Source: a virus
Virus record (IMG/VR): IMGVR_UViG_3300025577_000001
Span: 5,129 to 69,128 of that record
DNA: 64,000 nucleotides
Direction: 5' to 3' (one strand)
Below, piece after piece: positions 1 through 64,000 of the stretch. How positions within the stretch are numbered: position 1 is the first letter of the stretch; each line of letters opens with the position of its first letter. Position numbers and translations under genes: made by a program. The notes under the pieces were generated by a model. It saw only the letters and a list, made by a program, of their open reading frames with translations, was not told where the DNA came from and made no database searches.

Positions 1-873
1 GGTTAATAAGTCATAGCGATGCGCTTCAAGCCTTAACGATTCCTCAGCCTTTGGGTAAGCCTGATTGCCGCCCCACATTTCATACGGTAGGACAACCCTG
101 ACGACCGGCACACAGCCGAAGCCATGACGCACCATGTCAACTTGCGATACTTCGTAAGCATCATTGAATAAGCTTACATAGTCGCCTCTATCATTTAGAA
201 TACTTCGGATTTTGCCATCCACGACCTTAACGTAGGCCGCGTAGGTGCAGATGCATTCATCATCAATAAACGTCCACAGCGCTTTCATACGAGGCGCAGC
301 CGTTGGCGTCACCTCTTCGACAACCTGAAACACTTTCACCCAGGCAATAGCGCCGTCATCTTTTTCGTCCCAACTCAGTACTTGCGCAGAGCTATAGAGG
401 ATTACTCTAGGCTTCAGCCCTAACGCCTCTTCATCAGCCGCCGATCGTGGCGTGTAAGGCGCGCGCGGCTTATCGACATGCGCCCATACCTGGCGATAGG
501 GTAGGCAATGACTGAATAACTCGTTCAATAGCTGGCGCTCAGTGCGGCCTTTACCATCATTGTTTTCCCTGAACTCAGACCATAAGTCTTCGTCGATAGG
601 GCCTGATATGTGTACCTGGCCATTGCTAAACTTAGTTGCCAATTGCGACACCGCCGCACCAAGCACATTACTGTACGTGAATTTTTCTATTCGCGCCTTA
701 TAGATATCGTCCTCTTCGTCGCGGCGTTGCTTTAGAAATAATGATAATTTGTCACGCAGTTTATAGCCGCCCTTGACGAGCAATGCGATGCGCTCAATGT
801 GTGGCGACACCTCCGTGTACTCACCGCGCTCACTTTGTAAGACGCCAATCTTTAGCTTGTCTGGATAGTCCAT
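1..873 (-). CDS. Portal protein (DUF4055-like), 5' part only; runs off the left edge
   Basis: Manual translation: MDYPDKLKIG...LLVKGGYKL...FLKQRRDEEDDIYKARIEKFTYSNVLG, typical of the DUF4055-type portal N-terminus. GAGG RBS; lies downstream of the terminase genes. Confidence 0.75.
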   Translation of the reverse strand, partial: MDYPDKLKIGVLQSERGEYTEVSPHIERIALLVKGGYKLRDKLSLFLKQRRDEEDDIYKARIEKFTYSNVLGAAVSQLATKFSNGQVHISGPIDEDLWSEFRENNDGKGRTERQLLNELFSHCLPYRQVWAHVDKPRAPYTPRSAADEEALGLKPRVILYSSAQVLSWDEKDDGAIAWVKVFQVVEEVTPTAAPRMKALWTFIDDECICTYAAYVKVVDGKIRSILNDRGDYVSLFNDAYEVSQVDMVRHGFGCVPVVRVVLPYEMWGGNQAYPKAEESLRLEAHRYDLLT

Positions 874-957
874 ATTTTGTTTCCTCGCTCTTGTTGCGCC
901 TTGTTGCGATCACGGTTAATATCTATTCATTGCGGCAGGTTCGGGCTGGATATGTAC

Positions 958-1010
958 GCAAACACAGAAGAGCCCCTCAGATTTTCTCTGAGGGGCTCTT
1001 CTGTGTTTGC
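958..1010. terminator. 24-bp perfect inverted repeat with a 5-nt loop, probable terminator
   Basis: GCAAACACAGAAGAGCCCCTCAGA-ttttc-TCTGAGGGGCTCTTCTGTGTTTGC, directly after the 1025-1291 ORF. Confidence 0.7.
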
Positions 1011-1024
1011 TATTGCCCTGTGAC

Positions 1025-1291
1025 TTAAGTCACCATCACAAAGCCTTGCGCCTTGCTATAGCGTCGAATCGATTGCATCTGTGCACCCGTGAGAGTGCCT
1101 TGGGTCATCAGCGCTGTGTAAGTACTCGTCGCCATTACTCGCATCATCCGACGACGGCGGCCAACAATCATGTCAATCGCCTCTGGCACGGCTTCGCCTT
1201 CCATGATGGCGATATCGCCCAGCGTGTCGCCATCTTCGATCTTGACGGCTAAGTCCTCTAAGCCGTCGTAGTAAAGTACATCTAAAAACAT
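1025..1291 (-). CDS. Small hypothetical protein (moron-like insert in the head operon)
   Basis: ORF track 1025..1330; probable ATG at 1291; followed by a strong hairpin. Confidence 0.55.
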   Translation of the reverse strand: MFLDVLYYDGLEDLAVKIEDGDTLGDIAIMEGEAVPEAIDMIVGRRRRMMRVMATSTYTALMTQGTLTGAQMQSIRRYSKAQGFVMVT

Positions 1292-1438
1292 TGTATCTGT
1301 ATGGTTTTGTGAGAATGTGTGTGATAACAAGTATCTTTTATTAGTCTATGTACGGAGCCGACCGCGTAGGGGACTCACTCACAGACACTTTATATTCGTT
1401 CAAATTCACTCAGATTTAGCCAAATTCAGTGCATTTAC

Positions 1439-1984
1439 TTAAGCAACGCGTTCTAAAGTACACAGGCAATTACCGATGCACTGGCACGCCTGGCCCGGCA
1501 ATACCATATCGACCAGCCTCATGGGAGGTAGCGCAGAATACAGCACGCATTGCCGACAATGGTTAGAGCCGTGCAGGACACGTTTGAATAATACGTCTTC
1601 GCCGCGCGCATCTCGTGACCAGACTTGCCATGCCGCTGTGCGGGCGCTCTTTAGATATAGCGTCATCCGATGCGCAAACATGGCGATCGTAATCGCACCG
1701 AGCGCATACTCAGCGAATAGCTGCGATAGCGACCATTCCTTCGTTTCTGGGTTGTCTTGATCTTCTAATGCAGCGTTGACGATGGCGCGTTGCTCAGGCG
1801 TCAACGCACCGCTGGCCGTGGCTGTAGCGACAGACAAATATAGATTATCTAGCAGACTGCGCGCAGCCGCCTTGAATCTTGCCCAGGTTAGGTCGCCAGA
1901 TTCTAGCGATTCTAGATAGCTTTTTAGATCTGCTATTGCCGCCGCGATCAGCCTGTTAACTTTGTCACCCGGAAAATCTGCCAT
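1439..1984 (-). CDS. Head morphogenesis / minor capsid protein (Mu gpF/SPP1 gp7-like)
   Basis: C-terminal HCRQC...CQCIGNCLC cysteine cluster; lies between terL and portal. Confidence 0.65.
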   Translation of the reverse strand: MADFPGDKVNRLIAAAIADLKSYLESLESGDLTWARFKAAARSLLDNLYLSVATATASGALTPEQRAIVNAALEDQDNPETKEWSLSQLFAEYALGAITIAMFAHRMTLYLKSARTAAWQVWSRDARGEDVLFKRVLHGSNHCRQCVLYSALPPMRLVDMVLPGQACQCIGNCLCTLERVA

Positions 1985-2025
1985 GTTTTAGTATCAATGT
2001 ATTTTGAATGATGGCGTGATGCGCG

Positions 2026-3306
2026 TCACGCTACGCTATCAACCGGCATGATATAGCGTCCCTCTAGCTGGCAGATAATATAAAGTGTGGCGTCTATACT
2101 GTGATCGCTTTGGCCCTTGGCCGGTTCACTGAGTAAGCGGCCTTCACCATCTTTGGCGCGATGGTAGTCTGAGAATTCGCTATAGAGACAATGGCACTCA
2201 GGGCCAAGCCATAGACGCTTTTGATAAAATAATGAGTTGCCAATCAGGGCGCGTTCCATTACGCCAGGCTTAGAGCGTACGACTTGTACGGCCTTGGTCA
2301 TGCCGCTTAGTCCGTTATGCTTGCCATACCTTCGGAATGCGCGAATAGACGCAGGGCGATCGTCGGGCAAGAACCATCTCTCCACACCGTACACGCTTTC
2401 GAGTTCATGGGCCTTGGCTTCGACTTCGTCGCTAGTGACCGGCAGGCCCGTGGTGTTTCGCCATTGGTCTAATAGGTAATAGTGCGAGTCGTGGGAGATG
2501 CCGATGACTACCATCTGAGGATTAAGGTCGCCCCAGTCCATTCCGCCGAATACTGCGCGATAGCTGCTTGGCACTGCGTCAGCCTTTGCCGCGTTAGTGA
2601 TATGAGGGAATAGTTGCCCATCGAAGTCTTCAAAGCTGCCCATATATTCCTGGCGGAACACCTTGGGTGGCAACTGCTCTTCGGCCCGGCTTAGCTCTCT
2701 TCTCGATATAAACGGATTGTCGAAACTGGTCGCGTGAAAATACGCCCATGACTTCTCAAGATGCGCGCGCTTAGCAAACTCATAAAAGTGGCTATTCTTT
2801 CCTTTGGGCGTTCCGATCACTAAGGCTTGATAGCCTTTGTTGCGCACTAATGCGGGCTGGATAACTTTGTCCCACACTTCCGGTGAAAAGTCTTGATACT
2901 CATCAAGCCCAGCCCATGCCGGATTTAAGCCACGCAGGCGATCGCCTTGCCTGTCAGCACCCCGCACTACTAGATCAGGCCGATCGCCTTTCCAGATGAC
3001 TCGAAAGTCTGACTTATCACAGCGTTCGACAATGGGCAAACGTTCTAACAAATTTAGTAACGGTATCCAATGGATGGCGCGCGCCATCTTCAATGTGGGC
3101 ATCGCTATCAATGCAATCTGGGGCGAGATTGGATTGATAGGCCCGCGCCAGGTCAGGCAAAATAGAATGGCCGTCACAATCAACAAAACGCTTTTACCAA
3201 AACCGCGTCCCGCGCATAGCACCTTGACCTGGGCGCGATGCCTAAATATGCGAATTTGCTTATTGTGTAAGTCTAGGTTTATCCCTAGCGCTTGCAGCAG
3301 CATCAA
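2026..3306 (-). CDS. terL: Terminase large subunit
   Basis: Walker A CAGRGFGKS, Walker B GLDEYQD, coupling motif GTPKG, nuclease GMDWG and DHSIDA. Confidence 0.95.
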   Translation of the reverse strand: MMLLQALGINLDLHNKQIRIFRHRAQVKVLCAGRGFGKSVLLIVTAILFCLTWRGPINPISPQIALIAMPTLKMARAIHWIPLLNLLERLPIVERCDKSDFRVIWKGDRPDLVVRGADRQGDRLRGLNPAWAGLDEYQDFSPEVWDKVIQPALVRNKGYQALVIGTPKGKNSHFYEFAKRAHLEKSWAYFHATSFDNPFISRRELSRAEEQLPPKVFRQEYMGSFEDFDGQLFPHITNAAKADAVPSSYRAVFGGMDWGDLNPQMVVIGISHDSHYYLLDQWRNTTGLPVTSDEVEAKAHELESVYGVERWFLPDDRPASIRAFRRYGKHNGLSGMTKAVQVVRSKPGVMERALIGNSLFYQKRLWLGPECHCLYSEFSDYHRAKDGEGRLLSEPAKGQSDHSIDATLYIICQLEGRYIMPVDSVA

Positions 3307-3797
3307 TCATCTTCCTGGAAGTCGTCGCCGTCGTCAGTCCATTCATCATCATTAGGTTCTGCAACGTTGATCGTAATCTCAAACGCTTCGCGCGTCGCCT
3401 TATCAGCGTCTAAGATGCGTTCAATAATCCATCGCGACGGTGCGTAGCCAATGCGTACTTCAGTAAACGATCCTTCATTATCGCCGCTGCGCTCGATGGT
3501 GACTTTCCCGCGCGTCTTCAAATACTCTAGTATCCATTCATTCGCCAGGCGTTGCTTTTCCTGCAACTCCGCCACCTTGGCATCGACGTCAGCCGGATCG
3601 GGAATATGGCCATTACTGATAACGTCGTCTAGCTCAGGATACTTTTTGCGCCAAGTCGTTAGCGTGCGGCGCGTGATTCCCATCGCAGCGGCGATCTCAT
3701 TCTTCGTCGCATATTGCTTCGCCATGCGGCGCGCGATGTCTAATAGCTCCGGGCCGTATGACGAGTGTCCCTTGTTTGTCTTTTTTCGTATGCTCAT
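3303..3797 (-). CDS. terS: Terminase small subunit
   Basis: N-terminal HTH (TKNEIAAAMGITRRTLTTWRKKYPE), acidic tail, overlaps the terL start. Confidence 0.8.
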   Translation of the reverse strand: MSIRKKTNKGHSSYGPELLDIARRMAKQYATKNEIAAAMGITRRTLTTWRKKYPELDDVISNGHIPDPADVDAKVAELQEKQRLANEWILEYLKTRGKVTIERSGDNEGSFTEVRIGYAPSRWIIERILDADKATREAFEITINVAEPNDDEWTDDGDDFQEDD

Positions 3798-3833
3798 ACC
3801 TTTTAGTAGCCTTCAGATTTTGCCATCTTCAAT

Positions 3834-4361
3834 TCAGTACAAGCGTATCTCAGGCCATAGCACTGTCGCCAATGCGTCCAACGCCGACACATAGTCGCCG
3901 CGCTGCGCAGATGCAACCTCATCGAATAAGCAATGCTCAGCTATGATCGCCGCTTCGGCATTAGCTCCAATTAGCTTAAGCGCAGCGCAAATGTCTGAGG
4001 ATTCCAATACTGACAGCAGCGGCTTGCCGGGCACCAATTCACTGAGCGGTGCATTCACCCGCGTCGCGTCCACCATATCTAAAGCGCCCGCATAATACTG
4101 CGCCAATGCTTCGGCCAATTCTTCTAGGTCAATACAATGCGCTGCGGGCGCGATCGTCGAAGTCTTTGGCGTGGATGCGACATGATAGCGCGGCGGCGTC
4201 TCACGGTGCCTTAGATGCCTAGCACTGAATCTGGCGACGCCCTTGAAATCTGGGGTTATGGCTAGCGCGCTTTGCATCGTCATCATAAGGTCTGTCACTA
4301 ATTGCTTCGTTTTCTGCTTCCATTGTAAACGAGAATTAGAGGGCGCTTTGATAGACCTCAT
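3834..4361 (-). CDS. Hypothetical protein
   Basis: 175-aa ORF in operon context. Confidence 0.55.
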   Translation of the reverse strand: MRSIKAPSNSRLQWKQKTKQLVTDLMMTMQSALAITPDFKGVARFSARHLRHRETPPRYHVASTPKTSTIAPAAHCIDLEELAEALAQYYAGALDMVDATRVNAPLSELVPGKPLLSVLESSDICAALKLIGANAEAAIIAEHCLFDEVASAQRGDYVSALDALATVLWPEIRLY

Positions 4362-4878
4362 CGTTGTAGACGAGTATTCGACTATTCAAGGCGTCAGCAG
4401 TTCGAGCCTCATAGCGCTGGTTGATGAACGCTTCTAGGTTTTGGTTCAACCATTCCTTTACCCGCTTTGCGCCGTCAGTGTCACCACGCTTTAGGCAATG
4501 GCGGTAAGCATGACGCGCGCCCGCACATTCAGCACCGCGCGCTGCAAGGCGATAGTGCGGACTCATGCGTAAAAATAGATGCCATAGGAACGAAGGCGTC
4601 ACACCCCATCGCTTAGCGACGGCCTTAACGCTATCGCCCGACAGGACGTAATCAAGTAGCATCTGTCGCCTGTCGCCTGCCCAGTCCCATCGAAGCTTGT
4701 AATCTGCGTCAGACTGCTTTAGCGCCCGGTAGACGGTGGTGAGGCTTGTGTTGTACGCCTTGGCGATCTTCATTGCGCTCAGGCCCGCGCAATAGCGCTT
4801 ATAAGCTTCGGTGTTTAACGCGCGGCTGGCCGTCGATAAGGTGCGATTGCTGTGTCGTTTGACCTTGGTGTTTTCCAT
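4336..4878 (-). CDS. Double-HTH DNA-binding protein, candidate late-gene regulator
   Basis: Two HTH-like segments (SAMKIAKAYNTSLTTVYRAL; SVKAVAKRWGVTPSFLWHL), upstream of terS. Confidence 0.6.
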   Translation of the reverse strand: MENTKVKRHSNRTLSTASRALNTEAYKRYCAGLSAMKIAKAYNTSLTTVYRALKQSDADYKLRWDWAGDRRQMLLDYVLSGDSVKAVAKRWGVTPSFLWHLFLRMSPHYRLAARGAECAGARHAYRHCLKRGDTDGAKRVKEWLNQNLEAFINQRYEARTADALNSRILVYNDEVYQSAL

Positions 4879-4957
4879 ATTTCGCCTCGTTTTTTAGAGC
4901 TAGTAAAAAGCAAAAGCGAAAATAGGGCTTTCGCTTTTGCGCCTTCAGTGCGGTCCG

Positions 4958-7900
4958 TTACGCCGGTACTAAGACTTTTCCTGTCGCCTGAAGATTGACT
5001 AGGTAGGCTTGAGTCTCGTGGCTCAAACTTCTAAACGCCGCAGTCCACAATTCGGGTGATTGAGCCCGCATTATTGCCCTAAGTTCGGTAAATTCCTCGT
5101 CGGTGGTGACCATTTCTATCAGGTCTGCGATGTCTTTAACGTCGCCTGGGTCTAATTTCATGGTGTGCTCCGGCGCGCCCTGATAAACGGGTTCGATTTG
5201 GGGTGTGATTCGGTCTGATTCGAAGTCAACAGATGCGTCTATATCTCTATTATAAGGATCTGTTGTCTTTTTATCTGTTGTCTTTTCTGGCTGTAAGTCG
5301 CTCTGCGACTCAGCTTCAGCGTTTAGGTCATTTTTCGCCTTTTCAATCAGTGCTTCGTCAGCATCCTGACGGATAATCGCAAACTTTTCGTAGTCGATAA
5401 TGGGTGTTTTGACCCCATCTTTTTCGATGATCAGCTTATCGACGAGGCCATATTTATGTACCTGGCGACCGTCGATAGTGACGCGCCCTTGTGATTTGAC
5501 ATCGAGGTGCATCGTCTTTAGTAATGACTTAATCAAAGTGATGGGCTTTGACACTTCGATGTCGTGAGTATCGGGCGCGTCGCCTTTACCAAAGATGACG
5601 ATCTTCTTCCCGACCGTGATATTTAGTACAGACTTCACATCGTCGGCCTGAGCTTTCATCTTTTCTATGATGCTAACGACCTGGGGAGATACTTCGGTGA
5701 TGACGGCATCAGGCTTTGATAGATGCGCCAGCAATGCGGGCACGCCTAGATCTTCCTGCATCGCCACCTTATGAGACTGAGCAGTGCGCAAGATGTCATC
5801 AGCCCAGGTGCGACCGCGCTTAGCGCCCTGTTGAGCCTTGGCTGCATCGCGCTTCGCGGCCTGCTTAGCACCTAGTGATAGATATAGGCGGCTGAGTAGT
5901 TTTAGATATAGGCCGTTCTTTTCCTCTTTTATTAGCTCAGGTGTGACGGCATCGGCGTCTATGCCGTATCGTTCACAGGCTTTGGCCTTGGTGATCTGCT
6001 GTCCTTCAGTGCGGGTGCGTTGGTGCTTTGCTTCGAGTGTCGGTAGATCGACGTTATCAATGGGGACAACGCTGGTTTCTTTATTGTTGATATCAGCGCT
6101 TTGGTCACGGCAGGCTTTTAGCTCAGCCTTGAATTCTTTTTTCTCGATCGGGTCCATCGCCGCCCATCCGGGAATGAATGCGATGTCTACGGTGTAGTTA
6201 GCCGCGCGCAGCAGGTTAAAGAAACCTTCAGCATAAGCGCGGGCCTCGCCATTGCGCTTCGCCTCCATCCGCATCGCATAGCCTTGCCATAGACGGCCCA
6301 CATTGCCGCCAACGAGTAAAGTGTCATCGGGTAGGTAGAATACGTCAGCATTGACCAAAGATCTTATATAGGCTTCCCATCGGTTGTTCTTGCCAGCGGC
6401 TAATAGAGCGTGGTCGGTTGCGCCATTGCCGTAAGGTGCGGGCACAATCTCTTTGCAGAATACGAAGCGTTTGATATTGGTAGGGCGATAGCGCGCCGTG
6501 GACTGCATACAATCGTCAATGCTGCCCGCGCCATTCTCAATCTGAAAAAAGCAATCAAAACCGCCTTGCTCAAAACTAATACCAGTAGAGCAAGCGTTAG
6601 TGTAGAGCACGTAATCATATTTGCCGAATATTTCAGCTTGACGATCGCGTCTTACGTCGGAATCAGGATGATTGAGATAAGAAAGGATGCGGACAGATTC
6701 GACGCGGTCTTTAGTCTCCACGCCGCCGTCAGCGTCAACAGCGATCGAAATTTCGCCAGCCTTGACTTCTATATATGTATTCGGATTGGATGGATCGTTG
6801 CAGGTCTCAGAGTCTAATACCAAGCCTTTTAGATGTGGGTAGCGCTGCTGTGCCCATCGTGAGATTGTCTGAGTGCTATAGAGCGAGGTGTCTTGTTGGC
6901 CGCTTAGCTTGGCGATAAAGCGCTCACCATTCTGCATCGCCTCGTCCATGCGGAAGAATACTTCAGCCGCTTCAGCGCAGCGATAGACGCGGCCCATGTC
7001 GCGCTTATGAGTATTGACGACGACCAAGACCTGAGCCATCGGAATGCCCATTGTGCGGGCGTAAGTTTCAATATGTAGATCGCTTAGGCCCGCACTCATC
7101 AAGAGCACTTGCTTTGAGCGATGCCCGGCCTTAGATATATTTTCCAGGCACTCAGTACGGACGTGCTTGATAGCGGTCTGCGCGGCGACCATGTGATCGG
7201 CGACCTGATCGGCTTCGTCGAAGATAGTGCGACAATGAGCCGGAACGTTACCGGTAAAGTGAGCCTTACTCTTCATGTGGCCACTGTCAGCCGTTAGGAC
7301 GGAGCCTTCAAAGCTGCCATACATTTCCAGCTCTTGAGTCACGGGCAAGCCGTACATTTCGCCTTGTGATTCGCCTAATGCATTACGATGCGTGACGGCC
7401 AAAGTATAGGGCGAATCTTCTTGAGCGTGAGCCCAATCAAGATATCCCTTGATTAGCTGAGTTTTACCCGTGCCGCAATCGCTAACAAGGGCGATCAACT
7501 TATAGTCGCTGAAGGCGGAAAACAATTCGTCAGACGAATGAGGCAGATAACCATAGTCGCGTTCAAAGCCAGGCGTTGCCGTCGCGCCCGACTTGCGAGT
7601 ACCGGGCAGCTCGATAGATGGAATCGTTAGCGCCGGGCAACGCAATGCAAATTCATCCCATGCCAGCAATTCATATTCGACTGGCCCGATCTCGTCGATG
7701 TCGGTGCCATTACCCAATGCATCTTTCTTGGCCATCTGGCCGTACCAGATGACGCGAAAGCTGATACCGGCTGCATCGCACTTTTTGGCAAGTGCCTTAA
7801 CGCCATTTAGAACATTACGGTTCATGACCGCGCCGCCGTCAATAGCTAGGCGTAATTCTCTTACGCCGAATAATTTGCACTGCGACTTGATTTGCTTCCA

Positions 7901-8761
7901 TGACGTTGATGCCCAGTGCGAACCGGCGACGCCTAGTACAAAGCGACCCAGGTCAATGCCGTGGATATCAGCGCGCTGTAGTGCCACCCAAGGCTTAAGA
8001 AAGCCTTCGGTAATAGTCGCGTGCGACGCGTCCGAACCTTCGACTGCGTGAACAGTAATGGGATTTTCGTCATGGCGACGAAGCTTAGCATTACCGTCTT
8101 TACTTAGCCAAAGATATTTCGCACCGCTCCAACCGGTCGCAACCTGTGCGCCAAGATGGACAGATGCGATGCCGCCGCCGGGAGCTTTTCTATACTGACG
8201 GCCAACAATCGCCATGCCGGACGGCCCGGCATATCCGTTATCGTCCCACTTACCAGGCAACGCCCGGCGATCAGGATTGTCGCCTTTTTCAATACTGAAC
8301 AAAAGACCTTCAGTTGTCGCCTGGCGGATTGCCTCAGCGCTGACGCCGCGCGCCTGCGTCTTCGCGCGCCAAGCATCTTCAAGGCCGTTAGCCCAGGCCC
8401 AGGCCCGCAGGTTCTCGTCAACTTTCGGTTCTTCTGATTTCTTTACGCCAGGCAATTCAAAAGACTTAGCCTTGGCTGTTTGAGCAGGCGCGGGCAGCTT
8501 AGACGATAAAGAGCCAGCCGCGTAAGTCGTCTGTGCCCTCTTACTCTTATCCCACTTAGCCGCCGGTATCCATGTGCCGGAGCCTGCGCGATCGGTGCCC
8601 TTGAATCGGTAACCATTAGAGCTTTCGCCATGATGGCCATCGCGACGTACCCAGCAGCTAATAAAACCGCTTTCCCATTCGCGGCACTTCTTACCTGAAT
8701 TCTTCTTAGTGCGATCGGCCCGGCATACTGGGCAATCTGATAGAGACTTAAACTGAGCCAT
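4958..8761 (-). CDS. Replication initiator, CyRepA1-like: Zn finger + DUF3854 TOPRIM primase + SF2 (UL9-like) helicase
   Basis: N-terminal CPVC...C...C, ITEGFLKP and LAIDG TOPRIM motifs, Walker A SDCGTGKT, THRNALG, DEADQV, TGISF, QSTARYR. Confidence 0.85.
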   Translation of the reverse strand: MAQFKSLSDCPVCRADRTKKNSGKKCREWESGFISCWVRRDGHHGESSNGYRFKGTDRAGSGTWIPAAKWDKSKRAQTTYAAGSLSSKLPAPAQTAKAKSFELPGVKKSEEPKVDENLRAWAWANGLEDAWRAKTQARGVSAEAIRQATTEGLLFSIEKGDNPDRRALPGKWDDNGYAGPSGMAIVGRQYRKAPGGGIASVHLGAQVATGWSGAKYLWLSKDGNAKLRRHDENPITVHAVEGSDASHATITEGFLKPWVALQRADIHGIDLGRFVLGVAGSHWASTSWKQIKSQCKLFGVRELRLAIDGGAVMNRNVLNGVKALAKKCDAAGISFRVIWYGQMAKKDALGNGTDIDEIGPVEYELLAWDEFALRCPALTIPSIELPGTRKSGATATPGFERDYGYLPHSSDELFSAFSDYKLIALVSDCGTGKTQLIKGYLDWAHAQEDSPYTLAVTHRNALGESQGEMYGLPVTQELEMYGSFEGSVLTADSGHMKSKAHFTGNVPAHCRTIFDEADQVADHMVAAQTAIKHVRTECLENISKAGHRSKQVLLMSAGLSDLHIETYARTMGIPMAQVLVVVNTHKRDMGRVYRCAEAAEVFFRMDEAMQNGERFIAKLSGQQDTSLYSTQTISRWAQQRYPHLKGLVLDSETCNDPSNPNTYIEVKAGEISIAVDADGGVETKDRVESVRILSYLNHPDSDVRRDRQAEIFGKYDYVLYTNACSTGISFEQGGFDCFFQIENGAGSIDDCMQSTARYRPTNIKRFVFCKEIVPAPYGNGATDHALLAAGKNNRWEAYIRSLVNADVFYLPDDTLLVGGNVGRLWQGYAMRMEAKRNGEARAYAEGFFNLLRAANYTVDIAFIPGWAAMDPIEKKEFKAELKACRDQSADINNKETSVVPIDNVDLPTLEAKHQRTRTEGQQITKAKACERYGIDADAVTPELIKEEKNGLYLKLLSRLYLSLGAKQAAKRDAAKAQQGAKRGRTWADDILRTAQSHKVAMQEDLGVPALLAHLSKPDAVITEVSPQVVSIIEKMKAQADDVKSVLNITVGKKIVIFGKGDAPDTHDIEVSKPITLIKSLLKTMHLDVKSQGRVTIDGRQVHKYGLVDKLIIEKDGVKTPIIDYEKFAIIRQDADEALIEKAKNDLNAEAESQSDLQPEKTTDKKTTDPYNRDIDASVDFESDRITPQIEPVYQGAPEHTMKLDPGDVKDIADLIEMVTTDEEFTELRAIMRAQSPELWTAAFRSLSHETQAYLVNLQATGKVLVPA
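5223..5287. repeat. Dispersed origin-like element, copy 0 (inside the rep 3' end)
   Basis: AAGTCAACAGA-AT-rich core (TATATCTCTATTATAAGGA)-TCTGTTGTCTT x2; encodes KTTDKKTTDPYNRDI in Rep. Confidence 0.85.
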
Positions 8762-9163
8762 TTATACGCCCTCCTGTAGTGTCTGTGAGGACGCTGAAAA
8801 AACAAATTGCCCTTTCCCGCTCCGGTCGTTTATACTTGTCATGTCAGCCATTGGGTTTACTTCTTTTACTTCTTTGCTGTCACCCGTCCATGCTTTCGTC
8901 GGCTGTGGACTCATATACAACACCCGAAACCCAGGAAATCCCATTTCTGGGTTTTTTGTTGGCGATGTAAACTTATCCACAGAGCAAACCTGAACGCTGA
9001 CTACATAGTACTCTATCACGATTGCAATTGCACGAAATGCAGCAATATATGTAAATAAGTTCGCTATTCGCCAGTGTGATTTGAATCGCAATCCATTCTA
9101 AAACATATTGACATAGGGTCATCAAGGGCGCTACATTCTAGACAGTTCTTGAGGATCAGCGAA

Positions 9164-9877
9164 ATGGTAACATCAGCAACGGCGGCGAAAAAGAAGCAAA
9201 GGACACGCAAGCCGCGCGCGTCCAGACGAAAAGTGAAGCAACAAAAAATGCAGAAATCTTTCACGCCTGAGATCGGCAGCCGTCGCGCTGCGAGTATGGG
9301 TGTCAATTCTGACGGCAGCATTCCGCCGTTCGATCAGCTACCGGGCGAAGTAAAACGCACGGCCCTTGAATATCTCATCAAGTCGACGGTGCCAAAGATG
9401 CGGCCTGATTCGACTATTTCAACCGAGCAGCTTCAGATCGTCGCAGGCTGGGCTAACGAATATCAAGAGGAATTAGAAATATTGCCGGAGTCGCCGGTAA
9501 GAATTCGATATCTAGGCATCCGTCAGCTATTCACAGAGCTACACAAATTAAAGCTAGTGCAAGAGCATCGGCAGCGTCAAAGCAATCTACGGCAGGTCGT
9601 AGCTGAGTGCACGGGTTATGAAGCATTGCCGACGGCGGGCAGTCCTGAATGGCCGATCGCGCCATCGCTCTTGTACATTGGGTCAACGCTCGCCACGTTA
9701 GCGGGTGAGCAATCGACAGTCCGCCCGGCGATTCCTTTACTCGGTGCGATGGCCGTACTGAAGTATCAAGGAATCTTAGTCGCGGGCATTCAGCCTGGGC
9801 TTAGCGATGAGCAAATCTACGCCAGTGCATACGGCCCAAGGCATCTGAATTATTTTAAGAAGCCGCGACGCCGTTAA
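9164..9877 (+). CDS. Hypothetical protein with a basic N-terminus, divergent from rep
   Basis: ORF with GAGG RBS before ATG 9164; followed by a long hairpin. Confidence 0.65.
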   Translation: MVTSATAAKKKQRTRKPRASRRKVKQQKMQKSFTPEIGSRRAASMGVNSDGSIPPFDQLPGEVKRTALEYLIKSTVPKMRPDSTISTEQLQIVAGWANEYQEELEILPESPVRIRYLGIRQLFTELHKLKLVQEHRQRQSNLRQVVAECTGYEALPTAGSPEWPIAPSLLYIGSTLATLAGEQSTVRPAIPLLGAMAVLKYQGILVAGIQPGLSDEQIYASAYGPRHLNYFKKPRRR

Positions 9878-9888
9878 GGCTTATCGTG

Positions 9889-9943
9889 TCCAAGCACAAG
9901 AAAGCCCGATCAGTCATCCTGATCGGGCTTTCTTGTGCTTGGA
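9889..9943. terminator. 25-bp inverted repeat, bidirectional terminator
   Basis: TCCAAGCACAAGAAAGCCCGATCAG-tcatc-CTGATCGGGCTTTCTTGTGCTTGGA. Confidence 0.75.
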
Positions 9944-9959
9944 TTCAGCGCCAGCGCAA

Positions 9960-10250
9960 TAGACAAAACAGCGGACTACCTTGGCCCGCTCTGTATGTGC
10001 CCACGCCTGGAAGCAATAGGCGCATAGACAGTAAAAAACCCTTTCCCCCACGCCTGGAAGCAAATGGGAAAAGGGTTTAGGCCGAAAACCTATCAACGAA
10101 ACCAAACGTGAATAAGAATATATCGGCTATTACTTCCTAAAACCGATTCCCCCGCGCCTAGTAAACAACGGGAAATGGGTTCAAGGCTTTTCAGACGTTC
10201 ACAAGCACAACCCAACGAAAACTAAAAACCTTAGGTCGGCTATTACAGTA
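9960..10250 (-). ncRNA. Putative multi-hairpin small RNA with repeated loops
   Basis: Three stem-loops share CCC(A/G)CGCCT(G/A)G; TCGGCTATTAC occurs twice; no credible ORF; TATACT upstream on the minus strand. Confidence 0.4.
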
Positions 10251-10298
10251 TAGACCAAAGACGCGCCGTCAAGCTGTCAACTTAAGAACGATTTTGAT

Positions 10299-12038
10299 CT
10301 ACCAGCTTGGCGGCGCAACCACTTTGATATTCTTCACCTTGGCGGCGACTGACGCAGCAATAGCAGGCGACTGTATGGCCTGATTCGCAGCGATATCGGC
10401 GCGCAATAGTGCGACAGTCTCACTAAAGAATTCCTGCTCTATTGCGTACCATAGCTTTCGATTCCTGTCTGACGGCGATAGCATTTCATTCTTGTCTAGT
10501 TTCATCCTGAGAAATGCGTAATAGTCTCGGGCACGATCGAGTGAATCGGGCGCGTTAAAGATAGCGCCAAGTGTCCATAACGAACGCCCGCGCGGAATGC
10601 GATTGGCCCAGTGCGTCCAGTCGGGATGGTCTTTCAGTTGCATCCAGGCGCGGCCCGGTAGCGAGTTGTACTTGAGCACTGCCGATGCTTGCAGGTACCT
10701 AAAGTATTCTTGAGCGTGCGCTTCGTTGTCAGGATTTAGTGTGGATGGTCGAACCGTCTTGATTAATGGCGCGTCGAAGCTACGCGCTAATATTTCGGGC
10801 GGATTCGCTTCGCGTTCTTGCATGACGCCGCAATGCGGACAAAAGATCTGCGCCGCGTGTATCATCTCATGGCAATTCTGGCAGGGTACTGCGAACGCGT
10901 TGATCACGTCTTCGTCTTTTTCTGCTGGAAGTGCAAAGACTTCTTTCTTATCCCATACTTTATCGCCGTATCCGTGGCGCTTGCAGTTGCCCACGAAGTC
11001 TAGAATCAGACCGTACTCTTTACCCGGCGCAGCGCGACCGGCGCGGCCAATCTGCTGATCGTGTGTCGCAGCAGATTTTGTCGGGCGCAGCAATAGCGCT
11101 AGTATCGTGTCTCTTACATCGAACCCAACGCTCAGCACGTCACGGGCCGCGAGAATGTCAATGTCGCCTTTATCAAACGCCTTGATAAGTGCGGCACGTG
11201 TTTTCTTGGTCGGATACTCATCTTTGGCTCTGCCTCGTGGCGTCTTATAGCTGATAGATTCAGCGACGAAGCCCGCACGGTTGAAACCCGCCGCGACGTT
11301 CTCGGCATGTTCGACATCAATGCAAAAGGCAATTGCCTTGCCGCCGCCGCGCTCAGCATAGACCTTGATAAATTCCTTGATAGCTTCAGGCGTATCATAC
11401 AAAGTTTTCTCTGTGTCGCCGTCGCCCTTGATACCTTCGGCTGCTTCGTAGAATTCTAATGGGGCCAGACGCCCTAACCTTACCAATTCATCACGCGGCG
11501 GTGCTTGCACCAACGCGGTGAATTTATCGGCGAAGGTGTCTGTGTCTTTCATTCTTATTGGCGTTGCCGTCAGCCCGATATTAAAGCGAGGCTTGGCTGT
11601 TTCCAATATGCTCTGCCATCCAGTCTGAAAATACAGCGTGTGGGCCTCGTCGCCTATTGTCAGGTTAGGCAAATATTTCACATCAATTTCACCGCGTGCA
11701 ATGCGATTGGCCGCCGTCTCTTGAGCCACTACCTGAATAGGTCGCGCATACTGCGCTTTGTATGAGTTATGAATGCATCCGATCATCTGCGGCGGAATGC
11801 CCGCAAGTTTCATCGCAGATGAAAACTCAGCGTAAGTCTGGGCGACCAACACATCTAGATGAACGCCAAACCATACGCGTTGACGACGACTGACGGCATC
11901 AGCCGCGATCTGCGCCGCCATCCTTGTCTTACCCGCGCCGCATGACGCTACGCCCAAAACGCTGCTATGCCCAGCCTTAAAGTGTCCGTATATCTCGCCA
12001 ACGAAATCCTTTTGAAATTCAAATAAATTTAGTCCCAT
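10299..12038 (-). CDS. SF2 helicase (RadD/ResIII-like) with Zn finger
   Basis: SCGAGKT, DEAH, GLTATP, GFDV, QQIGRAGR, CQNC...CPHC. Confidence 0.9.
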   Translation of the reverse strand: MGLNLFEFQKDFVGEIYGHFKAGHSSVLGVASCGAGKTRMAAQIAADAVSRRQRVWFGVHLDVLVAQTYAEFSSAMKLAGIPPQMIGCIHNSYKAQYARPIQVVAQETAANRIARGEIDVKYLPNLTIGDEAHTLYFQTGWQSILETAKPRFNIGLTATPIRMKDTDTFADKFTALVQAPPRDELVRLGRLAPLEFYEAAEGIKGDGDTEKTLYDTPEAIKEFIKVYAERGGGKAIAFCIDVEHAENVAAGFNRAGFVAESISYKTPRGRAKDEYPTKKTRAALIKAFDKGDIDILAARDVLSVGFDVRDTILALLLRPTKSAATHDQQIGRAGRAAPGKEYGLILDFVGNCKRHGYGDKVWDKKEVFALPAEKDEDVINAFAVPCQNCHEMIHAAQIFCPHCGVMQEREANPPEILARSFDAPLIKTVRPSTLNPDNEAHAQEYFRYLQASAVLKYNSLPGRAWMQLKDHPDWTHWANRIPRGRSLWTLGAIFNAPDSLDRARDYYAFLRMKLDKNEMLSPSDRNRKLWYAIEQEFFSETVALLRADIAANQAIQSPAIAASVAAKVKNIKVVAPPSW

Positions 12039-12039
12039 A

Positions 12040-12231
12040 TCAACACCGCTTTCCTTTTAAGCAATCGTTTGTATATTCCTGATCTTCTCTTTCTATGTCT
12101 GCCTCTAGCGCTTCCTCGTCTGGATAAAGCGGCACGTTGCCCGACTTGGGCCGCTCAAACGATGCAGCTACCCATAAACCCATAGCCATCCATAGGCCCA
12201 TGATTCCAGTCAATATCAATGCGTCTTTCAA
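12040..12231 (-). CDS. Small membrane protein
   Basis: One hydrophobic segment, RBS, abuts the helicase start. Confidence 0.5.
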   Translation of the reverse strand: MKDALILTGIMGLWMAMGLWVAASFERPKSGNVPLYPDEEALEADIEREDQEYTNDCLKGKRC

Positions 12232-12417
12232 TCCCTTTCGCCCTTATAATCACCGCCCTACCATCCTAACAAGTATTCGCCTTGATGTAAATAAGTTTTA
12301 GATTTAGAGCAAAGCATATCTAAGCTTAGTCGTTAAATTTGGCACAAAGGTTGTGACAATTAGCACAACCCGCTTAGAATTGGCATAGACGAGGATTCAA
12401 CATAGGAAAATACTGAT

Positions 12418-13536
12418 ATGGCTAAGCGAAAAGGAAGCATGGCGGCATTGCTAAAAGAAGAGGTAGAAAACGACGTATCGCCAGGTGCGGGGATGACTAG
12501 GCTCTCTGGATTGATTAAGGGCGACATCACGCCCGACGCGCCTGCGGTGTCAATCCCTAATGGCAGGCGAGTGAGGGAGCGGATCGAAGCGACGCCGCCT
12601 GACAAGCGGATGAAGCGCGATAGTCTGACGATGGAAGCGAAAGACGTCACGCCGCTTGATGCTGATGTTTGGATTCGCAGTGCCGCGACGAACAGACCAG
12701 TGAATCATAAGCGCGTCAAACAATACGCTGAAATGATGATTCGCGGCCAATGGATCCCGAATCATCCGCAAGGTCTGATCTTCAATAAAGAAGGAAGGCT
12801 GATCGAAGGTCAGCATAGATTGTTGGCCTGGCTAAAAGCTGCGCCAGTCATTGAGCAGAATCAGGAAGATGAGCGACACCAAGCGGCGTCGGAAGGTCGC
12901 AGCCTTGGCCACCCTTCTAGTCTAAGCATGGGTTTTGTCTGCATACTAGGCGCTGACGCTGACGTCCAGATTGCCTTAGACGCGGGCCAGACAAGAGCCA
13001 TTCACCAAACCGGCCAAATAATAGGACTGGATACAACGCCAATGGCCGTCGCTATCTGCAAGGCGCTATGGATTGATCCGCGTCCTAGTAATGGCAAGAT
13101 TCCTAGAATCACGGACTATAACAAAGTATTCAAAGCCTACGAGTCTTTTCGTGATGGCGTGGTCATTGCCTGTAAAAAGCATAATGGCCGGAATTCTGTC
13201 ACGGTCGCGGCCATCCGCGCTGTCGTCGCCCGCGCCTATTATCGCTGCAATGGCGACGAAGATATAGAACGTCTAAAGCGCTTCGTCTATGTTTTAGATA
13301 CTGGCCTCGCCACTGACGCCTCAGAACACCCCGCTGTGCTATTGCGCAATGCGTATCTTCAGATGGGTAAGCGTGGCGAGAAAGGAAACCTTGAGCTGCA
13401 TCGAAAAGCGATGTGGGCACTAGATGCTTATATGGATAAAAAAGAAGTATCGACATTGCGCCAGGCGAAAAAGCAATTGTTTCCACTCGAATCGTTTGAA
13501 CCCGACGAAGACGATCAAGGCGAACTTGGCATTTAA
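12418..13536 (+). CDS. ParB/Srx-like N-terminal domain protein
   Basis: NRPVNHKRVKQYAEMMIRGQW...LIFNKEGRLIEGQHRLLA motif. Confidence 0.7.
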   Translation: MAKRKGSMAALLKEEVENDVSPGAGMTRLSGLIKGDITPDAPAVSIPNGRRVRERIEATPPDKRMKRDSLTMEAKDVTPLDADVWIRSAATNRPVNHKRVKQYAEMMIRGQWIPNHPQGLIFNKEGRLIEGQHRLLAWLKAAPVIEQNQEDERHQAASEGRSLGHPSSLSMGFVCILGADADVQIALDAGQTRAIHQTGQIIGLDTTPMAVAICKALWIDPRPSNGKIPRITDYNKVFKAYESFRDGVVIACKKHNGRNSVTVAAIRAVVARAYYRCNGDEDIERLKRFVYVLDTGLATDASEHPAVLLRNAYLQMGKRGEKGNLELHRKAMWALDAYMDKKEVSTLRQAKKQLFPLESFEPDEDDQGELGI

Positions 13537-13555
13537 TCGCTAACCTCAGACCCTT

Positions 13556-13596
13556 AAAAAAGCACTGCGGATCGCATTAATCCGCAGTGCTTTTTT
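13556..13596 (+). terminator. Intrinsic terminator
   Basis: AAAAAGCACTGCGGAT...ATCCGCAGTGCTTTTTT. Confidence 0.8.
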
Positions 13597-13600
13597 GTTT

Positions 13601-13719
13601 AAAAGACAACAGATCGTCATTTTTAAGTCCAAACGCTCAAACGCCCACGCGATAAGCCTTACAGATCGAAAGACAACAGATCCTTATAATAGAGATATAT
13701 AAGATTCTGTTGTCTTTTT
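13601..13719. repeat. Dispersed origin-like element, copy 1 (reverse orientation)
   Basis: AAAAGACAACAGA x2, CCTTATAATAGAGATATATAAGA core, TCTGTTGTCTT. Confidence 0.9.
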
Positions 13720-13780
13720 AGACGTCGAATAATCGCCACTCAAATAGCGTTTATAGCGCGGCGGCAATAGCAGGATAAAT

Positions 13781-13817
13781 AAAACCTATTTACATGAGAT
13801 GGCGATTGTGTTAGATT
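13781..13817 (+). promoter_or_regulatory. Sigma70-type promoter with the conserved AAAACCTATTTACA box
   Basis: TTTACA-17nt-TAGATT upstream of the helicase gene. Confidence 0.7.
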
Positions 13818-13853
13818 AAGTGAGCAATCTTAAATCGAACGGATTACGCAAAC

Positions 13854-15239
13854 ATGATCGCCTCACTGACTAAGCCCAAAGTTTCAGCCCCCGACGAGTT
13901 AGTCCTTACCTCTCACCAGACTGACGCCTACACGGGCATAAAGAATTTTCTAGCATCCTCAGAGCGATTCTTCCTGTTGACCGGATACGCGGGCACAGGG
14001 AAATCAACGACGCTGACGCAAGCGGCTAAAGAATATCTAGCCGCAAATCCTTACGCGAGGATCGCGCTATGCGCTATGAGCAATAAAGCGGTCAAAGTTC
14101 TCAAGAATATGGCGGAAGACATCGAAATGCGCGACCGCGCCGCCGCGCTTACTATCTGCTCGCTATTAGGACTTCGACCCAAAATCAATAACCAGACAGG
14201 ACAACAAGAATTTTTGCCAGACAAGAAGACGCCGCCGACGCTGCATGAATATGACGTTGTAGTTTTTGACGAATGTTCACAGATTGGTAGAACGATGTGG
14301 GAGCTAATCACTGACGCTGTCATGGCTGAAGGGCTTTTGACCGGGACGAAGATTATATTTACGGGTGACCCGGCGCAGTTGCCGCCGATTGGCGAGGAAG
14401 GTTCCCCCACCTTCCACCTGGTGCCCGAGAGCAACCGGGCGCATCTAAGCAAGGTCGTTCGATATGACGGTGCTGTCGCTCATCTGGCTGAGCGTGTTCG
14501 CACTATGCCAAATTGGCACGAGCGGCCTGTCATTGGCACTGAGTTCACCGAAGACAAAACAAAAGGCGTCTGGGCCGTAGACGCTGACACCTTCGGCCTA
14601 ATCGCTGAAAAGCTATTTGGCGGCGCTGAATATGCCAGCGATCCTGACTATGGTCGAATCATCTGCTATCGCAATGCGACGGTCAATAATTGGAACAGTC
14701 GCATCTATCACCGGCTTTATGGCGCGGACGCACCGCGATTCACAGTCGGCATGTCAGTCATGGCCAATAGTCCAGTATTCAAAGGCGGCACGGGGCGCGA
14801 AATCATTATGAACAATAGCGACGAAGGCCGTGTCACCGAGATACATCAGGGCCTTGATGGTAGCTGGCCGATCTGGGTTGTGCGCATTCAGTTGCCGGAT
14901 AAGTGGAATACGATTGTCTGCCATGTTTTGAACGAAAGCGCTCAGCCCGCATTTGATGAGCAATTGCAGATAATGGCAGCGTCTAAAAACTGGCGTCAGT
15001 TTTGGGATTTGAAAAACCGCTTTGCCGATCTGCGCTATTGCTACGCGCTCACTTCTCACAAAGCTCAGGGCTCGACATTCCGAAATGTATTCGTCGCGCT
15101 GCCAGACATTCTGAACGCGCGCAATAAGAAAGAAGTCGATCAGCTAATCTATGTAGCCCTCACCCGCGCAAGCCATAGGGTGTTTGTGCATGGTGCATCC
15201 GCGCCCGCACTTGGCGCAATGCCTCCACCATCTGCTTAG
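13854..15239 (+). CDS. SF1B helicase (Dda/RecD-like)
   Basis: GYAGTGKST, VFDECSQ, GDPAQLPPI, YALTSHKAQGST, YVALTRA. Confidence 0.92.
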   Translation: MIASLTKPKVSAPDELVLTSHQTDAYTGIKNFLASSERFFLLTGYAGTGKSTTLTQAAKEYLAANPYARIALCAMSNKAVKVLKNMAEDIEMRDRAAALTICSLLGLRPKINNQTGQQEFLPDKKTPPTLHEYDVVVFDECSQIGRTMWELITDAVMAEGLLTGTKIIFTGDPAQLPPIGEEGSPTFHLVPESNRAHLSKVVRYDGAVAHLAERVRTMPNWHERPVIGTEFTEDKTKGVWAVDADTFGLIAEKLFGGAEYASDPDYGRIICYRNATVNNWNSRIYHRLYGADAPRFTVGMSVMANSPVFKGGTGREIIMNNSDEGRVTEIHQGLDGSWPIWVVRIQLPDKWNTIVCHVLNESAQPAFDEQLQIMAASKNWRQFWDLKNRFADLRYCYALTSHKAQGSTFRNVFVALPDILNARNKKEVDQLIYVALTRASHRVFVHGASAPALGAMPPPSA

Positions 15240-15325
15240 ACTTGGCTATTGCTATTGCACAATCGCAAACCTGTTTGCTATGATGTAAACAGGTTTTATA
15301 ATTCTACTCAAAGGAACACCACGTC

Positions 15326-15904
15326 ATGCAAGCACAAAGACTGAGCAAGAGACAACCGGCTACGCGCGGCGGGCTTCGTCGTCGCAAGCGCGATGACAGG
15401 GGCAGCGGACGCAAGGGTCAAGCTATTGCCGCCGTCGCCATTGCCGTAGGCTTTTTAGGATGCGTGACGGCTGTCACATTAGAAATGACCAGCCCTGCTG
15501 CGGTCTATCGTAGAGAGCAGGCGCAGCAAGCCAAGATGGATCGGACTGCGGCTGAGAAGCGCGCTGAAGATAGTGTGATTGCGAATACTCGGTATGAGAA
15601 AGGTTGCACAATGACTGTGACGCAGACGCTCAAGCCTGATGGCGGCAGCATCTTTGGCGTCGTCTCGCTATCTGAGTACATCGTATTTACAGACGCGGCG
15701 ACTGGTAAGGCGCTATTGCGCGGGACGCCGGTCTGTGATGACAACGGCACCACCGCAGAGATCGGCGAAGGCGGGCGCATTAACATGGATACGATCATGC
15801 AAGCGTCTGATATGAGCCTAGTGAGAGCCCGATATCAAGCCTCCATCGGCTGGGCGCAGGACAGCCGCTATAGCACTAGCAACGCGCTGCCAGTATCCGA
15901 GTAA
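15326..15904 (+). CDS. Single-TM membrane protein with coiled coil
   Basis: Basic N-terminus, hydrophobic AIAAVAIAVGFLGCV segment; AAGGA RBS. Confidence 0.7.
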   Translation: MQAQRLSKRQPATRGGLRRRKRDDRGSGRKGQAIAAVAIAVGFLGCVTAVTLEMTSPAAVYRREQAQQAKMDRTAAEKRAEDSVIANTRYEKGCTMTVTQTLKPDGGSIFGVVSLSEYIVFTDAATGKALLRGTPVCDDNGTTAEIGEGGRINMDTIMQASDMSLVRARYQASIGWAQDSRYSTSNALPVSE

Positions 15905-15966
15905 GTTTCCAATAATTCGACCAATCACAATAAACCTAAAACGCCCATCAGGGGCGACAGAATCTA

Positions 15967-17010
15967 ATGTCTAAAAACTTGTTTGATTTGTGGGATATTC
16001 CACAGCCCGTGGACGGCGGTGGCGATACCGAAGAGTCAGCGCCGCGCCGCCCAAAAGCGTCGCCTGGGCGCAGCCCTAAACCTAAGTCGTCGAAAGGCGG
16101 CAAAGGAATTAAGGGCATCTGGGCGAATGTTCAAGGCCGAGTAAAGAATGAGACGGCTAGCATTAGCGACGGCATCAGCATAAAGGTGGTGATGGGTCTT
16201 TTTGGCCTGAGCATCCTTTTGCAAGTTGCGGGGCAAATGACCGGCGTCAACTGGCTGCTATCAGTCGGCGACGTCGTGGATTGGTGCGGCACTATTGCGC
16301 TATTGCTTTTCTTGTTCCAATGGGGCAAGCGCAATCTAGGCAGTATGCCCGCCTTCCTTAGCAGTGTTCTAGGCTTCATCGTTCTAGGGATGCTTGTCAT
16401 TCTGTTTTGGCAATCGGCCCACATCTACGCCGACTTGGGCCGCAAGCTGGCAAGTTCTAATGCGGTCAGCGTTGGCAATCTGGGCGCGTCTTATCTTGGC
16501 GATAATCCATTAGGTCGGATGGCCGCTGCATTCTTGATGGTCGTCGCCAGTATGCTGCAATCGCTAAATATGAATTTTTGGGGCCTCTTGTTCGTGCTCC
16601 TATTCTGTGTGATTCAGTTCGCTGAAGTCGCACCGATGATCGTCCGGTCGTCGCCGCTATTCATGGAGAGGCTGATAAAGCAGTTCAATCGATTCAAAAA
16701 GCTCTCGCCCACTGGCCAAGAATCCGAAGCGGTATCAAGGCTTATCGATCAGCACAACGATTATTTTGAATCATTCCTAACTGGCCTTGGCTACGCGCAG
16801 ATTGCGGCATACGCGATTGATGCACTTGTCTGCCTTTACGCCGTGCCGTTGATTAAGCCTGGCACGACGATGATGACGTTTGTCCCTAGCGATATCGCTT
16901 GGCTTGGCATTGTTCGCATCGCCATCACCTTATTCCTGTTCGCTCAAACGACTTGGATTTATATCCAAGTGCGCAAGGCTCACGCTATCTTCTCGGGCCG
17001 CATCGTATAG
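15967..17010 (+). CDS. Polytopic membrane protein
   Basis: About 6-7 hydrophobic segments. Confidence 0.75.
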   Translation: MSKNLFDLWDIPQPVDGGGDTEESAPRRPKASPGRSPKPKSSKGGKGIKGIWANVQGRVKNETASISDGISIKVVMGLFGLSILLQVAGQMTGVNWLLSVGDVVDWCGTIALLLFLFQWGKRNLGSMPAFLSSVLGFIVLGMLVILFWQSAHIYADLGRKLASSNAVSVGNLGASYLGDNPLGRMAAAFLMVVASMLQSLNMNFWGLLFVLLFCVIQFAEVAPMIVRSSPLFMERLIKQFNRFKKLSPTGQESEAVSRLIDQHNDYFESFLTGLGYAQIAAYAIDALVCLYAVPLIKPGTTMMTFVPSDIAWLGIVRIAITLFLFAQTTWIYIQVRKAHAIFSGRIV

Positions 17011-17085
17011 CGGCGCTATTGCCCTGGCGATATTCTGCCAGGGCCTTCCATTATTCAAAACCTAAAAACGAAAAAGGACACCATC

Positions 17086-18969
17086 ATGAACTCATACATC
17101 AAGGGCCTACCGCTCAGCCGTCAGTCAGATGCCATCACACAAATCGAAAGCGAACTGAAAAGCGGCACTCTAGACATCGCTAGCTATTACAAAAAGATGA
17201 TCAAGCGACGTGAGATGGATTCATACCATCGAAATCTAAGCGGTGCTATCACGGGCGGTTTCGTCGCAGGCGCTACGCTCTTAGTCGTCGTTACTAATCC
17301 CATCGTCGCCGCAGCTGCATTCTTGAGCGTCGCGGGCGGCGGCGCTCTACTAGGAAAAAACAAACTTGACGATGGCTTACACGCGATCGAAGTTGATGAC
17401 TTTGGGTATCTGTTGACTGACGACGAACTAGATGAGCTGTCACGATTTATCGCCGCATCAGCCGAGCCGACGACACCAGCCGCGCGTCGCTCAATGGAAA
17501 TCGCTCAAGCGATTCTTGCAGCTGAAGTCGAAGATATCGAAGTCGAAGACGCGCCAGCCGTCATCGATATGCATCAATCTTCAGACGGTGGCTTCGCATC
17601 TTCTGACTTTCCCGACGCATCGCCCGCGCCATTGCCTGCCGATCAGGTCTATAGCTACATTGACAATGAATCAGAAGACTTCGACACTGACGCCGACATT
17701 GACATGGAAAGCGCCCAAGGCCCATCCGAACCAACCTTTAATTTAGGCGGGCGCTCTTATCCTCTATTGGTGAATGGCGCGCCTAATCCTTCATTACTTT
17801 CGATGCCATTGCGCGACCGGGCGATCGTGATTTTAGACGCGCTAGACGCGGCAGGCTTCACCATCAAGAAATATCTGAACCGTCCCACCTTTTGCGCGGG
17901 CACTAAGCAACGCTCAGGCAAGACGGCCCTGCTCGTGATGATGGCAATCTTTGAGAAAGCAATCCACGGGCGCAAAGTTTTTTACGCCACTGCCGACAAT
18001 GACGTTTATCCTTTCGCCTTCGACGGCGTCGCCGCTGGCAATCCTGACAATGCTCGCGCAGGCTTCGATGCATTTTGCAATCGCGTCAATAGCGCCGACG
18101 TTGGCAGCATGATCGGTGAGACTTGGGTACTTGATGAGTTTGCGCGGACTGCGTCAGGCTACGACGATCAAAAACGTTTAGACCTGTGGACGATGCCCCT
18201 ATCTGGCATCGCTAAGACCGGCGGAAAGTTTAGAGGTATCCTTCACGGCACTACCGCGTCAATGTGCGCAGTGCCCAGCGGATGGAAAGAAACTTTCGCA
18301 CAGGAAATTGTGATGGCGCGCGGCGGTCGCGAGCTAAACGAGTCAGGTGTCTATCAGCCCACCGGAATTTATGAAATGTACGGAGATGGTGACAAAGACG
18401 AACTCAAGCCTATGAATGAGTGCTTTTCTATACCCGCATGGCTGCTCATCTCAGTAAATGAGTCTTACTATAAGACGCCTTGCCCGGTGCGTTCTCTGCT
18501 TGAATTCTTCCCTGAATTAGACACAAGGAAGGGTGCTATAGCAGGCGAATTGCTAGCGAATACTAAGCCAGTTTCCTCGCCAGTTGAACCATCGAAGCCA
18601 GCCAGAAAAGCTGAGGAAAACACAGCGACTACAGAGGAATATTCGCCATCTATCGAAGGATGCGATCCGCCCGTTAGTCCGCTCAGTATTCCGCTGGGTA
18701 ATAGCGATAAAACGATCGCCTGGTTCTTGGATAGCATCGCTAGATACATGCATAAGCATCCTGGAAAAACTAGAACCGGGTCGAGTCTTCTGAATATTTG
18801 CTTTAGCGATGCCACGAAGCCAGTGGCAAAGGAACATATGCAAATGCTGATCGAAACTTTGGCACAACAGCATTCGGATTCTTTTGAGGCTGTCGATTGC
18901 TGTGGGGCGATTGGACTTAAGTGTCACACGCCTAAAAAATCTGTTAGAGATTATTATGGAACCCGTTAG
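17086..18969 (+). CDS. Membrane-anchored P-loop ATPase (FtsK/HerA/VirD4-like fold suspected)
   Basis: Two N-terminal TM segments, acidic linker, Walker A GTKQRSGKT, Walker B WVLDEF, Pro/Ser linker, small C-terminal domain. Confidence 0.65.
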   Translation: MNSYIKGLPLSRQSDAITQIESELKSGTLDIASYYKKMIKRREMDSYHRNLSGAITGGFVAGATLLVVVTNPIVAAAAFLSVAGGGALLGKNKLDDGLHAIEVDDFGYLLTDDELDELSRFIAASAEPTTPAARRSMEIAQAILAAEVEDIEVEDAPAVIDMHQSSDGGFASSDFPDASPAPLPADQVYSYIDNESEDFDTDADIDMESAQGPSEPTFNLGGRSYPLLVNGAPNPSLLSMPLRDRAIVILDALDAAGFTIKKYLNRPTFCAGTKQRSGKTALLVMMAIFEKAIHGRKVFYATADNDVYPFAFDGVAAGNPDNARAGFDAFCNRVNSADVGSMIGETWVLDEFARTASGYDDQKRLDLWTMPLSGIAKTGGKFRGILHGTTASMCAVPSGWKETFAQEIVMARGGRELNESGVYQPTGIYEMYGDGDKDELKPMNECFSIPAWLLISVNESYYKTPCPVRSLLEFFPELDTRKGAIAGELLANTKPVSSPVEPSKPARKAEENTATTEEYSPSIEGCDPPVSPLSIPLGNSDKTIAWFLDSIARYMHKHPGKTRTGSSLLNICFSDATKPVAKEHMQMLIETLAQQHSDSFEAVDCCGAIGLKCHTPKKSVRDYYGTR

Positions 18970-19111
18970 ATTTTTCTAGAAACCCCCTTATTTTTCCGTT
19001 AGACGTTAGATCTAACGTTAGACAAGCATCTAACGTTAGATCTAACGAAAATCTAACAGAAGTCTAACGAAGGTCTAACAGAAGATCTAACGCTCTAACG
19101 ATTCCTCTAAC
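18943..19111. repeat. TCTAAC/GTTAGA hexamer array (15 copies), partly phased at 11-12 bp
   Basis: TCTAAC at 19011, 19029, 19041, 19052, 19063, 19074, 19086, 19094, 19106; GTTAGA at 18943, 18965, 18998, 19005, 19017, 19035. Confidence 0.9.
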
Positions 19112-19149
19112 GCAGGAAATAGCCTTAACTGTCACACTACTAAAACGTC

Positions 19150-19467
19150 ATGCCAAAGTTCAAAAAGTCGTCAAGAAAAACAGAAACAGTCTCCATTTCT
19201 CGTACCCAAGTTTTCTGGATAATCAGCTTTGCCATCGAACAACCAATTCTCCAAAACCTGCCAGACTCTCTAAGGCCCTGGGTAGATGGCGAGATACTTT
19301 ACGGCTTCTACGCTGACCCATTACCTGGCGACGAAGTCGAAATTCACGGCCATAGATTCCAGGTCACCAAGCGTAAATTTCAGCCCACGAAACGCAATAG
19401 CCGCGACCCTAAAATAGTCGGCACGGTAGAGGTCGAAATGACCTTTAGGCCGCTACCAATAACCTAG
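19150..19467 (+). CDS. Hypothetical protein
   Basis: 105-aa ORF followed by a hairpin at 19477-19521. Confidence 0.6.
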   Translation: MPKFKKSSRKTETVSISRTQVFWIISFAIEQPILQNLPDSLRPWVDGEILYGFYADPLPGDEVEIHGHRFQVTKRKFQPTKRNSRDPKIVGTVEVEMTFRPLPIT

Positions 19468-19599
19468 GCTTCCACGCCGCGCTATTGCACTTAATTAGTC
19501 AGCCGTGAGGCAATAGCGCGGCAATATCTCACCTATCAAAAGCACCTGATTTTAGTCGCAATGAGACAGGTCTAGTCTCATTATGAGACAGTATAAAAA

Positions 19600-19740
19600 G
19601 GCACTCAAAAGGCTAAAAATACACTGAGCGCTCTAATGTGCTTTATTGCGCTTTATATGGCACTTTGAGGGCACATTGAAAACAAATTGACATCAAAGTG
19701 CCCTCAAGTGCCAAATTTGGCACTTTGATGTGTTACTTTG
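19600..19740. promoter_or_regulatory. parC-like repeats (GGCAC/GTGCC) overlapping a TTGACA promoter
   Basis: GGCACTTTGAGGGCAC...TTGACATCAAAGTGCCCTCAAGTGCCAAATTTGGCACTTTGATG, directly upstream of the parR/parM-like genes. Confidence 0.55.
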
Positions 19741-19771
19741 AAATTGTCGAATTTTGAAGGCAACAGCGACG

Positions 19772-20098
19772 ATGACAAAGCAAGCAGAAAAGAAAATCAG
19801 AATTAGATACAGCTTCGTAGAAAAACATCTGAGCGAACTGTGGAAGATGTTCCCAGCGCTAGAAAACTCAGGAGATGTCGCGGGCGTGTTAACGCTATGC
19901 GACTTGGGACTAAAAAAGCTAAAGGAAGGAAAAGGTAATGAATGCAGCACAGAGAATTACAGCGAGCCGGTTAGCCGACTACAACAGCCAAGGCCACAGG
20001 CAAGTACAAGTGAGGACTGGACAAGTGCAGTGGATGAAACCGGGCCTATCGCAGAAGCCGACCCGCTTGCAAACTTCGACGCAGACGACGACTTTTAG
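19772..20098 (+). CDS. ParR-like partition adaptor
   Basis: Small protein with a beta-alpha-alpha-like N-terminus (KIRIRYSFV...) and an acidic tail, immediately upstream of the actin-like gene. Confidence 0.55.
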   Translation: MTKQAEKKIRIRYSFVEKHLSELWKMFPALENSGDVAGVLTLCDLGLKKLKEGKGNECSTENYSEPVSRLQQPRPQASTSEDWTSAVDETGPIAEADPLANFDADDDF

Positions 20099-20147
20099 AT
20101 CAGACGACGACAGCAACCCAAATACATATATAGAGGACAACAAAAAA

Positions 20148-21242
20148 ATGCTCGCACTAGTACCCGACTCCAACAACGTTCAGCAATTCACCAATATCGA
20201 TGACGCTATGAACACGACGACGACAGACACAGCGCCTATTCGAGTCGTGATCGACTTTGGCAACGGCAGCATTAAATACGCTGTCGCCATCAACGGCGAC
20301 AAGATTACAAAAGGCGCAGTGCCTAGCCTGCTAATCGAAACGCAGCACCCTGCGGGGTCTGTCGTCAACGGCACTAGGTTCGGCTATGGCGCTATCGCAG
20401 CAAAGCTAGATTTAGAAGCCGCTTACTCGCCAGGGCGTGAAGCAAGCAGTGCGGGCAAGCGGCAGAATCTAGATAAGGTTCTAGCCGCCGTTGCGATTGA
20501 AAGCGGATTAGTAGATAGCGATAGCGCTGAACCCGTTAACGTCGAAGTGTGGATCGCGTCGCCGCTGGCGTCGGGCACCATGCCTGAGCACGAAGCGTTG
20601 ATCGGCTCTCATTTGATTAGCACGCCGGGCAAGAAAGGCGAAAGCGCCAAGTCTAAGCTCATCAAGGTTGTCGGCGTTAGGGCTTACCAAGAATGCTCGC
20701 CACTTCTCGCAAAGTTCGACGCAGTTGTAGATCTGGGCAACGGCACCAGCTTTTACGGATGGAACGACAACAATGGCGCGGCGCGCGTGAAGGCTATCGA
20801 GTCGGGCGTCGGTGCAATGCTTGAGCGGGCTATCGATTCGCCAACGATTGCGCGCCGCTATGCCGATAGCGCTGACGCTGGCAAAGGCGTGCTGAGTGCT
20901 GAAGGCTTGGCCGCGTCACTCGCAAGCGGGCGCGCATTCAGCAAAGACGACGAGTCCGGAAAACTCTACGTCAGCTATAAGGGCGTTCAGTTTGCCGACG
21001 TTCTAGGGCCATTGGTGCTTGAGTACTTTGCTAAGACCGTCGTGCCAGCGATGCGCGAAGCTGCGGCTAAGTCGGTCTCATTCGACAGCACGCCGAAGCT
21101 AGCGGTAGTGGGCGGCGGCGCGGCGTTATTGCGTCAGATGCTCTGCGACGATCAACTATCACAGCACGGCATCGAGACTCACAAAATCGTATGGCCATCA
21201 CGCCCTGCTACACAGCTTGTCGAACATATCTGCGCCCAATAG
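20148..21242 (+). CDS. parM: Actin-like ParM/StbA family ATPase
   Basis: Phosphate 1 IDFGNGSIK, phosphate 2 VVDLGNGTS, adenosine VVGGGAALL; GAGG RBS before ATG 20148. Confidence 0.85.
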   Translation: MLALVPDSNNVQQFTNIDDAMNTTTTDTAPIRVVIDFGNGSIKYAVAINGDKITKGAVPSLLIETQHPAGSVVNGTRFGYGAIAAKLDLEAAYSPGREASSAGKRQNLDKVLAAVAIESGLVDSDSAEPVNVEVWIASPLASGTMPEHEALIGSHLISTPGKKGESAKSKLIKVVGVRAYQECSPLLAKFDAVVDLGNGTSFYGWNDNNGAARVKAIESGVGAMLERAIDSPTIARRYADSADAGKGVLSAEGLAASLASGRAFSKDDESGKLYVSYKGVQFADVLGPLVLEYFAKTVVPAMREAAAKSVSFDSTPKLAVVGGGAALLRQMLCDDQLSQHGIETHKIVWPSRPATQLVEHICAQ

Positions 21243-21331
21243 CAAAAAGTTTGGCAAAAATATTTAAGCCCGGCAGCCCGCTGCGCCGGGCTTTTTAGTG
21301 CTTTATCGCAAAAATAATGAACAGGTAAAAT

Positions 21332-21368
21332 AAAACCCCTTTACATTAGGGCGCATAGGCGCTATATT
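21332..21368 (+). promoter_or_regulatory. Promoter with the AAAACCCCTTTACA box
   Basis: TTTACA-17nt-TATATT after a terminator. Confidence 0.7.
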
Positions 21369-21398
21369 AGTTTTGTACTCAACACACAGGTTACTCAA

Positions 21399-21770
21399 AT
21401 GACTTTCATCAATTCTTCCATCGCTTCACTCCACGCCGCAGGCAAGGGCATTCACCTAGTACTTTGGCTTTTCTGTCTGGTCACAGGCGCAGCGTTCGTG
21501 ACTATCCGCAAAGCTTGCTACATCGCTCACGCCTTGGGCGTCGTTGCCGGTGAATGGTATTACACACGCGGCGGCAAGGAAATGATTGCTGAGGAACTAG
21601 CGCCCACAGTCGCAGCGCTTAAGGCTGCTTACGCCTGGGTAAAGACAGACGGTAAAACGATCGTAGTAAAGGGGACTAAGAAAGTTTCAGCTATTGCCCG
21701 CACCGCTTACGCCCGCTTAGAGGCTGAGGAGCAATTTGTATTTTCAGTTATCGCAAACGTCAGCGCGTAA
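21399..21770 (+). CDS. Hypothetical protein
   Basis: ORF directly after the promoter. Confidence 0.6.
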   Translation: MTFINSSIASLHAAGKGIHLVLWLFCLVTGAAFVTIRKACYIAHALGVVAGEWYYTRGGKEMIAEELAPTVAALKAAYAWVKTDGKTIVVKGTKKVSAIARTAYARLEAEEQFVFSVIANVSA

Positions 21771-21922
21771 AACACACTATATAGAGGCAGTTTCAAGATG
21801 AAGCGTCACGAAAGCCCAAGGCGTAGCGGGCGCAATGATAAAGGAAAGGAGGCGTCAGCTAGGCTTCGTCAAATCAAAAAGCGCAATCGTCGAACAATCC
21901 AAAAACTAAAAGGAAACTCAAA

Positions 21923-22153
21923 ATGAAAGCTTACACGCAAGCAGAAATAGAAAGAATGATAGAGCAGTGCGGCGGCGTATATCTTGGCGATGGCGACATC
22001 GTGACACTCGATGACGGCGACTCTTTTCACCGAACTGTTCTTCGTTCAGGCGCAGTCTACTGGGAAGAGTATGATCTTGACGCCGTCGCTGCTGAGGCTG
22101 AGCGCGATCAGGCTTACGCTACTGCCTTTTATCGTTCACGGCTCGGCATTTAA
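21923..22153 (+). CDS. Hypothetical acidic protein
   Basis: AAGGA RBS, 76 aa. Confidence 0.6.
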   Translation: MKAYTQAEIERMIEQCGGVYLGDGDIVTLDDGDSFHRTVLRSGAVYWEEYDLDAVAAEAERDQAYATAFYRSRLGI

Positions 22154-22178
22154 CGCCATAAACATCAAGGAAAACAAC

Positions 22179-22844
22179 ATGAGCATTCAGGAAAAAAGAT
22201 ACAGAGCGAATCGAGCAAACCTATTGCTAGAAGAAATAGCAAGCCGTGGCCGCAGGTTTTTTTCATCCGATAACGAGCAAGCCCAATTCTACGTAGACCG
22301 GCGTGGTCGCGTCTGGTTCTTCGACGAGGGCAGCGGCAAAAAAATTTACACGCATTACAGTGGGGAGTGGAAAGGCTTCACTCACTGCGGCACACTCAGG
22401 CGATTAATTTCCAACCTAGCGTTATACATCGGCAAAGGTCAGCTACTTCCGAGTCACCACCTTGGCCCGTGGCCCGAATGGTACAGCAACGGCGATCCTT
22501 GGGCCTATGGGTGCGATGATATGGCCGTCATCCGTCGCCGCGCCCGACAGCTCTACATCACAGAACCATATATTGACGTGAGGTTGCTGAGAGAAGGCGA
22601 CGACGACGGTTACACCGGTTCAACGCTTGGTTATTGGGCCTCGGGCCATGTAGATAAACAGCGGTTTGCAATTGCCGCAAATCGCGAATTCGAGACAGCA
22701 TCGTTTAACGTTCCAATCGTCAAATTATCTCAAGTCAAACACGCTTGGGTTTCGACAGAGACAGAGGACGGCTGTAAATACTGGGTCTATCACAAAGAAG
22801 AGCGACCAGGAACCAAGCCAATAACCTATGCCGAGACTGATTAA
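22179..22844 (+). CDS. Hypothetical phage protein
   Basis: ATG 22179 with AAGGA RBS; WKGFTHCGTLRRLI motif. Confidence 0.65.
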   Translation: MSIQEKRYRANRANLLLEEIASRGRRFFSSDNEQAQFYVDRRGRVWFFDEGSGKKIYTHYSGEWKGFTHCGTLRRLISNLALYIGKGQLLPSHHLGPWPEWYSNGDPWAYGCDDMAVIRRRARQLYITEPYIDVRLLREGDDDGYTGSTLGYWASGHVDKQRFAIAANREFETASFNVPIVKLSQVKHAWVSTETEDGCKYWVYHKEERPGTKPITYAETD

Positions 22845-22945
22845 CGCTAACGCCATAAACACACGCAGAGAATACTCGACGCGGCCTGGCTGCTTGTCGA
22901 AAGAGCTTACGAAAACGACAACATATAAGAGGAAAAAGGAACCAC

Positions 22946-23209
22946 ATGAAAATTTCAGAGCTAATCGCACAGTTAAAGGCCGTTCAAAACGTAGCGGGTG
23001 ATGTTGATGTGATTCTATCCGAAGACAGTGAAGGGAATGCTTACAGTCCGGCTGGCGTTACTGAGCGGGGAATGTATCGGCCCATCAATTCATGGAGCGG
23101 AGAGATCGGCATCCGAGAGCTAACACCTGAGCTAATTGAGGAAGGTTATGGCCCAGACGATATTCTGGACGGCGCATCAGAAGCGGTTGTCATCTGGCCG
23201 ATCAACTAG
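22946..23209 (+). CDS. Hypothetical phage protein
   Basis: MKISELIAQL...DSEGNAYSP pattern common in small phage proteins. Confidence 0.65.
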   Translation: MKISELIAQLKAVQNVAGDVDVILSEDSEGNAYSPAGVTERGMYRPINSWSGEIGIRELTPELIEEGYGPDDILDGASEAVVIWPIN

Positions 23210-23260
23210 CATTATCAAACCGATCGATACTAAACACTGCCCAATACACAAGACTTACCC

Positions 23261-23878
23261 ATGATTAAAAATGACAAATGGATTACACAGCAAGCAACGA
23301 AAGGCATGATCACGCCTTTCGTTCCACAGTTAGTCAGAAAAGCTGAAGCCCGCCCTGCGGGCTTAGTATCAGATAGCCCGATTCGATATAAAGCGATAAG
23401 TTACGGCTTATCGAGTTACGGCTATGATATTCGCCTGTCGCCGAATGACTTTAGAATCTTTCGCCATGTGCCCGGCACAGTCATCGACCCTAAGAACTTC
23501 AGCAATGACAACCTAGAACCGGCTCATCTCCACAGAGGCGAACGCGGCGACTATTTCATATTGCCTGGGCATTCATACGGGCTAGGCGTCGCGGTCGAAC
23601 GCTTAGCGATGCCGGGCAATGTGACAGGCGTTTGCCTTGGCAAGAGCACCTATGCCCGCGTCGGTATAATCGTCAATATGACGCCTGCCGAGGCTGGCTG
23701 GTGCGGCCATCTGACATTAGAATTTTCCAATTCATCAAGCGCTGACTGTCGCCTCTATGTAAACGAGGGTGTGGCGCAGATGTTATTTTTTGAGGGCGAA
23801 CGCTGCGCGACGACTTACGAAGATCGCAGCGGAAAATATCAAGGGCAACCGGAACAAGTAGTAATAGCCAAGGTTTGA
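23261..23878 (+). CDS. dcd: dCTP deaminase
   Basis: ISYGLSSYGYDIRL, GKSTYARVG, TPAEAGWCGHLTLEFSN, GKYQGQ. Confidence 0.95.
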   Translation: MIKNDKWITQQATKGMITPFVPQLVRKAEARPAGLVSDSPIRYKAISYGLSSYGYDIRLSPNDFRIFRHVPGTVIDPKNFSNDNLEPAHLHRGERGDYFILPGHSYGLGVAVERLAMPGNVTGVCLGKSTYARVGIIVNMTPAEAGWCGHLTLEFSNSSSADCRLYVNEGVAQMLFFEGERCATTYEDRSGKYQGQPEQVVIAKV

Positions 23879-24507
23879 TTGTGATTTTTAATATTGACGA
23901 CATCGCACCCGATGCAGCCGACCAGACGCTTAGTAGCCTTAGATCCGATCAAGGCTACACGCATAACGCCGCAAAGAATGAGATCGGCGTCGGATTCCCG
24001 ACGCTCACAAACTGGGAGAACGCAGATCTGACCGTGCGGCGTCGCATCAAGCTTGAGCAGGCTTATCGATGGATGCGCTTATTAGGAGAGGATGCCGAAA
24101 CGTTCGGTCACCTGTTAGGGCAAAACCGAATCAACGACGTGATAGACGTGCCGATAGAGGTTGTCTCCAGCTTGTTTGGGGTTAGCATGGCCAAGATAAA
24201 CAGAGAGCCAGCGACAACGTTTAGAAAGCTATTCTTTAGCAAAGATACGGGCCGAGATCATCAACGCGCCCGAAGCTTGCTGAAGCCATTGACTAAGCGC
24301 AGCAAGAAGAACGCGCTACGAATAAAGCTTGACGTGCTCAGCGATGCCCATAAGGCCCTTGGATGCTCTCAAGCTAGCGCACTGAAGGCACTCAACTCAG
24401 GTCGTTCTATCGCCTTACTAAGTCTGACTGGCGACGACTTGGGGCGATTGCTGCAAGCGGCAATAGACATTAACTGGGAGCCTGCTGAGGACGAAGACAA
24501 TGGGTAA
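23875..24507 (+). CDS. Hypothetical protein
   Basis: 210-aa ORF overlapping its neighbours. Confidence 0.55.
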   Translation: MIVIFNIDDIAPDAADQTLSSLRSDQGYTHNAAKNEIGVGFPTLTNWENADLTVRRRIKLEQAYRWMRLLGEDAETFGHLLGQNRINDVIDVPIEVVSSLFGVSMAKINREPATTFRKLFFSKDTGRDHQRARSLLKPLTKRSKKNALRIKLDVLSDAHKALGCSQASALKALNSGRSIALLSLTGDDLGRLLQAAIDINWEPAEDEDNG

Positions 24508-24919
24508 GAAGTCTGAGCGCACCGTCAAAAAAGAAACGAACGCCGTGGCATTGTTGGCTCAGTCAGCAGGCATTACGCTAAGAACCGATCGCGAGGCTAG
24601 GGCCTTGCCCTATGAATTAGCGCCGCGTCGGTATCTGGCTGACGCGGTATGGATAGCGCCTGATTCCGCTGCGCGTCGCGGCGTCGTCATCGAGATTCAA
24701 GGCGGGCGATTCATCTCAGGGAAGCATGGCAATGCTAAGGGCCTGGCGACCGATGACAAAAAGATGGCCTGGGCGCAGCTTAATGACTTTGACATTTTAT
24801 TCTGCGATTACAGCGACATTGAAGAAATCGCCCCTATCCTGTCGAAGATGGTTGCAAAATATTACGATGCGACTGCAATATCTAGCCACAGCGAGCCGAT
24901 AAATCCTATGGATATTTGA
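24500..24919 (+). CDS. PD-(D/E)XK-type endonuclease (Vsr/DUF559-like)
   Basis: RRYLADAVW...VVIEIQGG...GKH...DDKK pattern. Confidence 0.65.
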   Translation: MGKKSERTVKKETNAVALLAQSAGITLRTDREARALPYELAPRRYLADAVWIAPDSAARRGVVIEIQGGRFISGKHGNAKGLATDDKKMAWAQLNDFDILFCDYSDIEEIAPILSKMVAKYYDATAISSHSEPINPMDI

Positions 24920-25010
24920 ACGATATTCGCCCTTGAAAACGAAGCCGCCGATCAGGATAGTCTGATCGGCGGCTTCGTTTTTGCCCATGTTTACGATGTG
25001 TCCATATCGG

Positions 25011-25147
25011 AAAAAGACAACAGATCGTCATTTTTAAGCCCAAACGCTCAAACGTCTACGCATCAATGCTTTCAGGCAAAAAAGACAACAAATAAAAAGA
25101 CAACAGATCCTTATAATAGATATATAGACGAATCTGTTGTCTTTTTT
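25011..25147. repeat. Dispersed origin-like element, copy 2 (reverse orientation)
   Basis: AAAGACAACA boxes x3, CCTTATAATAGATATATAGA core, TCTGTTGTCTT. Confidence 0.9.
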
Positions 25148-25367
25148 GACTCAGAATCCAGCACTCGATAAGCCGTCTAAAGCCCTACTTTTGAAACTCG
25201 TTTATCAGGACGAGGCGGCGCTGATAAAATTCGTTTCAGATATTTTCTATAAAACCTGTTTACATGCGGGTTGCATGTGTTAGTATTATTTCAGTGAGAC
25301 AAGCGAAGTAATAAACGCCTCTCAGTTATCCCGTTATCCCGTTATCCCATTACACCGAGACTAGAAC

Positions 25368-26255
25368 ATGAGTTTTTTCGCACAAGGCTATAAGGTTGAA
25401 GACAACATTGGCGGTGGCGGTTTATTCCTCAAGCTAGAAGAAGGCGCTACGACGCTCCGCATCCTTAAGCCAACTAATGGCGCGCCCGCTTGCTCTGCGG
25501 GTTGGTGCTGGTGGTTGGAGACGCCAGAGGGCAAGCGTCCATCACGCGGCGTCGAGATGCCATCGCCATTGCCCGCTAACCTGGCGACGGACAAATGGGG
25601 CAAGCCTGAGCTTAAGCATGTTTGGATTCTGGCTGTTATCGACCGCAGTACTCAGGCGCTCAAAATCTGGGAGGTGTCTCAGTCTACAATCCAGACAGCC
25701 GTTGCCGAGCTTGCGAATAGCTTCGGCGACCCCACAGAGTTTGATATTGTCGTCAAGAAAAAGAAAGTAGGCGGCAAGACTACCTACACGGTAAGCCCGA
25801 CGCCTATCGCCCCCTTGAGTCAAAAGGATTGCGATTTGATGCAGGGTTACATCATCCAGCCTGCTGAGAGGTTCAATGGCGGTAAAGGCTTGGTCAATAC
25901 GCAAAGCGAAATGGATAAAGCTGGCGCAGACGGCGGCTATAGCGCTCAGGCAGCAGCGCCCGCGACTGAGCCTGAGATCGTGTCTATGCTACGCGCTGCG
26001 CTTGGTGACGGCAATGTGACGCCTGATCGCGCCGTACAGCTCCAAGAGTGGGCGTTAGGTTACATCGATCAGTTCAATGCCGCTGCGCCTGATGGCAACG
26101 GCACGAGCCTGATTGACTCCATCGTGAAGCCTTACCTAGCTGCGCCTTCGCCTACTCCTGCTATTGCCGCCCCTGCCATGCCGCCTGCTATTGCAGCGCC
26201 CGCACAAGTGCCGGTGGCTGTTGGTGTCGGCGTTGCTGACGATATCCCGTTCTAG
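25368..26255 (+). CDS. Single-stranded DNA-binding protein
   Basis: FLKLEEGATTLRIL N-terminus, Pro/Ala linker, acidic C-terminal DDIPF tip. Confidence 0.75.
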   Translation: MSFFAQGYKVEDNIGGGGLFLKLEEGATTLRILKPTNGAPACSAGWCWWLETPEGKRPSRGVEMPSPLPANLATDKWGKPELKHVWILAVIDRSTQALKIWEVSQSTIQTAVAELANSFGDPTEFDIVVKKKKVGGKTTYTVSPTPIAPLSQKDCDLMQGYIIQPAERFNGGKGLVNTQSEMDKAGADGGYSAQAAAPATEPEIVSMLRAALGDGNVTPDRAVQLQEWALGYIDQFNAAAPDGNGTSLIDSIVKPYLAAPSPTPAIAAPAMPPAIAAPAQVPVAVGVGVADDIPF

Positions 26256-26331
26256 ATTCAGCCGTAAGCGATGCCGCCCCTTAGACAATCTAACAATCTA
26301 AAGGGCGGCATCTTATAAGAGGATCTTCCTA

Positions 26332-26520
26332 ATGCCCCTAGAAAGCTCAAAGCCCCAGCCAGGCGATCTGACTATCGAGCAACAGTTTAGGCTTAGAGCC
26401 ATTGAGAGCCAAGTCAAGAACATGAGTGCTGAACAGGCTCAAGAATACGTGGTTGAAGTCTTTCGGCAAATGTTTATTAAAGACAATCTCGTCAAGTACT
26501 TAATAAAGAACCCACCATGA
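26332..26520 (+). CDS. nblA: Phycobilisome degradation protein NblA
   Basis: LTIEQQFRLRAIESQVKNMSAEQAQEYVVEVFRQMFIKDNLVKYLIK matches the NblA consensus. Confidence 0.92.
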   Translation: MPLESSKPQPGDLTIEQQFRLRAIESQVKNMSAEQAQEYVVEVFRQMFIKDNLVKYLIKNPP

Positions 26521-26644
26521 CGGAAAGAACAGGTGCATTAATCGTCGCAGCTAGCATCCTCACGACATGGGCCTTAGCTGCGATCCTTATCCTTCACTTT
26601 TTCAGCTTCGATAATACTCAAACTCAAACGCACAGCACAGCACT

Positions 26645-26842
26645 ATGGCCGCTCAATACAATCATAAGACCCACGCCGTAACCGATAGCAACACGCCTCT
26701 GTGCGGCACGACTAAACCAGATCCCATCATCGCGACTGATGGTGCCCCCACTTGCAAGGCGTGCCAAACCGTAATGAAACGCCGTATCAAAAGTAGGGCC
26801 GGGCGACTGTCTGGGAATCTAACGAAATACCGCGCTAAATAA
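26645..26842 (+). CDS. Small Zn-finger-like protein
   Basis: H...PLCG...PTCKAC. Confidence 0.55.
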   Translation: MAAQYNHKTHAVTDSNTPLCGTTKPDPIIATDGAPTCKACQTVMKRRIKSRAGRLSGNLTKYRAK

Positions 26843-26870
26843 ACACTAAGGAAAGCAGGAGCTATTACAG

Positions 26871-27506
26871 ATGAAACAATCAACATTGTTCGCAATAGAA
26901 GAACACGCCGCGCCCACAACGACTGAAGAGACATGGTGCGCCGATGACTGGGAGACGCCGCCCGAAGTCGCTGCGGCAATGGCTAGCCTTATCACTGACG
27001 ATGAGGAACGCATTATTGAGCCATCAGCCGGGCGCGGTGCTATTGCTCGGCTATTGCCAGCTGACCGCTCTGTCACTTGCATCGAGATTAACCCGCTTCG
27101 ACACATGGTCGGCGCTGCGCCGCATCAGGAATGGCTGTGCACTGATTTTATTTCATATGCCAAGCGTGACGCATACGGCTTTGGAGCCGATCTCATCATT
27201 GGCAATCCGCCCTTCTCACTGGGTATGGAATTCTTAAGCGCGGCTGCATCAATCCTTAAGGCTGATGGCCGCATTCTATTTCTATTGCCTACCGAATTCT
27301 TCCAGGCCACATGCCGCGCGCAGCCATTCAAGGAATCTGGCCTTGTCATATCTCATCAATGGCAAATCGCCGGACGCGTCGCCTTCGTCAAAGAAGGCGT
27401 AGTACATAAAGGGCGGCAATGCTCCGACTCAATCTTTGAGTTTAAACACGCCAGCGCAGCGGCGGCGGCAATAGAGCTGATAGATCCATATGGCAGACTC
27501 AAATAA
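26871..27506 (+). CDS. Amino (N6-A/N4-C) DNA methyltransferase
   Basis: SAM motif IEPSAGRGAI; catalytic IGNPPF. Confidence 0.85.
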   Translation: MKQSTLFAIEEHAAPTTTEETWCADDWETPPEVAAAMASLITDDEERIIEPSAGRGAIARLLPADRSVTCIEINPLRHMVGAAPHQEWLCTDFISYAKRDAYGFGADLIIGNPPFSLGMEFLSAAASILKADGRILFLLPTEFFQATCRAQPFKESGLVISHQWQIAGRVAFVKEGVVHKGRQCSDSIFEFKHASAAAAAIELIDPYGRLK

Positions 27507-27739
27507 TGACAGCTAGCCAACGCATAGACAACGCTATCAGATGGCTCAGAATTAATCAGAACGCAATAGCCCAGGCGCTGCCAATCGCCACGCCTGGGCG
27601 CGTATTCGGCGCTTCGTGGCTTGAGATACTAGAGTCATACATCACCAAGTATCACGACGGCGCTATATCTAACTTTTGCGCCGTCGCCTACATCGTCAAT
27701 CCGTTAGTCATTATCAGGGCGCAGCTCGATCAGCCCTAA
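27506..27739 (+). CDS. Hypothetical protein
   Basis: TAATG coupling to the MTase gene. Confidence 0.55.
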   Translation: MTASQRIDNAIRWLRINQNAIAQALPIATPGRVFGASWLEILESYITKYHDGAISNFCAVAYIVNPLVIIRAQLDQP

Positions 27740-27749
27740 TAATGAAATA

Positions 27750-27800
27750 AAAATAAAACCTATTTGCCCTATTGTAAATAGGTTTTATTTTGACTATATT
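27750..27800. promoter_or_regulatory. Palindromic operator overlapping a promoter
   Basis: AAAATAAAACCTATTT-N10-AAATAGGTTTTATTTT; TTGTAA-17nt-TATATT. Confidence 0.65.
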
Positions 27801-27828
27801 TATTGCAGTTGCATGAGTTAGCCGACGG

Positions 27829-28143
27829 ATGAATATCAATATCACTTACAGCAAAGTCGAATACGCGGGAGAGCAAGTTGCCCGTGTCCACGCAGGCGGG
27901 AAAGCGACTCCGTTCTATATTCTTAAGCGTCAGGGTCTGTATCTGGTTTGCGTAGCGCATGAGAGGCGCTTAGTTCAGTTCGCTACTGACTCTAGGTGGG
28001 AATCTAAGGAGGCGTGCGCGGCCCGCATCGCGGGAATGGTGCAAAGCCCAGCGTGGCTGCCCGTTAGCTTTTGCTCGCCACTAGCGACACGTCAGCGCCC
28101 GCTCAGTAGTGCGCGGTGTATATGGGAAGGGTTGGCGGCGTAG
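27829..28143 (+). CDS. Hypothetical protein
   Basis: ORF after the promoter. Confidence 0.5.
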   Translation: MNINITYSKVEYAGEQVARVHAGGKATPFYILKRQGLYLVCVAHERRLVQFATDSRWESKEACAARIAGMVQSPAWLPVSFCSPLATRQRPLSSARCIWEGLAA

Positions 28144-28189
28144 GCGATAATTTAATTTTCAAGTAAACACAAAACGAAAGGAACACACT

Positions 28190-28480
28190 ATGACTATTCA
28201 AAAAGCTTTCGATAGATTCATGGAAGAGGACTTTGAGAACGCTGTTGACATGGCAACCAAGGCATATTGGAGTGGGAGCGGCTACTCCGTCGAGCTATTC
28301 CCAGACGGTCATTACCGCGTTCTATGGAACAGCAACATTGGCAATAGGTACGACACGCCCGGCGTGATACTAGGGATCCGCCCGCTCGGTGATGACGAAT
28401 GGGACAACGATAAAGATTGCAGGTTCTACGACAACGCAGAGGATTACATGCGGGAGGCTTTTAATGATGCCTGCCTGTAA
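28190..28480 (+). CDS. Hypothetical acidic protein
   Basis: AAGGA RBS, followed by a palindromic terminator at 28506-28541. Confidence 0.65.
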   Translation: MTIQKAFDRFMEEDFENAVDMATKAYWSGSGYSVELFPDGHYRVLWNSNIGNRYDTPGVILGIRPLGDDEWDNDKDCRFYDNAEDYMREAFNDACL

Positions 28481-28676
28481 TGGCTGAGCTATAGCCGCAT
28501 TCGCAATAAAGCCCGATCAGGATATCCTGATCGGGCTTTATGTTTTAGTCTGATTTTTAGTAGGCCCCAAATAATTAGAGTTATTTGGGGCTTGAGTGCC
28601 AATCGAAAGCGCCGCGTCGGGTATTGATAGGTCTACCCGGCGCGGCGCGTTTAGTTTTCGGTAGTGATTCTTTGCG

Positions 28677-30458
28677 CTATGGCGCTAGCCTCGCTTTCTT
28701 GGCTCGGCTGTCCTCGTACCACTCTGCAATAGCTGGCACCCATGCTTTGAAGTGCGGCCAGATAAGTTCACACAATTGCTGACACTCTAGCTGAGCATCC
28801 GCCTTCCATCTCAGATCTAAGAGATGCATTAGCGACCGCGCATTGGCCGACATTACCCAGTGCTGCCGCACGTCGAAAGGAATCAGGCCGCGCGCGTGCT
28901 CCTCGCTGAAGCCATCGTCAATTACGCGCTTACGGTATCGGTGCGCAGATTCAAGGCAATACTCTAAGTCTGAATAACGCTGGGCTTCGCTATAGCTATA
29001 GCGCTTCCCTTCACGATCGCGATAGTCTCCAGCGGGCCGAAGATAAAACACCTCGTCCACTTCCCTAAACCCTTTCGAAACGTCGATAATGCGCTTCCCG
29101 GTATAGCGCCCGGAGTTGTGGACGACTACTCCGGCTGCCACAAAGTTGTGGTGAGGAGATTTCATTACTAGGTCGTATGTTGGCTGAGCGCCAACATACT
29201 CGATTGAGACAATGGCTTTTTGATGGGCACAAAGTGGGTTTTGTTTGCCAGATTTATGATGGCTGATATGGCAGGAAGCGCAAAGCACTTCAAAATTATC
29301 AAAATCAAAAGCTAGGTCAGGCCGCTCTTTCACTGGCTGGATGTGATGGCAATGCAGGTTTTCTGTTTGATGACAGTGATTGCACTCAGCTCCTTTTAAT
29401 TTGAGAATTTCAGCGCGATTGTACTTGAGCCAGTTATAAGCTCTTTTCTCAGGTGCCAAGTTTTTCCATGACGGATGATCTATGCCTGACAAAATTAATC
29501 CATTCTTGACTCGGTGCTCTGTGACAGACTTTGCATGATTGCTGCGCCTGTCTCGTTCGATCTGGCTTAGATTAATAGAGTACTTTAAGCCTTTGTTCCA
29601 TGGCTTTTTATCCCAAGTTAGTTCATGCTTATATGCCCACTTTTTGACGGATTCAGTAGAGCAGCCAGCGATCGCAGCAACGCCTTTAGGTGTTAGCCCA
29701 TTCAAAAAGTGAAATCGCAGCCATTCTTTGTTTTGATACGTTTTGTCCGCATCCTTCAAAGGCTGACCGTTCACCATTACCTTTGAGCCAACGCTGAGCT
29801 GAGCTAGAACCCGCCAACCGTAAGGTGTGTATATTTTGTGATTCTGCGTACATTCAAGCGTCTTCCCGTCTTCTAAAGTCACCTTATAGACAGGATTTAT
29901 TCCGTTGAAAACTACGTCTTCGATATAGTTTGTTGTGAAAGTGTTTGAAGCTTCATTAAGGCTGCGTACTCTCATTTTTCTAAGGCGAGTTTTGCAGTCG
30001 CGCCTGTATTCACCAGGGGCTTCTCCATTCCGACCTTTGATATGACGGGTGCGCACTGCTGCTTCTCCGTTATGCCAAAGGTCATACAAATCACCTATTG
30101 TCTTTTTGAGCTTTTGGGACGTTTGCCCATGCTTGTCAACAAAGGTCACCTCTGTATCGCCTGCTAAACACTGCACGTCAAAAGACAGATGGCGATGGGT
30201 TCGGACTTGCTGCATTGTCGAATGCGGAAACCATCCACAATTCAGTACAATTTGAGGATTTTCAATGCTGCCAAAGTGGCCGCGTCCCCCGCCTAGCAAT
30301 CGCTTGACGGCTATAGCGCCAGCGCGTTCCTCGCTTGGCCACTGCTCGCGCTCATCGAAGACAAAGCCTTCGCTGTAGTCTTGGTGCATCGCCGCGTAAA
30401 TGGTCTGCTGAGGATTTGGGGTCTGGCTGATAACTTCGACTCTAAATCTATTATCCAT
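28677..30458 (-). CDS. thyX: Flavin-dependent thymidylate synthase ThyX with intein
   Basis: GHFGSIE, RTHRHLSFDVQ|SGRYTG ThyX motif split by the intein; EEHARGLIP, HLLDLR...AQLE. Confidence 0.92.
   Translation of the reverse strand: MDNRFRVEVISQTPNPQQTIYAAMHQDYSEGFVFDEREQWPSEERAGAIAVKRLLGGGRGHFGSIENPQIVLNCGWFPHSTMQQVRTHRHLSFDVQCLAGDTEVTFVDKHGQTSQKLKKTIGDLYDLWHNGEAAVRTRHIKGRNGEAPGEYRRDCKTRLRKMRVRSLNEASNTFTTNYIEDVVFNGINPVYKVTLEDGKTLECTQNHKIYTPYGWRVLAQLSVGSKVMVNGQPLKDADKTYQNKEWLRFHFLNGLTPKGVAAIAGCSTESVKKWAYKHELTWDKKPWNKGLKYSINLSQIERDRRSNHAKSVTEHRVKNGLILSGIDHPSWKNLAPEKRAYNWLKYNRAEILKLKGAECNHCHQTENLHCHHIQPVKERPDLAFDFDNFEVLCASCHISHHKSGKQNPLCAHQKAIVSIEYVGAQPTYDLVMKSPHHNFVAAGVVVHNSGRYTGKRIIDVSKGFREVDEVFYLRPAGDYRDREGKRYSYSEAQRYSDLEYCLESAHRYRKRVIDDGFSEEHARGLIPFDVRQHWVMSANARSLMHLLDLRWKADAQLECQQLCELIWPHFKAWVPAIAEWYEDSRAKKARLAP
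29115..30170 (-). mobile_element. Intein (352 aa) carrying an HNH homing endonuclease
   Basis: Starts CLAGDTEV, block B ECTQNHKIYT, ends GVVVHN followed by Ser; internal CNHC...HCHHI...NFEVLCASCHISHH; more AT-rich than the flanks. Confidence 0.92.
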
Positions 30459-30733
30459 TAGTTGATCGCCTCCCATTCTTGAGCGGGCGCAGGCGCTTTC
30501 CAGGGCGTCATGTTATGCGCGATTGGCTTGGGCTCATATCGCTCGTATTGTTTCTCTACGTCCTGCCCTGGCTTCGTATAGGCAATAGACGCAAACGGCA
30601 GCGACAAAGCGGCGCGGTATTCATCATTAAAGAATACGCGGCCTTTAAGCTGCCATAACGGCAGGCTATAAAACTGCATCTGCCAGCGGCCCCATGCGTA
30701 CTGATCGAATAATTCAAACTTTGAATGTTTCAT
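30458..30733 (-). CDS. Hypothetical protein
   Basis: TAATG coupling to thyX. Confidence 0.55.
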   Translation of the reverse strand: MKHSKFELFDQYAWGRWQMQFYSLPLWQLKGRVFFNDEYRAALSLPFASIAYTKPGQDVEKQYERYEPKPIAHNMTPWKAPAPAQEWEAIN

Positions 30734-30748
30734 GTTTTTTTCGTTTTT

Positions 30749-31423
30749 TTAGTTAGCTGAAATGTCCTGTTTTACCCAGGCCGCGTCAATCAGTTTGTAG
30801 CCTGTCGCTTTCTCCATCAATGCCGTACCCGGCTTGCTCGCTGGATGCCTAGAATTCAGACGCTCAGCAATCATGCATATAGTTTCCATTGATGGACGCC
30901 GATTGCCATCCACCCATGATTGCACAGACTTCTTACTACGATACTGGCTATCGGCTAATTCTTCTGTCGTCAAGCCGCCGCCGCCTTCGGCGACTGGCGA
31001 TAACAACCATTGAAGCACAGTGTCAATCGATTGCGGTGCGTGCACGCGCTCAGCGGCGAATCTAAGCCCGGTCAATTGATTAAGAAACTGACTAGCCAGA
31101 AACGGACTGAAGGCCGTCTCTAGCCCGCCTAGCATCTGCACAAAGAGATCGTAACGCAGGTTATCACGACGCCGCCGCCAGCTTAGTACTGTACGACGAT
31201 CCGCGCCGACGGCATCAGCGACAGCAGTTGCACCGTACTGATTCATCAGACGCGCGGCGATGCTTGCAAATGGTTGGCGACGGCTTTGGCGCAGCTTATC
31301 GGGCGGCACGTCGCCGATGATAGCAACGTCGTCAACTGGCGCGTTAATTCGCTGACGACGTTGCCATCTCACTGTTTGTACATCTGTGCGCATATCCATG
31401 CGGCTCACTAGCATTTTCGGCAT
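30749..31423 (-). CDS. Tandem XRE-type HTH regulator (repressor candidate)
   Basis: ATAVADAVGADRRTVLSWRR and LTTEELADSQYRSKKSVQSWVDGNRRPSMETICMIAERL. Confidence 0.7.
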   Translation of the reverse strand: MPKMLVSRMDMRTDVQTVRWQRRQRINAPVDDVAIIGDVPPDKLRQSRRQPFASIAARLMNQYGATAVADAVGADRRTVLSWRRRRDNLRYDLFVQMLGGLETAFSPFLASQFLNQLTGLRFAAERVHAPQSIDTVLQWLLSPVAEGGGGLTTEELADSQYRSKKSVQSWVDGNRRPSMETICMIAERLNSRHPASKPGTALMEKATGYKLIDAAWVKQDISAN

Positions 31424-31449
31424 TTTTCTAATCTCCTATATTCTTTCGT

Positions 31450-31992
31450 TTACTTGCGACGGCGACGGCTGCGACGATATCGAATCGGGCAACCATCTAA
31501 AACCCAATGACCAAAGTCAGCGACGCATAGCCCGAGAAACCAGTCACGGGCTATCAAGGCGATCATCTCGCTATTTAGTGCCAGCCATTTTAGCCTGAGT
31601 ACGCCGGATATATCAGCGCCCCAGAAGCCCGCAAAAGCCACTAATGAGATACATAGCGCTGCTAACCATATCGACAGATACAACACGCGCAAGGCTGTGC
31701 TAATAATCGGGATATGACTTGCCCAATGACGATGATAGGGAATCAGATCGCGATAGATCCCCCACATGCTATAGAGCCCCACACGCCGCCAGCGGTTCGT
31801 AGGGATTGAATTGATGTCTAAGTCTGGGCTGAGCAGATGCCCAGACAGAAGCCCCACGCCCGCAGCCGCGACGCCTGCTAAATATCTGGCGCTTGGATAA
31901 AACCCAAGCGCGACAGGCGCAGCGGACGCAGCGGCGACTAAGCCGATCGTCAGCGTGACGCACGCGCGATCGTGCCGTTTACCACTCGCCAT
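31450..31992 (-). CDS. DUF2227 family metal-binding membrane protein
   Basis: MASGKRHDR, LSPDLD, HRHWASH, HWVLD. Confidence 0.8.
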   Translation of the reverse strand: MASGKRHDRACVTLTIGLVAAASAAPVALGFYPSARYLAGVAAAGVGLLSGHLLSPDLDINSIPTNRWRRVGLYSMWGIYRDLIPYHRHWASHIPIISTALRVLYLSIWLAALCISLVAFAGFWGADISGVLRLKWLALNSEMIALIARDWFLGLCVADFGHWVLDGCPIRYRRSRRRRK

Positions 31993-32347
31993 TATCGCCC
32001 CCGTTCGATTGCATCCGCAGCGCTAACAGGTTCGAGATGAACGCCGACAGTACCATCACTTCGATCAGCCTTAGCTTTCGCAAAGCTAAAAACTGATTAA
32101 GCAATGCAGGCGCTAACACCTTCATCTGCCGACAAAAGTCAGCGTCGCCCGGCAATAGCACCGGGTTAGGGCGGCGGTCTTTATCAGGCGCTAGAGATGC
32201 CGCGATATACGTTGCCATCTCACGTTGCAATAGGCTCAGCCAGTCAGACGATAAGCCATCTAAGGCGTCGCCGTAGATATCGAATAGGCTGCAAACGCAG
32301 GGTCTATTGTCTATCAGGCTTGCCATACTTACTCTTCGCTTTGTCAT
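31979..32347 (-). CDS. Hypothetical protein
   Basis: Overlapping ORF within the operon. Confidence 0.55.
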   Translation of the reverse strand: MTKRRVSMASLIDNRPCVCSLFDIYGDALDGLSSDWLSLLQREMATYIAASLAPDKDRRPNPVLLPGDADFCRQMKVLAPALLNQFLALRKLRLIEVMVLSAFISNLLALRMQSNGGDNGEW

Positions 32348-32646
32348 CTCGCCGCCTTTGCATCTTGCCTTAGTGTGCGCGCTGTCCTCAGCGCCTGAGG
32401 ATCTAGCATTGCTGAAAGGCGATTACCTTCCAGCATATTGAAATAAGCCCGTGCCGTCGCTTGATGCCGCCGTGGCACCTTCGACAGAAATGGACTGGCA
32501 GATGCACCATTAAACCGGCATTCGTGACCGCCGATAAACGCAGCATAAGCCGCATCCTCAGCTCGCCGCATTGATAAATCAGTCTCGTGACTGACAGTCT
32601 CTACAGGGCCGCTCACCCCATAGCTCAAACCGTGACAGTAACTCAT
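32344..32646 (-). CDS. Hypothetical protein
   Basis: First gene after the TTTACA-18nt-TACATT promoter at 32673-32710. Confidence 0.55.
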   Translation of the reverse strand: MSYCHGLSYGVSGPVETVSHETDLSMRRAEDAAYAAFIGGHECRFNGASASPFLSKVPRRHQATARAYFNMLEGNRLSAMLDPQALRTARTLRQDAKAAR

Positions 32647-32806
32647 ATCTAGCCTTCGTCGGTTGCTTCTAAAATGTAACACAACTTGGCTTGATATGTA
32701 AATAGGTTTTATTGTCCTGAGTAAAGAACATCAGGTTTTGTTGATGGAAAAACGAAAAAGCCGCGTCGAATATTCGACGCGGCTTAGATGTGTGGGGGGT
32801 GAGAGT

Positions 32807-33592
32807 TTACGCGGCGTTGCCAATGTTCAGCCTGAGTTGATACCGCCCCTTCCATCGTCGGTTCATCAATTCGTGGAAAGCTGGCACTGATTCACTCGCC
32901 TTCATAAGCGTCAAGACTTCGGTAATGTGAGCCTTCAGAATGGGCTTAGCCTCATCTGAGAAGTGTTGGTGCTGCTTGTTAGGGCGCTTACCTGATTGCC
33001 CTACTGGGTTTACCTTTTCCAGTTCTTCTCTCACTTCCTGTGGCATCCAGTCGTACACCGCCTGATTGATGAACGTTCCCATTACTGACCAATTCCAGCT
33101 CCATCCAGTAAGCCTTGAAGCTTCAGCGGCCCACTCGTCACTAAAATGCATCTCCCATTGCTTTGGCTCAATAAGAACGACGCCGGTTAGGTAGCGGGTG
33201 GTGTCAGCAGCCTTTTGCGTCCAGCCGGTGATTGACTGAATCCAAGTATTAACACCTGCCGAAGCAAACTTGCTCATCGCAAACATCGCAGTCTCATTCC
33301 CTGTGAACGCATAATGAAAGATCAGCGCTGCACAAACATCGGCCCTCAAGATTTGGACTTTGCCGCCCTTCTTCTCTGACTTGATTGACAGGTCTAACGC
33401 CTTTCCCGCAAAAGGTTCCAGCCATTTTGAAGGAGCTTTGGTTGACAGGTCTTTGAGCAACTTTGACACCGCCTGCTTGCTTACGCCGCATAATCGGGCA
33501 ACACCCGATATTGACATTCCGCTTTCTCCGGTCTCAATCTCTGTAAAAAACTCAATGCCGTCGTCTACAGCACGTACAATATTAGAAGCCAT
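32807..33592 (-). CDS. Antirepressor-like protein with N-terminal HTH and P63C domain
   Basis: GESGMSISGVARLCGVSKQAVS; WEMHF...RLTGW...FINQAVYDWMPQEVREEL...KQHQHF. Confidence 0.75.
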   Translation of the reverse strand: MASNIVRAVDDGIEFFTEIETGESGMSISGVARLCGVSKQAVSKLLKDLSTKAPSKWLEPFAGKALDLSIKSEKKGGKVQILRADVCAALIFHYAFTGNETAMFAMSKFASAGVNTWIQSITGWTQKAADTTRYLTGVVLIEPKQWEMHFSDEWAAEASRLTGWSWNWSVMGTFINQAVYDWMPQEVREELEKVNPVGQSGKRPNKQHQHFSDEAKPILKAHITEVLTLMKASESVPAFHELMNRRWKGRYQLRLNIGNAA

Positions 33593-33721
33593 GTTCTTTA
33601 CTCATCTAAAGTGATTTGGTTAGCCCGTAGCTGTCTGTTGATGCAGACGCGCGGGCGCATCAACATTCTACCAATCTTATCGGATATTCCGTCAACAAGT
33701 TTTATCCAGCCTCACGCCGCA

Positions 33722-33954
33722 CTCAACTGTCCACTGTCCACCGGCACAGCGCCACCCCCTATCAACGATATTCAAAAGATGATTCTGTGACGGCTTATCG
33801 AAGGCTTAGCTAAGGACTAAGAAAGGCAACAGAATCTTATATATCTCTATTATAAGGATCTGTTGTCTTTCGATCTGTTGTCTTTTTCGCCTGCAAGGCT
33901 TATCGTGTATAGCTTTGAGCGATTGAAGTCAAAAAAGCCGATCTGTTGTCTTTT
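33722..33954. repeat. Dispersed origin-like element, copy 3 (with extended flank)
   Basis: CTCAACTGTC...CAACGATATTCAAAA flank, box, AT core, three TCTGTTGTCTT boxes. Confidence 0.9.
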
Positions 33955-34143
33955 CCCACCTTGCAGACGACGGATTCTAAGAGCATCAGCGCCAAACTTG
34001 ACGGCTTATTGCGTCCTAATTAGGGCTAAATCCAGAGGCTAAATTGAGTCAAATCCTGCCAACTGGCACACTAGGTTTTGATGCCGCGACTGGAATTTAA
34101 ACATTAAAAAACCCGTCAGATTCTTACGAGTCTGACGGGTTTT

Positions 34144-34707
34144 TTATTGCTGTTGCTCAAGCTGATCGGCGTATCGGTTTGATAGTTGCTCAAACCTATA
34201 CGCCATTTTTTCAGTTTCTAACGTCTTCGCTTGCGCCGCGTCTATCTCTTGTCGCAGGTCATCGCATTTCTTTTCTAGGCGTTCCACGTCAGCGCGGGCC
34301 TGGGCGATGATCAGGTTTTTTGCTTCGAGTAATGCTTTTTGCGAATCTTGCGCCGACGAAAAAGCAAATTCTATATTCTTATCGGCTCTATCGCTGCGTG
34401 CTTTGAATTGAGAAATAACGACCGGGCCAATCATGCCTGAGACGATCATGCCGACAATCGTGATTATCCATTGATAATCGCCGTCCACGGCCTTGACTTC
34501 TACGTCAGCTTGGCCGGTAAACCCATCAGTTTGCGTTGTGCTTGGCGATGGCACTTGCGCCAAGCTATCGGCCATTATCTCGATTTGCTCTATCTCTGGC
34601 TTAGCTGTAGCGCGTTTGAGAGATGCACCAACGGAGCTAGCGATTACAAGGGCGGCGACGATGGAGGGAACTATCGATTTGTTTTTACGAAGCCAATCGG
34701 CAACCAT
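34144..34707 (-). CDS. Membrane protein with C-terminal coiled coil (lysis-associated candidate)
   Basis: Two hydrophobic segments plus a coiled coil, at the end of the tail operon. Confidence 0.55.
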   Translation of the reverse strand: MVADWLRKNKSIVPSIVAALVIASSVGASLKRATAKPEIEQIEIMADSLAQVPSPSTTQTDGFTGQADVEVKAVDGDYQWIITIVGMIVSGMIGPVVISQFKARSDRADKNIEFAFSSAQDSQKALLEAKNLIIAQARADVERLEKKCDDLRQEIDAAQAKTLETEKMAYRFEQLSNRYADQLEQQQ

Positions 34708-35111
34708 AGATCTAAGCCGTGTAATAAAGCGTGAGCGCCAACGATTGAATAAGTGGAGACGCCCGTGATTGAGCCTGGCACTACGAATAGACTAGCCAGG
34801 AAAAAGAATGCTATTGCTAGCGCGTTGTGTATCCGTTGCCATACCTTTTGATGCTGAAAGCTAACAGCCCAGAATCCCGATATCCCTAGCGCCAGCATCG
34901 CGATGCCATAGAGGTATTTAGGTGCTATCGAAAACATAAAATCGTAGCTTTCAGGGAACGCTGAGGAAGGCCAGAAGATCATCGCTAAGCCAAACATAGT
35001 GGCTACAGCGAGCGGGATACTTGATAGAAATATCCTGACGCTGTAGGCAAAGTTGCTGGTTTTTTCAGCGCGGCTTAGGCGCGTTGATTGATGCAGCATT
35101 CTCATTGGCAT
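34671..35111 (-). CDS. Four-TM membrane protein (holin-like candidate)
   Basis: Hydrophobic profile; position after the tail fibre genes. Confidence 0.5.
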   Translation of the reverse strand: MPMRMLHQSTRLSRAEKTSNFAYSVRIFLSSIPLAVATMFGLAMIFWPSSAFPESYDFMFSIAPKYLYGIAMLALGISGFWAVSFQHQKVWQRIHNALAIAFFFLASLFVVPGSITGVSTYSIVGAHALLHGLDLWLPIGFVKTNR

Positions 35112-36239
35112 TTAGCTAATCCTTATGATTTTGTTGACGACGAAATAGGGCGGCATATTTTCATGTGGCGCGCCATTACCCGATGCAGATGCGGTGCCAG
35201 GCGTCGCGGCTGGATTTATAGCCACATTGGCTGATGCCGGGTTTACGGCGACGTTGACGCTAGCAGGAAGTATCAGCGGTTGCCCGCCGGGCCGGTTGTC
35301 AGCGACATAAGAAAAGCCGCCGTTACGCTGCCCGGCTAATGCCGACCTTGTTCTGATTAATGAGCCGAGTTCTCGTATATCCTCAGCGCCCGCCAAAACA
35401 CTATGAACATGATCGCCGCCGCTTGTTGTGTGAGCATGATTGCTAGATGCGCTATGAGTATGATCGGCGATCTGCACTGGATGCGAATGGCGACCATTGT
35501 TAGCTTCGCTTAGCCCGACAGATTCAGCGCCGCCTGATTGCCCGGCAGTCCGAGCCGTGAGACCCGCGCCTGCGCCTGCGCCAATATAGACGCGGCCCGG
35601 CGGCGGCACTCTAAACGTATTGGGCGGATCGTTCGGCTGCGAATTGATGCGCCCAATTGCATCCCACGCCAACGGATAATCTACGGCGTTATAGATTGCG
35701 TAGTTGCACAGGGCCCATCCCGGCTCGATCGATTGCCGTGACGTTTCTTTCATGTCGCCAATCTGAAAGCCTGCGCTATCAGATTGAGCGAGCGGGCGCA
35801 CCTGATCTATTTTCTGAGAACGCAAATCAATCAGGTCTGTAATTGCACTAGCATTAGTCTGCACTAGTCCTAGTGGAATCCCTAGTGGAGGGAGCGTGGC
35901 AGCGTTGGATACGGTGCCGCTTTCGGATACGTAAACAAAGCGCAGCGCGTTAGCCGCGATCGTAATAGTGCCGCTGTTGATTTGGACTATGGTGCCGTCC
36001 ACAAGCATGACTGACGCGGCGCTATAGGCAATAGTGCGCCCGCCGCCGTCGCTAATTTCTAAGCGGCCATACCAGCCATAAAACTGTGCTTTTATTTGGT
36101 CGGGCTGATCGTCTAACCAATCGTCGATAACTTTGGGCCCGTGGCCGTATTCGTCAGTACCATCAAGGATTGGATAGCCTGCTGAGTTTGCCAGCGACGC
36201 TTCCCAAATTTCGCCAGCGTTTAATGTGGGTCTTGGCAT
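35112..36239 (-). CDS. Tail fibre protein with tail-collar domain
   Basis: IGDMKE...PGWALCN...YP..WDAIG...FRVP, H-x-H repeats, HENMPPYFVVNKIIR. Confidence 0.85.
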   Translation of the reverse strand: MPRPTLNAGEIWEASLANSAGYPILDGTDEYGHGPKVIDDWLDDQPDQIKAQFYGWYGRLEISDGGGRTIAYSAASVMLVDGTIVQINSGTITIAANALRFVYVSESGTVSNAATLPPLGIPLGLVQTNASAITDLIDLRSQKIDQVRPLAQSDSAGFQIGDMKETSRQSIEPGWALCNYAIYNAVDYPLAWDAIGRINSQPNDPPNTFRVPPPGRVYIGAGAGAGLTARTAGQSGGAESVGLSEANNGRHSHPVQIADHTHSASSNHAHTTSGGDHVHSVLAGAEDIRELGSLIRTRSALAGQRNGGFSYVADNRPGGQPLILPASVNVAVNPASANVAINPAATPGTASASGNGAPHENMPPYFVVNKIIRIS

Positions 36240-36241
36240 CG

Positions 36242-36994
36242 TTAAGCCGTTATCTCCGTATAGCTAATACTTAGCGTCGCATTTAGATTGCCTGCGCCAG
36301 CCTGCGGCAATGCTTTGATATAAAGGCCCATCACGGATGCCGCGCGGCTAACGTCGTAAGTTCTCAAAATATGGCGGCGGCCATTGCTTGTGTTTGTCGC
36401 CGTCGTCTCACTAGTAAATGCCGAGTCGTTGCCGCTGCTATTCACTAAGCCGATCTCAAATTCCCAATCTTCATAACCTGAGATGCCAAGTATCGCCGCC
36501 GTATTGACGGCTATTGCACCCGCGAATGGCTTTGGTAAATACCAAGTTTTATCGCCGCCCGCTGGGTCTAAGTCGTTTGCGTCTACTGTATGCACCGCAG
36601 GCTGCTTAATGAGTAGGCTTAAGTCTGGATTAGTCCCCAATACTTTCGCCACGCGCAGCGCGCCCGTGTCTAGATTGCGGTTCGTAATGCCGGTTGACAT
36701 GAGTGTCGGCAGATTGACCGGGCCCGTGGCGGGCATGATAGCAAGGATATCAAATAAGGTATCTGTCGCCGCGTCTGGCGTGAAGGTAAAACGATAGGCA
36801 ATCTGATATTCATCAGATGCCGGTATCTCTACATCTAAGACGCCGCTAGTGATTGGGAATTCTTGCAATACTTTCGTGTATAGCGTATCCGGATCGGTTT
36901 GGTCGGTGCTGTTATTTTCTGTTAGCTGCGCGGTGAAGATGCCGTCTAAGGGCGTGCCCGTGCTGTTCGTGAGTAAGCCTACTAGTTGAGTCAT
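36242..36994 (-). CDS. Tail fibre-associated structural protein
   Basis: Beta-rich ORF between two fibre genes. Confidence 0.55.
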   Translation of the reverse strand: MTQLVGLLTNSTGTPLDGIFTAQLTENNSTDQTDPDTLYTKVLQEFPITSGVLDVEIPASDEYQIAYRFTFTPDAATDTLFDILAIMPATGPVNLPTLMSTGITNRNLDTGALRVAKVLGTNPDLSLLIKQPAVHTVDANDLDPAGGDKTWYLPKPFAGAIAVNTAAILGISGYEDWEFEIGLVNSSGNDSAFTSETTATNTSNGRRHILRTYDVSRAASVMGLYIKALPQAGAGNLNATLSISYTEITA

Positions 36995-37851
36995 TAAGAT
37001 AGCCTCACGAACATATAAACAGTGATATAGGGCGACATGTTTTGGTGCGCATCAGGCGCAGCCGCGTCTAATGTCGCGTTTACATCCGTATAGTCTAAGC
37101 GCACGCCGCCAACGACTTGCTCATGTGTTGAGGCGCGCATTACTAGATCGTCACGCGTCTCTGAGCCATAAGCGCCCTCACCGTCGCCGCCATTGGCTCT
37201 CATGCCTTGATAGCTAGCTGTAAAGTCGCTACCGGTTGCCGTGCGATGCTTGTGTCTCATCTGCTCATTAGTCAGCGTCACTGTCTTAGCGCCGCCGGTT
37301 TTACCTGGCGCATTGAAGTCAGCGTCAGCGCCGTTAATACCTACCAGCATTCGACCTTGGCCAAACGCCGACCAATTACCAAAACCCAAGAACGTTGCAG
37401 GGTTAGTGCTACTGGTTGCATTCATATAGATCGAGCCGACTGGGTACACCTTTTGTAAGGTCGCGAGCGCTTCGTCTTTAACAAAACGTGTCGTTGCTAT
37501 TGCCGTTCCGCTACTTGCGGCGGGCGGCGTTGGAGCCTTAGGCGATCCTGTCAAATCTGTATCGATAAGCGCGTTGGCGACGGCTGTATTAATGGCCGTC
37601 GTCGCCTGCTGTGTCGTATACGCGCCAACGCTAGCCGCTGTTAGTTGATGCGGGTTGGCCGTATTATTTACATGCGTTGCCAATTCGGCGTCGGTCAGGA
37701 AGCCCGCTTGTAATTGCGATACGGTGCCGCGCCTGAATACGCCGTCCTGACGCACTAAGATGCCGTCATTATCATCGAAAGACGTCGCCGGGTCCATCTG
37801 ATCGATGGTCTGGCTGAAGACGGCCTCTTTATTTAGATCTGTTACTGCCAT
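36994..37851 (-). CDS. Tail fibre / baseplate gp10 C-terminal-like protein
   Basis: LTGSPKAPTP repeat, YPVGSIYMNA..TNPATFLGFGNW..FGQGRMLVG, HQNMSPYITVYMFVR. Confidence 0.8.
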   Translation of the reverse strand: MAVTDLNKEAVFSQTIDQMDPATSFDDNDGILVRQDGVFRRGTVSQLQAGFLTDAELATHVNNTANPHQLTAASVGAYTTQQATTAINTAVANALIDTDLTGSPKAPTPPAASSGTAIATTRFVKDEALATLQKVYPVGSIYMNATSSTNPATFLGFGNWSAFGQGRMLVGINGADADFNAPGKTGGAKTVTLTNEQMRHKHRTATGSDFTASYQGMRANGGDGEGAYGSETRDDLVMRASTHEQVVGGVRLDYTDVNATLDAAAPDAHQNMSPYITVYMFVRLS

Positions 37852-38507
37852 TAGTTCACTTCCAGTATGGTGCCATTGCCATCAATATCAAGCAGCACTG
37901 CGCCGCCATTGCTTTCGCCAATCACTAAAAATCCACGTTGCTTAAAGTATTCGTCATCAAAGATGATGCGCGACCGGCACCAAATCGGGCCAAACAATCG
38001 ATCGATGCGCTCAGCCAGTCGGTGCGCATCGCTATTAAAAAAGGCACTAGGCAATACAATGTCATATTCCCAAGCAATCGCGCCAAGTGCGTCGCCTATT
38101 GCTTCGCGGCCAATAATGAAACTTTGCCCCTGCTGTATCAGGTGAGTAACACCTAATGTATTGAGCACAAAACTAAGCGCTTCAGACGTGCCATATCGCG
38201 GCCAGATTAACGAATAGCTATTGGCGAGGAGTTGGCGCTTTGATGCTTCGGGCCAACTTCGATCCCAATAGTCGCCGTGCCATCCGCATATGCTCGATAG
38301 AAAATCTAACCAGCTAACATCGCATGTCAACGGATCTACTTGTCTGCGAATATTATCGAGTGCTTTCGATTTGGCGCTAGTCAGTTCTGTATCTGGAAAC
38401 TGAGCTAAATAATCAGCGACAACATTCGCCTGATAGCTGCCGTTAATTCCTGGCAGTCGGTTAAAAACCGGGCGTCCATTACGCCATGCCTCGTAAGTAT
38501 TCAGCAT
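37851..38507 (-). CDS. Baseplate wedge protein (P2 gpI-like)
   Basis: DPLTCDVSWLDFLS...GW...W...KRQLL...YGT..AL; follows gpJ. Confidence 0.8.
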   Translation of the reverse strand: MLNTYEAWRNGRPVFNRLPGINGSYQANVVADYLAQFPDTELTSAKSKALDNIRRQVDPLTCDVSWLDFLSSICGWHGDYWDRSWPEASKRQLLANSYSLIWPRYGTSEALSFVLNTLGVTHLIQQGQSFIIGREAIGDALGAIAWEYDIVLPSAFFNSDAHRLAERIDRLFGPIWCRSRIIFDDEYFKQRGFLVIGESNGGAVLLDIDGNGTILEVN

Positions 38508-38510
38508 CCC

Positions 38511-39710
38511 CTACACCTCCGGGTCAAAGCCGACCGGTTCGCCCGCGCCGCGCAATGTTCTAAAGACGATGCCTGTACTATCAACCAGTTCAACCGATAG
38601 CGAGTAAGCAATAGGCAATGTGTAATCGTTGGGCATTGGCAAATTTTGCAAGCCGCCGTTAAGCCTTAGCTCATCTATAAATTCGATGCCGCTTACAAAT
38701 CTCATCTGATACGCCACTTCGGTAATCAGTAAGTCCGTGCCTGGGTCATACGACGCTGGTGATAGATACTGGCTCAAGCCGTCCCACAACGCATCAGCGA
38801 CTTGATTCGCTTCGACGCCTGGCAATAGATGCGCAATCACTTCGGCTTCTATTTCTAACGTCTGCATCGGCGATACATACAGAGACGTGCCAAGCATGAT
38901 GCGCGGCGATAGCTCGGCAATCACATCAGCTTGCAATGATGCATTAGCAGGCTCACCGGTCGCCGCCAAACAAAATAAATGCACCGCGCCGATCTGCTCA
39001 CTCACCGCGTCAGCGCCCAGCAAGCCGATCGCCTTGGCTTTAGAGCCTGCACCCATGATGTCCTCAGCGCGCCCTTCAAAGTCGGACGCGCTAACAGGCG
39101 ATCTATCCCTAAGCGCCAGCAGCCCGCGATTTATAGCGGCTTCTACATTTTCAGACGCCGCGCCGCCTTGCGATGGCGAGGTATTCGTGACGCCCGCTAG
39201 AAAGGTAAGCGGCTGCGTCAACTGCGTAATCGTATACGCGCCTAGGTTATAGCTAGCGCCGACTTCCTTGGCCGTCGCAGTAACAGTGCCCGTCAATTGC
39301 CCAGATGCAATCGTCAGCACCGCATCTGTATAAAAAGACTTGTCGCCGCTTGCGCTTAGCACTTCAAACCCTTTAGGGATTTGGTAAGGCGTTGGCCGCG
39401 CAGATGTTAACGAAAAAGTCAACGCCGCACTAGCCTTGGCTCCAAGCTGTCGCCGCACGCCCGTCAATTCCAGCAGCTTCACCACTAACGCCAGCGGCAC
39501 ATTGTTCACCGCGTAAAGCAATTCTGCAATCGCAAATGCTGTCGCCCTCAAGAACACGCCGAGCGGGCCATGATCGCTAAAATCATTTAGCTGGCCAAGG
39601 CTTCTCGCCGCGACTACATTTTGAGCCGCTTGATATAATTCTTCCTCATTTCTCCCGTCGATAAGAGGCGTATACAGCCCGATTGATTCAGAGTCTATAG
39701 TATCTGCCAT
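38511..39710 (-). CDS. Baseplate J-like protein
   Basis: LLELTGVRR..GAKA, ATAKEVGASYN, VTNTSPSQGG...E, PVSASDFE. Confidence 0.88.
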   Translation of the reverse strand: MADTIDSESIGLYTPLIDGRNEEELYQAAQNVVAARSLGQLNDFSDHGPLGVFLRATAFAIAELLYAVNNVPLALVVKLLELTGVRRQLGAKASAALTFSLTSARPTPYQIPKGFEVLSASGDKSFYTDAVLTIASGQLTGTVTATAKEVGASYNLGAYTITQLTQPLTFLAGVTNTSPSQGGAASENVEAAINRGLLALRDRSPVSASDFEGRAEDIMGAGSKAKAIGLLGADAVSEQIGAVHLFCLAATGEPANASLQADVIAELSPRIMLGTSLYVSPMQTLEIEAEVIAHLLPGVEANQVADALWDGLSQYLSPASYDPGTDLLITEVAYQMRFVSGIEFIDELRLNGGLQNLPMPNDYTLPIAYSLSVELVDSTGIVFRTLRGAGEPVGFDPEV

Positions 39711-39780
39711 AAATCTTGTTAGCGCCTCTTATTCGTTGCGTGAGCGCTTAATGCGCGTCGATTATTGTAAATAGATCGGG

Positions 39781-40122
39781 TCAGGTCACCAAGATCGAGT
39801 CTTGAGCGACGCCGTTAAATTGCCAGTCAATTTGCAGTCCTAACGCGCCATCGTCGCCAATCTCACCGGCGACGCTGATTGAAGCTTGTGGGATATACGC
39901 CGTCATCTGACGCGATACATACGAACTATATTCAGCGGCGCTGCGTTGTGACTCGAAGAGAGCGCCGCTGATTCCGTACTCTGGCCGCATCGGATTCTCA
40001 GACGGCTCAATTTCTAGCATCGAGACAATATGATCGGCAATCAATTCTTCATCGCAGCTCAGCGATAAGTTGCCATCTACTATTGCCAACGGATAAGAAA
40101 CGCCCTGAATGAATTTCGACAT
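39781..40122 (-). CDS. Baseplate wedge gp25/gpW-like protein
   Basis: GVSYPL...EPSENPMRPEYG..LFE; probable ATG at 40122. Confidence 0.8.
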   Translation of the reverse strand: MSKFIQGVSYPLAIVDGNLSLSCDEELIADHIVSMLEIEPSENPMRPEYGISGALFESQRSAAEYSSYVSRQMTAYIPQASISVAGEIGDDGALGLQIDWQFNGVAQDSILVT

Positions 40123-40228
40123 ATGCGCGGCTATAAAAAACGGCGGCCAAGAAAACGAGGTAGGAACACCAAAACTTGGCCGCCTACTTTGTAAGTCCTT
40201 CAGATTTTGCCATCTGACAAATATCAAA

Positions 40229-40464
40229 GCTCAACTGTCTACTGTCCACTGGCACCCGGCGCGCCCCTATCAACGATATTCAAAATATGATTCTGGGATG
40301 GCTTGTCGAGTGCTGAATCCTGAGTCTAGAAAGACAACAGAATCTTATATATCTCTATTATAAGGATCTGTTGTCTTTCGATCTGTTGTCTTTTTCGTAT
40401 GTAAGTATTGATATATCAGCGTTTGAGCGTCTAGGTTCAAAAAAGGCCGATCTGTTGTCTTTTT
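40229..40464. repeat. Dispersed origin-like element, copy 4
   Basis: AAAGACAACAGAATCTTATA-tatctctat-TATAAGGATCTGTTGTCTTT plus two more boxes. Confidence 0.9.
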
Positions 40465-40592
40465 CGAGCGCAGCAGCCAGATTTTCAGGCTGAGCCAGTG
40501 GCAGATCAGTGCAAAAATCGGCCTATCATTTACGCTTTGATGGCCCTTAAATCTTGCTCAATTTAGCCAACTGGCACAATGGGTTTCAACTA

Positions 40593-41204
40593 TCACCATC
40601 CCTTAGTCGCCAAAGAATCGCCGCCCGTATCGACAGCGCCGAGTGTCGTAATTTGCTTCCCGCCAACGCTGAGCGAAGACGTTGTGAATGCAATAGCGCC
40701 CGCTAGATTTATACGATTGCCGCTGCCGTCCGTGATGATGACATTGCCATTGTCGGCCAGTGTGATAGATGCCCCTGCATCATTTCGCAGCGTCAATGAC
40801 TGACCGACATTTATCACCCGGTCTCCGTCAGTGCGTTCGTCCTGTCGCCCTTCGGTAACGGCTGAGAAGTCTAGTTGAGGATCGGGCTTATCGTGTGGCG
40901 GATTTGGTGCGTTTACGCAGACCATCCACCACCCATTGAGCGGATCGCCGTCAATGCTCATCACTAGAATCGTTTGTCCTATCTTTGGCAATGGCGGATC
41001 TAGATTTGGATGAGTGCTCAGCCGCCTTAGCCAATGCGTCTCGGTGCCGGGCGAAGTGGGGGCCGCTGCCTTTACGCGCCGGGCCTTAGTCGGATCGTCG
41101 TTGTTCGTGACGACGGCTAGATAAGGCATGAACGCCCGGCCCTTTAGGTCGAGTCCTTCAGATGCCGCTTGATTGGCTTGATGTAATGTTTTGAAGAATT
41201 CCAT
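40593..41204 (-). CDS. Baseplate spike gpV-like protein
   Basis: AVVTNNDDP...RVK...WLRR...PKIGQTILV..DGDP OB-fold, followed by beta-repeats. Confidence 0.85.
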   Translation of the reverse strand: MEFFKTLHQANQAASEGLDLKGRAFMPYLAVVTNNDDPTKARRVKAAAPTSPGTETHWLRRLSTHPNLDPPLPKIGQTILVMSIDGDPLNGWWMVCVNAPNPPHDKPDPQLDFSAVTEGRQDERTDGDRVINVGQSLTLRNDAGASITLADNGNVIITDGSGNRINLAGAIAFTTSSLSVGGKQITTLGAVDTGGDSLATKGW

Positions 41205-41261
41205 AGATACCTATTAGTGCGGGCGCTAATATAAGTGTGAAACTTATTTACCATTATTCCA

Positions 41262-41681
41262 ATGTTAGCAAACAATAGCCCGGCATCCGCTACATCTGCA
41301 CCCGAAACCGTCCATCATCCTAAGCACTATAGCGGCGCGTCTGATGATGGCCGCGTGCTATTGCCCGCCCTAGGGTTCACGTCAAGTGACCTAAACCTAG
41401 AATGCATCGCGGCAATGGAGAAGATAGAGCACAGATGGCTCGCGAATTCGTTCCATCTTGGCAACGCTGTCAAGTACGTATGGCGCGCAGGCGTTAAGCC
41501 TAATCAGTCAAAGCTTAAGGACTTACAAAAGGCGCTATGGTACTGCGATCGGCTTTCCGCGTGGGAGCTATCGCCCTTGCCAGTTATGCGCAATAGACGC
41601 TTCTCTATCTTTCACACACGGCTGCAATATGCCGTGAAAATGGCTGAACTATATAGCACTGAAAAACCTAAGCCCGTCTAG
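41262..41681 (+). CDS. DUF3310 family protein
   Basis: VHHPKHY...ECI...FHLGNAVKYVWRAGVK...DLQKALWY. Confidence 0.85.
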   Translation: MLANNSPASATSAPETVHHPKHYSGASDDGRVLLPALGFTSSDLNLECIAAMEKIEHRWLANSFHLGNAVKYVWRAGVKPNQSKLKDLQKALWYCDRLSAWELSPLPVMRNRRFSIFHTRLQYAVKMAELYSTEKPKPV

Positions 41682-41734
41682 GCATGGCGCAAACGCTAAC
41701 AATGTAGAAAAACTAAAGAAGGAGCGATCGCGCA

Positions 41735-41884
41735 ATGAAAACTATCAGGAATAAACGCCGCAATCGCTGGCGAGTAAAGCAGTCAAAGCGAAGGCTTGAT
41801 GCTTGGTACGATTCTTTCTATGGCTATAGCGAGATCGATGAATACTACGATCCTGAGGAATGGGACTCTCAATTGAAAACCTGA
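41735..41884 (+). CDS. 49-aa peptide, basic N-half and acidic C-half
   Basis: AAGGAG RBS; MKTIRNKRRNRWRVKQSKRRLDAWYDSFYGYSEIDEYYDPEEWDSQLKT (manual translation). Confidence 0.5.
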   Translation: MKTIRNKRRNRWRVKQSKRRLDAWYDSFYGYSEIDEYYDPEEWDSQLKT

Positions 41885-42089
41885 TGACATCCCTACACAA
41901 TCGCAGCGTCAGGTGTTAGGATGAACTTGTAATTTATAAGAGGCAGGAGGGCTGAAGTATAGAGAAAAGTAACCTGAACACACGCTTATGCAAGATAGAC
42001 TCAAAGCCGAAGTAGTTAACTACTTCGGCTTTTTTTCAATAGCCCGGTCAGGTATCTGACCGGGCTATTGCTTCAGCTAGGGGAGCATG

Positions 42090-43622
42090 TTAAACCTTGA
42101 CCAACGTCGCCGGATTGATAGCCGTCCCGTTGAGTCTGATCTCCCAATGTAAATGCACACCCCTTGACGCGCCGCTATTGCCTTCCTCTCCCACCTTTTG
42201 CCCTTGCTTTACCTGTTCGCCTTCGCTGACGCTGACGGCACTTAGGTGGGCGTATCGGGTTTCATAGCCGTCTGCGTGCGTGATATAGACATGATTACCA
42301 TATCCGCCGCCGCAGCCATCAGACGCGCTGAAAGGTGGGCAACCATTCACGCGGCGACTAACGACGCCATCAGCAGACGCCCATATCGTCGCGCCCGGCA
42401 CGGATGACGCTAAGTCAACGCCCTTATGCAATCGCCCTCTACGCGGGCCAAATGGCGATGTCAGGACACCGTTACTAGGCTTGATAAATCCGCCCGCATT
42501 AAGTGGCGGCACATCGCCTGAGCTAACACCGCCGCCGCTAGTGCTTATCGCTTCGGGTGGTGGCTGCGGATATTTATTACGCATTGGGCTATACATAGTC
42601 GCCGTCGTCTCAAAGCCTGATTGCCCCAGCGAGTGCGTGATGGAATCTAGCACCCACATCCGATCTATTTGTTCACTGATACCTTCGACCATCACAGGCT
42701 GATCAGGATCTAGCGTCAGTAATGCGGGCGTCGTCGGCGCTGACCACGAGCACTTGATTCCTTTAATGCGCGTCTCATTACTTTGCCTTGTGCTATCAGC
42801 CGCGTCTGTGTCGCCCATTGTTAGCGGTGCGGCGACAGACGTTGCAGAGCCTGTCGTAAATTCTTCAGGCGTCTCACCTGCGCCGATCAGATTCTCTGGA
42901 TTCACCGCGACCATCTCACCACTTGCCGGATCGACAATTACTTTACGCTGACCGGTCGGCGTGCGATCGGATGGATCGCTTGAGCGAGCGCCGCCGCTGC
43001 CCTCACCTTGCGCTTCATGCGTCAGTGAAAAGCTAAGCCCTAAGTTATCGGCATAGGCTAATAAAAATGCAGGCTTCTCGGTGCGCTCTCCTATCGTCAG
43101 CGTTCGGCCCTGGCACTTGACCCGGTAGCCAATGCGTCGGCATTCACTTAGTAAGGCTTCATAGTCCGTCAAGCCGCGTTGTGGAAAGTATTCATAACGC
43201 GGCCCATCTGCTTCCATATCGAGCAATAGCCCGTGCGCGTCGCACACCTTTGTTGCCAGCTGCTTGAGCGTAATATTTTGATAAGCCGTATTCTTCCGAC
43301 GCTGCGTCAGCACCCAAGTCGCCGCCGATCCCGATATGCCAACGCTGTCATGGTCAAAGCGCGAATAGTCAAGCCCGGTATGGAGAAAGCTATAAGCCGC
43401 CACGACATCGCCATTAAACCCTAGCTCTACAGTAATCTGTGAACCCGCTAACGCCGCCGCGCGTTCCTTCGTGGGCGGCTTATCGGCGGCGGCTTCGACA
43501 CTTTCGACAGCACTAGCTGCCGCTTCGACGCTTTCGCCATATGCTGCCTGACGCTCTTTGAAAAACGCGATCGCCTCGGAATAAGAGACAGTGCCCTGCC
43601 CTGAATATCGATATTGAGACAT
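42090..43622 (-). CDS. Baseplate hub (gpD-like) C-terminal part with M23 peptidase
   Basis: YQNITLKQLA..VC..HGL, QRGLTDYEALL..CRRIGY, LDSITH; M23 motifs HKGVD, YAHL, HLHWE. Confidence 0.8.
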   Translation of the reverse strand: MSQYRYSGQGTVSYSEAIAFFKERQAAYGESVEAAASAVESVEAAADKPPTKERAAALAGSQITVELGFNGDVVAAYSFLHTGLDYSRFDHDSVGISGSAATWVLTQRRKNTAYQNITLKQLATKVCDAHGLLLDMEADGPRYEYFPQRGLTDYEALLSECRRIGYRVKCQGRTLTIGERTEKPAFLLAYADNLGLSFSLTHEAQGEGSGGARSSDPSDRTPTGQRKVIVDPASGEMVAVNPENLIGAGETPEEFTTGSATSVAAPLTMGDTDAADSTRQSNETRIKGIKCSWSAPTTPALLTLDPDQPVMVEGISEQIDRMWVLDSITHSLGQSGFETTATMYSPMRNKYPQPPPEAISTSGGGVSSGDVPPLNAGGFIKPSNGVLTSPFGPRRGRLHKGVDLASSVPGATIWASADGVVSRRVNGCPPFSASDGCGGGYGNHVYITHADGYETRYAHLSAVSVSEGEQVKQGQKVGEEGNSGASRGVHLHWEIRLNGTAINPATLVKV

Positions 43623-43680
43623 TGAAAAACCTTGTAATCCTTACAGGGAAATGAGTTCAACTAATTTCAGAAATAAATAT

Positions 43681-43852
43681 AAAACTCCTTTACATCTGAA
43701 AATAGACGCGCTATAATAGATTCATACACGGAGACAACCGATAGCCAAAGCCGAGTCACTAAGTTCCGTCCAGAGAGTCAACGCAGACTGGACTGCCCAA
43801 CGCCGAGTGATGTAGCTGACAAACACTAACCCCGCCCCGGCGGGGTTTTTTA
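43681..43852 (+). ncRNA. Promoter-bounded ~130-nt transcript (sRNA or 24-codon mini-ORF)
   Basis: TTTACA-17nt-TATAAT (43689-43717) and terminator AACCCCGCCCCGGCGGGGTTTTTT; GGAG followed by an ATA-started 24-codon frame. Confidence 0.55.
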
Positions 43853-43869
43853 ATGGGCGTCGGCGGGGA

Positions 43870-44505
43870 TCATGGTGCATAGGGCAGTGCGGCCCATTCC
43901 CAGGCTAATCCAGTGACGCCGCCCGTGCCTGCTAACGCTGCGGCGATGTCACCCGCCTCTATTGCCGCACGCGCGCCCCTGCGTTCGATAAGCCTTACAC
44001 ATACCGCATCTTGAGACTTGGGGCCAAAGTCGGGCGCATCGCCCTTAAATTCATTCCAGGTGCGGCCCTGTATCTGATAGCGGCCCGCAGGCGTCAACGA
44101 TCCTGGTGATGGATGGTTAGCTAGGCTTGGTAAAGTGCCGCCGCCAAACGCCGTGTTATAGCCGCCATTAGGCCCTGATTCTGCCAGGCCAATTAAATCT
44201 AATGCGGCGCGCATGTTGGCGCTCAGACTGCCGTCAGCCGTGCCTGAGCCAGCGCCAGCTCCTGTCGTCGTCTTTCTAGGCTCAGGCTTATTGAGCGGTT
44301 CTAAGCCTTCTATCTCTTCGATATAGGCCAACAGGGCGTCGATTAGCTTGCGCCCTGGGTCGTATAAGGTGGCGTCGCAATTATTCGAGTTTTCGCCCTC
44401 GCCTAGCGTGACGGCGACAGACTTTAGATAGCCGTCGCCCCAGGCGAAGACGCGATCGCCTAGCGTCAGTTTTGCGTATGGTGAGATTGTGTTTATTCGT
44501 GGCAT
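43870..44505 (-). CDS. Hub N-terminal part with lambda-R-like muramidase (C-terminally truncated)
   Basis: LDLIGLAESG..GYN..FGG...AGRYQI..TW...DFGPKSQD...RRGA...EWAALP. Confidence 0.8.
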   Translation of the reverse strand: MPRINTISPYAKLTLGDRVFAWGDGYLKSVAVTLGEGENSNNCDATLYDPGRKLIDALLAYIEEIEGLEPLNKPEPRKTTTGAGAGSGTADGSLSANMRAALDLIGLAESGPNGGYNTAFGGGTLPSLANHPSPGSLTPAGRYQIQGRTWNEFKGDAPDFGPKSQDAVCVRLIERRGARAAIEAGDIAAALAGTGGVTGLAWEWAALPYAP

Positions 44506-44508
44506 ATG

Positions 44509-45369
44509 TTAACCAGCCAATAAGGATAACAACGGTAGCATCGCCGCTTGGTTCTTTTGCGTAGAGCGATCGCATATCCACAGCACCTCAGTGCGGGCAT
44601 TGTCGCAATTCGTCCTATTCTTTGCCACGCTGCAATATGAAGCAATATCAACACGCCGCTGGCAAGATTCCGGCATCACATCACCTTGATCGTAGCAGCT
44701 CAAAACGTAGCTACCTTGAATGCTGTCTAGCTTTCGGCAAAGGTTGCTAAAGTCATTAATTGTATAGCCGCTGTAGTGTTCGCACCGAGTGCCAACATAG
44801 GGCGGATCGCAATAAAACAAAGCGTCGGGCGCGTCCCACCTTTCGATGAAGGACAAGGCGTCTGAATTATCGATGTGAACAGAATTCAGCCGCGCAATGC
44901 TTTCACTAAAGGCGCTTCTCTTGTTGGCCCATATCGCCCCTAGGTTTGCACCTTTTACGGCATAGCCCCAGCTGCCATTCACGCTTTTGGCGAAAGACAT
45001 AGAAATGTTGACGACTAACGCCCATGCCCTTTCTAGATCGCTAGCCGATGCGCCCTTGCATATCTCTACGGCTCGGCCATGCTCTGTCCGGCTATAGGGC
45101 GTTAGCGCTAGCATTTGCTCTAAAGCTGCACCATCTGACCTAGCAACGCGGTAAAGGTTCGTCACTAGGTCGTTAGTATCGTTCAATGCTTCCCTGTAAG
45201 AGTCCCTATTACTGACAATCGGGAGAGGTTTCTTGAACAGCACCGCAGCGCCGCCACAAAACGGCTCTGCGTATATGTTGTGCGGAATCTTTTGCAACTC
45301 TGCAACAATGCGCGATGCCATGCGCTGTTTGCCGCCGTAATAGCTGATTAAAGGCTTAGGTGTTTTCAT
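44509..45369 (-). CDS. Dam-family (D12) DNA adenine methyltransferase
   Basis: YYGGKQ, YAEPFCGG, LND, FYCDPPY. Confidence 0.9.
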   Translation of the reverse strand: MKTPKPLISYYGGKQRMASRIVAELQKIPHNIYAEPFCGGAAVLFKKPLPIVSNRDSYREALNDTNDLVTNLYRVARSDGAALEQMLALTPYSRTEHGRAVEICKGASASDLERAWALVVNISMSFAKSVNGSWGYAVKGANLGAIWANKRSAFSESIARLNSVHIDNSDALSFIERWDAPDALFYCDPPYVGTRCEHYSGYTINDFSNLCRKLDSIQGSYVLSCYDQGDVMPESCQRRVDIASYCSVAKNRTNCDNARTEVLWICDRSTQKNQAAMLPLLSLLAG

Positions 45370-45370
45370 A

Positions 45371-45667
45371 TCACAGCACCCAGCTAATAAGTTGCGTCGC
45401 CGCCGCCGCTGACGGCTGTTTAAGCCCGCTCAGCGATAGCGCGGCTATGCGTTCATTCACGCTCAGAACGCCGCGCTCTATCGCCGCACTGACTTCATTC
45501 AGGCTAGGGATATCGATCTTCTCGCCAATGGGTAAAGCTTCAAATATATTCAAATCGTTAGCTGCGGCAATGTCTCTGAAATTGCCAACGTTGCCATAGA
45601 CACGATGCGCCAGCTTATCAAGGCTATCGCCCGCTTCGACGACGATCTCAGTTATCTCACTACTCAC
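45371..45667 (-). CDS. LysM / tail X-like protein
   Basis: VEAGDSLDKLAHRVYGNVGNFRDIAAAN...GEKIDIP; probable GTG start at 45667. Confidence 0.8.
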   Translation of the reverse strand: MSSEITEIVVEAGDSLDKLAHRVYGNVGNFRDIAAANDLNIFEALPIGEKIDIPSLNEVSAAIERGVLSVNERIAALSLSGLKQPSAAAATQLISWVL

Positions 45668-46403
45668 CAAATAAACCCCGCTCATTCCAAAAATCAAAGC
45701 CGTCCCAGGTGCCCACCGTGCCCAACGTCGTGCCGTCAAGGCCGCTCAGCGTCACAATACCATTAGCCGCCGCTGCTAAGCTGAAACGCTGCGATCCTAT
45801 TGCCGCACGCGCTGCCGGGATAAGCCTATTCGCATTCGCCCTTAAAAACGCCGTTGCCCGTGTCTGCGCCTCAGCCTGTTGCCGCGTCGATAATGCCACG
45901 TCGCCCGTGGGCGCAGTCGGCTCCGTTGCCGCCTCCACGCCCGTCTCGATCAGCTTCACTAGGCTCAGGCTCACACGGGCAATAGCAGGCTCGCCATTCA
46001 GCCAGCCTGTCTCCTGCACAGACATACTCTCTAGCACCGATGGCCCCCATCGCTCAGTACCCCAAACAAAGAATACGCTAGGTGGCGGCTCAGCGGCCCC
46101 TGTGGGCAATAGCAGGGCGTCTAGGTCATCTAGCAGTAATCTGACACTCTTGCCTGCGCAATGGCCATCTAGCAGTAAATCCGGTATCTCTAAGCGCGGG
46201 TTGCCTGTGCGTAAATAATTGAGCGGTGCGCCTGCTATAGCCGCAACTGGCACCTCTCCATACTTCGCATCGCGCGATCGGCTTAGCGATTCTGGATTGT
46301 ACAGGAAAGTTACGATCCCGCCATTGTCGGCGCGCTCTAGCTTTGCCGGGATGCGGGCTATAGCTTCGGCGTCGCTGAGTTGACTTAGTACTTCAGTGTT
46401 CAT
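45660..46403 (-). CDS. Tail tube initiator (CIS tube-like)
   Basis: FLYNPESLSRSR, PPPSVFFVWG, GEPAIARVSLSL. Confidence 0.78.
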   Translation of the reverse strand: MNTEVLSQLSDAEAIARIPAKLERADNGGIVTFLYNPESLSRSRDAKYGEVPVAAIAGAPLNYLRTGNPRLEIPDLLLDGHCAGKSVRLLLDDLDALLLPTGAAEPPPSVFFVWGTERWGPSVLESMSVQETGWLNGEPAIARVSLSLVKLIETGVEAATEPTAPTGDVALSTRQQAEAQTRATAFLRANANRLIPAARAAIGSQRFSLAAAANGIVTLSGLDGTTLGTVGTWDGFDFWNERGLFGE

Positions 46404-46481
46404 GGGTTCTATTTTAAGGGAGTTTGGCCGGTACTGTGCAGCCTTTGGTTCGTTGTGTGGCTTGCTCTGAGAGTATGGCCC

Positions 46482-47160
46482 GTTTCAATCCCTAAGAGGG
46501 TTTCACTATCGTTGCAGCGAGGTGAGGTTTTTCATTTAAGCGACCTCCATCGAGTTTCAATCCCTAAGAGGCTTTCACTATCGTTGCAGCATTCTTTCCA
46601 CTGGTGGGCATCAAAGGACGCCCTGTTTCAATCCCTAAGAGGCTTTCACTATCGTTGCAGCAGGATTCATGGGCGAGCAATAGCAAAGAGCTAGCCGTTT
46701 CAATCCCTAAGAGGCTTTCACTATCGTTGCAGCGGCCAAGAGGCTTTCGATATCATCGCAGGCGAGAGTTTCAATCCCTAAGAGGCTTTCACTATCGTTG
46801 CAGCGTTTGTCCTTCTGTTTTGTGTGATTCAGTTCGCTGTTTCAATCCCTAAGAGGCTTTCACTATCGTTGCAGCTAGTGTCGAGCCACGATAGCGCGAT
46901 CGCCTTGCAGTTTCAATCCCTAAGAGGCTTTCACTATCGTTGCAGCAATAAGGACAAAAACTAATGACTGACATCACCTACGTTTCAATCCCTAAGAGGC
47001 TTTCACTATCGTTGCAGCGAAGGCAATAGCAGGTAATGATTTTATCGTTTGTGTTTCAATCCCTAAGAGGCTTTCACTATCGTTGCAGCTTTTATTGACC
47101 CAGACCCAAGAACCAACCCAGAGGTTTCAATCCCTAAGAGGCTTTCACTATCGTTGCAGC
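46482..47160 (-). CRISPR. CRISPR array: 10 x 37-bp repeats and 9 spacers of 34-35 bp
   Basis: Plus-strand repeat GTTTCAATCCCTAAGAGGCTTTCACTATCGTTGCAGC starts at 46482 (one mismatch), 46554, 46625, 46697, 46768, 46839, 46910, 46982, 47053, 47124. The variant repeat on the left and the leader on the right imply minus-strand transcription (repeat ending ATTGAAAC). Confidence 0.98.
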
Positions 47161-47302
47161 GGCGGCACTCTAGAAGCCAACACTTTCAGGCGCTTCAGAG
47201 GCCACTTGCGCGAATCTCTAAAAAACTAAATAATGAATGCCTGAAAGGATTGATCTTTCGTGCCCTATGAAGCGTACAGCCAGCAGCTCGCGCATTTTCA
47301 AG
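47161..47302 (-). promoter_or_regulatory. CRISPR leader
   Basis: Non-coding; minus strand ...TTCGCGCAAGTGGCCTCTGAAG...GAGTGCCGCC resembles cyanobacterial array leaders; CCTTGAAAA upstream. Confidence 0.6.
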
Positions 47303-47470
47303 GTGAAGCCCCAAGAAAGGGGGGATTGTGATCCATATTTCCGGATCATCTATTCAAGTACTCGCGTGACTTGATTGCTTCCTTGATGTACGCTTGCACG
47401 TCATCTCTCCTCTCGGATCTCAAAGCCATACGGATATAGCGCCGTTGCCGCCCAAACTGCGGTTTCGCTT
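47303..47470 (-). ncRNA. tracrRNA candidate
   Basis: TATAAT at 47482-47477, four consecutive hairpins, then CAATCCC...GGCTTCAC complementary to the repeat segment GTGAAAGCC...GGGATTG. Confidence 0.55.
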
Positions 47471-47676
47471 GGATTCATTATAGCTTACTTTATTCCATTC
47501 TTGTTATTTTCGATTCTGACACCCATATCATTGCAGGCAGCATTACAGGCAAGCTGTGCGCCCCAACATTTACGAAGCCAGGGCATCCATAGTACCCTGG
47601 CAGGGAAATCAAAACTTTGTCGCCAGCCTGTTTCCAGACTTGGTAGTAATGACATTGGTATCGACACCACGAAAAA

Positions 47677-49344
47677 TTAATCGCCACGTTTTTTCATGTT
47701 CTTCGCCGCGTTCACATCGGCATTTTGCTTCACCAAGTGTAGGCCACATTTACTATTCAGGCAAAAGAAAGTGTCTTGCTTAGCGCGATCGCCTTTCTCG
47801 CTGCAAGCATGGCATTCTTTGGACGAGTTACGCGGCTCAATATCGGCCCAGTTCTTGCGAGCACCGCTCAGGCGCTGCTTTGTTTTGGCCTTAAGATCGC
47901 CCATGCAAGTATGCCGCATCGCGTAGTTTAGCCCGGTCTTAGCTGCTGCTCCGTTTGACTCCCAATGCGAGCCGTCTGCTGATAGCTTAGGGTCTACGCC
48001 TTTACTGAGATTGCCAAGCTGTGTATTTTCCCAATACAGAGCATCATAGGTGCGGGCCAATCGGGTAGCGAGCTTATGATTGAACATGTTGCTAGAGTTC
48101 GCGCCGCGTTCGTGGAGCCGCGCGATTTTACGTTGCAACTTAGCTTCGTTCTTTGTGGCCTCACGCTTGCCCATGCGCCACGATAAGCCAAGCCTTCGAT
48201 CATTGGCTTCCCTCATCCCATCAAGCCTAGATTGCCATGACTCGATATGTACAGCAATCCGTCCGCGTGAAGCATTCGGGTTAAACAAAGCGCCATTGTC
48301 TAGCGCAACAATCTTCTTAACGCCTGGATCTACGCCTGCTCTATGGCCAGTCAGCTTTGATGCAGGAGATGCTAGGTATTGGTCAATCTCAATTTGCATT
48401 TTTAGCTCATCGAGTGCAGACACTGCTGCTTGATAATCTGCTGATGCGTCTAAGGCTGCTTGCTGAGCGGCTTTCCCTTTGATGCCTTTCTTGGCGGCTG
48501 CACTAGCTTTGTTGCGTCGGGAGGTCAGCACGGGCTTTAGCGCTTCTGATGGCGTTGCTGCCGAGATACACAGATACCAGCCGCTAGGTTTTTCGGCAAG
48601 CTTAGATGAACGCGGAACAAAGTTGCCTAACCGCTTTTGCCAAGAACGATCGCACGGAGTTACCTGCATCCCGCACATCTCAAAGATGCCGTTTTTTAAC
48701 TTTGGCGGCGTCTGCGCATTGCTGAAAGTAGAAACGGTATTCTGTCGCCCGTCCTTGAACCTTGGTTGATGCCGCGCAGTCAGCTTTGCGTCCTTGTACG
48801 CGTCCCACGAAGCCGCAAAATCTTTGATTAATCCGCCAATGAAATCAGAATGACAGCTTATTTCGCTGAGTCCTTCAGCCGCTCTCACAGACGACAGCCA
48901 GCCTTTTGCGTCAAGATTTTCGGGGCGCTTTAGTTCTCTGCCGTGGAGATTAATGTATTCATGAGCTACGGGCGCGATCGCTTCATAAGGCCGATCGCCT
49001 TTTACAAGCTTCGAGCCATGCTTAAAGCGTTCTTCCCAGGTGCCGCCTTTATTGATGCGATAGGCCAGCGTAACAGTTTCATCTTTCGCCCAATATGGCC
49101 CACCTGTAGCAATCTGGCAGGCTGCGCCAGACCATGCATTTCGCCTGTTAAACCTAAGCGGTGCCAGAATGCAGCCATCAAGGCTTACGCCATTCTTTGC
49201 GGCCCACTTGTACCAGTCAAGACAATGATTGTGCAGTGCGACCCATCGGCATTTGTTCCACAGCCATTCAAGCTCTTGTCGCTGGCCAGGGATTTGGCGC
49301 AGTGATTCAGCATCTAGAGCGACTTTTATTTTTACAGTTTTCAC
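47677..49344 (-). CDS. Type V CRISPR effector, TnpB-derived, C2c8 (V-U2)-like, ~555 aa
   Basis: RuvC-I GVDPG, RuvC-II YWENTQ, Zn finger CHAC...CLNSKC, RuvC-III NADVNAAKN, HQPRFK; adjacent co-oriented array; probable GTG start at 49344 after an AAGGA RBS. Confidence 0.85.
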   Translation of the reverse strand: MKTVKIKVALDAESLRQIPGQRQELEWLWNKCRWVALHNHCLDWYKWAAKNGVSLDGCILAPLRFNRRNAWSGAACQIATGGPYWAKDETVTLAYRINKGGTWEERFKHGSKLVKGDRPYEAIAPVAHEYINLHGRELKRPENLDAKGWLSSVRAAEGLSEISCHSDFIGGLIKDFAASWDAYKDAKLTARHQPRFKDGRQNTVSTFSNAQTPPKLKNGIFEMCGMQVTPCDRSWQKRLGNFVPRSSKLAEKPSGWYLCISAATPSEALKPVLTSRRNKASAAAKKGIKGKAAQQAALDASADYQAAVSALDELKMQIEIDQYLASPASKLTGHRAGVDPGVKKIVALDNGALFNPNASRGRIAVHIESWQSRLDGMREANDRRLGLSWRMGKREATKNEAKLQRKIARLHERGANSSNMFNHKLATRLARTYDALYWENTQLGNLSKGVDPKLSADGSHWESNGAAAKTGLNYAMRHTCMGDLKAKTKQRLSGARKNWADIEPRNSSKECHACSEKGDRAKQDTFFCLNSKCGLHLVKQNADVNAAKNMKKRGD

Positions 49345-49374
49345 AGCTCTAGGTTCCTTTTCGTTTGTGTGAAT

Positions 49375-49412
49375 AGCATAGCAAAACATAGCGCGGTCTG
49401 TAAACGAGTTTT
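49375..49412 (-). promoter_or_regulatory. Promoter of the cas gene (AAAACTCGTTTACA box)
   Basis: TTTACA-18nt-TATGCT on the minus strand. Confidence 0.6.
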
Positions 49413-49445
49413 ATCGCGCGCCCTCGCTATTGCCTCATCGCCGAC

Positions 49446-49682
49446 GCTCAACTGTCTACTGTCCACTGGCACCCGCCGCGCCCCTGTCAACGATATTCAA
49501 AAGGCGATTCTGTGACGGCTTATCGAGTGCTGAATGAGAGGGCGAAAAAGACAACAGAATCTTATATATCTCTATTATAAGGATCTGTTGTCTTTTTCAT
49601 TTGTTGTCTTTTTGCCCTTAAAGGCTTATCGTGTATAGCTTTCAGCCGTCGAAGTCGCAAAATCGCGATCTGTTGTCTTTTA
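49446..49682. repeat. Dispersed origin-like element, copy 5
   Basis: Same flank, boxes and AT core as copies 3 and 4. Confidence 0.9.
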
Positions 49683-49741
49683 AACGATCAGCCCGCTGAA
49701 ATTACCAAGTCAATCGGCATTTTGAGCGGGCTGATTGTGTC

Positions 49742-49918
49742 TTATTTTGAGTGTCGAACGAGCTTGAGAATCTGCTGAATTTGCTCAACTGTCACACTCG
49801 ATTCTGCGCGTTTTGTGATGGTCGTCTGCGATGGCGGCGTCACTGAAAATGAAATTGCGACGGTCGCGGCGGCGACAATCGCGACGATTATGATTTTAGT
49901 GACGTGGCGTTTTAGCAT
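49742..49918 (-). CDS. Small single-TM protein
   Basis: MLKRHVTKIIIVAIVAAATVAISF, directly after the lysin-like gene. Confidence 0.45.
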   Translation of the reverse strand: MLKRHVTKIIIVAIVAAATVAISFSVTPPSQTTITKRAESSVTVEQIQQILKLVRHSK

Positions 49919-49919
49919 T

Positions 49920-50897
49920 TCAATAGCCCCATTTAGAAGCGGCAAAGTCATCACCATCGATGATAATTGTGCCAAATCTAAAATTCCTATCTCTGAGGTA
50001 TCGAGGATCGAGCTTGAGTAAACGCATAAATTCTAGATGGTCATCCATGCGTTCGGCGACTAAGCAGCCCGCGCTAGAGATGCCGATGCGTCCGTTATAG
50101 GTATAGGGCCCATGTTGATTCACAGCGAATAGGCCCGTGTCTAATGCGTCGCCCGTGCGGCTGAAGTCTTTGTTCTTATCGCGATGGCCTGTGATTGGGC
50201 CAATCTGGCGCAGGGCACTATGCGCGTCGCGCCCGTGCGTATCGATATACCAGGCGCTTTTATGCTCGCCAAAGGCAATGCGAAACGCGCCCTTATCGTT
50301 CATTGGTGAGTAGGTATATTTATCGCCCGGCTCAGTCGTCGCCGACATGGGGAACCGGCTATTTACGAAATACGGCGCGCGGGCTTCGTCGAAGCTTAAT
50401 AGGATGCGTTGGTCATTCCATTCGTTAGGGCGATCGGCATTGGGTTTGCCGTATCGATCAACGCCCTCTATATATATGATGTTTCTTTCACGCAGGCCGC
50501 TGGCGAGGCTATAGCCTTTATCCATGCAATAGCGAGCGATACGGCTAGGGAAATCCATAGACAATCGCCAGTCATCAGGATACGCCGCCGCGCCTGCGTC
50601 ATCGCCTGATGCTTTGGCATCTTCAATCAATTCGACACTAGGCCCGTACACAAAGCCGCGTGAGAATCCTGGTTGCCCTGTCGCTGGATTTTTGCCGCCT
50701 TTAGAGGCAATAGCGCCGACCGGCGCAGCCAGGACTAAATATAAGTGCGAGCCGTCCGCTTCATGCCAGATTATCTCGACCTCAGTGCCCGCTTTGATGA
50801 CGCGCATCTGATCGGCGTGGCCGTCTTCCGTTAGCTTGGCTGATTGCTCAGGCCAGGGTTTTAGCGTGGTGTCTACGAGTGCTTTTATTTTGGTCAT
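49920..50897 (-). CDS. Putative endolysin (L,D-transpeptidase-like Cys/His fold) with N-terminal binding domain
   Basis: NIIYIEG, NEWNDQR, ATTEPG, GLFAVNQH, SAGCLV. Confidence 0.6.
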   Translation of the reverse strand: MTKIKALVDTTLKPWPEQSAKLTEDGHADQMRVIKAGTEVEIIWHEADGSHLYLVLAAPVGAIASKGGKNPATGQPGFSRGFVYGPSVELIEDAKASGDDAGAAAYPDDWRLSMDFPSRIARYCMDKGYSLASGLRERNIIYIEGVDRYGKPNADRPNEWNDQRILLSFDEARAPYFVNSRFPMSATTEPGDKYTYSPMNDKGAFRIAFGEHKSAWYIDTHGRDAHSALRQIGPITGHRDKNKDFSRTGDALDTGLFAVNQHGPYTYNGRIGISSAGCLVAERMDDHLEFMRLLKLDPRYLRDRNFRFGTIIIDGDDFAASKWGY

Positions 50898-51071
50898 GGG
50901 GGAATCCTTTACTAGGTACAAGAAAGCCCGCTCAATAATTATTGAGCGGGCTTAGGAAAGTTGTATTGAGTGGTCGTGATTAGTCGTCTATGTCCTTGAC
51001 GGCTGATACAGCTAGTGCACCGACGACCACGCCGCTTAGCATCCCAAGGGAAAAGCCTGCCACAAATATAA

Positions 51072-51305
51072 TCACTGGGGATCCTCATACTGGCTATAGT
51101 CGTCGGCCAAGGCGTCGAAGCCTTCCGCCCATGCGTCCAGCTCGCCATAGAGAGCCTCTAGGTCGCTGCGTAGTTGCGCGCGTAGCATTTCTTGGCCGAT
51201 GCCGAAGCCAAGCGTAAAAGCTAGCCCTAGCGATGCCACGACTAACCCGAAACGTCTCAGCTTTGGCGCGCGTTCCTTAGTCTCAGATGTTTTAGTCTCG
51301 TTCAT
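51072..51305 (-). CDS. Small membrane protein
   Basis: GAGG RBS, one TM segment. Confidence 0.55.
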   Translation of the reverse strand: MNETKTSETKERAPKLRRFGLVVASLGLAFTLGFGIGQEMLRAQLRSDLEALYGELDAWAEGFDALADDYSQYEDPQ

Positions 51306-51364
51306 GATTTTCCTCGTTTTTACAATATTTGAATATGCCGGGAAGGCCCGGCAATAGCGATCGC

Positions 51365-51649
51365 TTATTCGGTGATGTCGACGCCAATCGTGAAGCGATT
51401 AACGCTCGCTACTTTTAGGGTGCAGCCGTAAGTATCATTACGTCGCCGCACGCGGCGGATGGCCATGTCTGCGTAACTTCTAACGTCAGTCGTGCGGCAA
51501 CCTGAAATGGTATACACAGCCCTTAGCCCGCATAAAAGCTCTACATCGTCGTGCTTTTCAACGTCTAACCCTAGAGACGCGATGATAGTAGAAACAGCGT
51601 CATCTAAGGCGGCTGCGGCGTATTGGATTGATTTAGTTTGAGTCGTCAT
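51365..51649 (-). CDS. Hypothetical protein
   Basis: AAGGA RBS. Confidence 0.6.
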   Translation of the reverse strand: MTTQTKSIQYAAAALDDAVSTIIASLGLDVEKHDDVELLCGLRAVYTISGCRTTDVRSYADMAIRRVRRRNDTYGCTLKVASVNRFTIGVDITE

Positions 51650-51682
51650 TATCTGTAATTCCTTTTATTAGTTTTCTTTTAC

Positions 51683-51907
51683 TTAACCCAGCGTCCACAG
51701 AACGATCCCGTAGCATGACCAGACGCGGAAGGGTCCGACGCCGCGCGACGATGCAAACGCTTCGTCGTAGCCCTGGCTTATCGCGTAGTCTCTGCACTCT
51801 TCGGCTGAGGAATTGCGGGCGCTGTAAAGAAAGTCGCTATAGCCAGCAGCCTTAACGGGCGCGGCAATAGCAGTAGTCAGAAGGACGGCGGTAAGTAGGG
51901 TTCTCAT
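51683..51907 (-). CDS. Small exported protein
   Basis: Signal peptide MRTLLTAVLLTTAIAAPVKA, two Cys. Confidence 0.6.
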   Translation of the reverse strand: MRTLLTAVLLTTAIAAPVKAAGYSDFLYSARNSSAEECRDYAISQGYDEAFASSRGVGPFRVWSCYGIVLWTLG

Positions 51908-51969
51908 GGTTGGTGGCTGGGGATCAGGGTTGGGCTGTGGAAGTAGCGCCCCTTTCGGGGCGCGGGGGG

Positions 51970-52122
51970 TTAGGCCCGGTTCTTCAGCTTGGCTACGGTG
52001 GCCTTCATCTCAGCCAGTGCTTTGTCGGTCGCCTTGCCCTGAGCAAGCACCGCCAGGACCAGTGCCTTCATCTCGCTGTCGTCAGTAGTGGCAGTAGCAG
52101 CGGCGGCGGTGGAGTTAGTCAT
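51970..52122 (-). CDS. 50-aa Ala-rich peptide
   Basis: Manual translation MTNSTAAAATATTDDSEMKALVLAVLAQGKATDKALAEMKATVAKLKNRA; GAGG RBS; promoter TTTACA-18nt-TATAGT. Confidence 0.6.
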   Translation of the reverse strand: MTNSTAAAATATTDDSEMKALVLAVLAQGKATDKALAEMKATVAKLKNRA

Positions 52123-52208
52123 GTTGTGTTCCTCGTGTGTATATAAACACTATAACCTACTATCTGCCAAAATGTAAAGGGGTTTTAGATTTATTTCTAA
52201 AATTAGTT

Positions 52209-54092
52209 TTAGAAACTAGCAGAGAGCTGTGACTGAGAGAACTTTCGCCATTGTTGATTGAGTGCCTGAGTAACCTTTTGAGTGATTTCGTCGGCTGACT
52301 GTTGCGCGCCGTTGATGTTGATCGTGACGTTCATGCCGCCGCGTGGGGCATTGAGTGCGCTAAGTAGCCCGGCCTGCTGACTGCGATTAAAGATGGCCTC
52401 TGTGTCGTTGGCGACGACGAGGTTAGCGCCAGGCGCGGCTGAACGCTCTCTATCCATTGCGTCGAACAGGCCCATCTGGTCTAGGCCGCTGGCCTTGTTG
52501 GGCGTGGTGCGACGGCCTGTAAAACCGCTGGGGCCATCGCTGCCATTAAATATTGAGAGCATAGCGGCGATGCGATCTTTTAGTGCTCTGAAGAGGCTAG
52601 CGATCTGGTCGGCGACGCTAGCCATTACAGATTGCAAGGTGCCGCCGCGTGATATCCAGAAGTTCTTGATACCGATGAATATGCCGGTTACCGTCACGAC
52701 GACGGCGGCAATAGCACCGATGATGGGCGCGCTAACGCCGACGATAGAAGCGCCGATGACTGCTATTGCTGCCATGCCTGCAAGCCTTAGTCCCTTGAAC
52801 CACATCATCGCTAATGCGCCATAGTCAACGTTGGCCATTGCCGTGCCGATTGCATAGATGCCGACCATGCCCAGCTTGAGGAACGCATTGCCGATGGCAA
52901 GGAAGTCAATGTTTCTGATAAAGCTGACTATTCCGTCAATGGCGGCGGCAATGCCAAGTCCTAAGCGATTGCCAATGACAGTGACGTCCATACTATTGAT
53001 AGCGCTCGATAGTCGGTCAAATAAGCCGCCTGCAAAAGCGCCGATACTGGATGTTATTTTCCCAAGGTCAAAATCAACTGGGTCAATCACACCTCTTACA
53101 ATTTTGGCGCGAAACGTATTGAGGAATGAATTAAGGCCGACTAACCATCCGGTCACGGCGTCTAAGCCGTCGATAATCATTGCCGCCGGATCGGCGGATA
53201 GTCCTAATGTCTCAGCCAGCTGGCTTATCTCATAGAAAAGCCCGCCAGGCCCGATCAGCTTTTTGATAGTGCCCGCCGCCGCGTCCATTACGCTTCGCCC
53301 GTCAATCTCACGCATGAACCCGAATAGGCCCGATGTGGGGTCGAACATTGACGACTTGAAGCCGTCAATCATGCCGCCGACGCTATTGGAGGAGGCTTGG
53401 ATCATCTCGTCAGACACCTCTAGCGCCGTCTGAGCCAGGTCTAAGATCTCTTTAGACGTCATGTCTTTGAGTTCTATACCTTGCGTTTCAAGATGGCCTT
53501 TGATGACGCTCAAGGATGCCTTGTTGCGCTCCCAGAAATCGAGACGCGCTAGCTCAGCTATTGACGTTTGCCCGCCTAACAGTTTGGCGATAGCGCGCCC
53601 TGATTCTGAGATCGTGACGCCTGCGGCATCGGCGCGAATACCGGCGCTGATACTCAGCTTATCTAGGCTAGCTGCCATAGCATCTTGGTCTAAGACGCCA
53701 TCTAAGCTCATAAAGCTTGGGATTAATTCATCGGTCAATGACTTACCGATGCCGATATAGCCCTCTGTGACGCCTGGTAGAGACGCCGCCGCGTTGGCCA
53801 TGCGGATACTAAAGGCGTCAATAAATCCGCCTGCCTCGTCAAAGCTGACTCCGGATAATTTGGCAAAGTCGTCAGCCGTGCTGATATTGCCTTGAATAAT
53901 ATCGGCGCTTTCGCCAAATGCATTGACTAAACCACCCACTGCGCCCGTGACCGCGCTGAGCGCTGTCGTTAAGCCCGTGGCCATCAGGTTACCAAGCGCT
54001 ACGTTATTGCGGATGGATGCGCCGATGTTATTAAACGATCTGATCGCCTCGTCGCCATCGACTTTGATTTTGGCGGAAATTAAATTTGGCAT
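52209..54092 (-). CDS. Tape measure protein
   Basis: Long Ala/Gly/Ile-rich helical protein downstream of the tail chaperones. Confidence 0.8.
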   Translation of the reverse strand: MPNLISAKIKVDGDEAIRSFNNIGASIRNNVALGNLMATGLTTALSAVTGAVGGLVNAFGESADIIQGNISTADDFAKLSGVSFDEAGGFIDAFSIRMANAAASLPGVTEGYIGIGKSLTDELIPSFMSLDGVLDQDAMAASLDKLSISAGIRADAAGVTISESGRAIAKLLGGQTSIAELARLDFWERNKASLSVIKGHLETQGIELKDMTSKEILDLAQTALEVSDEMIQASSNSVGGMIDGFKSSMFDPTSGLFGFMREIDGRSVMDAAAGTIKKLIGPGGLFYEISQLAETLGLSADPAAMIIDGLDAVTGWLVGLNSFLNTFRAKIVRGVIDPVDFDLGKITSSIGAFAGGLFDRLSSAINSMDVTVIGNRLGLGIAAAIDGIVSFIRNIDFLAIGNAFLKLGMVGIYAIGTAMANVDYGALAMMWFKGLRLAGMAAIAVIGASIVGVSAPIIGAIAAVVVTVTGIFIGIKNFWISRGGTLQSVMASVADQIASLFRALKDRIAAMLSIFNGSDGPSGFTGRRTTPNKASGLDQMGLFDAMDRERSAAPGANLVVANDTEAIFNRSQQAGLLSALNAPRGGMNVTININGAQQSADEITQKVTQALNQQWRKFSQSQLSASF

Positions 54093-54175
54093 CTTTTACC
54101 GACTTTGAGAGGCGTACAAAAAAACACCCGCTCAGGATATCCTGAGCGGGTGCGGGTGAGAGAACATTAGATAGG

Positions 54176-54610
54176 TTAAGCGCGATATATTTGGCCCTTG
54201 TGCCTAGCTTCGCCGTCGCCCTTGATGGCAGGCGGATCATAGTTAAGGCGTGCCTCAATGAATTCCCGCAGGTATAGCCGATCGCCATCCATGCCGAAAC
54301 AGAACCAAGCCGCACCGCGTGCGATGGATTCATTACGCGAGACGATGCGCGCGAGATGGTAGCAGCCTGGTTCGTCCCTATAAGGATTCTCAGCCCATAG
54401 ATAATAGATAAGGTTTGACGCGTCGCGCTCAGGGCTATATCCAGGCTCGCCTAGTAATTCCATAGCATGATCGTATGGCAATCCGTCAAGGCACTGACGC
54501 TCTGTAAGGCTTATCGCTAGCTCGTATATTTCGTCAGCGTCTTGTTCAAACTTTGACTTTTTCTTTTTCGTTTGGACGATAAACGGGCGCTTCGCTGTTT
54601 TGGTAGCCAT
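54176..54610 (-). CDS. Hypothetical protein inserted before the tape measure gene
   Basis: AAGGA RBS; followed by a palindrome at 54125-54152. Confidence 0.6.
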   Translation of the reverse strand: MATKTAKRPFIVQTKKKKSKFEQDADEIYELAISLTERQCLDGLPYDHAMELLGEPGYSPERDASNLIYYLWAENPYRDEPGCYHLARIVSRNESIARGAAWFCFGMDGDRLYLREFIEARLNYDPPAIKGDGEARHKGQIYRA

Positions 54611-54647
54611 CTGAGTTTCCTTTTTCGTTTTTTAGATTTTAGCTCAA

Positions 54648-54884
54648 TTATTTTCTAGCCGCGTCTGCTGCCTTAGCTTTGGCGCGGGCGACATCTTCAA
54701 ACACTTCTTTATGGAAAAAGAATTCAGAGATAGGTAGATCGAGCATGGCCAGATATCCGGTTGTAAACTGACCGCCGCAAATATGGGCGGCTATCTCATA
54801 AAGTGAGCGCGCGCGGAATGCGCGATCGGCAACTGAGAAGATGACATCATGCGAGTCCGAGTTTTTTGAGACGCTTAGTGACAT
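54648..54884 (-). CDS. Tail assembly chaperone, downstream part (gpT/gpE'-like)
   Basis: Overlaps the chaperone 3' end; MLDLPISEF motif. Confidence 0.6.
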   Translation of the reverse strand: MSLSVSKNSDSHDVIFSVADRAFRARSLYEIAAHICGGQFTTGYLAMLDLPISEFFFHKEVFEDVARAKAKAADAARK

Positions 54885-55308
54885 TTGGAAAGCAGGCGAA
54901 TGCCGCTCCGACCCTCGCTATGTCCTCATCTTCTAAGTAATCCATGAAGCCGTCAAAATCTGGCTTCGGTGCGTCCAAGTTCTCAGGATCTTCCCACGTG
55001 GCAATCATGGCATGAGTAAGACGATAAGCCCCCATCACGCCGCCCTGGTCGCGATCAGCACTTAGCGCGCTGACCATATACACAAAATCTTTAGCCTTCG
55101 GTTCCTTGAGCGTGACGAATGCGCCGCGCTCAAGCTGGAAAGATGCAATGCCCGACTGTTCATCAAACTGTAATTCGACAATATCGATAGGCTGATCGTC
55201 GGGCGCAGCGTCAGCGGCATTAACATCAGATGCCGGGCTATTGCCTTCAGCTTTTTCAGGTGCCGGGCTATTGCCGAAACCGCTTTTGCTTACCTGTCTT
55301 ACAGCCAT
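54847..55308 (-). CDS. Tail assembly chaperone
   Basis: VTLKEPKAKD...LEDEDIARV; between tube and tape measure. Confidence 0.7.
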   Translation of the reverse strand: MAVRQVSKSGFGNSPAPEKAEGNSPASDVNAADAAPDDQPIDIVELQFDEQSGIASFQLERGAFVTLKEPKAKDFVYMVSALSADRDQGGVMGAYRLTHAMIATWEDPENLDAPKPDFDGFMDYLEDEDIARVGAAFACFPNVTKRLKKLGLA

Positions 55309-55347
55309 ATCGATAAATCCTATTTACTTCGTTTTACTTTGTCTATT

Positions 55348-55761
55348 CTATACCTTGGCGTCAACGTTTGTGCCGGGCGGCAATAGCTTGCGCGCAATAG
55401 CTTCGCCTTGTGCGATGGCGTCGGCAGGTAGCTGAGTAAATTCAGTCAGCGCAAACTTACGCTCAGACCAATACTTCATGGCCGCCGCCGTGTGAGCTTT
55501 GGCATCTTTTTCGCTAAGCCCTTGGCCGCTCCAAAATGCATAGGCCGCATCGGCGACCATGCCGAGCAACGTATCATCTGGGATTACATCAGAAGCAATG
55601 CGCACATAGGTATTAATGGCAGGGTAAGACTTTTTGATTTTGCTAAGTGCGGGCAACGTCATCAGGCGGCCAGCCAGGCTTAGATAGATGTAAGGCGACG
55701 CGCCGACTAACGCGGCGACAAGAGATAGAACGATAGGGTTGGATGTGAGAGTGTCAATCAT
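55348..55761 (-). CDS. Hypothetical protein with N-terminal TM segment
   Basis: 137-aa ORF. Confidence 0.55.
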   Translation of the reverse strand: MIDTLTSNPIVLSLVAALVGASPYIYLSLAGRLMTLPALSKIKKSYPAINTYVRIASDVIPDDTLLGMVADAAYAFWSGQGLSEKDAKAHTAAAMKYWSERKFALTEFTQLPADAIAQGEAIARKLLPPGTNVDAKV

Positions 55762-55815
55762 GATGAGATAGTGAGGATGATAGGACGTCTATTAGAGATA
55801 GCGCAGCGTTAAGCC

Positions 55816-56268
55816 TTAGCCCCAGGCTGCTTGCTCGACTGTAAATTCAAGGCTTAGCATTACGACGTTGTTACCGTCTGCTGTGTTAATCTCGAATGTT
55901 TCAAATGTTTCGATACGGCAGCCAGACAGTCGCCATGCCTTAGTGCCGCGCCGCGTAATGCCGCCGCAGCGTGTGACCGGGCGCGCTGTGATGTCTGCGG
56001 TATCGAGTGAGCAACGCATACGATCAGCCCAGTCGACAACGTCGCCGTCTTTGTCGGGGTCAAAGCTGCGCTTACACGTAACGTTTTGATATTCAGTTGC
56101 GCCGCTGCCTGCTTTGCGTTTGATGTTCGTTAAGCCATCGCTATAAGTCGGGCGCGTCGTCTTTATTTTTACGCCGCTAAAATCTGAGAAATAACCAGTC
56201 AGGCCGTCAATGGTGATCAGCCCGTCTGCGTTCGTCATGGGGCTGCGATCCTCTAACCGAATTGTCAT
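55816..56268 (-). CDS. Tail tube protein (T4 gp19-like)
   Basis: FSDFSG, YQNVTCKRSFD, W.LSGC, MLSLEFTVE; AGGAG RBS before ATG 56268; follows the sheath gene. Confidence 0.82.
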   Translation of the reverse strand: MTIRLEDRSPMTNADGLITIDGLTGYFSDFSGVKIKTTRPTYSDGLTNIKRKAGSGATEYQNVTCKRSFDPDKDGDVVDWADRMRCSLDTADITARPVTRCGGITRRGTKAWRLSGCRIETFETFEINTADGNNVVMLSLEFTVEQAAWG

Positions 56269-56378
56269 GTGTCTACTCCTAAAAAATGCCAACAAAAAAC
56301 CGCTCAGTCGGTAAGGGCTGAGCGGGAAGCTAGGAAAAAGGAGAGCTGCGCACCCTCCCATCCTATCAAATAAAAAGC

Positions 56379-57908
56379 CTAAACCGCTGACACATCTACA
56401 CGTCCAGCATTCGCGGCTGTCTGCACCTGGCCAATGCCAACGCGATAAGTGCCGACTAGCACCCGCTCTGACGCCGTCGACGGCACGGCGTACACTTCGA
56501 CCAATACATTGCCATTCTCTAGATTCTCTGCGCTATTGTTGGCGCGGCTCGCAATGACTTGATAAGCCTCAGCCGCCGTTGCCCCAAATAAAGCGCCCCC
56601 AATCCACATCTGGCGACAAACCGCGTTAGCCGTATCTTCAGCGCGGCTTAGAAATACATCTTGACCGTCAATGCTGCTAAATAATGCAAAGTCGTAGGCG
56701 CGGCGTAGCGTCCCATTAAGGACGTTCATAATTACACGCGTGACCGTGAATTTATAAAAGGCATCGGCTGATCGGGTTCGCATTCCCCAGACGCACACGC
56801 CTTTATTCTGCAAGTTGCGAATCAGGTTTATGTTGAGCGGATTCAGCACCTCTTGTTCTTGGTTGCTGAATCGATAGGTGACATCCTTCACGCCTTTCAA
56901 GGCATAGGACGCGCCCGCACCTGGCTGCTGATAGCCTTGCTCAGCGAAACGTCGTGTATGGATTGCCGCGACCGCCGCTGATGGCGGTACAACCTGATTG
57001 TCAATGTCTAGCAGATATGGCGCATAGTAAGCGCTATGACCCTGCGGCGATACATATTGCTCACCATCAGCCTTTGCCGTTGCAACGCTACCGATTTCAG
57101 GGCCGCAATCTAAAAGCGCTACCCAGTCGAACGAGTCTTGAGAGCATAGCGCCTCCATCGCGATAGCAACGCTAAGCCGATCGCTCGCTGACAAATATTG
57201 AAACGCCTCTGGCGCAATCAAAAAGCCCTGCGGAATATCGTCATCCTTGTCAAAGCTATTCTCGATCGCCGCAACATAATCGCTAGCCGTTAGCGACGCC
57301 GTCTCATCAACGATGGTGATATCGCCAGCCGCAGCCGTCACAGTCAGCGTGTAGCCAGCTTTATCAACGCGCAGCAATATCTCTCCATCTTCTACCGTCG
57401 CCGTCGCCGTCACAAATTCAGCGCCGTCTGACGCGTTGATTGCATTCTGCAATCCCGTCGCAATCTCATCGACAGTTTCGCCAGCCTCGGCGCTATAGGT
57501 CACGTCGTCCGAATAAGTGATCGGCGTCCCATTGAATTCGATCGCGTTCCCTTCCTCGTCGAACGCCGCGCCCGTCAGCGTGACAACATAATCGTCAGCC
57601 GCAGCCGCATCGATCGCCACCCTAACAGATGGCGAAACATAAGAACGTACAAAGTATAAAAGAGCACTTGGGTTGTTTCTGAACAGTAGTTTTACTGACG
57701 CTTCAGAGAGCGAGCCGCCAAATTGATTCGTAAAATCTGTTGGCCCTTGCGCCAGTGTAGGCGTGTTATACGGGCCGCTAGTCGCACCGCCAATCATGTA
57801 AATCGTCTGATGGGCTGCAATCTCTGTGACGCGATAGCCCGTAGTTTGCTCTACGACCTTGACGCCAGGCCGATTGAAATTGGCGAAAGCCGTTGTAATG
57901 CTAGGCAT
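56379..57908 (-). CDS. Tail sheath protein
   Basis: RPGVKVVE, AYYAPYL, VPPSAAVA, QEVLNPLNINLIR, VWGMRT, EVYAVP..ASE. Confidence 0.93.
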   Translation of the reverse strand: MPSITTAFANFNRPGVKVVEQTTGYRVTEIAAHQTIYMIGGATSGPYNTPTLAQGPTDFTNQFGGSLSEASVKLLFRNNPSALLYFVRSYVSPSVRVAIDAAAADDYVVTLTGAAFDEEGNAIEFNGTPITYSDDVTYSAEAGETVDEIATGLQNAINASDGAEFVTATATVEDGEILLRVDKAGYTLTVTAAAGDITIVDETASLTASDYVAAIENSFDKDDDIPQGFLIAPEAFQYLSASDRLSVAIAMEALCSQDSFDWVALLDCGPEIGSVATAKADGEQYVSPQGHSAYYAPYLLDIDNQVVPPSAAVAAIHTRRFAEQGYQQPGAGASYALKGVKDVTYRFSNQEQEVLNPLNINLIRNLQNKGVCVWGMRTRSADAFYKFTVTRVIMNVLNGTLRRAYDFALFSSIDGQDVFLSRAEDTANAVCRQMWIGGALFGATAAEAYQVIASRANNSAENLENGNVLVEVYAVPSTASERVLVGTYRVGIGQVQTAANAGRVDVSAV

Positions 57909-57923
57909 TGGTTCGATTACCTC

Positions 57924-58550
57924 TTAAGGGTTAGGGGTGATGGTTGACAGCAGATTGGCGTCTAGCGTGTTGTCTTCAATAGCCGCCGCGTCAGCGCGAT
58001 AGGTCGATATACTAATGCGCTCAATCTGCGCCGATGGGTCAGGATCGGCAGCAGGCGCATAGTCTGGATGGACGTTGACCGCTGTCACAGCAAACTCCAC
58101 GACAAATGAAAAGTAAGCCGAAATCAGCCAGTCATCCTGATCAGTCCCATCGCGCGCAATATTGACCGGCACCTCTTCCTGTTCCATCGAAACATCACTG
58201 ATGGCACTACAGCCTGAGAGGTCCATCAAGGCCGCTACGTGCAAGTACTCGACTAATGACTCAATGTCGCGATAAGGGAGGCGTTCAAGAGGCGTCTGAG
58301 AGGCATAGCGATAGACTAGCGTATAGGGAAGGACTGCCTTACCGCGTGCTGAGTTCGATTCTGTGCGTTCGTATTCAAGGTCACGCACTGGGAACCCAAT
58401 GCAAGTATTCGCGGGTAAGGCGCGTTGGCTCGTCGGATGAGCGCTAAATAATTTCTTTGGTGGGTCGGCATTGAATTCGTCAATTCTGACTTTGCCGATC
58501 AGCCAGGCTTCGATGCTCAGTCTGACAGCTTCTAAATTTTTGTCGCTCAA
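57924..58550 (-). CDS. Tail/sheath terminator-like protein
   Basis: Position immediately upstream of the sheath gene. Confidence 0.5.
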   Translation of the reverse strand: MSDKNLEAVRLSIEAWLIGKVRIDEFNADPPKKLFSAHPTSQRALPANTCIGFPVRDLEYERTESNSARGKAVLPYTLVYRYASQTPLERLPYRDIESLVEYLHVAALMDLSGCSAISDVSMEQEEVPVNIARDGTDQDDWLISAYFSFVVEFAVTAVNVHPDYAPAADPDPSAQIERISISTYRADAAAIEDNTLDANLLSTITPNP

Positions 58551-58579
58551 TTTCTATTGCCTCTATTTTTTGCCGCCGC

Positions 58580-58762
58580 GCGCCCTGATAAACGAGTCTC
58601 AAAGGCAGGGTTTTATGGACGGCTAAAAAGACAACAGATTCGTCTATATATCTATTATAAGGATCTGTTGTCTTTTTTATTTGTTGTCTTTTTGCCCTCA
58701 AACCCATACACGATAAGCCTTGTAGACATCGAAGGCGTAAAATCGCGATCTGTTGTCTTTTA
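58580..58762. repeat. Dispersed origin-like element, copy 6
   Basis: CGCCCTGATAAACG flank shared with the rep-internal copy, four boxes and AT core. Confidence 0.9.
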
Positions 58763-58791
58763 AACGATCGGCGCGCTGAAATTGATCGGAC

Positions 58792-59283
58792 TTATCGTGA
58801 ATTTTGGTCGCGCGCCTTGCGAATAATTAGACGCCATTCGCAGCAGTCGCGATCGTCAATATGGATGATCGTGTACTCAGTCGCGGGGTGAGATAGATTC
58901 CTCAGCGCATCGTCATAGACAACCTCACCCGTCGCATCGAATTCGACGCCCAGCCATAGATGAGCGCGTTTGCTATCGTCACGCACGAATGTATCAAAAG
59001 GTACTGAGCGCGATATCCGTAGCTCTTTATCATTTGCTGATACGTAAACGCTAATGGCGCTAGCCGTGCCGCCGCCGACGTCTAACCCGGTCAGCTTTGG
59101 CGACACGTTTGTGACGCGCGGCGGCGGGTCATTTAGCAATGTGTCTTCAATCACTGGCTGAAAGGTGCCGGGCGTCAGCGACAGATGGCGCACTAGGACT
59201 GGGCAATAGTGTGGATGGCCAAGTGCCGCATCCTTTCGATGCGCTCTATCTGTAACGGCATTGATGCGATCGTATAGGCTCAT
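58792..59283 (-). CDS. Neck / head-closure-like protein
   Basis: Synteny within the neck cluster. Confidence 0.5.
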   Translation of the reverse strand: MSLYDRINAVTDRAHRKDAALGHPHYCPVLVRHLSLTPGTFQPVIEDTLLNDPPPRVTNVSPKLTGLDVGGGTASAISVYVSANDKELRISRSVPFDTFVRDDSKRAHLWLGVEFDATGEVVYDDALRNLSHPATEYTIIHIDDRDCCEWRLIIRKARDQNSR

Positions 59284-59348
59284 AGTTGGGCGCAATAGGA
59301 AAGCCCAGCCGTCTAACGGCTGGGCTTTGTGGTGGCTTATCGTGTGGC

Positions 59349-59528
59349 TTATCGCTCTTGAGGGAGGCTGGTGAAGTAGTGCATTAGGTCGGTGCCCTGC
59401 TTTGCGGCTAGCTCCTTGATGCGCTTCTCCTCTCGATTGACCTCCATAGTGTTAGTGCTCAAGACGCAGGCGCTAACCTCGGTGCGGTTGTTGCTGCGGT
59501 TGATGAAGCTAGTGAATGTGTATTGCAT
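59349..59528 (-). CDS. 59-aa moron peptide with its own promoter and terminator
   Basis: TTTACA-18nt-TATAAT, GAGG RBS, MQYTFTSFINRSNNRTEVSAC..., hairpin at 59300-59328. Confidence 0.65.
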   Translation of the reverse strand: MQYTFTSFINRSNNRTEVSACVLSTNTMEVNREEKRIKELAAKQGTDLMHYFTSLPQER

Positions 59529-59597
59529 GTGAAGTGCCTCGTGAGTACCCCTCTATTATAACCACCTATTCGCCTGAATGTAAATAGGTTTTATAGT

Positions 59598-59927
59598 TTA
59601 ATTCAAGTCTTTCTCTAGTGCGTCGCCAATGTTTTTGATTAACTCTTTTTCGAGTCTAGGTATCTCACGGCTGATGGTGCCATCACGGACAGCCCAGATA
59701 TTTGCATAAGGGACGTAGTTGTAGATATCTGACTCGTTCCAGTCTTCCACATGGATGTTCCATCCACGCCGCAGCCTGCCGGTATCAACGCGGCTATTCC
59801 GTTTAGCGGCGTTGCGCCCGTCCTTTGCTGTCATAAAAATGCCGTGGCGTACAGCGTTCTTCGTGGCAGGCCCTGGGTTGTCGAATAGGGGGCCAGTGAT
59901 GGTGTATCGAACTTGAAAATTAGACAT
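59598..59927 (-). CDS. HK97 gp10-like neck protein
   Basis: AKRNSRVDTGRLRRGW...IYNYVPYA. Confidence 0.82.
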   Translation of the reverse strand: MSNFQVRYTITGPLFDNPGPATKNAVRHGIFMTAKDGRNAAKRNSRVDTGRLRRGWNIHVEDWNESDIYNYVPYANIWAVRDGTISREIPRLEKELIKNIGDALEKDLN

Positions 59928-59982
59928 AAGCTGCGAGTGCCATCTATCCTTAAGTCGCCTTCAGATTTTGCCGCTATTGCCC

Positions 59983-60405
59983 TTACTGATAGTGGACGGT
60001 ATGGCGGCTTATCATTGGCGCGTACTTTGAATGTTCTAAGGGAATCTCGAATAGGCGCGATAGCTCAAGCAATAGCTGATGGCCTTCGCGCCTGAGCAGG
60101 GCGATCTGAGTTTTCCAATCCATTTCGCTATTGCACGTTTTCGTAATGGCCGCGTCGCCTATCGCGTCGGCGATATCTTTGTCTAGCTTGGTGAGAGCAA
60201 GTAGTATTTCGGTGACGCGGGTGCGTTGGTACAGGCTCATGCGTGCGTACTCAAACGCGTTGACGCGCAGCCCTTCCGTCACCGCCCGTGGGCGATAGCC
60301 AAGTAGCATGAAGATATAGCCCGTGTCTATAGCTTCGGCGGGCGTGATTGCACCGGGCATAGGCGCGGGCGTCGGGCTGATGTAATCAGGTAGAAACGGA
60401 CTCAT
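59983..60405 (-). CDS. Head-tail adaptor-like protein
   Basis: Helical 140-aa protein in the neck cluster. Confidence 0.5.
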   Translation of the reverse strand: MSPFLPDYISPTPAPMPGAITPAEAIDTGYIFMLLGYRPRAVTEGLRVNAFEYARMSLYQRTRVTEILLALTKLDKDIADAIGDAAITKTCNSEMDWKTQIALLRREGHQLLLELSRLFEIPLEHSKYAPMISRHTVHYQ

Positions 60406-60414
60406 GGTTGCGCC

Positions 60415-62124
60415 TTAGATATTGGCAATTCGTGTTTTCTTGACTGCGCCAACGACGCTCGGAATACCGTTAGCATCTGTTAGCTGATAGCGCCATGCGG
60501 GCGTGACGCCGTCAGCTTCGTAGATCGTGACTATTGCTGTTGTGACATCCAAGAAGGCGTCATTGCTAGCGTCTTTGCTGGCAATAGCCGCGTCAGCTTG
60601 AACACTTGCAATCAGGGTTGCAAGGTTCGTCAATGACGTGTCTATGCTGCTTAGATCTGTGACTGGCGTCACGGGCTTGTCTTCGATGCGAATTAGGCGC
60701 GGCGTGATTCCATTGTTGAGTGCATCGATCGCTTCGATGACTGGGGATAGATCAATGCTGACGTCTCCGGTCGCGGTAATAGTGGCAGTCTTCCAAGCGA
60801 TATCACCGCGTGTGATGATGGCTGATTGAGCCGTGCTGACTGCGTCTGTGACGGGCGTCAAGTCGGGCGCTGATTCTATGCCGTCTATGGCTGTCAATAC
60901 GGGCGACAGGTCGGCGATCGGCGTAACAGGCTTGTCGGCTATTGCCTGCAAGATTCCCGCGTTATCAGGCGCAACAGAGTTGAACCCGGTTGCCGTCGCC
61001 CAAGCTTCATTGCCGCGTGTGATGATAGCCGACTGAGAAGCGGTAATTGCGTCTGTGATAGGCGTCAAGTTTACATCTGGCGATGCTTCGTCAATGGCCG
61101 CAAGCACAGGCGCTAGATCGGTGACTGGTGTTACGGGTTTTGCGTCTATGGCATCCGTGATAACATCGCGCGCTGCTGTTAACTCAGATGTTTTGGCTAT
61201 TGCACTCAAATCGACCGTGCCGCCCGTGGGCGCATTAGCGAGTGCTTCAGCCGTAAAGGCATCACCCGTGCCATCAATAAGCCCGAACAAAGTCGTAAGC
61301 TGATCGGCTTGGCCACTCGTTAAGCCACCGCCCGTGCCGCCGCTGCCTGTTGGTGCGAACTGTAGTGCGGTGGAATTAAACGATAGGTCATCAGCCGTCA
61401 ATAGCACATCAAATTTATTGGCCAGTGCCGTGAGTGTTCCATTATCGGGCGCGACAGTATTGAACCCGGTTGCTGTCGCCCAGGCGCTATCGCCACGCGC
61501 GATGATAGCTGATTGCGCTGCTGTGATGTTTGCCGCTGTCGCTCCAGTTGCCCAGCGCGCATCGCCAGCCGTAATCACCGAAGTGACATTGGCGGGCGTA
61601 GCGTACCCAGTCGCCTTGAACGTGGCAGCGTTGGCAGTCGTTGCGACAGTGTCTAGCTTTGTTGCTCTGGCATCGCTAAGCCGCGTCAGCAAAGTGCCGA
61701 TGCCGGTATTATCTGGAGCAACACTATTGAACCCGGTTGCTGTGGCCCAGGCACTATCGCCGCGTGTGATTACAGCGTCTTTTGCAGACTCTACGACTGT
61801 TGTGATGTCAGTCAGCGTCGCGCCACCGCCTGCGCTTACATTGGCGATCGCATCAGCTAGCACCGCTGCTGTTATCTCTTTTGTTCCATCCCATAAATAC
61901 TCGTCGTCGCCATCGCTATCAACGACAACACCGCCCGCTGTAAACTCTACTATGTAGCGGCCTGCGGCTAAGCCTGTTGGGAGCGCTGAATAGAATAGCG
62001 TGGGGACAGATTCTATAGAGATGTTTGGCAATGTCACGGTTTGCGCCAGTGCCAAAGTGAGCGGGTTTCTCAGTAGTGCGCTAACTGCCAAGCCAGTGCT
62101 TTTAGCTTTAAATACAATCGTCAT
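60415..62124 (-). CDS. Repetitive virion (fibre/decoration-like) protein
   Basis: Repeats of (A/V)ITRGD.AWATATGFN.VAPDN and DKPVTPVTDLSPVL.AID. Confidence 0.65.
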   Translation of the reverse strand: MTIVFKAKSTGLAVSALLRNPLTLALAQTVTLPNISIESVPTLFYSALPTGLAAGRYIVEFTAGGVVVDSDGDDEYLWDGTKEITAAVLADAIANVSAGGGATLTDITTVVESAKDAVITRGDSAWATATGFNSVAPDNTGIGTLLTRLSDARATKLDTVATTANAATFKATGYATPANVTSVITAGDARWATGATAANITAAQSAIIARGDSAWATATGFNTVAPDNGTLTALANKFDVLLTADDLSFNSTALQFAPTGSGGTGGGLTSGQADQLTTLFGLIDGTGDAFTAEALANAPTGGTVDLSAIAKTSELTAARDVITDAIDAKPVTPVTDLAPVLAAIDEASPDVNLTPITDAITASQSAIITRGNEAWATATGFNSVAPDNAGILQAIADKPVTPIADLSPVLTAIDGIESAPDLTPVTDAVSTAQSAIITRGDIAWKTATITATGDVSIDLSPVIEAIDALNNGITPRLIRIEDKPVTPVTDLSSIDTSLTNLATLIASVQADAAIASKDASNDAFLDVTTAIVTIYEADGVTPAWRYQLTDANGIPSVVGAVKKTRIANI

Positions 62125-62252
62125 TCTGTTCCTTCAAAAAGTCGGTTAAACAGCCAGTCCACATGTAAGCGCTGAACAATAAAAAGCCCGCCAAGGAAAT
62201 GACGGGCGCAACGATAAAGAGCAAGAGCCATGAGACGGTGCTCGTCGCTAGG

Positions 62253-62594
62253 TCAGTTGTCGGGCAAGTGAGTGCCGAGTGTTCCGCTAGCCTTTCGCCT
62301 GTTTTTCCTATCTTCGAGAATGGCGATCGCGGCTCGAACATGTTTTAACGCCTCCTCGTTTTCTTTACAAGAAAATTTACTGAGTTGGTAATAATTTATT
62401 TGATGCTCGATGATGCGCAAGACCGTTAGGGTTGGAGCACCATTCTGGTTCTCAGATAGCGCCCCTTCGATCGGCCCGCGCTGCCATGCGATACAAACGC
62501 CAGGAGCAAAGCTCTGCCCGCCTTGGTGATTGCCGTCTTCATCAGTCCAATTCTGCGCAGTAAATTTTGTATCGTCAATCTTGGCTTTAGTCAT
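62253..62594 (-). CDS. tad1: Tad1/Acb2-family anti-defence signal sponge (Tad1-like)
   Basis: IAWQRGP...QNG....VL.II..QI.YYQ.SKFSCKENEEALKHVRAAI..L..R...R...GTLGT parallels the Tad1 pattern FQKG...FQ..PFSSRENA.ALTH.EEA...RR...R..RNVLGT. Confidence 0.8.
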   Translation of the reverse strand: MTKAKIDDTKFTAQNWTDEDGNHQGGQSFAPGVCIAWQRGPIEGALSENQNGAPTLTVLRIIEHQINYYQLSKFSCKENEEALKHVRAAIAILEDRKNRRKASGTLGTHLPDN

Positions 62595-62695
62595 GGTGTT
62601 CGCCTTGCTAGAAAGAAAGGTGCTTAAGGTTTGACATTATCGAGAAACTTGGCATCTAGAAAAGGTGCCCGTCGCTAGGTCACCGCGCTGCCATG

Positions 62696-63388
62696 CTACC
62701 TATGCGTGTCGTCCTCTTCAGCAGCGATCGCAAATTCTCGGCTGTAGTCTGGCTTCACTAGTTTTGGCCGGTTCGTTAGCCATGTGGAAGGATCTATCGC
62801 TGCCTCTGAAGACGACAAAGTAGAGCGCCCTTTCAAGAACTCGTGCCGCGCCATCGTGTTGTGAGCATCGGCAAGCGCGTTGTGAAAGCCATCTGCTTGT
62901 TTCGGTAGCGCATCAGCCGGACAGCCAATCCTTTTCGCTTCCTGCTGTATGTCGTTTATATACATCGGAAATCCGTCTGGCAGGTCAATCATTTTGCCAA
63001 ACAACTGACAAAGCGCTACCCAGTCATAAGACCCATAGTCAGCCCAGATTTCAGGCTGTGGTGCTTCGGCTGGCAGATACCAACTCACGTTTGAGTTCGC
63101 ATCTGTCAATATCTTTGCACCAAGAAACTCCGCCACATCGTGCTTTATAAATTCCTTTGTTTTCCAAAAGGGATCGATGGGCAGCATTGGAATGTTTTTG
63201 TTAGGGCCTTTGAACTCAACACCCATTGGCTTAAGGACATTCTTTCTAACCCAGCTGTCAGCGGCATGGAAATCACAGGTTCGATTGCCTAAGTACAGCT
63301 CTCTACCATCCTCAGCAACAATGCCAACGCTAATAAGGTCAATAGTTGAGCCGTTTTCGATGAATTCAGTATCTAAGAAATATTTCAT
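62696..63388 (-). CDS. DEDDh 3'-5' exoribonuclease (Rv2179c/DUF5051-like)
   Basis: YFLDTEF, LISVGIVAEDGRE, YGSYDWV, HNALADA. Confidence 0.88.
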   Translation of the reverse strand: MKYFLDTEFIENGSTIDLISVGIVAEDGRELYLGNRTCDFHAADSWVRKNVLKPMGVEFKGPNKNIPMLPIDPFWKTKEFIKHDVAEFLGAKILTDANSNVSWYLPAEAPQPEIWADYGSYDWVALCQLFGKMIDLPDGFPMYINDIQQEAKRIGCPADALPKQADGFHNALADAHNTMARHEFLKGRSTLSSSEAAIDPSTWLTNRPKLVKPDYSREFAIAAEEDDTHR

Positions 63389-63525
63389 GGTGGTGTACTC
63401 TCGTATGGATGTCCTGAGACTAGCACCCTATCTAGCGAATAGTTTGAGTACGCATAGTGTCGGCAATGCTGAATAGAATAGCGAACTGCCAAGCCAGTGC
63501 TTTTAGCTTTAAATACAATCGTCAT
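63385..63525 (-). pseudogene. Chimeric remnant: 5' end of the 60415-62124 gene fused to the 3' end of the LamG-like gene
   Basis: Starts MTIVFKAKSTGLAV (identical) and ends LVSGHPYESTPP (cf. LVAGHPYESAPPT). Confidence 0.7.
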
Positions 63526-63661
63526 TTTGTTTCCTCAAAAGGTCGTCTATGCAGCCAATCCACATGTAAGCGCTAAACAATAAAAAACCCGTCAAGGAAA
63601 TGACGGGCGCAATAGCTAAAAAGAACAGCCATGATGCGGAAGTTTTTAGATAGCTAGCCAT
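63509..63661 (-). CDS. 50-aa single-TM protein (diverged copy at 62108-62250)
   Basis: MASYLKTSASWLFFLAIAPVISLTGFLLFSAYMWIGCIDDLLRKQNDDCI. Confidence 0.55.
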   Translation of the reverse strand: MASYLKTSASWLFFLAIAPVISLTGFLLFSAYMWIGCIDDLLRKQNDDCI

Positions 63662-63690
63662 AGTTTTGTGCGTGCGTTTTTGACGATGAT

Positions 63691-63999
63691 CTAAGTCGGT
63701 GGTGCACTCTCGTATGGATGGCCTGCCACCAGTGATGGCGTGCTGTACTTGTGCCGCAGATATCCTTCGGCGCGCTGCCGAAGTGCATTGTCAGAGCTGC
63801 CGAATACTAAAACGCTCTTTATTGCCCCATAAAAGAAATCTGTACTTGCGAAGTGTCCTATTACTGACTGCGGCTCATTCAGATTGATGAGAGTTGAGCT
63901 ATTCGCAGAGCTAACAAAAGTTTTGCTATTGCCGTTGATAAATGCGCTCGCTTGTCCGTACGTAGATCCGGCGGTTCTTCTGTAGCCTGCAATGTTGTA
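63691..63999 (-). CDS. LamG-like virion protein, 3' end only
   Basis: Manual translation ...FFYGAIKSVLVF...RQRAEGYLRHKY...AGHPYESAPPT. Confidence 0.65.
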   Translation of the reverse strand, partial: YNIAGYRRTAGSTYGQASAFINGNSKTFVSSANSSTLINLNEPQSVIGHFASTDFFYGAIKSVLVFGSSDNALRQRAEGYLRHKYSTPSLVAGHPYESAPPT

Positions 64000-64000
64000 A

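Follow-up and report, generated by a model that had tools for sequence, protein, structure and literature searches.

Gene, non-coding DNA and CRISPR array on one strand of a tailed virus

The window analysed here is a 64-kb stretch of a 69,128-nt virus record that carries terminal repeats and has a CheckV completeness of 100%. The record also has tail, terminase and helicase genes. The locus lies among tail and lysis genes (tail sheath, baseplate wedge, peptidase/lysozyme and DNA methyltransferase), and its cas12p gene, tracrRNA homologue, anti-repeats, host-type leader and array all occupy the minus strand in a single orientation. The features are as follows:

49375..49404, minus strand: promoter-like pair of hexamers, TTTACA and TATGCT, 18 nt apart and the latter preceded by TG, ahead of the GTG start
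47677..49344, minus strand: cas12p gene, 555 aa from the GTG at 49344
47483..47676, minus strand: extra non-coding DNA, about 190 nt, from the stop codon to the putative tracrRNA promoter, with no covariance-model match
47477..47482, minus strand: TATAAT, a -10-like box read from the sequence, 13 nt ahead of the conserved motif at the tracrRNA 5' end
47321..47463, minus strand: predicted tracrRNA core scaffold (covariance model R1), beginning ACCGCAGUUUGGGCGG
47289..47329, minus strand: candidate anti-repeat a, following immediately on the last conserved hairpin, where the relatives also have their anti-repeat
47220..47254, minus strand: candidate anti-repeat b (47254-47225, from duplex energy) and a T-run (47225-47220)
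47161..47216, minus strand: CRISPR leader of cyanobacterial host type, 56 nt, beginning GATTCGCGCA and ending GCCGCC beside repeat 1
46482..47160, minus strand: CRISPR array, 10 repeats of 37 nt and 9 spacers, from repeat spacing and copy count
Spacers, minus strand: S1 47123-47090, S2 47052-47019, S3 46981-46947, S4 46909-46876, S5 46838-46805, S6 46767-46734, S7 46696-46662, S8 46624-46591, S9 46553-46519
16590..16623, minus strand: the phage's own S5 near-target, in the gene of a 347-aa predicted membrane protein (15967-17010, plus strand)

With an ATG start, the minus-strand reading frame runs from 49389 to 47677 (570 aa). Because the family alignment begins at residue 16, we took the GTG at 49344 as the start; residues 1-13 of the longer form have a pLDDT below 50 in the AlphaFold model. 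The promoter-like site, a plain consensus match, falls within the ATG extension, and the region holds five such sites against 3.5 expected from shuffles.

The protein belongs to a short branch of the Cas12p family

An earlier note on this DNA had described a ~555-aa TnpB-family protein with three RuvC acidic residues and a zinc finger, and this description was borne out. The 570-aa frame contains GVDPG, YWEN and NADVNAA, and in its numbering the RuvC residues D354, E454 and D558 and the zinc-finger cysteines C526, C529, C543 and C548 (CxxC...CxxxxC) are the same in all 27 aligned relatives.

A phmmer comparison matched residues 16-569 to the PDB chain 9jfs_A, named 'Cas12p' (E 3.2e-114), and a profile of the 27 relatives matched the same chain with E 4.6e-287. 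When the predicted fold (pLDDT 85.7) was searched with Foldseek, 9jg3_A and 9jfs_A ranked first (TM 0.74/0.73 and 0.70/0.75), and the next match after the Cas12p chains was a TnpB (TM 0.47/0.67). The exact PDB protein is encoded at locus L014, whose product corresponds to chain residues 129-741. The window protein is 37% identical to it over 617 columns, and the two fall in different main branches of a quick tree. Ours sits in a short branch without 52 of the Cas12p-1 residues (51-102), and its closest relatives are 50-66% identical.

Thus, the previous designation as a C2c8/V-U2-like compact type V system was right in that the effector is phage-borne, TnpB-derived and type V, but the C2c8 label has to be replaced by Cas12p. 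The NCBIfam C2c8 model (NF038192) gave 132.4 bits against a cut-off of 350, over residues 345-532 only, compared with 450.8 bits for the V-U2 protein of CL131 and 168-190 bits for six other Cas12p family members, and the quick tree placed the C2c8 rows outside the family of the window protein. TnpB identity was likewise rejected (IS200_TnpB, 41.5 bits against a cut-off of 425; guided_TnpB, 70 against 100). A grouping with IS-associated TnpB, part of the outcome that the earlier note had named as adverse, was not seen: profile and fold place the protein in Cas12p.

Among 12 full-length relatives in viral contigs, nine, L014 among them, carry the gene with a 37-nt-repeat array 285-336 nt downstream; of the other three, one contig ends too early and two have no array. 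This gene-RNA-array cassette is kept while the flanking genes are unrelated. As had been claimed, cas1, cas2, cas4 and a tnpA of the Y1 type are absent: across the complete virus record, the Cas1, Cas2, Cas4, Cas6 and Y1 transposase (Y1_Tnp) profiles each gave 0 matches.

A candidate tracrRNA lies between the gene and the array

From the stop codon to the first repeat we measured 516 nt, in agreement with the ~515 bp reported before; the distance is 285-336 nt in nine relatives. The earlier reading of this stretch as 'structured non-coding DNA' located it correctly but missed both the tracrRNA and the leader, which emerged from a covariance-model match and from leader homology, respectively.

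The covariance model, R1, was built from the RNAs of seven relatives, including the locus of the solved protein and leaving out the window; its consensus has 31 pairs, eight with compensatory changes. In the 64-kb window R1 found a single match (47463-47321, 54.7 bits, E 6e-13 to 1e-12, model positions 1-121), starting 213 nt downstream of the stop codon, and the 11-mer tracrRNA motif is unique in the window. In the CL131 locus (L011), R1 found no match. The whole 271-nt region folds no better than shuffles (z -1.2), and the only RNA library with pieces of the locus resembles a cloned gene.

The segment of about 190 nt ahead of the scaffold is missing from the relatives, where the tracrRNA promoter adjoins the gene end. 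At the place matching the TATAAT box, the relatives have TTGACA-N17-TAATAT; the promoter scan passed over the box in the window because it has no good -35.

Two segments could pair with the repeat. The duplex of anti-repeat a (-25.7 kcal/mol) was equalled by 15 of 300 shuffles, a marginal result, and that of anti-repeat b (-26.6 kcal/mol) by 0 of 300; the corresponding duplexes in two relatives reach -44.5 (L019) and -34.4 kcal/mol (L021). The T-run after anti-repeat b likely marks the tracrRNA 3' end, for a length of about 244 nt. A GUUU at tracrRNA nt 7-10 (47457-47454) could also pair with the GAAAC at the 3' end of the repeat, as read from the sequence, and a GUUU:AAAC tracrRNA-repeat pseudoknot has been published for Cas12p (preprint 10.1101/2025.01.20.633832).

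The array and its leader are of cyanobacterial host type

The earlier count of 10 near-identical, co-oriented 37-bp repeats with nine unique spacers was accurate. On the minus strand the repeat begins GCTGCAAC and ends ATTGAAAC, with a start-to-start spacing of 71-72 nt. In the 69,128-nt record the 36-nt repeat core occurs nine times exactly and once with one mismatch, against 0 for a reversed-pattern control. The leader-distal copy (46518-46482) is the sole repeat with a change and has the host-like CCCT stem; the other nine are identical and carry a change, relative to the host type, that removes one pair of the host-type 4-bp hairpin. The spacers are 34-35 nt long and have no sequence in common. 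Rfam CRISPR-DR60 scored 26 bits on the repeat, under its threshold of 45.

The repeat end had been likened to cyanobacterial host repeats, and our comparison agreed: of 36 arrays with the same last 17 nt, 35 are cyanobacterial by record title. Repeat identity to these cyanobacterial arrays reaches 30/37, and among them Cas1 and Cas4 lie beside one array and Cas6 beside another. The leader is identical to the consensus of 20 host leaders at 32 of 60 positions (maximum of 29 in 20,000 random 60-mers of the window), and a 10-mer of it is unique in the window. GCGATCGC is in excess (13 occurrences; 3.8 +/- 2.0 in shuffles), two relatives have cyanobacterial source names, and homologues were found in cultured Cylindrospermopsis phages. 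Several lines, namely repeat, leader, GCGATCGC excess, source names and Cylindrospermopsis phage homologues, thus tie the family to cyanobacteria.

These host features raise the alternative that the array mainly feeds a host class 1 system (type I-D or III), with host Cas6 cutting the repeats and Cas12p secondary or unrelated. The shared 17 nt, which include the 8-nt ATTGAAAC handle, the likeness of the repeat to arrays of which one adjoins Cas6, and the host-type leader would all fit, as would cyanophage N-1, which, as stated in part of PMC6293099, carries a CRISPR array (a point made in the earlier note) and does so without cas genes. Nevertheless, we consider this improbable. A tracrRNA homologue, anti-repeats and a pseudoknot partner lie between gene and array, as at the locus of the solved enzyme; nine of 12 relatives keep gene and array linked despite differing repeats; and the nine active repeats have lost one host-type hairpin pair that only the oldest repeat retains. 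Dual use of the array by Cas12p and a host class 1 system is possible.

Spacers resemble sequences of the phage itself and of co-occurring DNA

A comparison of spacers with viral and plasmid databases had been proposed as a route to the PAM. It did not yield one: for the nine spacers, searches of 50,697 phage records, 72,556 plasmids and IMG/VR turned up no protospacer, and consequently the PAM of the window system could not be derived. In two tested relatives, the Cas12p PAM is 5' GTN (preprint 10.1101/2025.01.20.633832).

S5 matches a gene of the phage itself at 29 of 34 positions; the first 18 nt are identical and the five mismatches all fall at third codon positions. The 5' flank of this near-target is TTC, not GTN, and the 347-aa product of the gene matched no PHROG family. 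An 11,434-nt contig of the same depth as the phage also contains the S5 target, as 35 letters with five differences. In DNA run X2, contigs at a depth of about 5 (phage, about 42) hold near matches to S7 and S4, with two differences each, and also to S6 and S1; the flanks of the near matches are not repeats. Two 5' flanks were readable in X2, GGT (S1) and GCT (S6), neither being the published GTN, and two flanks have C at -1. The wobble pattern of S5 and the co-occurring near matches fit an array aimed at competing elements. Together with the host-type leader and repeat, they agree with the earlier proposal that spacers are acquired through host Cas1-Cas2(-Cas4) and directed against competitors, which we regard as most likely.

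We also asked how these data sit with a decaying relic, carried without interference. An exact protospacer was found nowhere in the phage, plasmid and IMG/VR collections searched, near matches in the same samples all have differences or non-GTN flanks, and an additional 190-nt insert precedes the tracrRNA. On the other hand, nine repeats are identical, the catalytic, zinc and invariant thioredoxin-pocket residues are all intact, the tracrRNA matches the full covariance model, and coexisting mismatched or PAM-altered targets are the expected residue of escape from an active system. We therefore judge decay very improbable.

A putative thioredoxin pocket is largely preserved

Cyanobacterial thioredoxin is held reduced by photosynthetic electron flow. 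The characterised Cas12p needs host thioredoxin (preprint 10.1101/2025.01.20.633832). In the window protein, C91 aligns with C127 of Cas12p-1, the thioredoxin-contacting cysteine, and C91 and I93 are invariant in the family. Twelve of the 14 published contact residues align and eight are identical, including the cysteine; L51 and W102 fall in the 52-aa gap. The thioredoxin profile gave 0 matches across the complete virus record.

Docking with Nostoc thioredoxin 1 scored 0.81, against 0.00 for the best of three controls, a score that may reflect the model's memory of 9JFS. Contact agreement between runs was at least 99% and partner pLDDT at least 90. Of 80 solved complexes 58 reached the docking mark, as did 2 of 110 mismatched pairs; these counts are rough because our own alignment was used. 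We raise it as a tentative, rather unlikely proposal that short-branch Cas12p is thioredoxin-activated despite its 52 missing residues, and that the nuclease is gated by light and redox state and acts mainly on co-infecting relatives whose survivors in the same water carry PAM or seed changes.

Discussion

Taken from sequence and predicted structure, it is highly probable that the locus is a working type V-P CRISPR-Cas12p ('Cas12 hacker') system in a complete 69-kb tailed cyanobacterial virus. Our model proposes that the array would be transcribed from the leader side and that the ~244-nt tracrRNA would pair with each repeat through an anti-repeat and the GUUU:AAAC pseudoknot. Cas12p would bind the tracrRNA:crRNA pair, with the guide 3' of ATTGAAAC, find DNA with a 5' PAM (GTN in the two tested relatives) and cut it with its RuvC site. 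Judging by the characterised enzyme, the nuclease would probably be on only when host thioredoxin docks at the C91 pocket. New spacers would probably be inserted by a host type I-D-like Cas1-Cas2-Cas4 recognising the host-type leader and repeat, and targets would be rival phages and further mobile DNA in the same host population, close relatives of this phage among them.

The description of Cas12p drew on 12 metagenomic proteins, of which 11 share more than 70% identity, and left the hosts open (preprint 10.1101/2025.01.20.633832; its journal version, Nat Microbiol 2026, 11:81-93, is cited in part of PMC13728456). The window protein or a near relative may be among those 12. With Cas12p (9JFS/9JG3; natural locus L014) our system shares full-length homology, fold, RuvC triad and zinc finger; the order of gene, tracrRNA and 37-nt-repeat array ending AAAC, with GUUU at tracrRNA nt 7-10; the conserved cysteine and most of the predicted thioredoxin pocket; and a phage origin beside tail genes, with adaptation genes absent. 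It differs in its 37% identity, its place in the other main branch, the absence of Cas12p-1 residues 51-102, larger insertions in the tracrRNA core, the extra 190 nt ahead and two anti-repeat candidates. The GTN PAM, staggered double-strand DNA cleavage and thioredoxin dependence belong to the characterised branch, whereas the window branch is known from sequence.

The V-U2/C2c8 system of cyanophage vB_AphaS-CL131, as described in part of PMC6293099, likewise has a small TnpB-derived effector, an array of about 10 spacers and no other cas genes, and no NCBIfam model fits the RuvC half of the window protein better than C2c8. However, the CL131 protein has 466 aa and its repeat is unrelated to ours. 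Cas12k (type V-K, cyanobacterial CAST), going by portions of 10.1101/2021.02.06.429022 and preprint 10.1101/2025.01.20.633832, shares the cyanobacterial setting, 37-nt repeats with the same ends, the GTN PAM, a long tracrRNA between gene and array and possible sharing of type I-D adaptation. In contrast, Cas12k is nuclease-dead, works with Tn7 proteins and is a weak fold match (TM 0.22-0.24), while the window RuvC is intact and transposition genes are absent. IS200/605 TnpB is built on the same ancestral RuvC/zinc-finger core, and its scaffold RNA, likewise encoded 3' of the gene, has a pseudoknot with the segment next to the guide, but the window system would take its guide from a CRISPR array via a separate tracrRNA. 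That the protein is itself such a TnpB, with its own omega-RNA beside an unrelated array and serving transposon homing rather than defence, is hardly credible even though Pfam OrfB_IS605 (2.3e-7) and TnpB family models match its C-terminal half and relatives are annotated 'transposase' at source, given that the complete genome lacks a Y1 transposase, every TnpB model scores far under its cut-off, the 555-aa protein has added Cas12p REC and predicted thioredoxin-binding parts, the scaffold begins 213 nt past the gene end behind a -10-like box of its own and is predicted to pair with the repeat, and relatives keep the cassette amid unrelated flanking genes.

The suggestion of a compact editing nuclease stands with its novelty weakened, since the family already has structures and a PAM; at 555 aa the enzyme is a slightly smaller engineering scaffold than the solved 613-aa Cas12p. 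What the locus offers is a complete phage genome carrying a second, shorter Cas12p branch. It provides material for asking whether thioredoxin dependence is general in Cas12p and what the natural thioredoxin partner is, whether phage arrays borrow host type I-D adaptation through a common leader, and whether phages use CRISPR on their own relatives. If the thioredoxin gating of the short branch is true, a cyanophage CRISPR nuclease would be tied to the light and redox state of the infected cell.

Locus organization in a complete phage genome

The 69,128-nt virus record has direct terminal repeats and is rated 100% complete; our own check of the record gave a terminal repeat of 127 nt and a G+C content of 51%. 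The arrangement first reported for the locus, a gene followed by non-coding DNA and a CRISPR array, was confirmed. All three lie on the minus strand, with 516 nt lacking a convincing ORF between the gene and an array of ten 37-nt repeats and nine unique spacers of 34-35 nt (S1-S9, S1 leader-proximal). Nine of the ten repeats are identical, and the single change lies in the repeat farthest from the gene. The features concerned are as follows.

49404-49375: promoter-like site
49389-47677, minus strand: cas12p ORF
47483-47676, minus strand: ~190 nt from the stop codon to the tracrRNA promoter
47463-47321, minus strand: match to the tracrRNA covariance model
47329-47289: anti-repeat directly 3' of the last hairpin
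47254-47225: stronger anti-repeat, running into a T-run
47160-46482, minus strand: CRISPR array
44509-45369, minus strand: DNA methyltransferase
28677-30476, minus strand: 599-aa ORF

Translation most likely starts at GTG 49344, giving 555 aa, since 26 of 26 aligned relatives begin at the same point, residues 1-13 of the longer (ATG) form have a pLDDT <50 in the predicted structure, and the promoter-like site lies at 49404-49375. Residues are numbered below on the 570-aa ATG-extended form.

The tail-region setting claimed in the earlier note was borne out by the tail sheath, baseplate wedge and tail collar genes nearby; together with a peptidase/lysozyme pair, terminase and helicases, these neighbours are of the contractile-tailed phage type. 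The phage genome contains no Cas1, Cas2, Cas4, Cas6, Y1 transposase or thioredoxin gene, in agreement with the reported lack of cas1, cas2 and cas4 and, for the Y1 type, of tnpA. No tRNA genes were found, and the 8-kb region retrieved no similar DNA from phage records. Around the cassettes of seven relatives (flanks of up to 4 kb), the genes are dissimilar to every ORF of the window phage, suggesting that the cassette moves between unrelated phages or occupies a fast-changing region.

Two further genes are recorded here in their own right. The methyltransferase, with a DPPY motif (PHROG 56, E 1e-44), is next to the array, ~1.1 kb past its end. In the 599-aa ORF, a C-terminus resembling thymidylate synthase (residues 470-589) occurs together with an HNH endonuclease segment (residues 306-416), possibly through fusion or through an intein-like insertion.

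The effector is a divergent Cas12p

In the window protein, Pfam matched only TnpB-type C-terminal domains. The best NCBIfam model was C2c8 (V-U2), the label given in the earlier note, and it reached 132 bits against a cut-off of 350, over residues 345-532 only. The same model gave 451 bits on the true V-U2 protein of cyanophage CL131, and 168-190 bits on six other members of the window protein's family. The search of solved structures decided the matter: the Cas12p chain (PDB 9JFS, 9JG3) matched the family profile at E 4.6e-287 and the window protein over its whole length at E 3.2e-114. The predicted structure (pLDDT 85.7, pTM 0.75) had two Cas12p entries as its top matches (TM 0.70-0.75), followed by TnpB and Cas12f at 0.4-0.47 normalised to the query. 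The earlier note was right about the kind of system and wrong about its label: the locus is a Cas12p (type V-P) system with a predicted tracrRNA rather than C2c8, and a divergent new member of a type published in 2025-2026. The available part of the preprint on Cas12p, there named 'Cas12 hacker', describes a phage-derived family of 500-700 aa with a 185-nt tracrRNA and 37-nt repeats (10.1101/2025.01.20.633832).

The phylogeny that the earlier note had proposed alongside profile searches likewise went against C2c8. In a quick tree of 48 rows (SH-aLRT support, midpoint root), the window protein falls in a clade of 6 (support 99) within the 17-row 'short' branch (support 86). The solved enzyme belongs to the 25-row 'long' branch (support 93), which also includes a Cylindrospermopsis-phage clade (support 100), and the C2c8 rows lie outside both branches. 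The partial representatives P0007, P0015, P0027, P0028, P0030 and P0033 are excluded from the family alignment (A1) and the tree; from 150 listed representatives, 10 full-length-looking and 4 outgroup rows entered.

A word-limited search gave 33 family clusters at 90% identity. When 1.84 billion representatives were searched exhaustively with a profile, 93 reached E <=1e-30, the N-terminal half being also covered in about the first 25. Representatives P0002-P0014 are 50-66% identical to the window protein. Among the matches listed from a metagenome scan with the family alignment, L089 (37%) is the one full-length relative; a further 79 are half matches of TnpB-like type.

A predicted tracrRNA between cas12p and the array

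Among 12 full-length relatives in viral contigs, nine have an array of 37-nt repeats starting 285-336 nt past the stop codon; one contig stops 246 nt after the gene, and two relatives have no array within 4 kb. The middles of the relatives' repeats vary, while the repeats start with CTTGCA or similar and end with TTGAAAC. The gene-array gap of the array-bearing relatives holds a common promoter, TTGACA-N17-TAATAT, then ACCGCAGTTTGG, then a five-hairpin scaffold, for which the RNAalifold consensus of seven distinct sequences has 31 pairs, of which 8 show compensatory changes. A covariance model (R1) built from these seven sequences, with the window left out, found a single match in the 64-kb window (54.7 bits, E ~1e-12), spanning the whole model.

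The window scaffold carries GUUU at nt 7-10 counted from the conserved A, the same as published: in the available part of the preprint, the repeat's terminal AAAC forms a pseudoknot with tracrRNA nt 7-10 (10.1101/2025.01.20.633832). A TATAAT box lies 13 nt upstream of the scaffold. Downstream, the first anti-repeat pairs at -25.7 kcal/mol, a value equalled by 15 of 300 shuffles, and the stronger one at -26.6 kcal/mol, equalled by none of 300. Based on the model match, the TATAAT box, the anti-repeats and the T-run, we read this region as a predicted tracrRNA of ~244 nt with inferred ends. The 'structured non-coding DNA' of the earlier note includes the tracrRNA homologue found by the covariance model; folding of 47470-47200 alone was no better than shuffles (z -1.2). 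Rfam returned only sub-threshold CRISPR-DR60 matches.

The ~190 nt preceding the tracrRNA promoter have no counterpart in the relatives. This stretch contains a hairpin, CCAGGG...CCCTGG, and a segment that may pair with the repeat (-25.8 kcal/mol).

Residues contacting thioredoxin

Cas12 hacker is described in the available part of the preprint as nearly inactive without host thioredoxin bound in a pocket that includes Cys127 (10.1101/2025.01.20.633832). The viral locus L014 encodes a protein identical to the PDB chain over residues 1-613, so that the window locus could be compared directly with the one from which the characterised enzyme comes. Against the L014 enzyme, the window protein has 37% identity and lacks residues 51-102 of that enzyme, a gap that takes in two (L51, W102) of the 14 published contact residues. 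Eight of the 14 are identical (W59, Y60, W62, L70, I74, L78, C91, which aligns with Cys127, and I93), and four are changed (V68, C73, A76, P140). C91 and I93 are invariant in 27 of 27 aligned relatives.

When residues 16-570 were docked with Nostoc thioredoxin 1, the score was 0.81 vs 0.00 for the best of three controls. Among solved complexes 58 of 80 attain this mark, and among mismatched pairs 2 of 110, counts that are only rough, our own alignment having been used. The three runs share at least 99% of contacts, with a pLDDT of 90 or more for the partner. The modelled interface comprises 10 of the 12 aligned contact residues and, on the thioredoxin side, residues 29-37, which we take to be the expected place of the WCGPC motif. 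This result shows likeness to Cas12p-TrxA rather than binding by the window protein, and may reflect model memory, since that complex has already been solved.

Repeat and leader point to cyanobacteria

A 22-nt repeat pattern had no matches in genome contigs; similar arrays came instead from a scan of one genome per species with the final 17 nt of the repeat. This gave 89 stretches, 36 of them with at least 3 copies. By title, 35 of these 36 arrays are cyanobacterial (Phormidesmis, Leptolyngbya, Pseudanabaena, Oscillatoria, Rivularia, Prochlorothrix, Lyngbya, as well as MAGs) and one is from a Gemmatimonadetes MAG, bearing out the earlier claim that the repeat ends like those of cyanobacterial hosts. 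Their repeats share 22-30 of 37 positions with the phage repeat. The last 56 nt before repeat 1 also resemble cyanobacterial array leaders, with 32/60 identities to the consensus of 20 leaders, against a maximum of 29 in 20,000 random 60-mers from the window; phage and host leaders alike start with GATTCGCGCA and end with GCC(C/G)GCC. Of the few annotated array flanks, one array adjoins Cas1 and Cas4 and another Cas6. Type I-D systems use a GTN PAM. In a preprint on Cas12k, type I-D adaptation has been proposed to serve the I-D, III, V-K and V-U2 arrays of cyanobacteria, all with 37-bp repeats and shared ends (available part of 10.1101/2021.02.06.429022).

Further signs of a cyanobacterial host are the excess of GCGATCGC, an octamer that marks cyanobacteria (13 occurrences vs 3.8 +/- 2.0 in shuffles, one copy within spacer S4), the source names of two relatives ('Cyanobacteriota' and 'Nostocaceae'), and the full-length homologues carried by two cultured Cylindrospermopsis phages. 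The word 'cyanobacteria' is absent from the available part of the Cas12p preprint (10.1101/2025.01.20.633832). No match of 573 host spacers, from arrays with similar repeats, to the phage genome exceeded 17 nt, and the host was thus not identified by spacers.

The CCCT...AGGG hairpin of host type survives in the oldest repeat (46518-46482); the other nine, identical repeats (e.g. 47160-47124) have GCCT and have lost one pair, and may be poorer substrates for host Cas6.

Spacer targets and use of the array

The spacer search from which the earlier note had expected a PAM gave no protospacer in phage records, in plasmids or, for S1, S2 and S5, in IMG/VR. The whole array had only chance-level matches to phage records (E >=3), and IMG/VR scans with S5 (N at wobble positions) and with the initial 25 nt of S1 and 24 nt of S2 returned 0 each. 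Plasmid matches were rejected as protospacers, being other CRISPR arrays of Pseudanabaena and Leptolyngbya.

Closer to home, S5 shares 29 of 34 positions with the phage's own gene for a predicted 347-aa membrane protein. Identity is complete over the first 18 nt, and the five mismatches, at positions 19, 22, 25, 28 and 31, all fall on third codon positions, which indicates that S5 was taken from a related phage with a diverged copy of this gene. The PAM in the available part of the preprint is GTN, with staggered DNA cleavage (10.1101/2025.01.20.633832). The phage's own S5 target is flanked by TTC, one base from GTC, so that its own copy would go uncut if the PAM is GTN.

In the DNA run X2, where the phage has a depth of ~42, contigs at a depth of ~5 contain matches to four spacers, each bordered by non-repeat sequence: S1 along its full 34 nt, S6 over 32/34 nt, and S4 and S7 with 2 differences each. 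The readable 5' flanks are GGT (S1) and GCT (S6), the base before S4 and S7 is C, and none is GTN; GGT and GCT each differ from GTT at the middle base only, in what are few cases. Such flanks would look like those of escape variants, and equally like those of a different PAM. The wobble pattern of S5 and the near matches in X2 speak for live use of the array. Four DNA runs are labelled 'marine metagenome' (2017) under four study codes; they may stem from one campaign and possibly represent the source sample.

Relatives with other layouts

The Cylindrospermopsis phages CrV-01T and Cr-LKS4 encode a 668-aa Cas12p homologue and have no CRISPR array. Upstream, on the same strand, they carry two tracrRNA-like scaffolds (E 3e-17 to 3e-11), each with its own promoter and with GUUC, not GUUU, in the loop; one scaffold is followed by ATTGAAC and then by unique GGGAAC-rich sequence. 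These array-less scaffolds may represent single-guide (omega-RNA-like) units of natural origin. In two IMG/VR relatives there are 2-4 such scaffolds, on both strands. Layouts in the relatives' loci are listed below.

L009 2798-2912 and 3371-3488: tracrRNA-like scaffolds
L010 3009-3126 and 3371-3488: tracrRNA-like scaffolds
L016 and L017: several tracrRNA-like scaffolds
L013 794-998, minus strand, with array 2-772: second tracrRNA and array module
L023 349-553, minus strand, with array 19-270: second tracrRNA and array module
L014 6930-8928: second array, 28 repeats
L014 8899-9675, minus strand: second TnpB-like ORF

The second module in L013 and L023 lies upstream of cas12p on the opposite strand, and its different repeat ends with GGAAAC. 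In L014, the second array has an unrelated repeat and directly follows the first; the ORF beside it, truncated where the locus ends, shows 29% identity over 126 aa.

Expression data and significance

In the RNA run X5, a 2024 RNA-seq library, coverage is limited to short exact fragments of the ORF (47677-47735 and 48764-48905), with adapter-like ends and, immediately past the stop codon, sequence that does not belong to the window. These fragments do not count as evidence for natural transcription; they look like a cloned copy of the window cas12p gene, which may thus already have been tested by others. Coverage of the tracrRNA and array in X5 is 0, which is neutral either way.

One cyanophage carrying a small type V system was already known in 2018 (available part of PMC6293099). 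The value of the window locus lies in a complete genome context, a cyanobacterial host link, a host-type leader and hints of phage-against-phage targeting.
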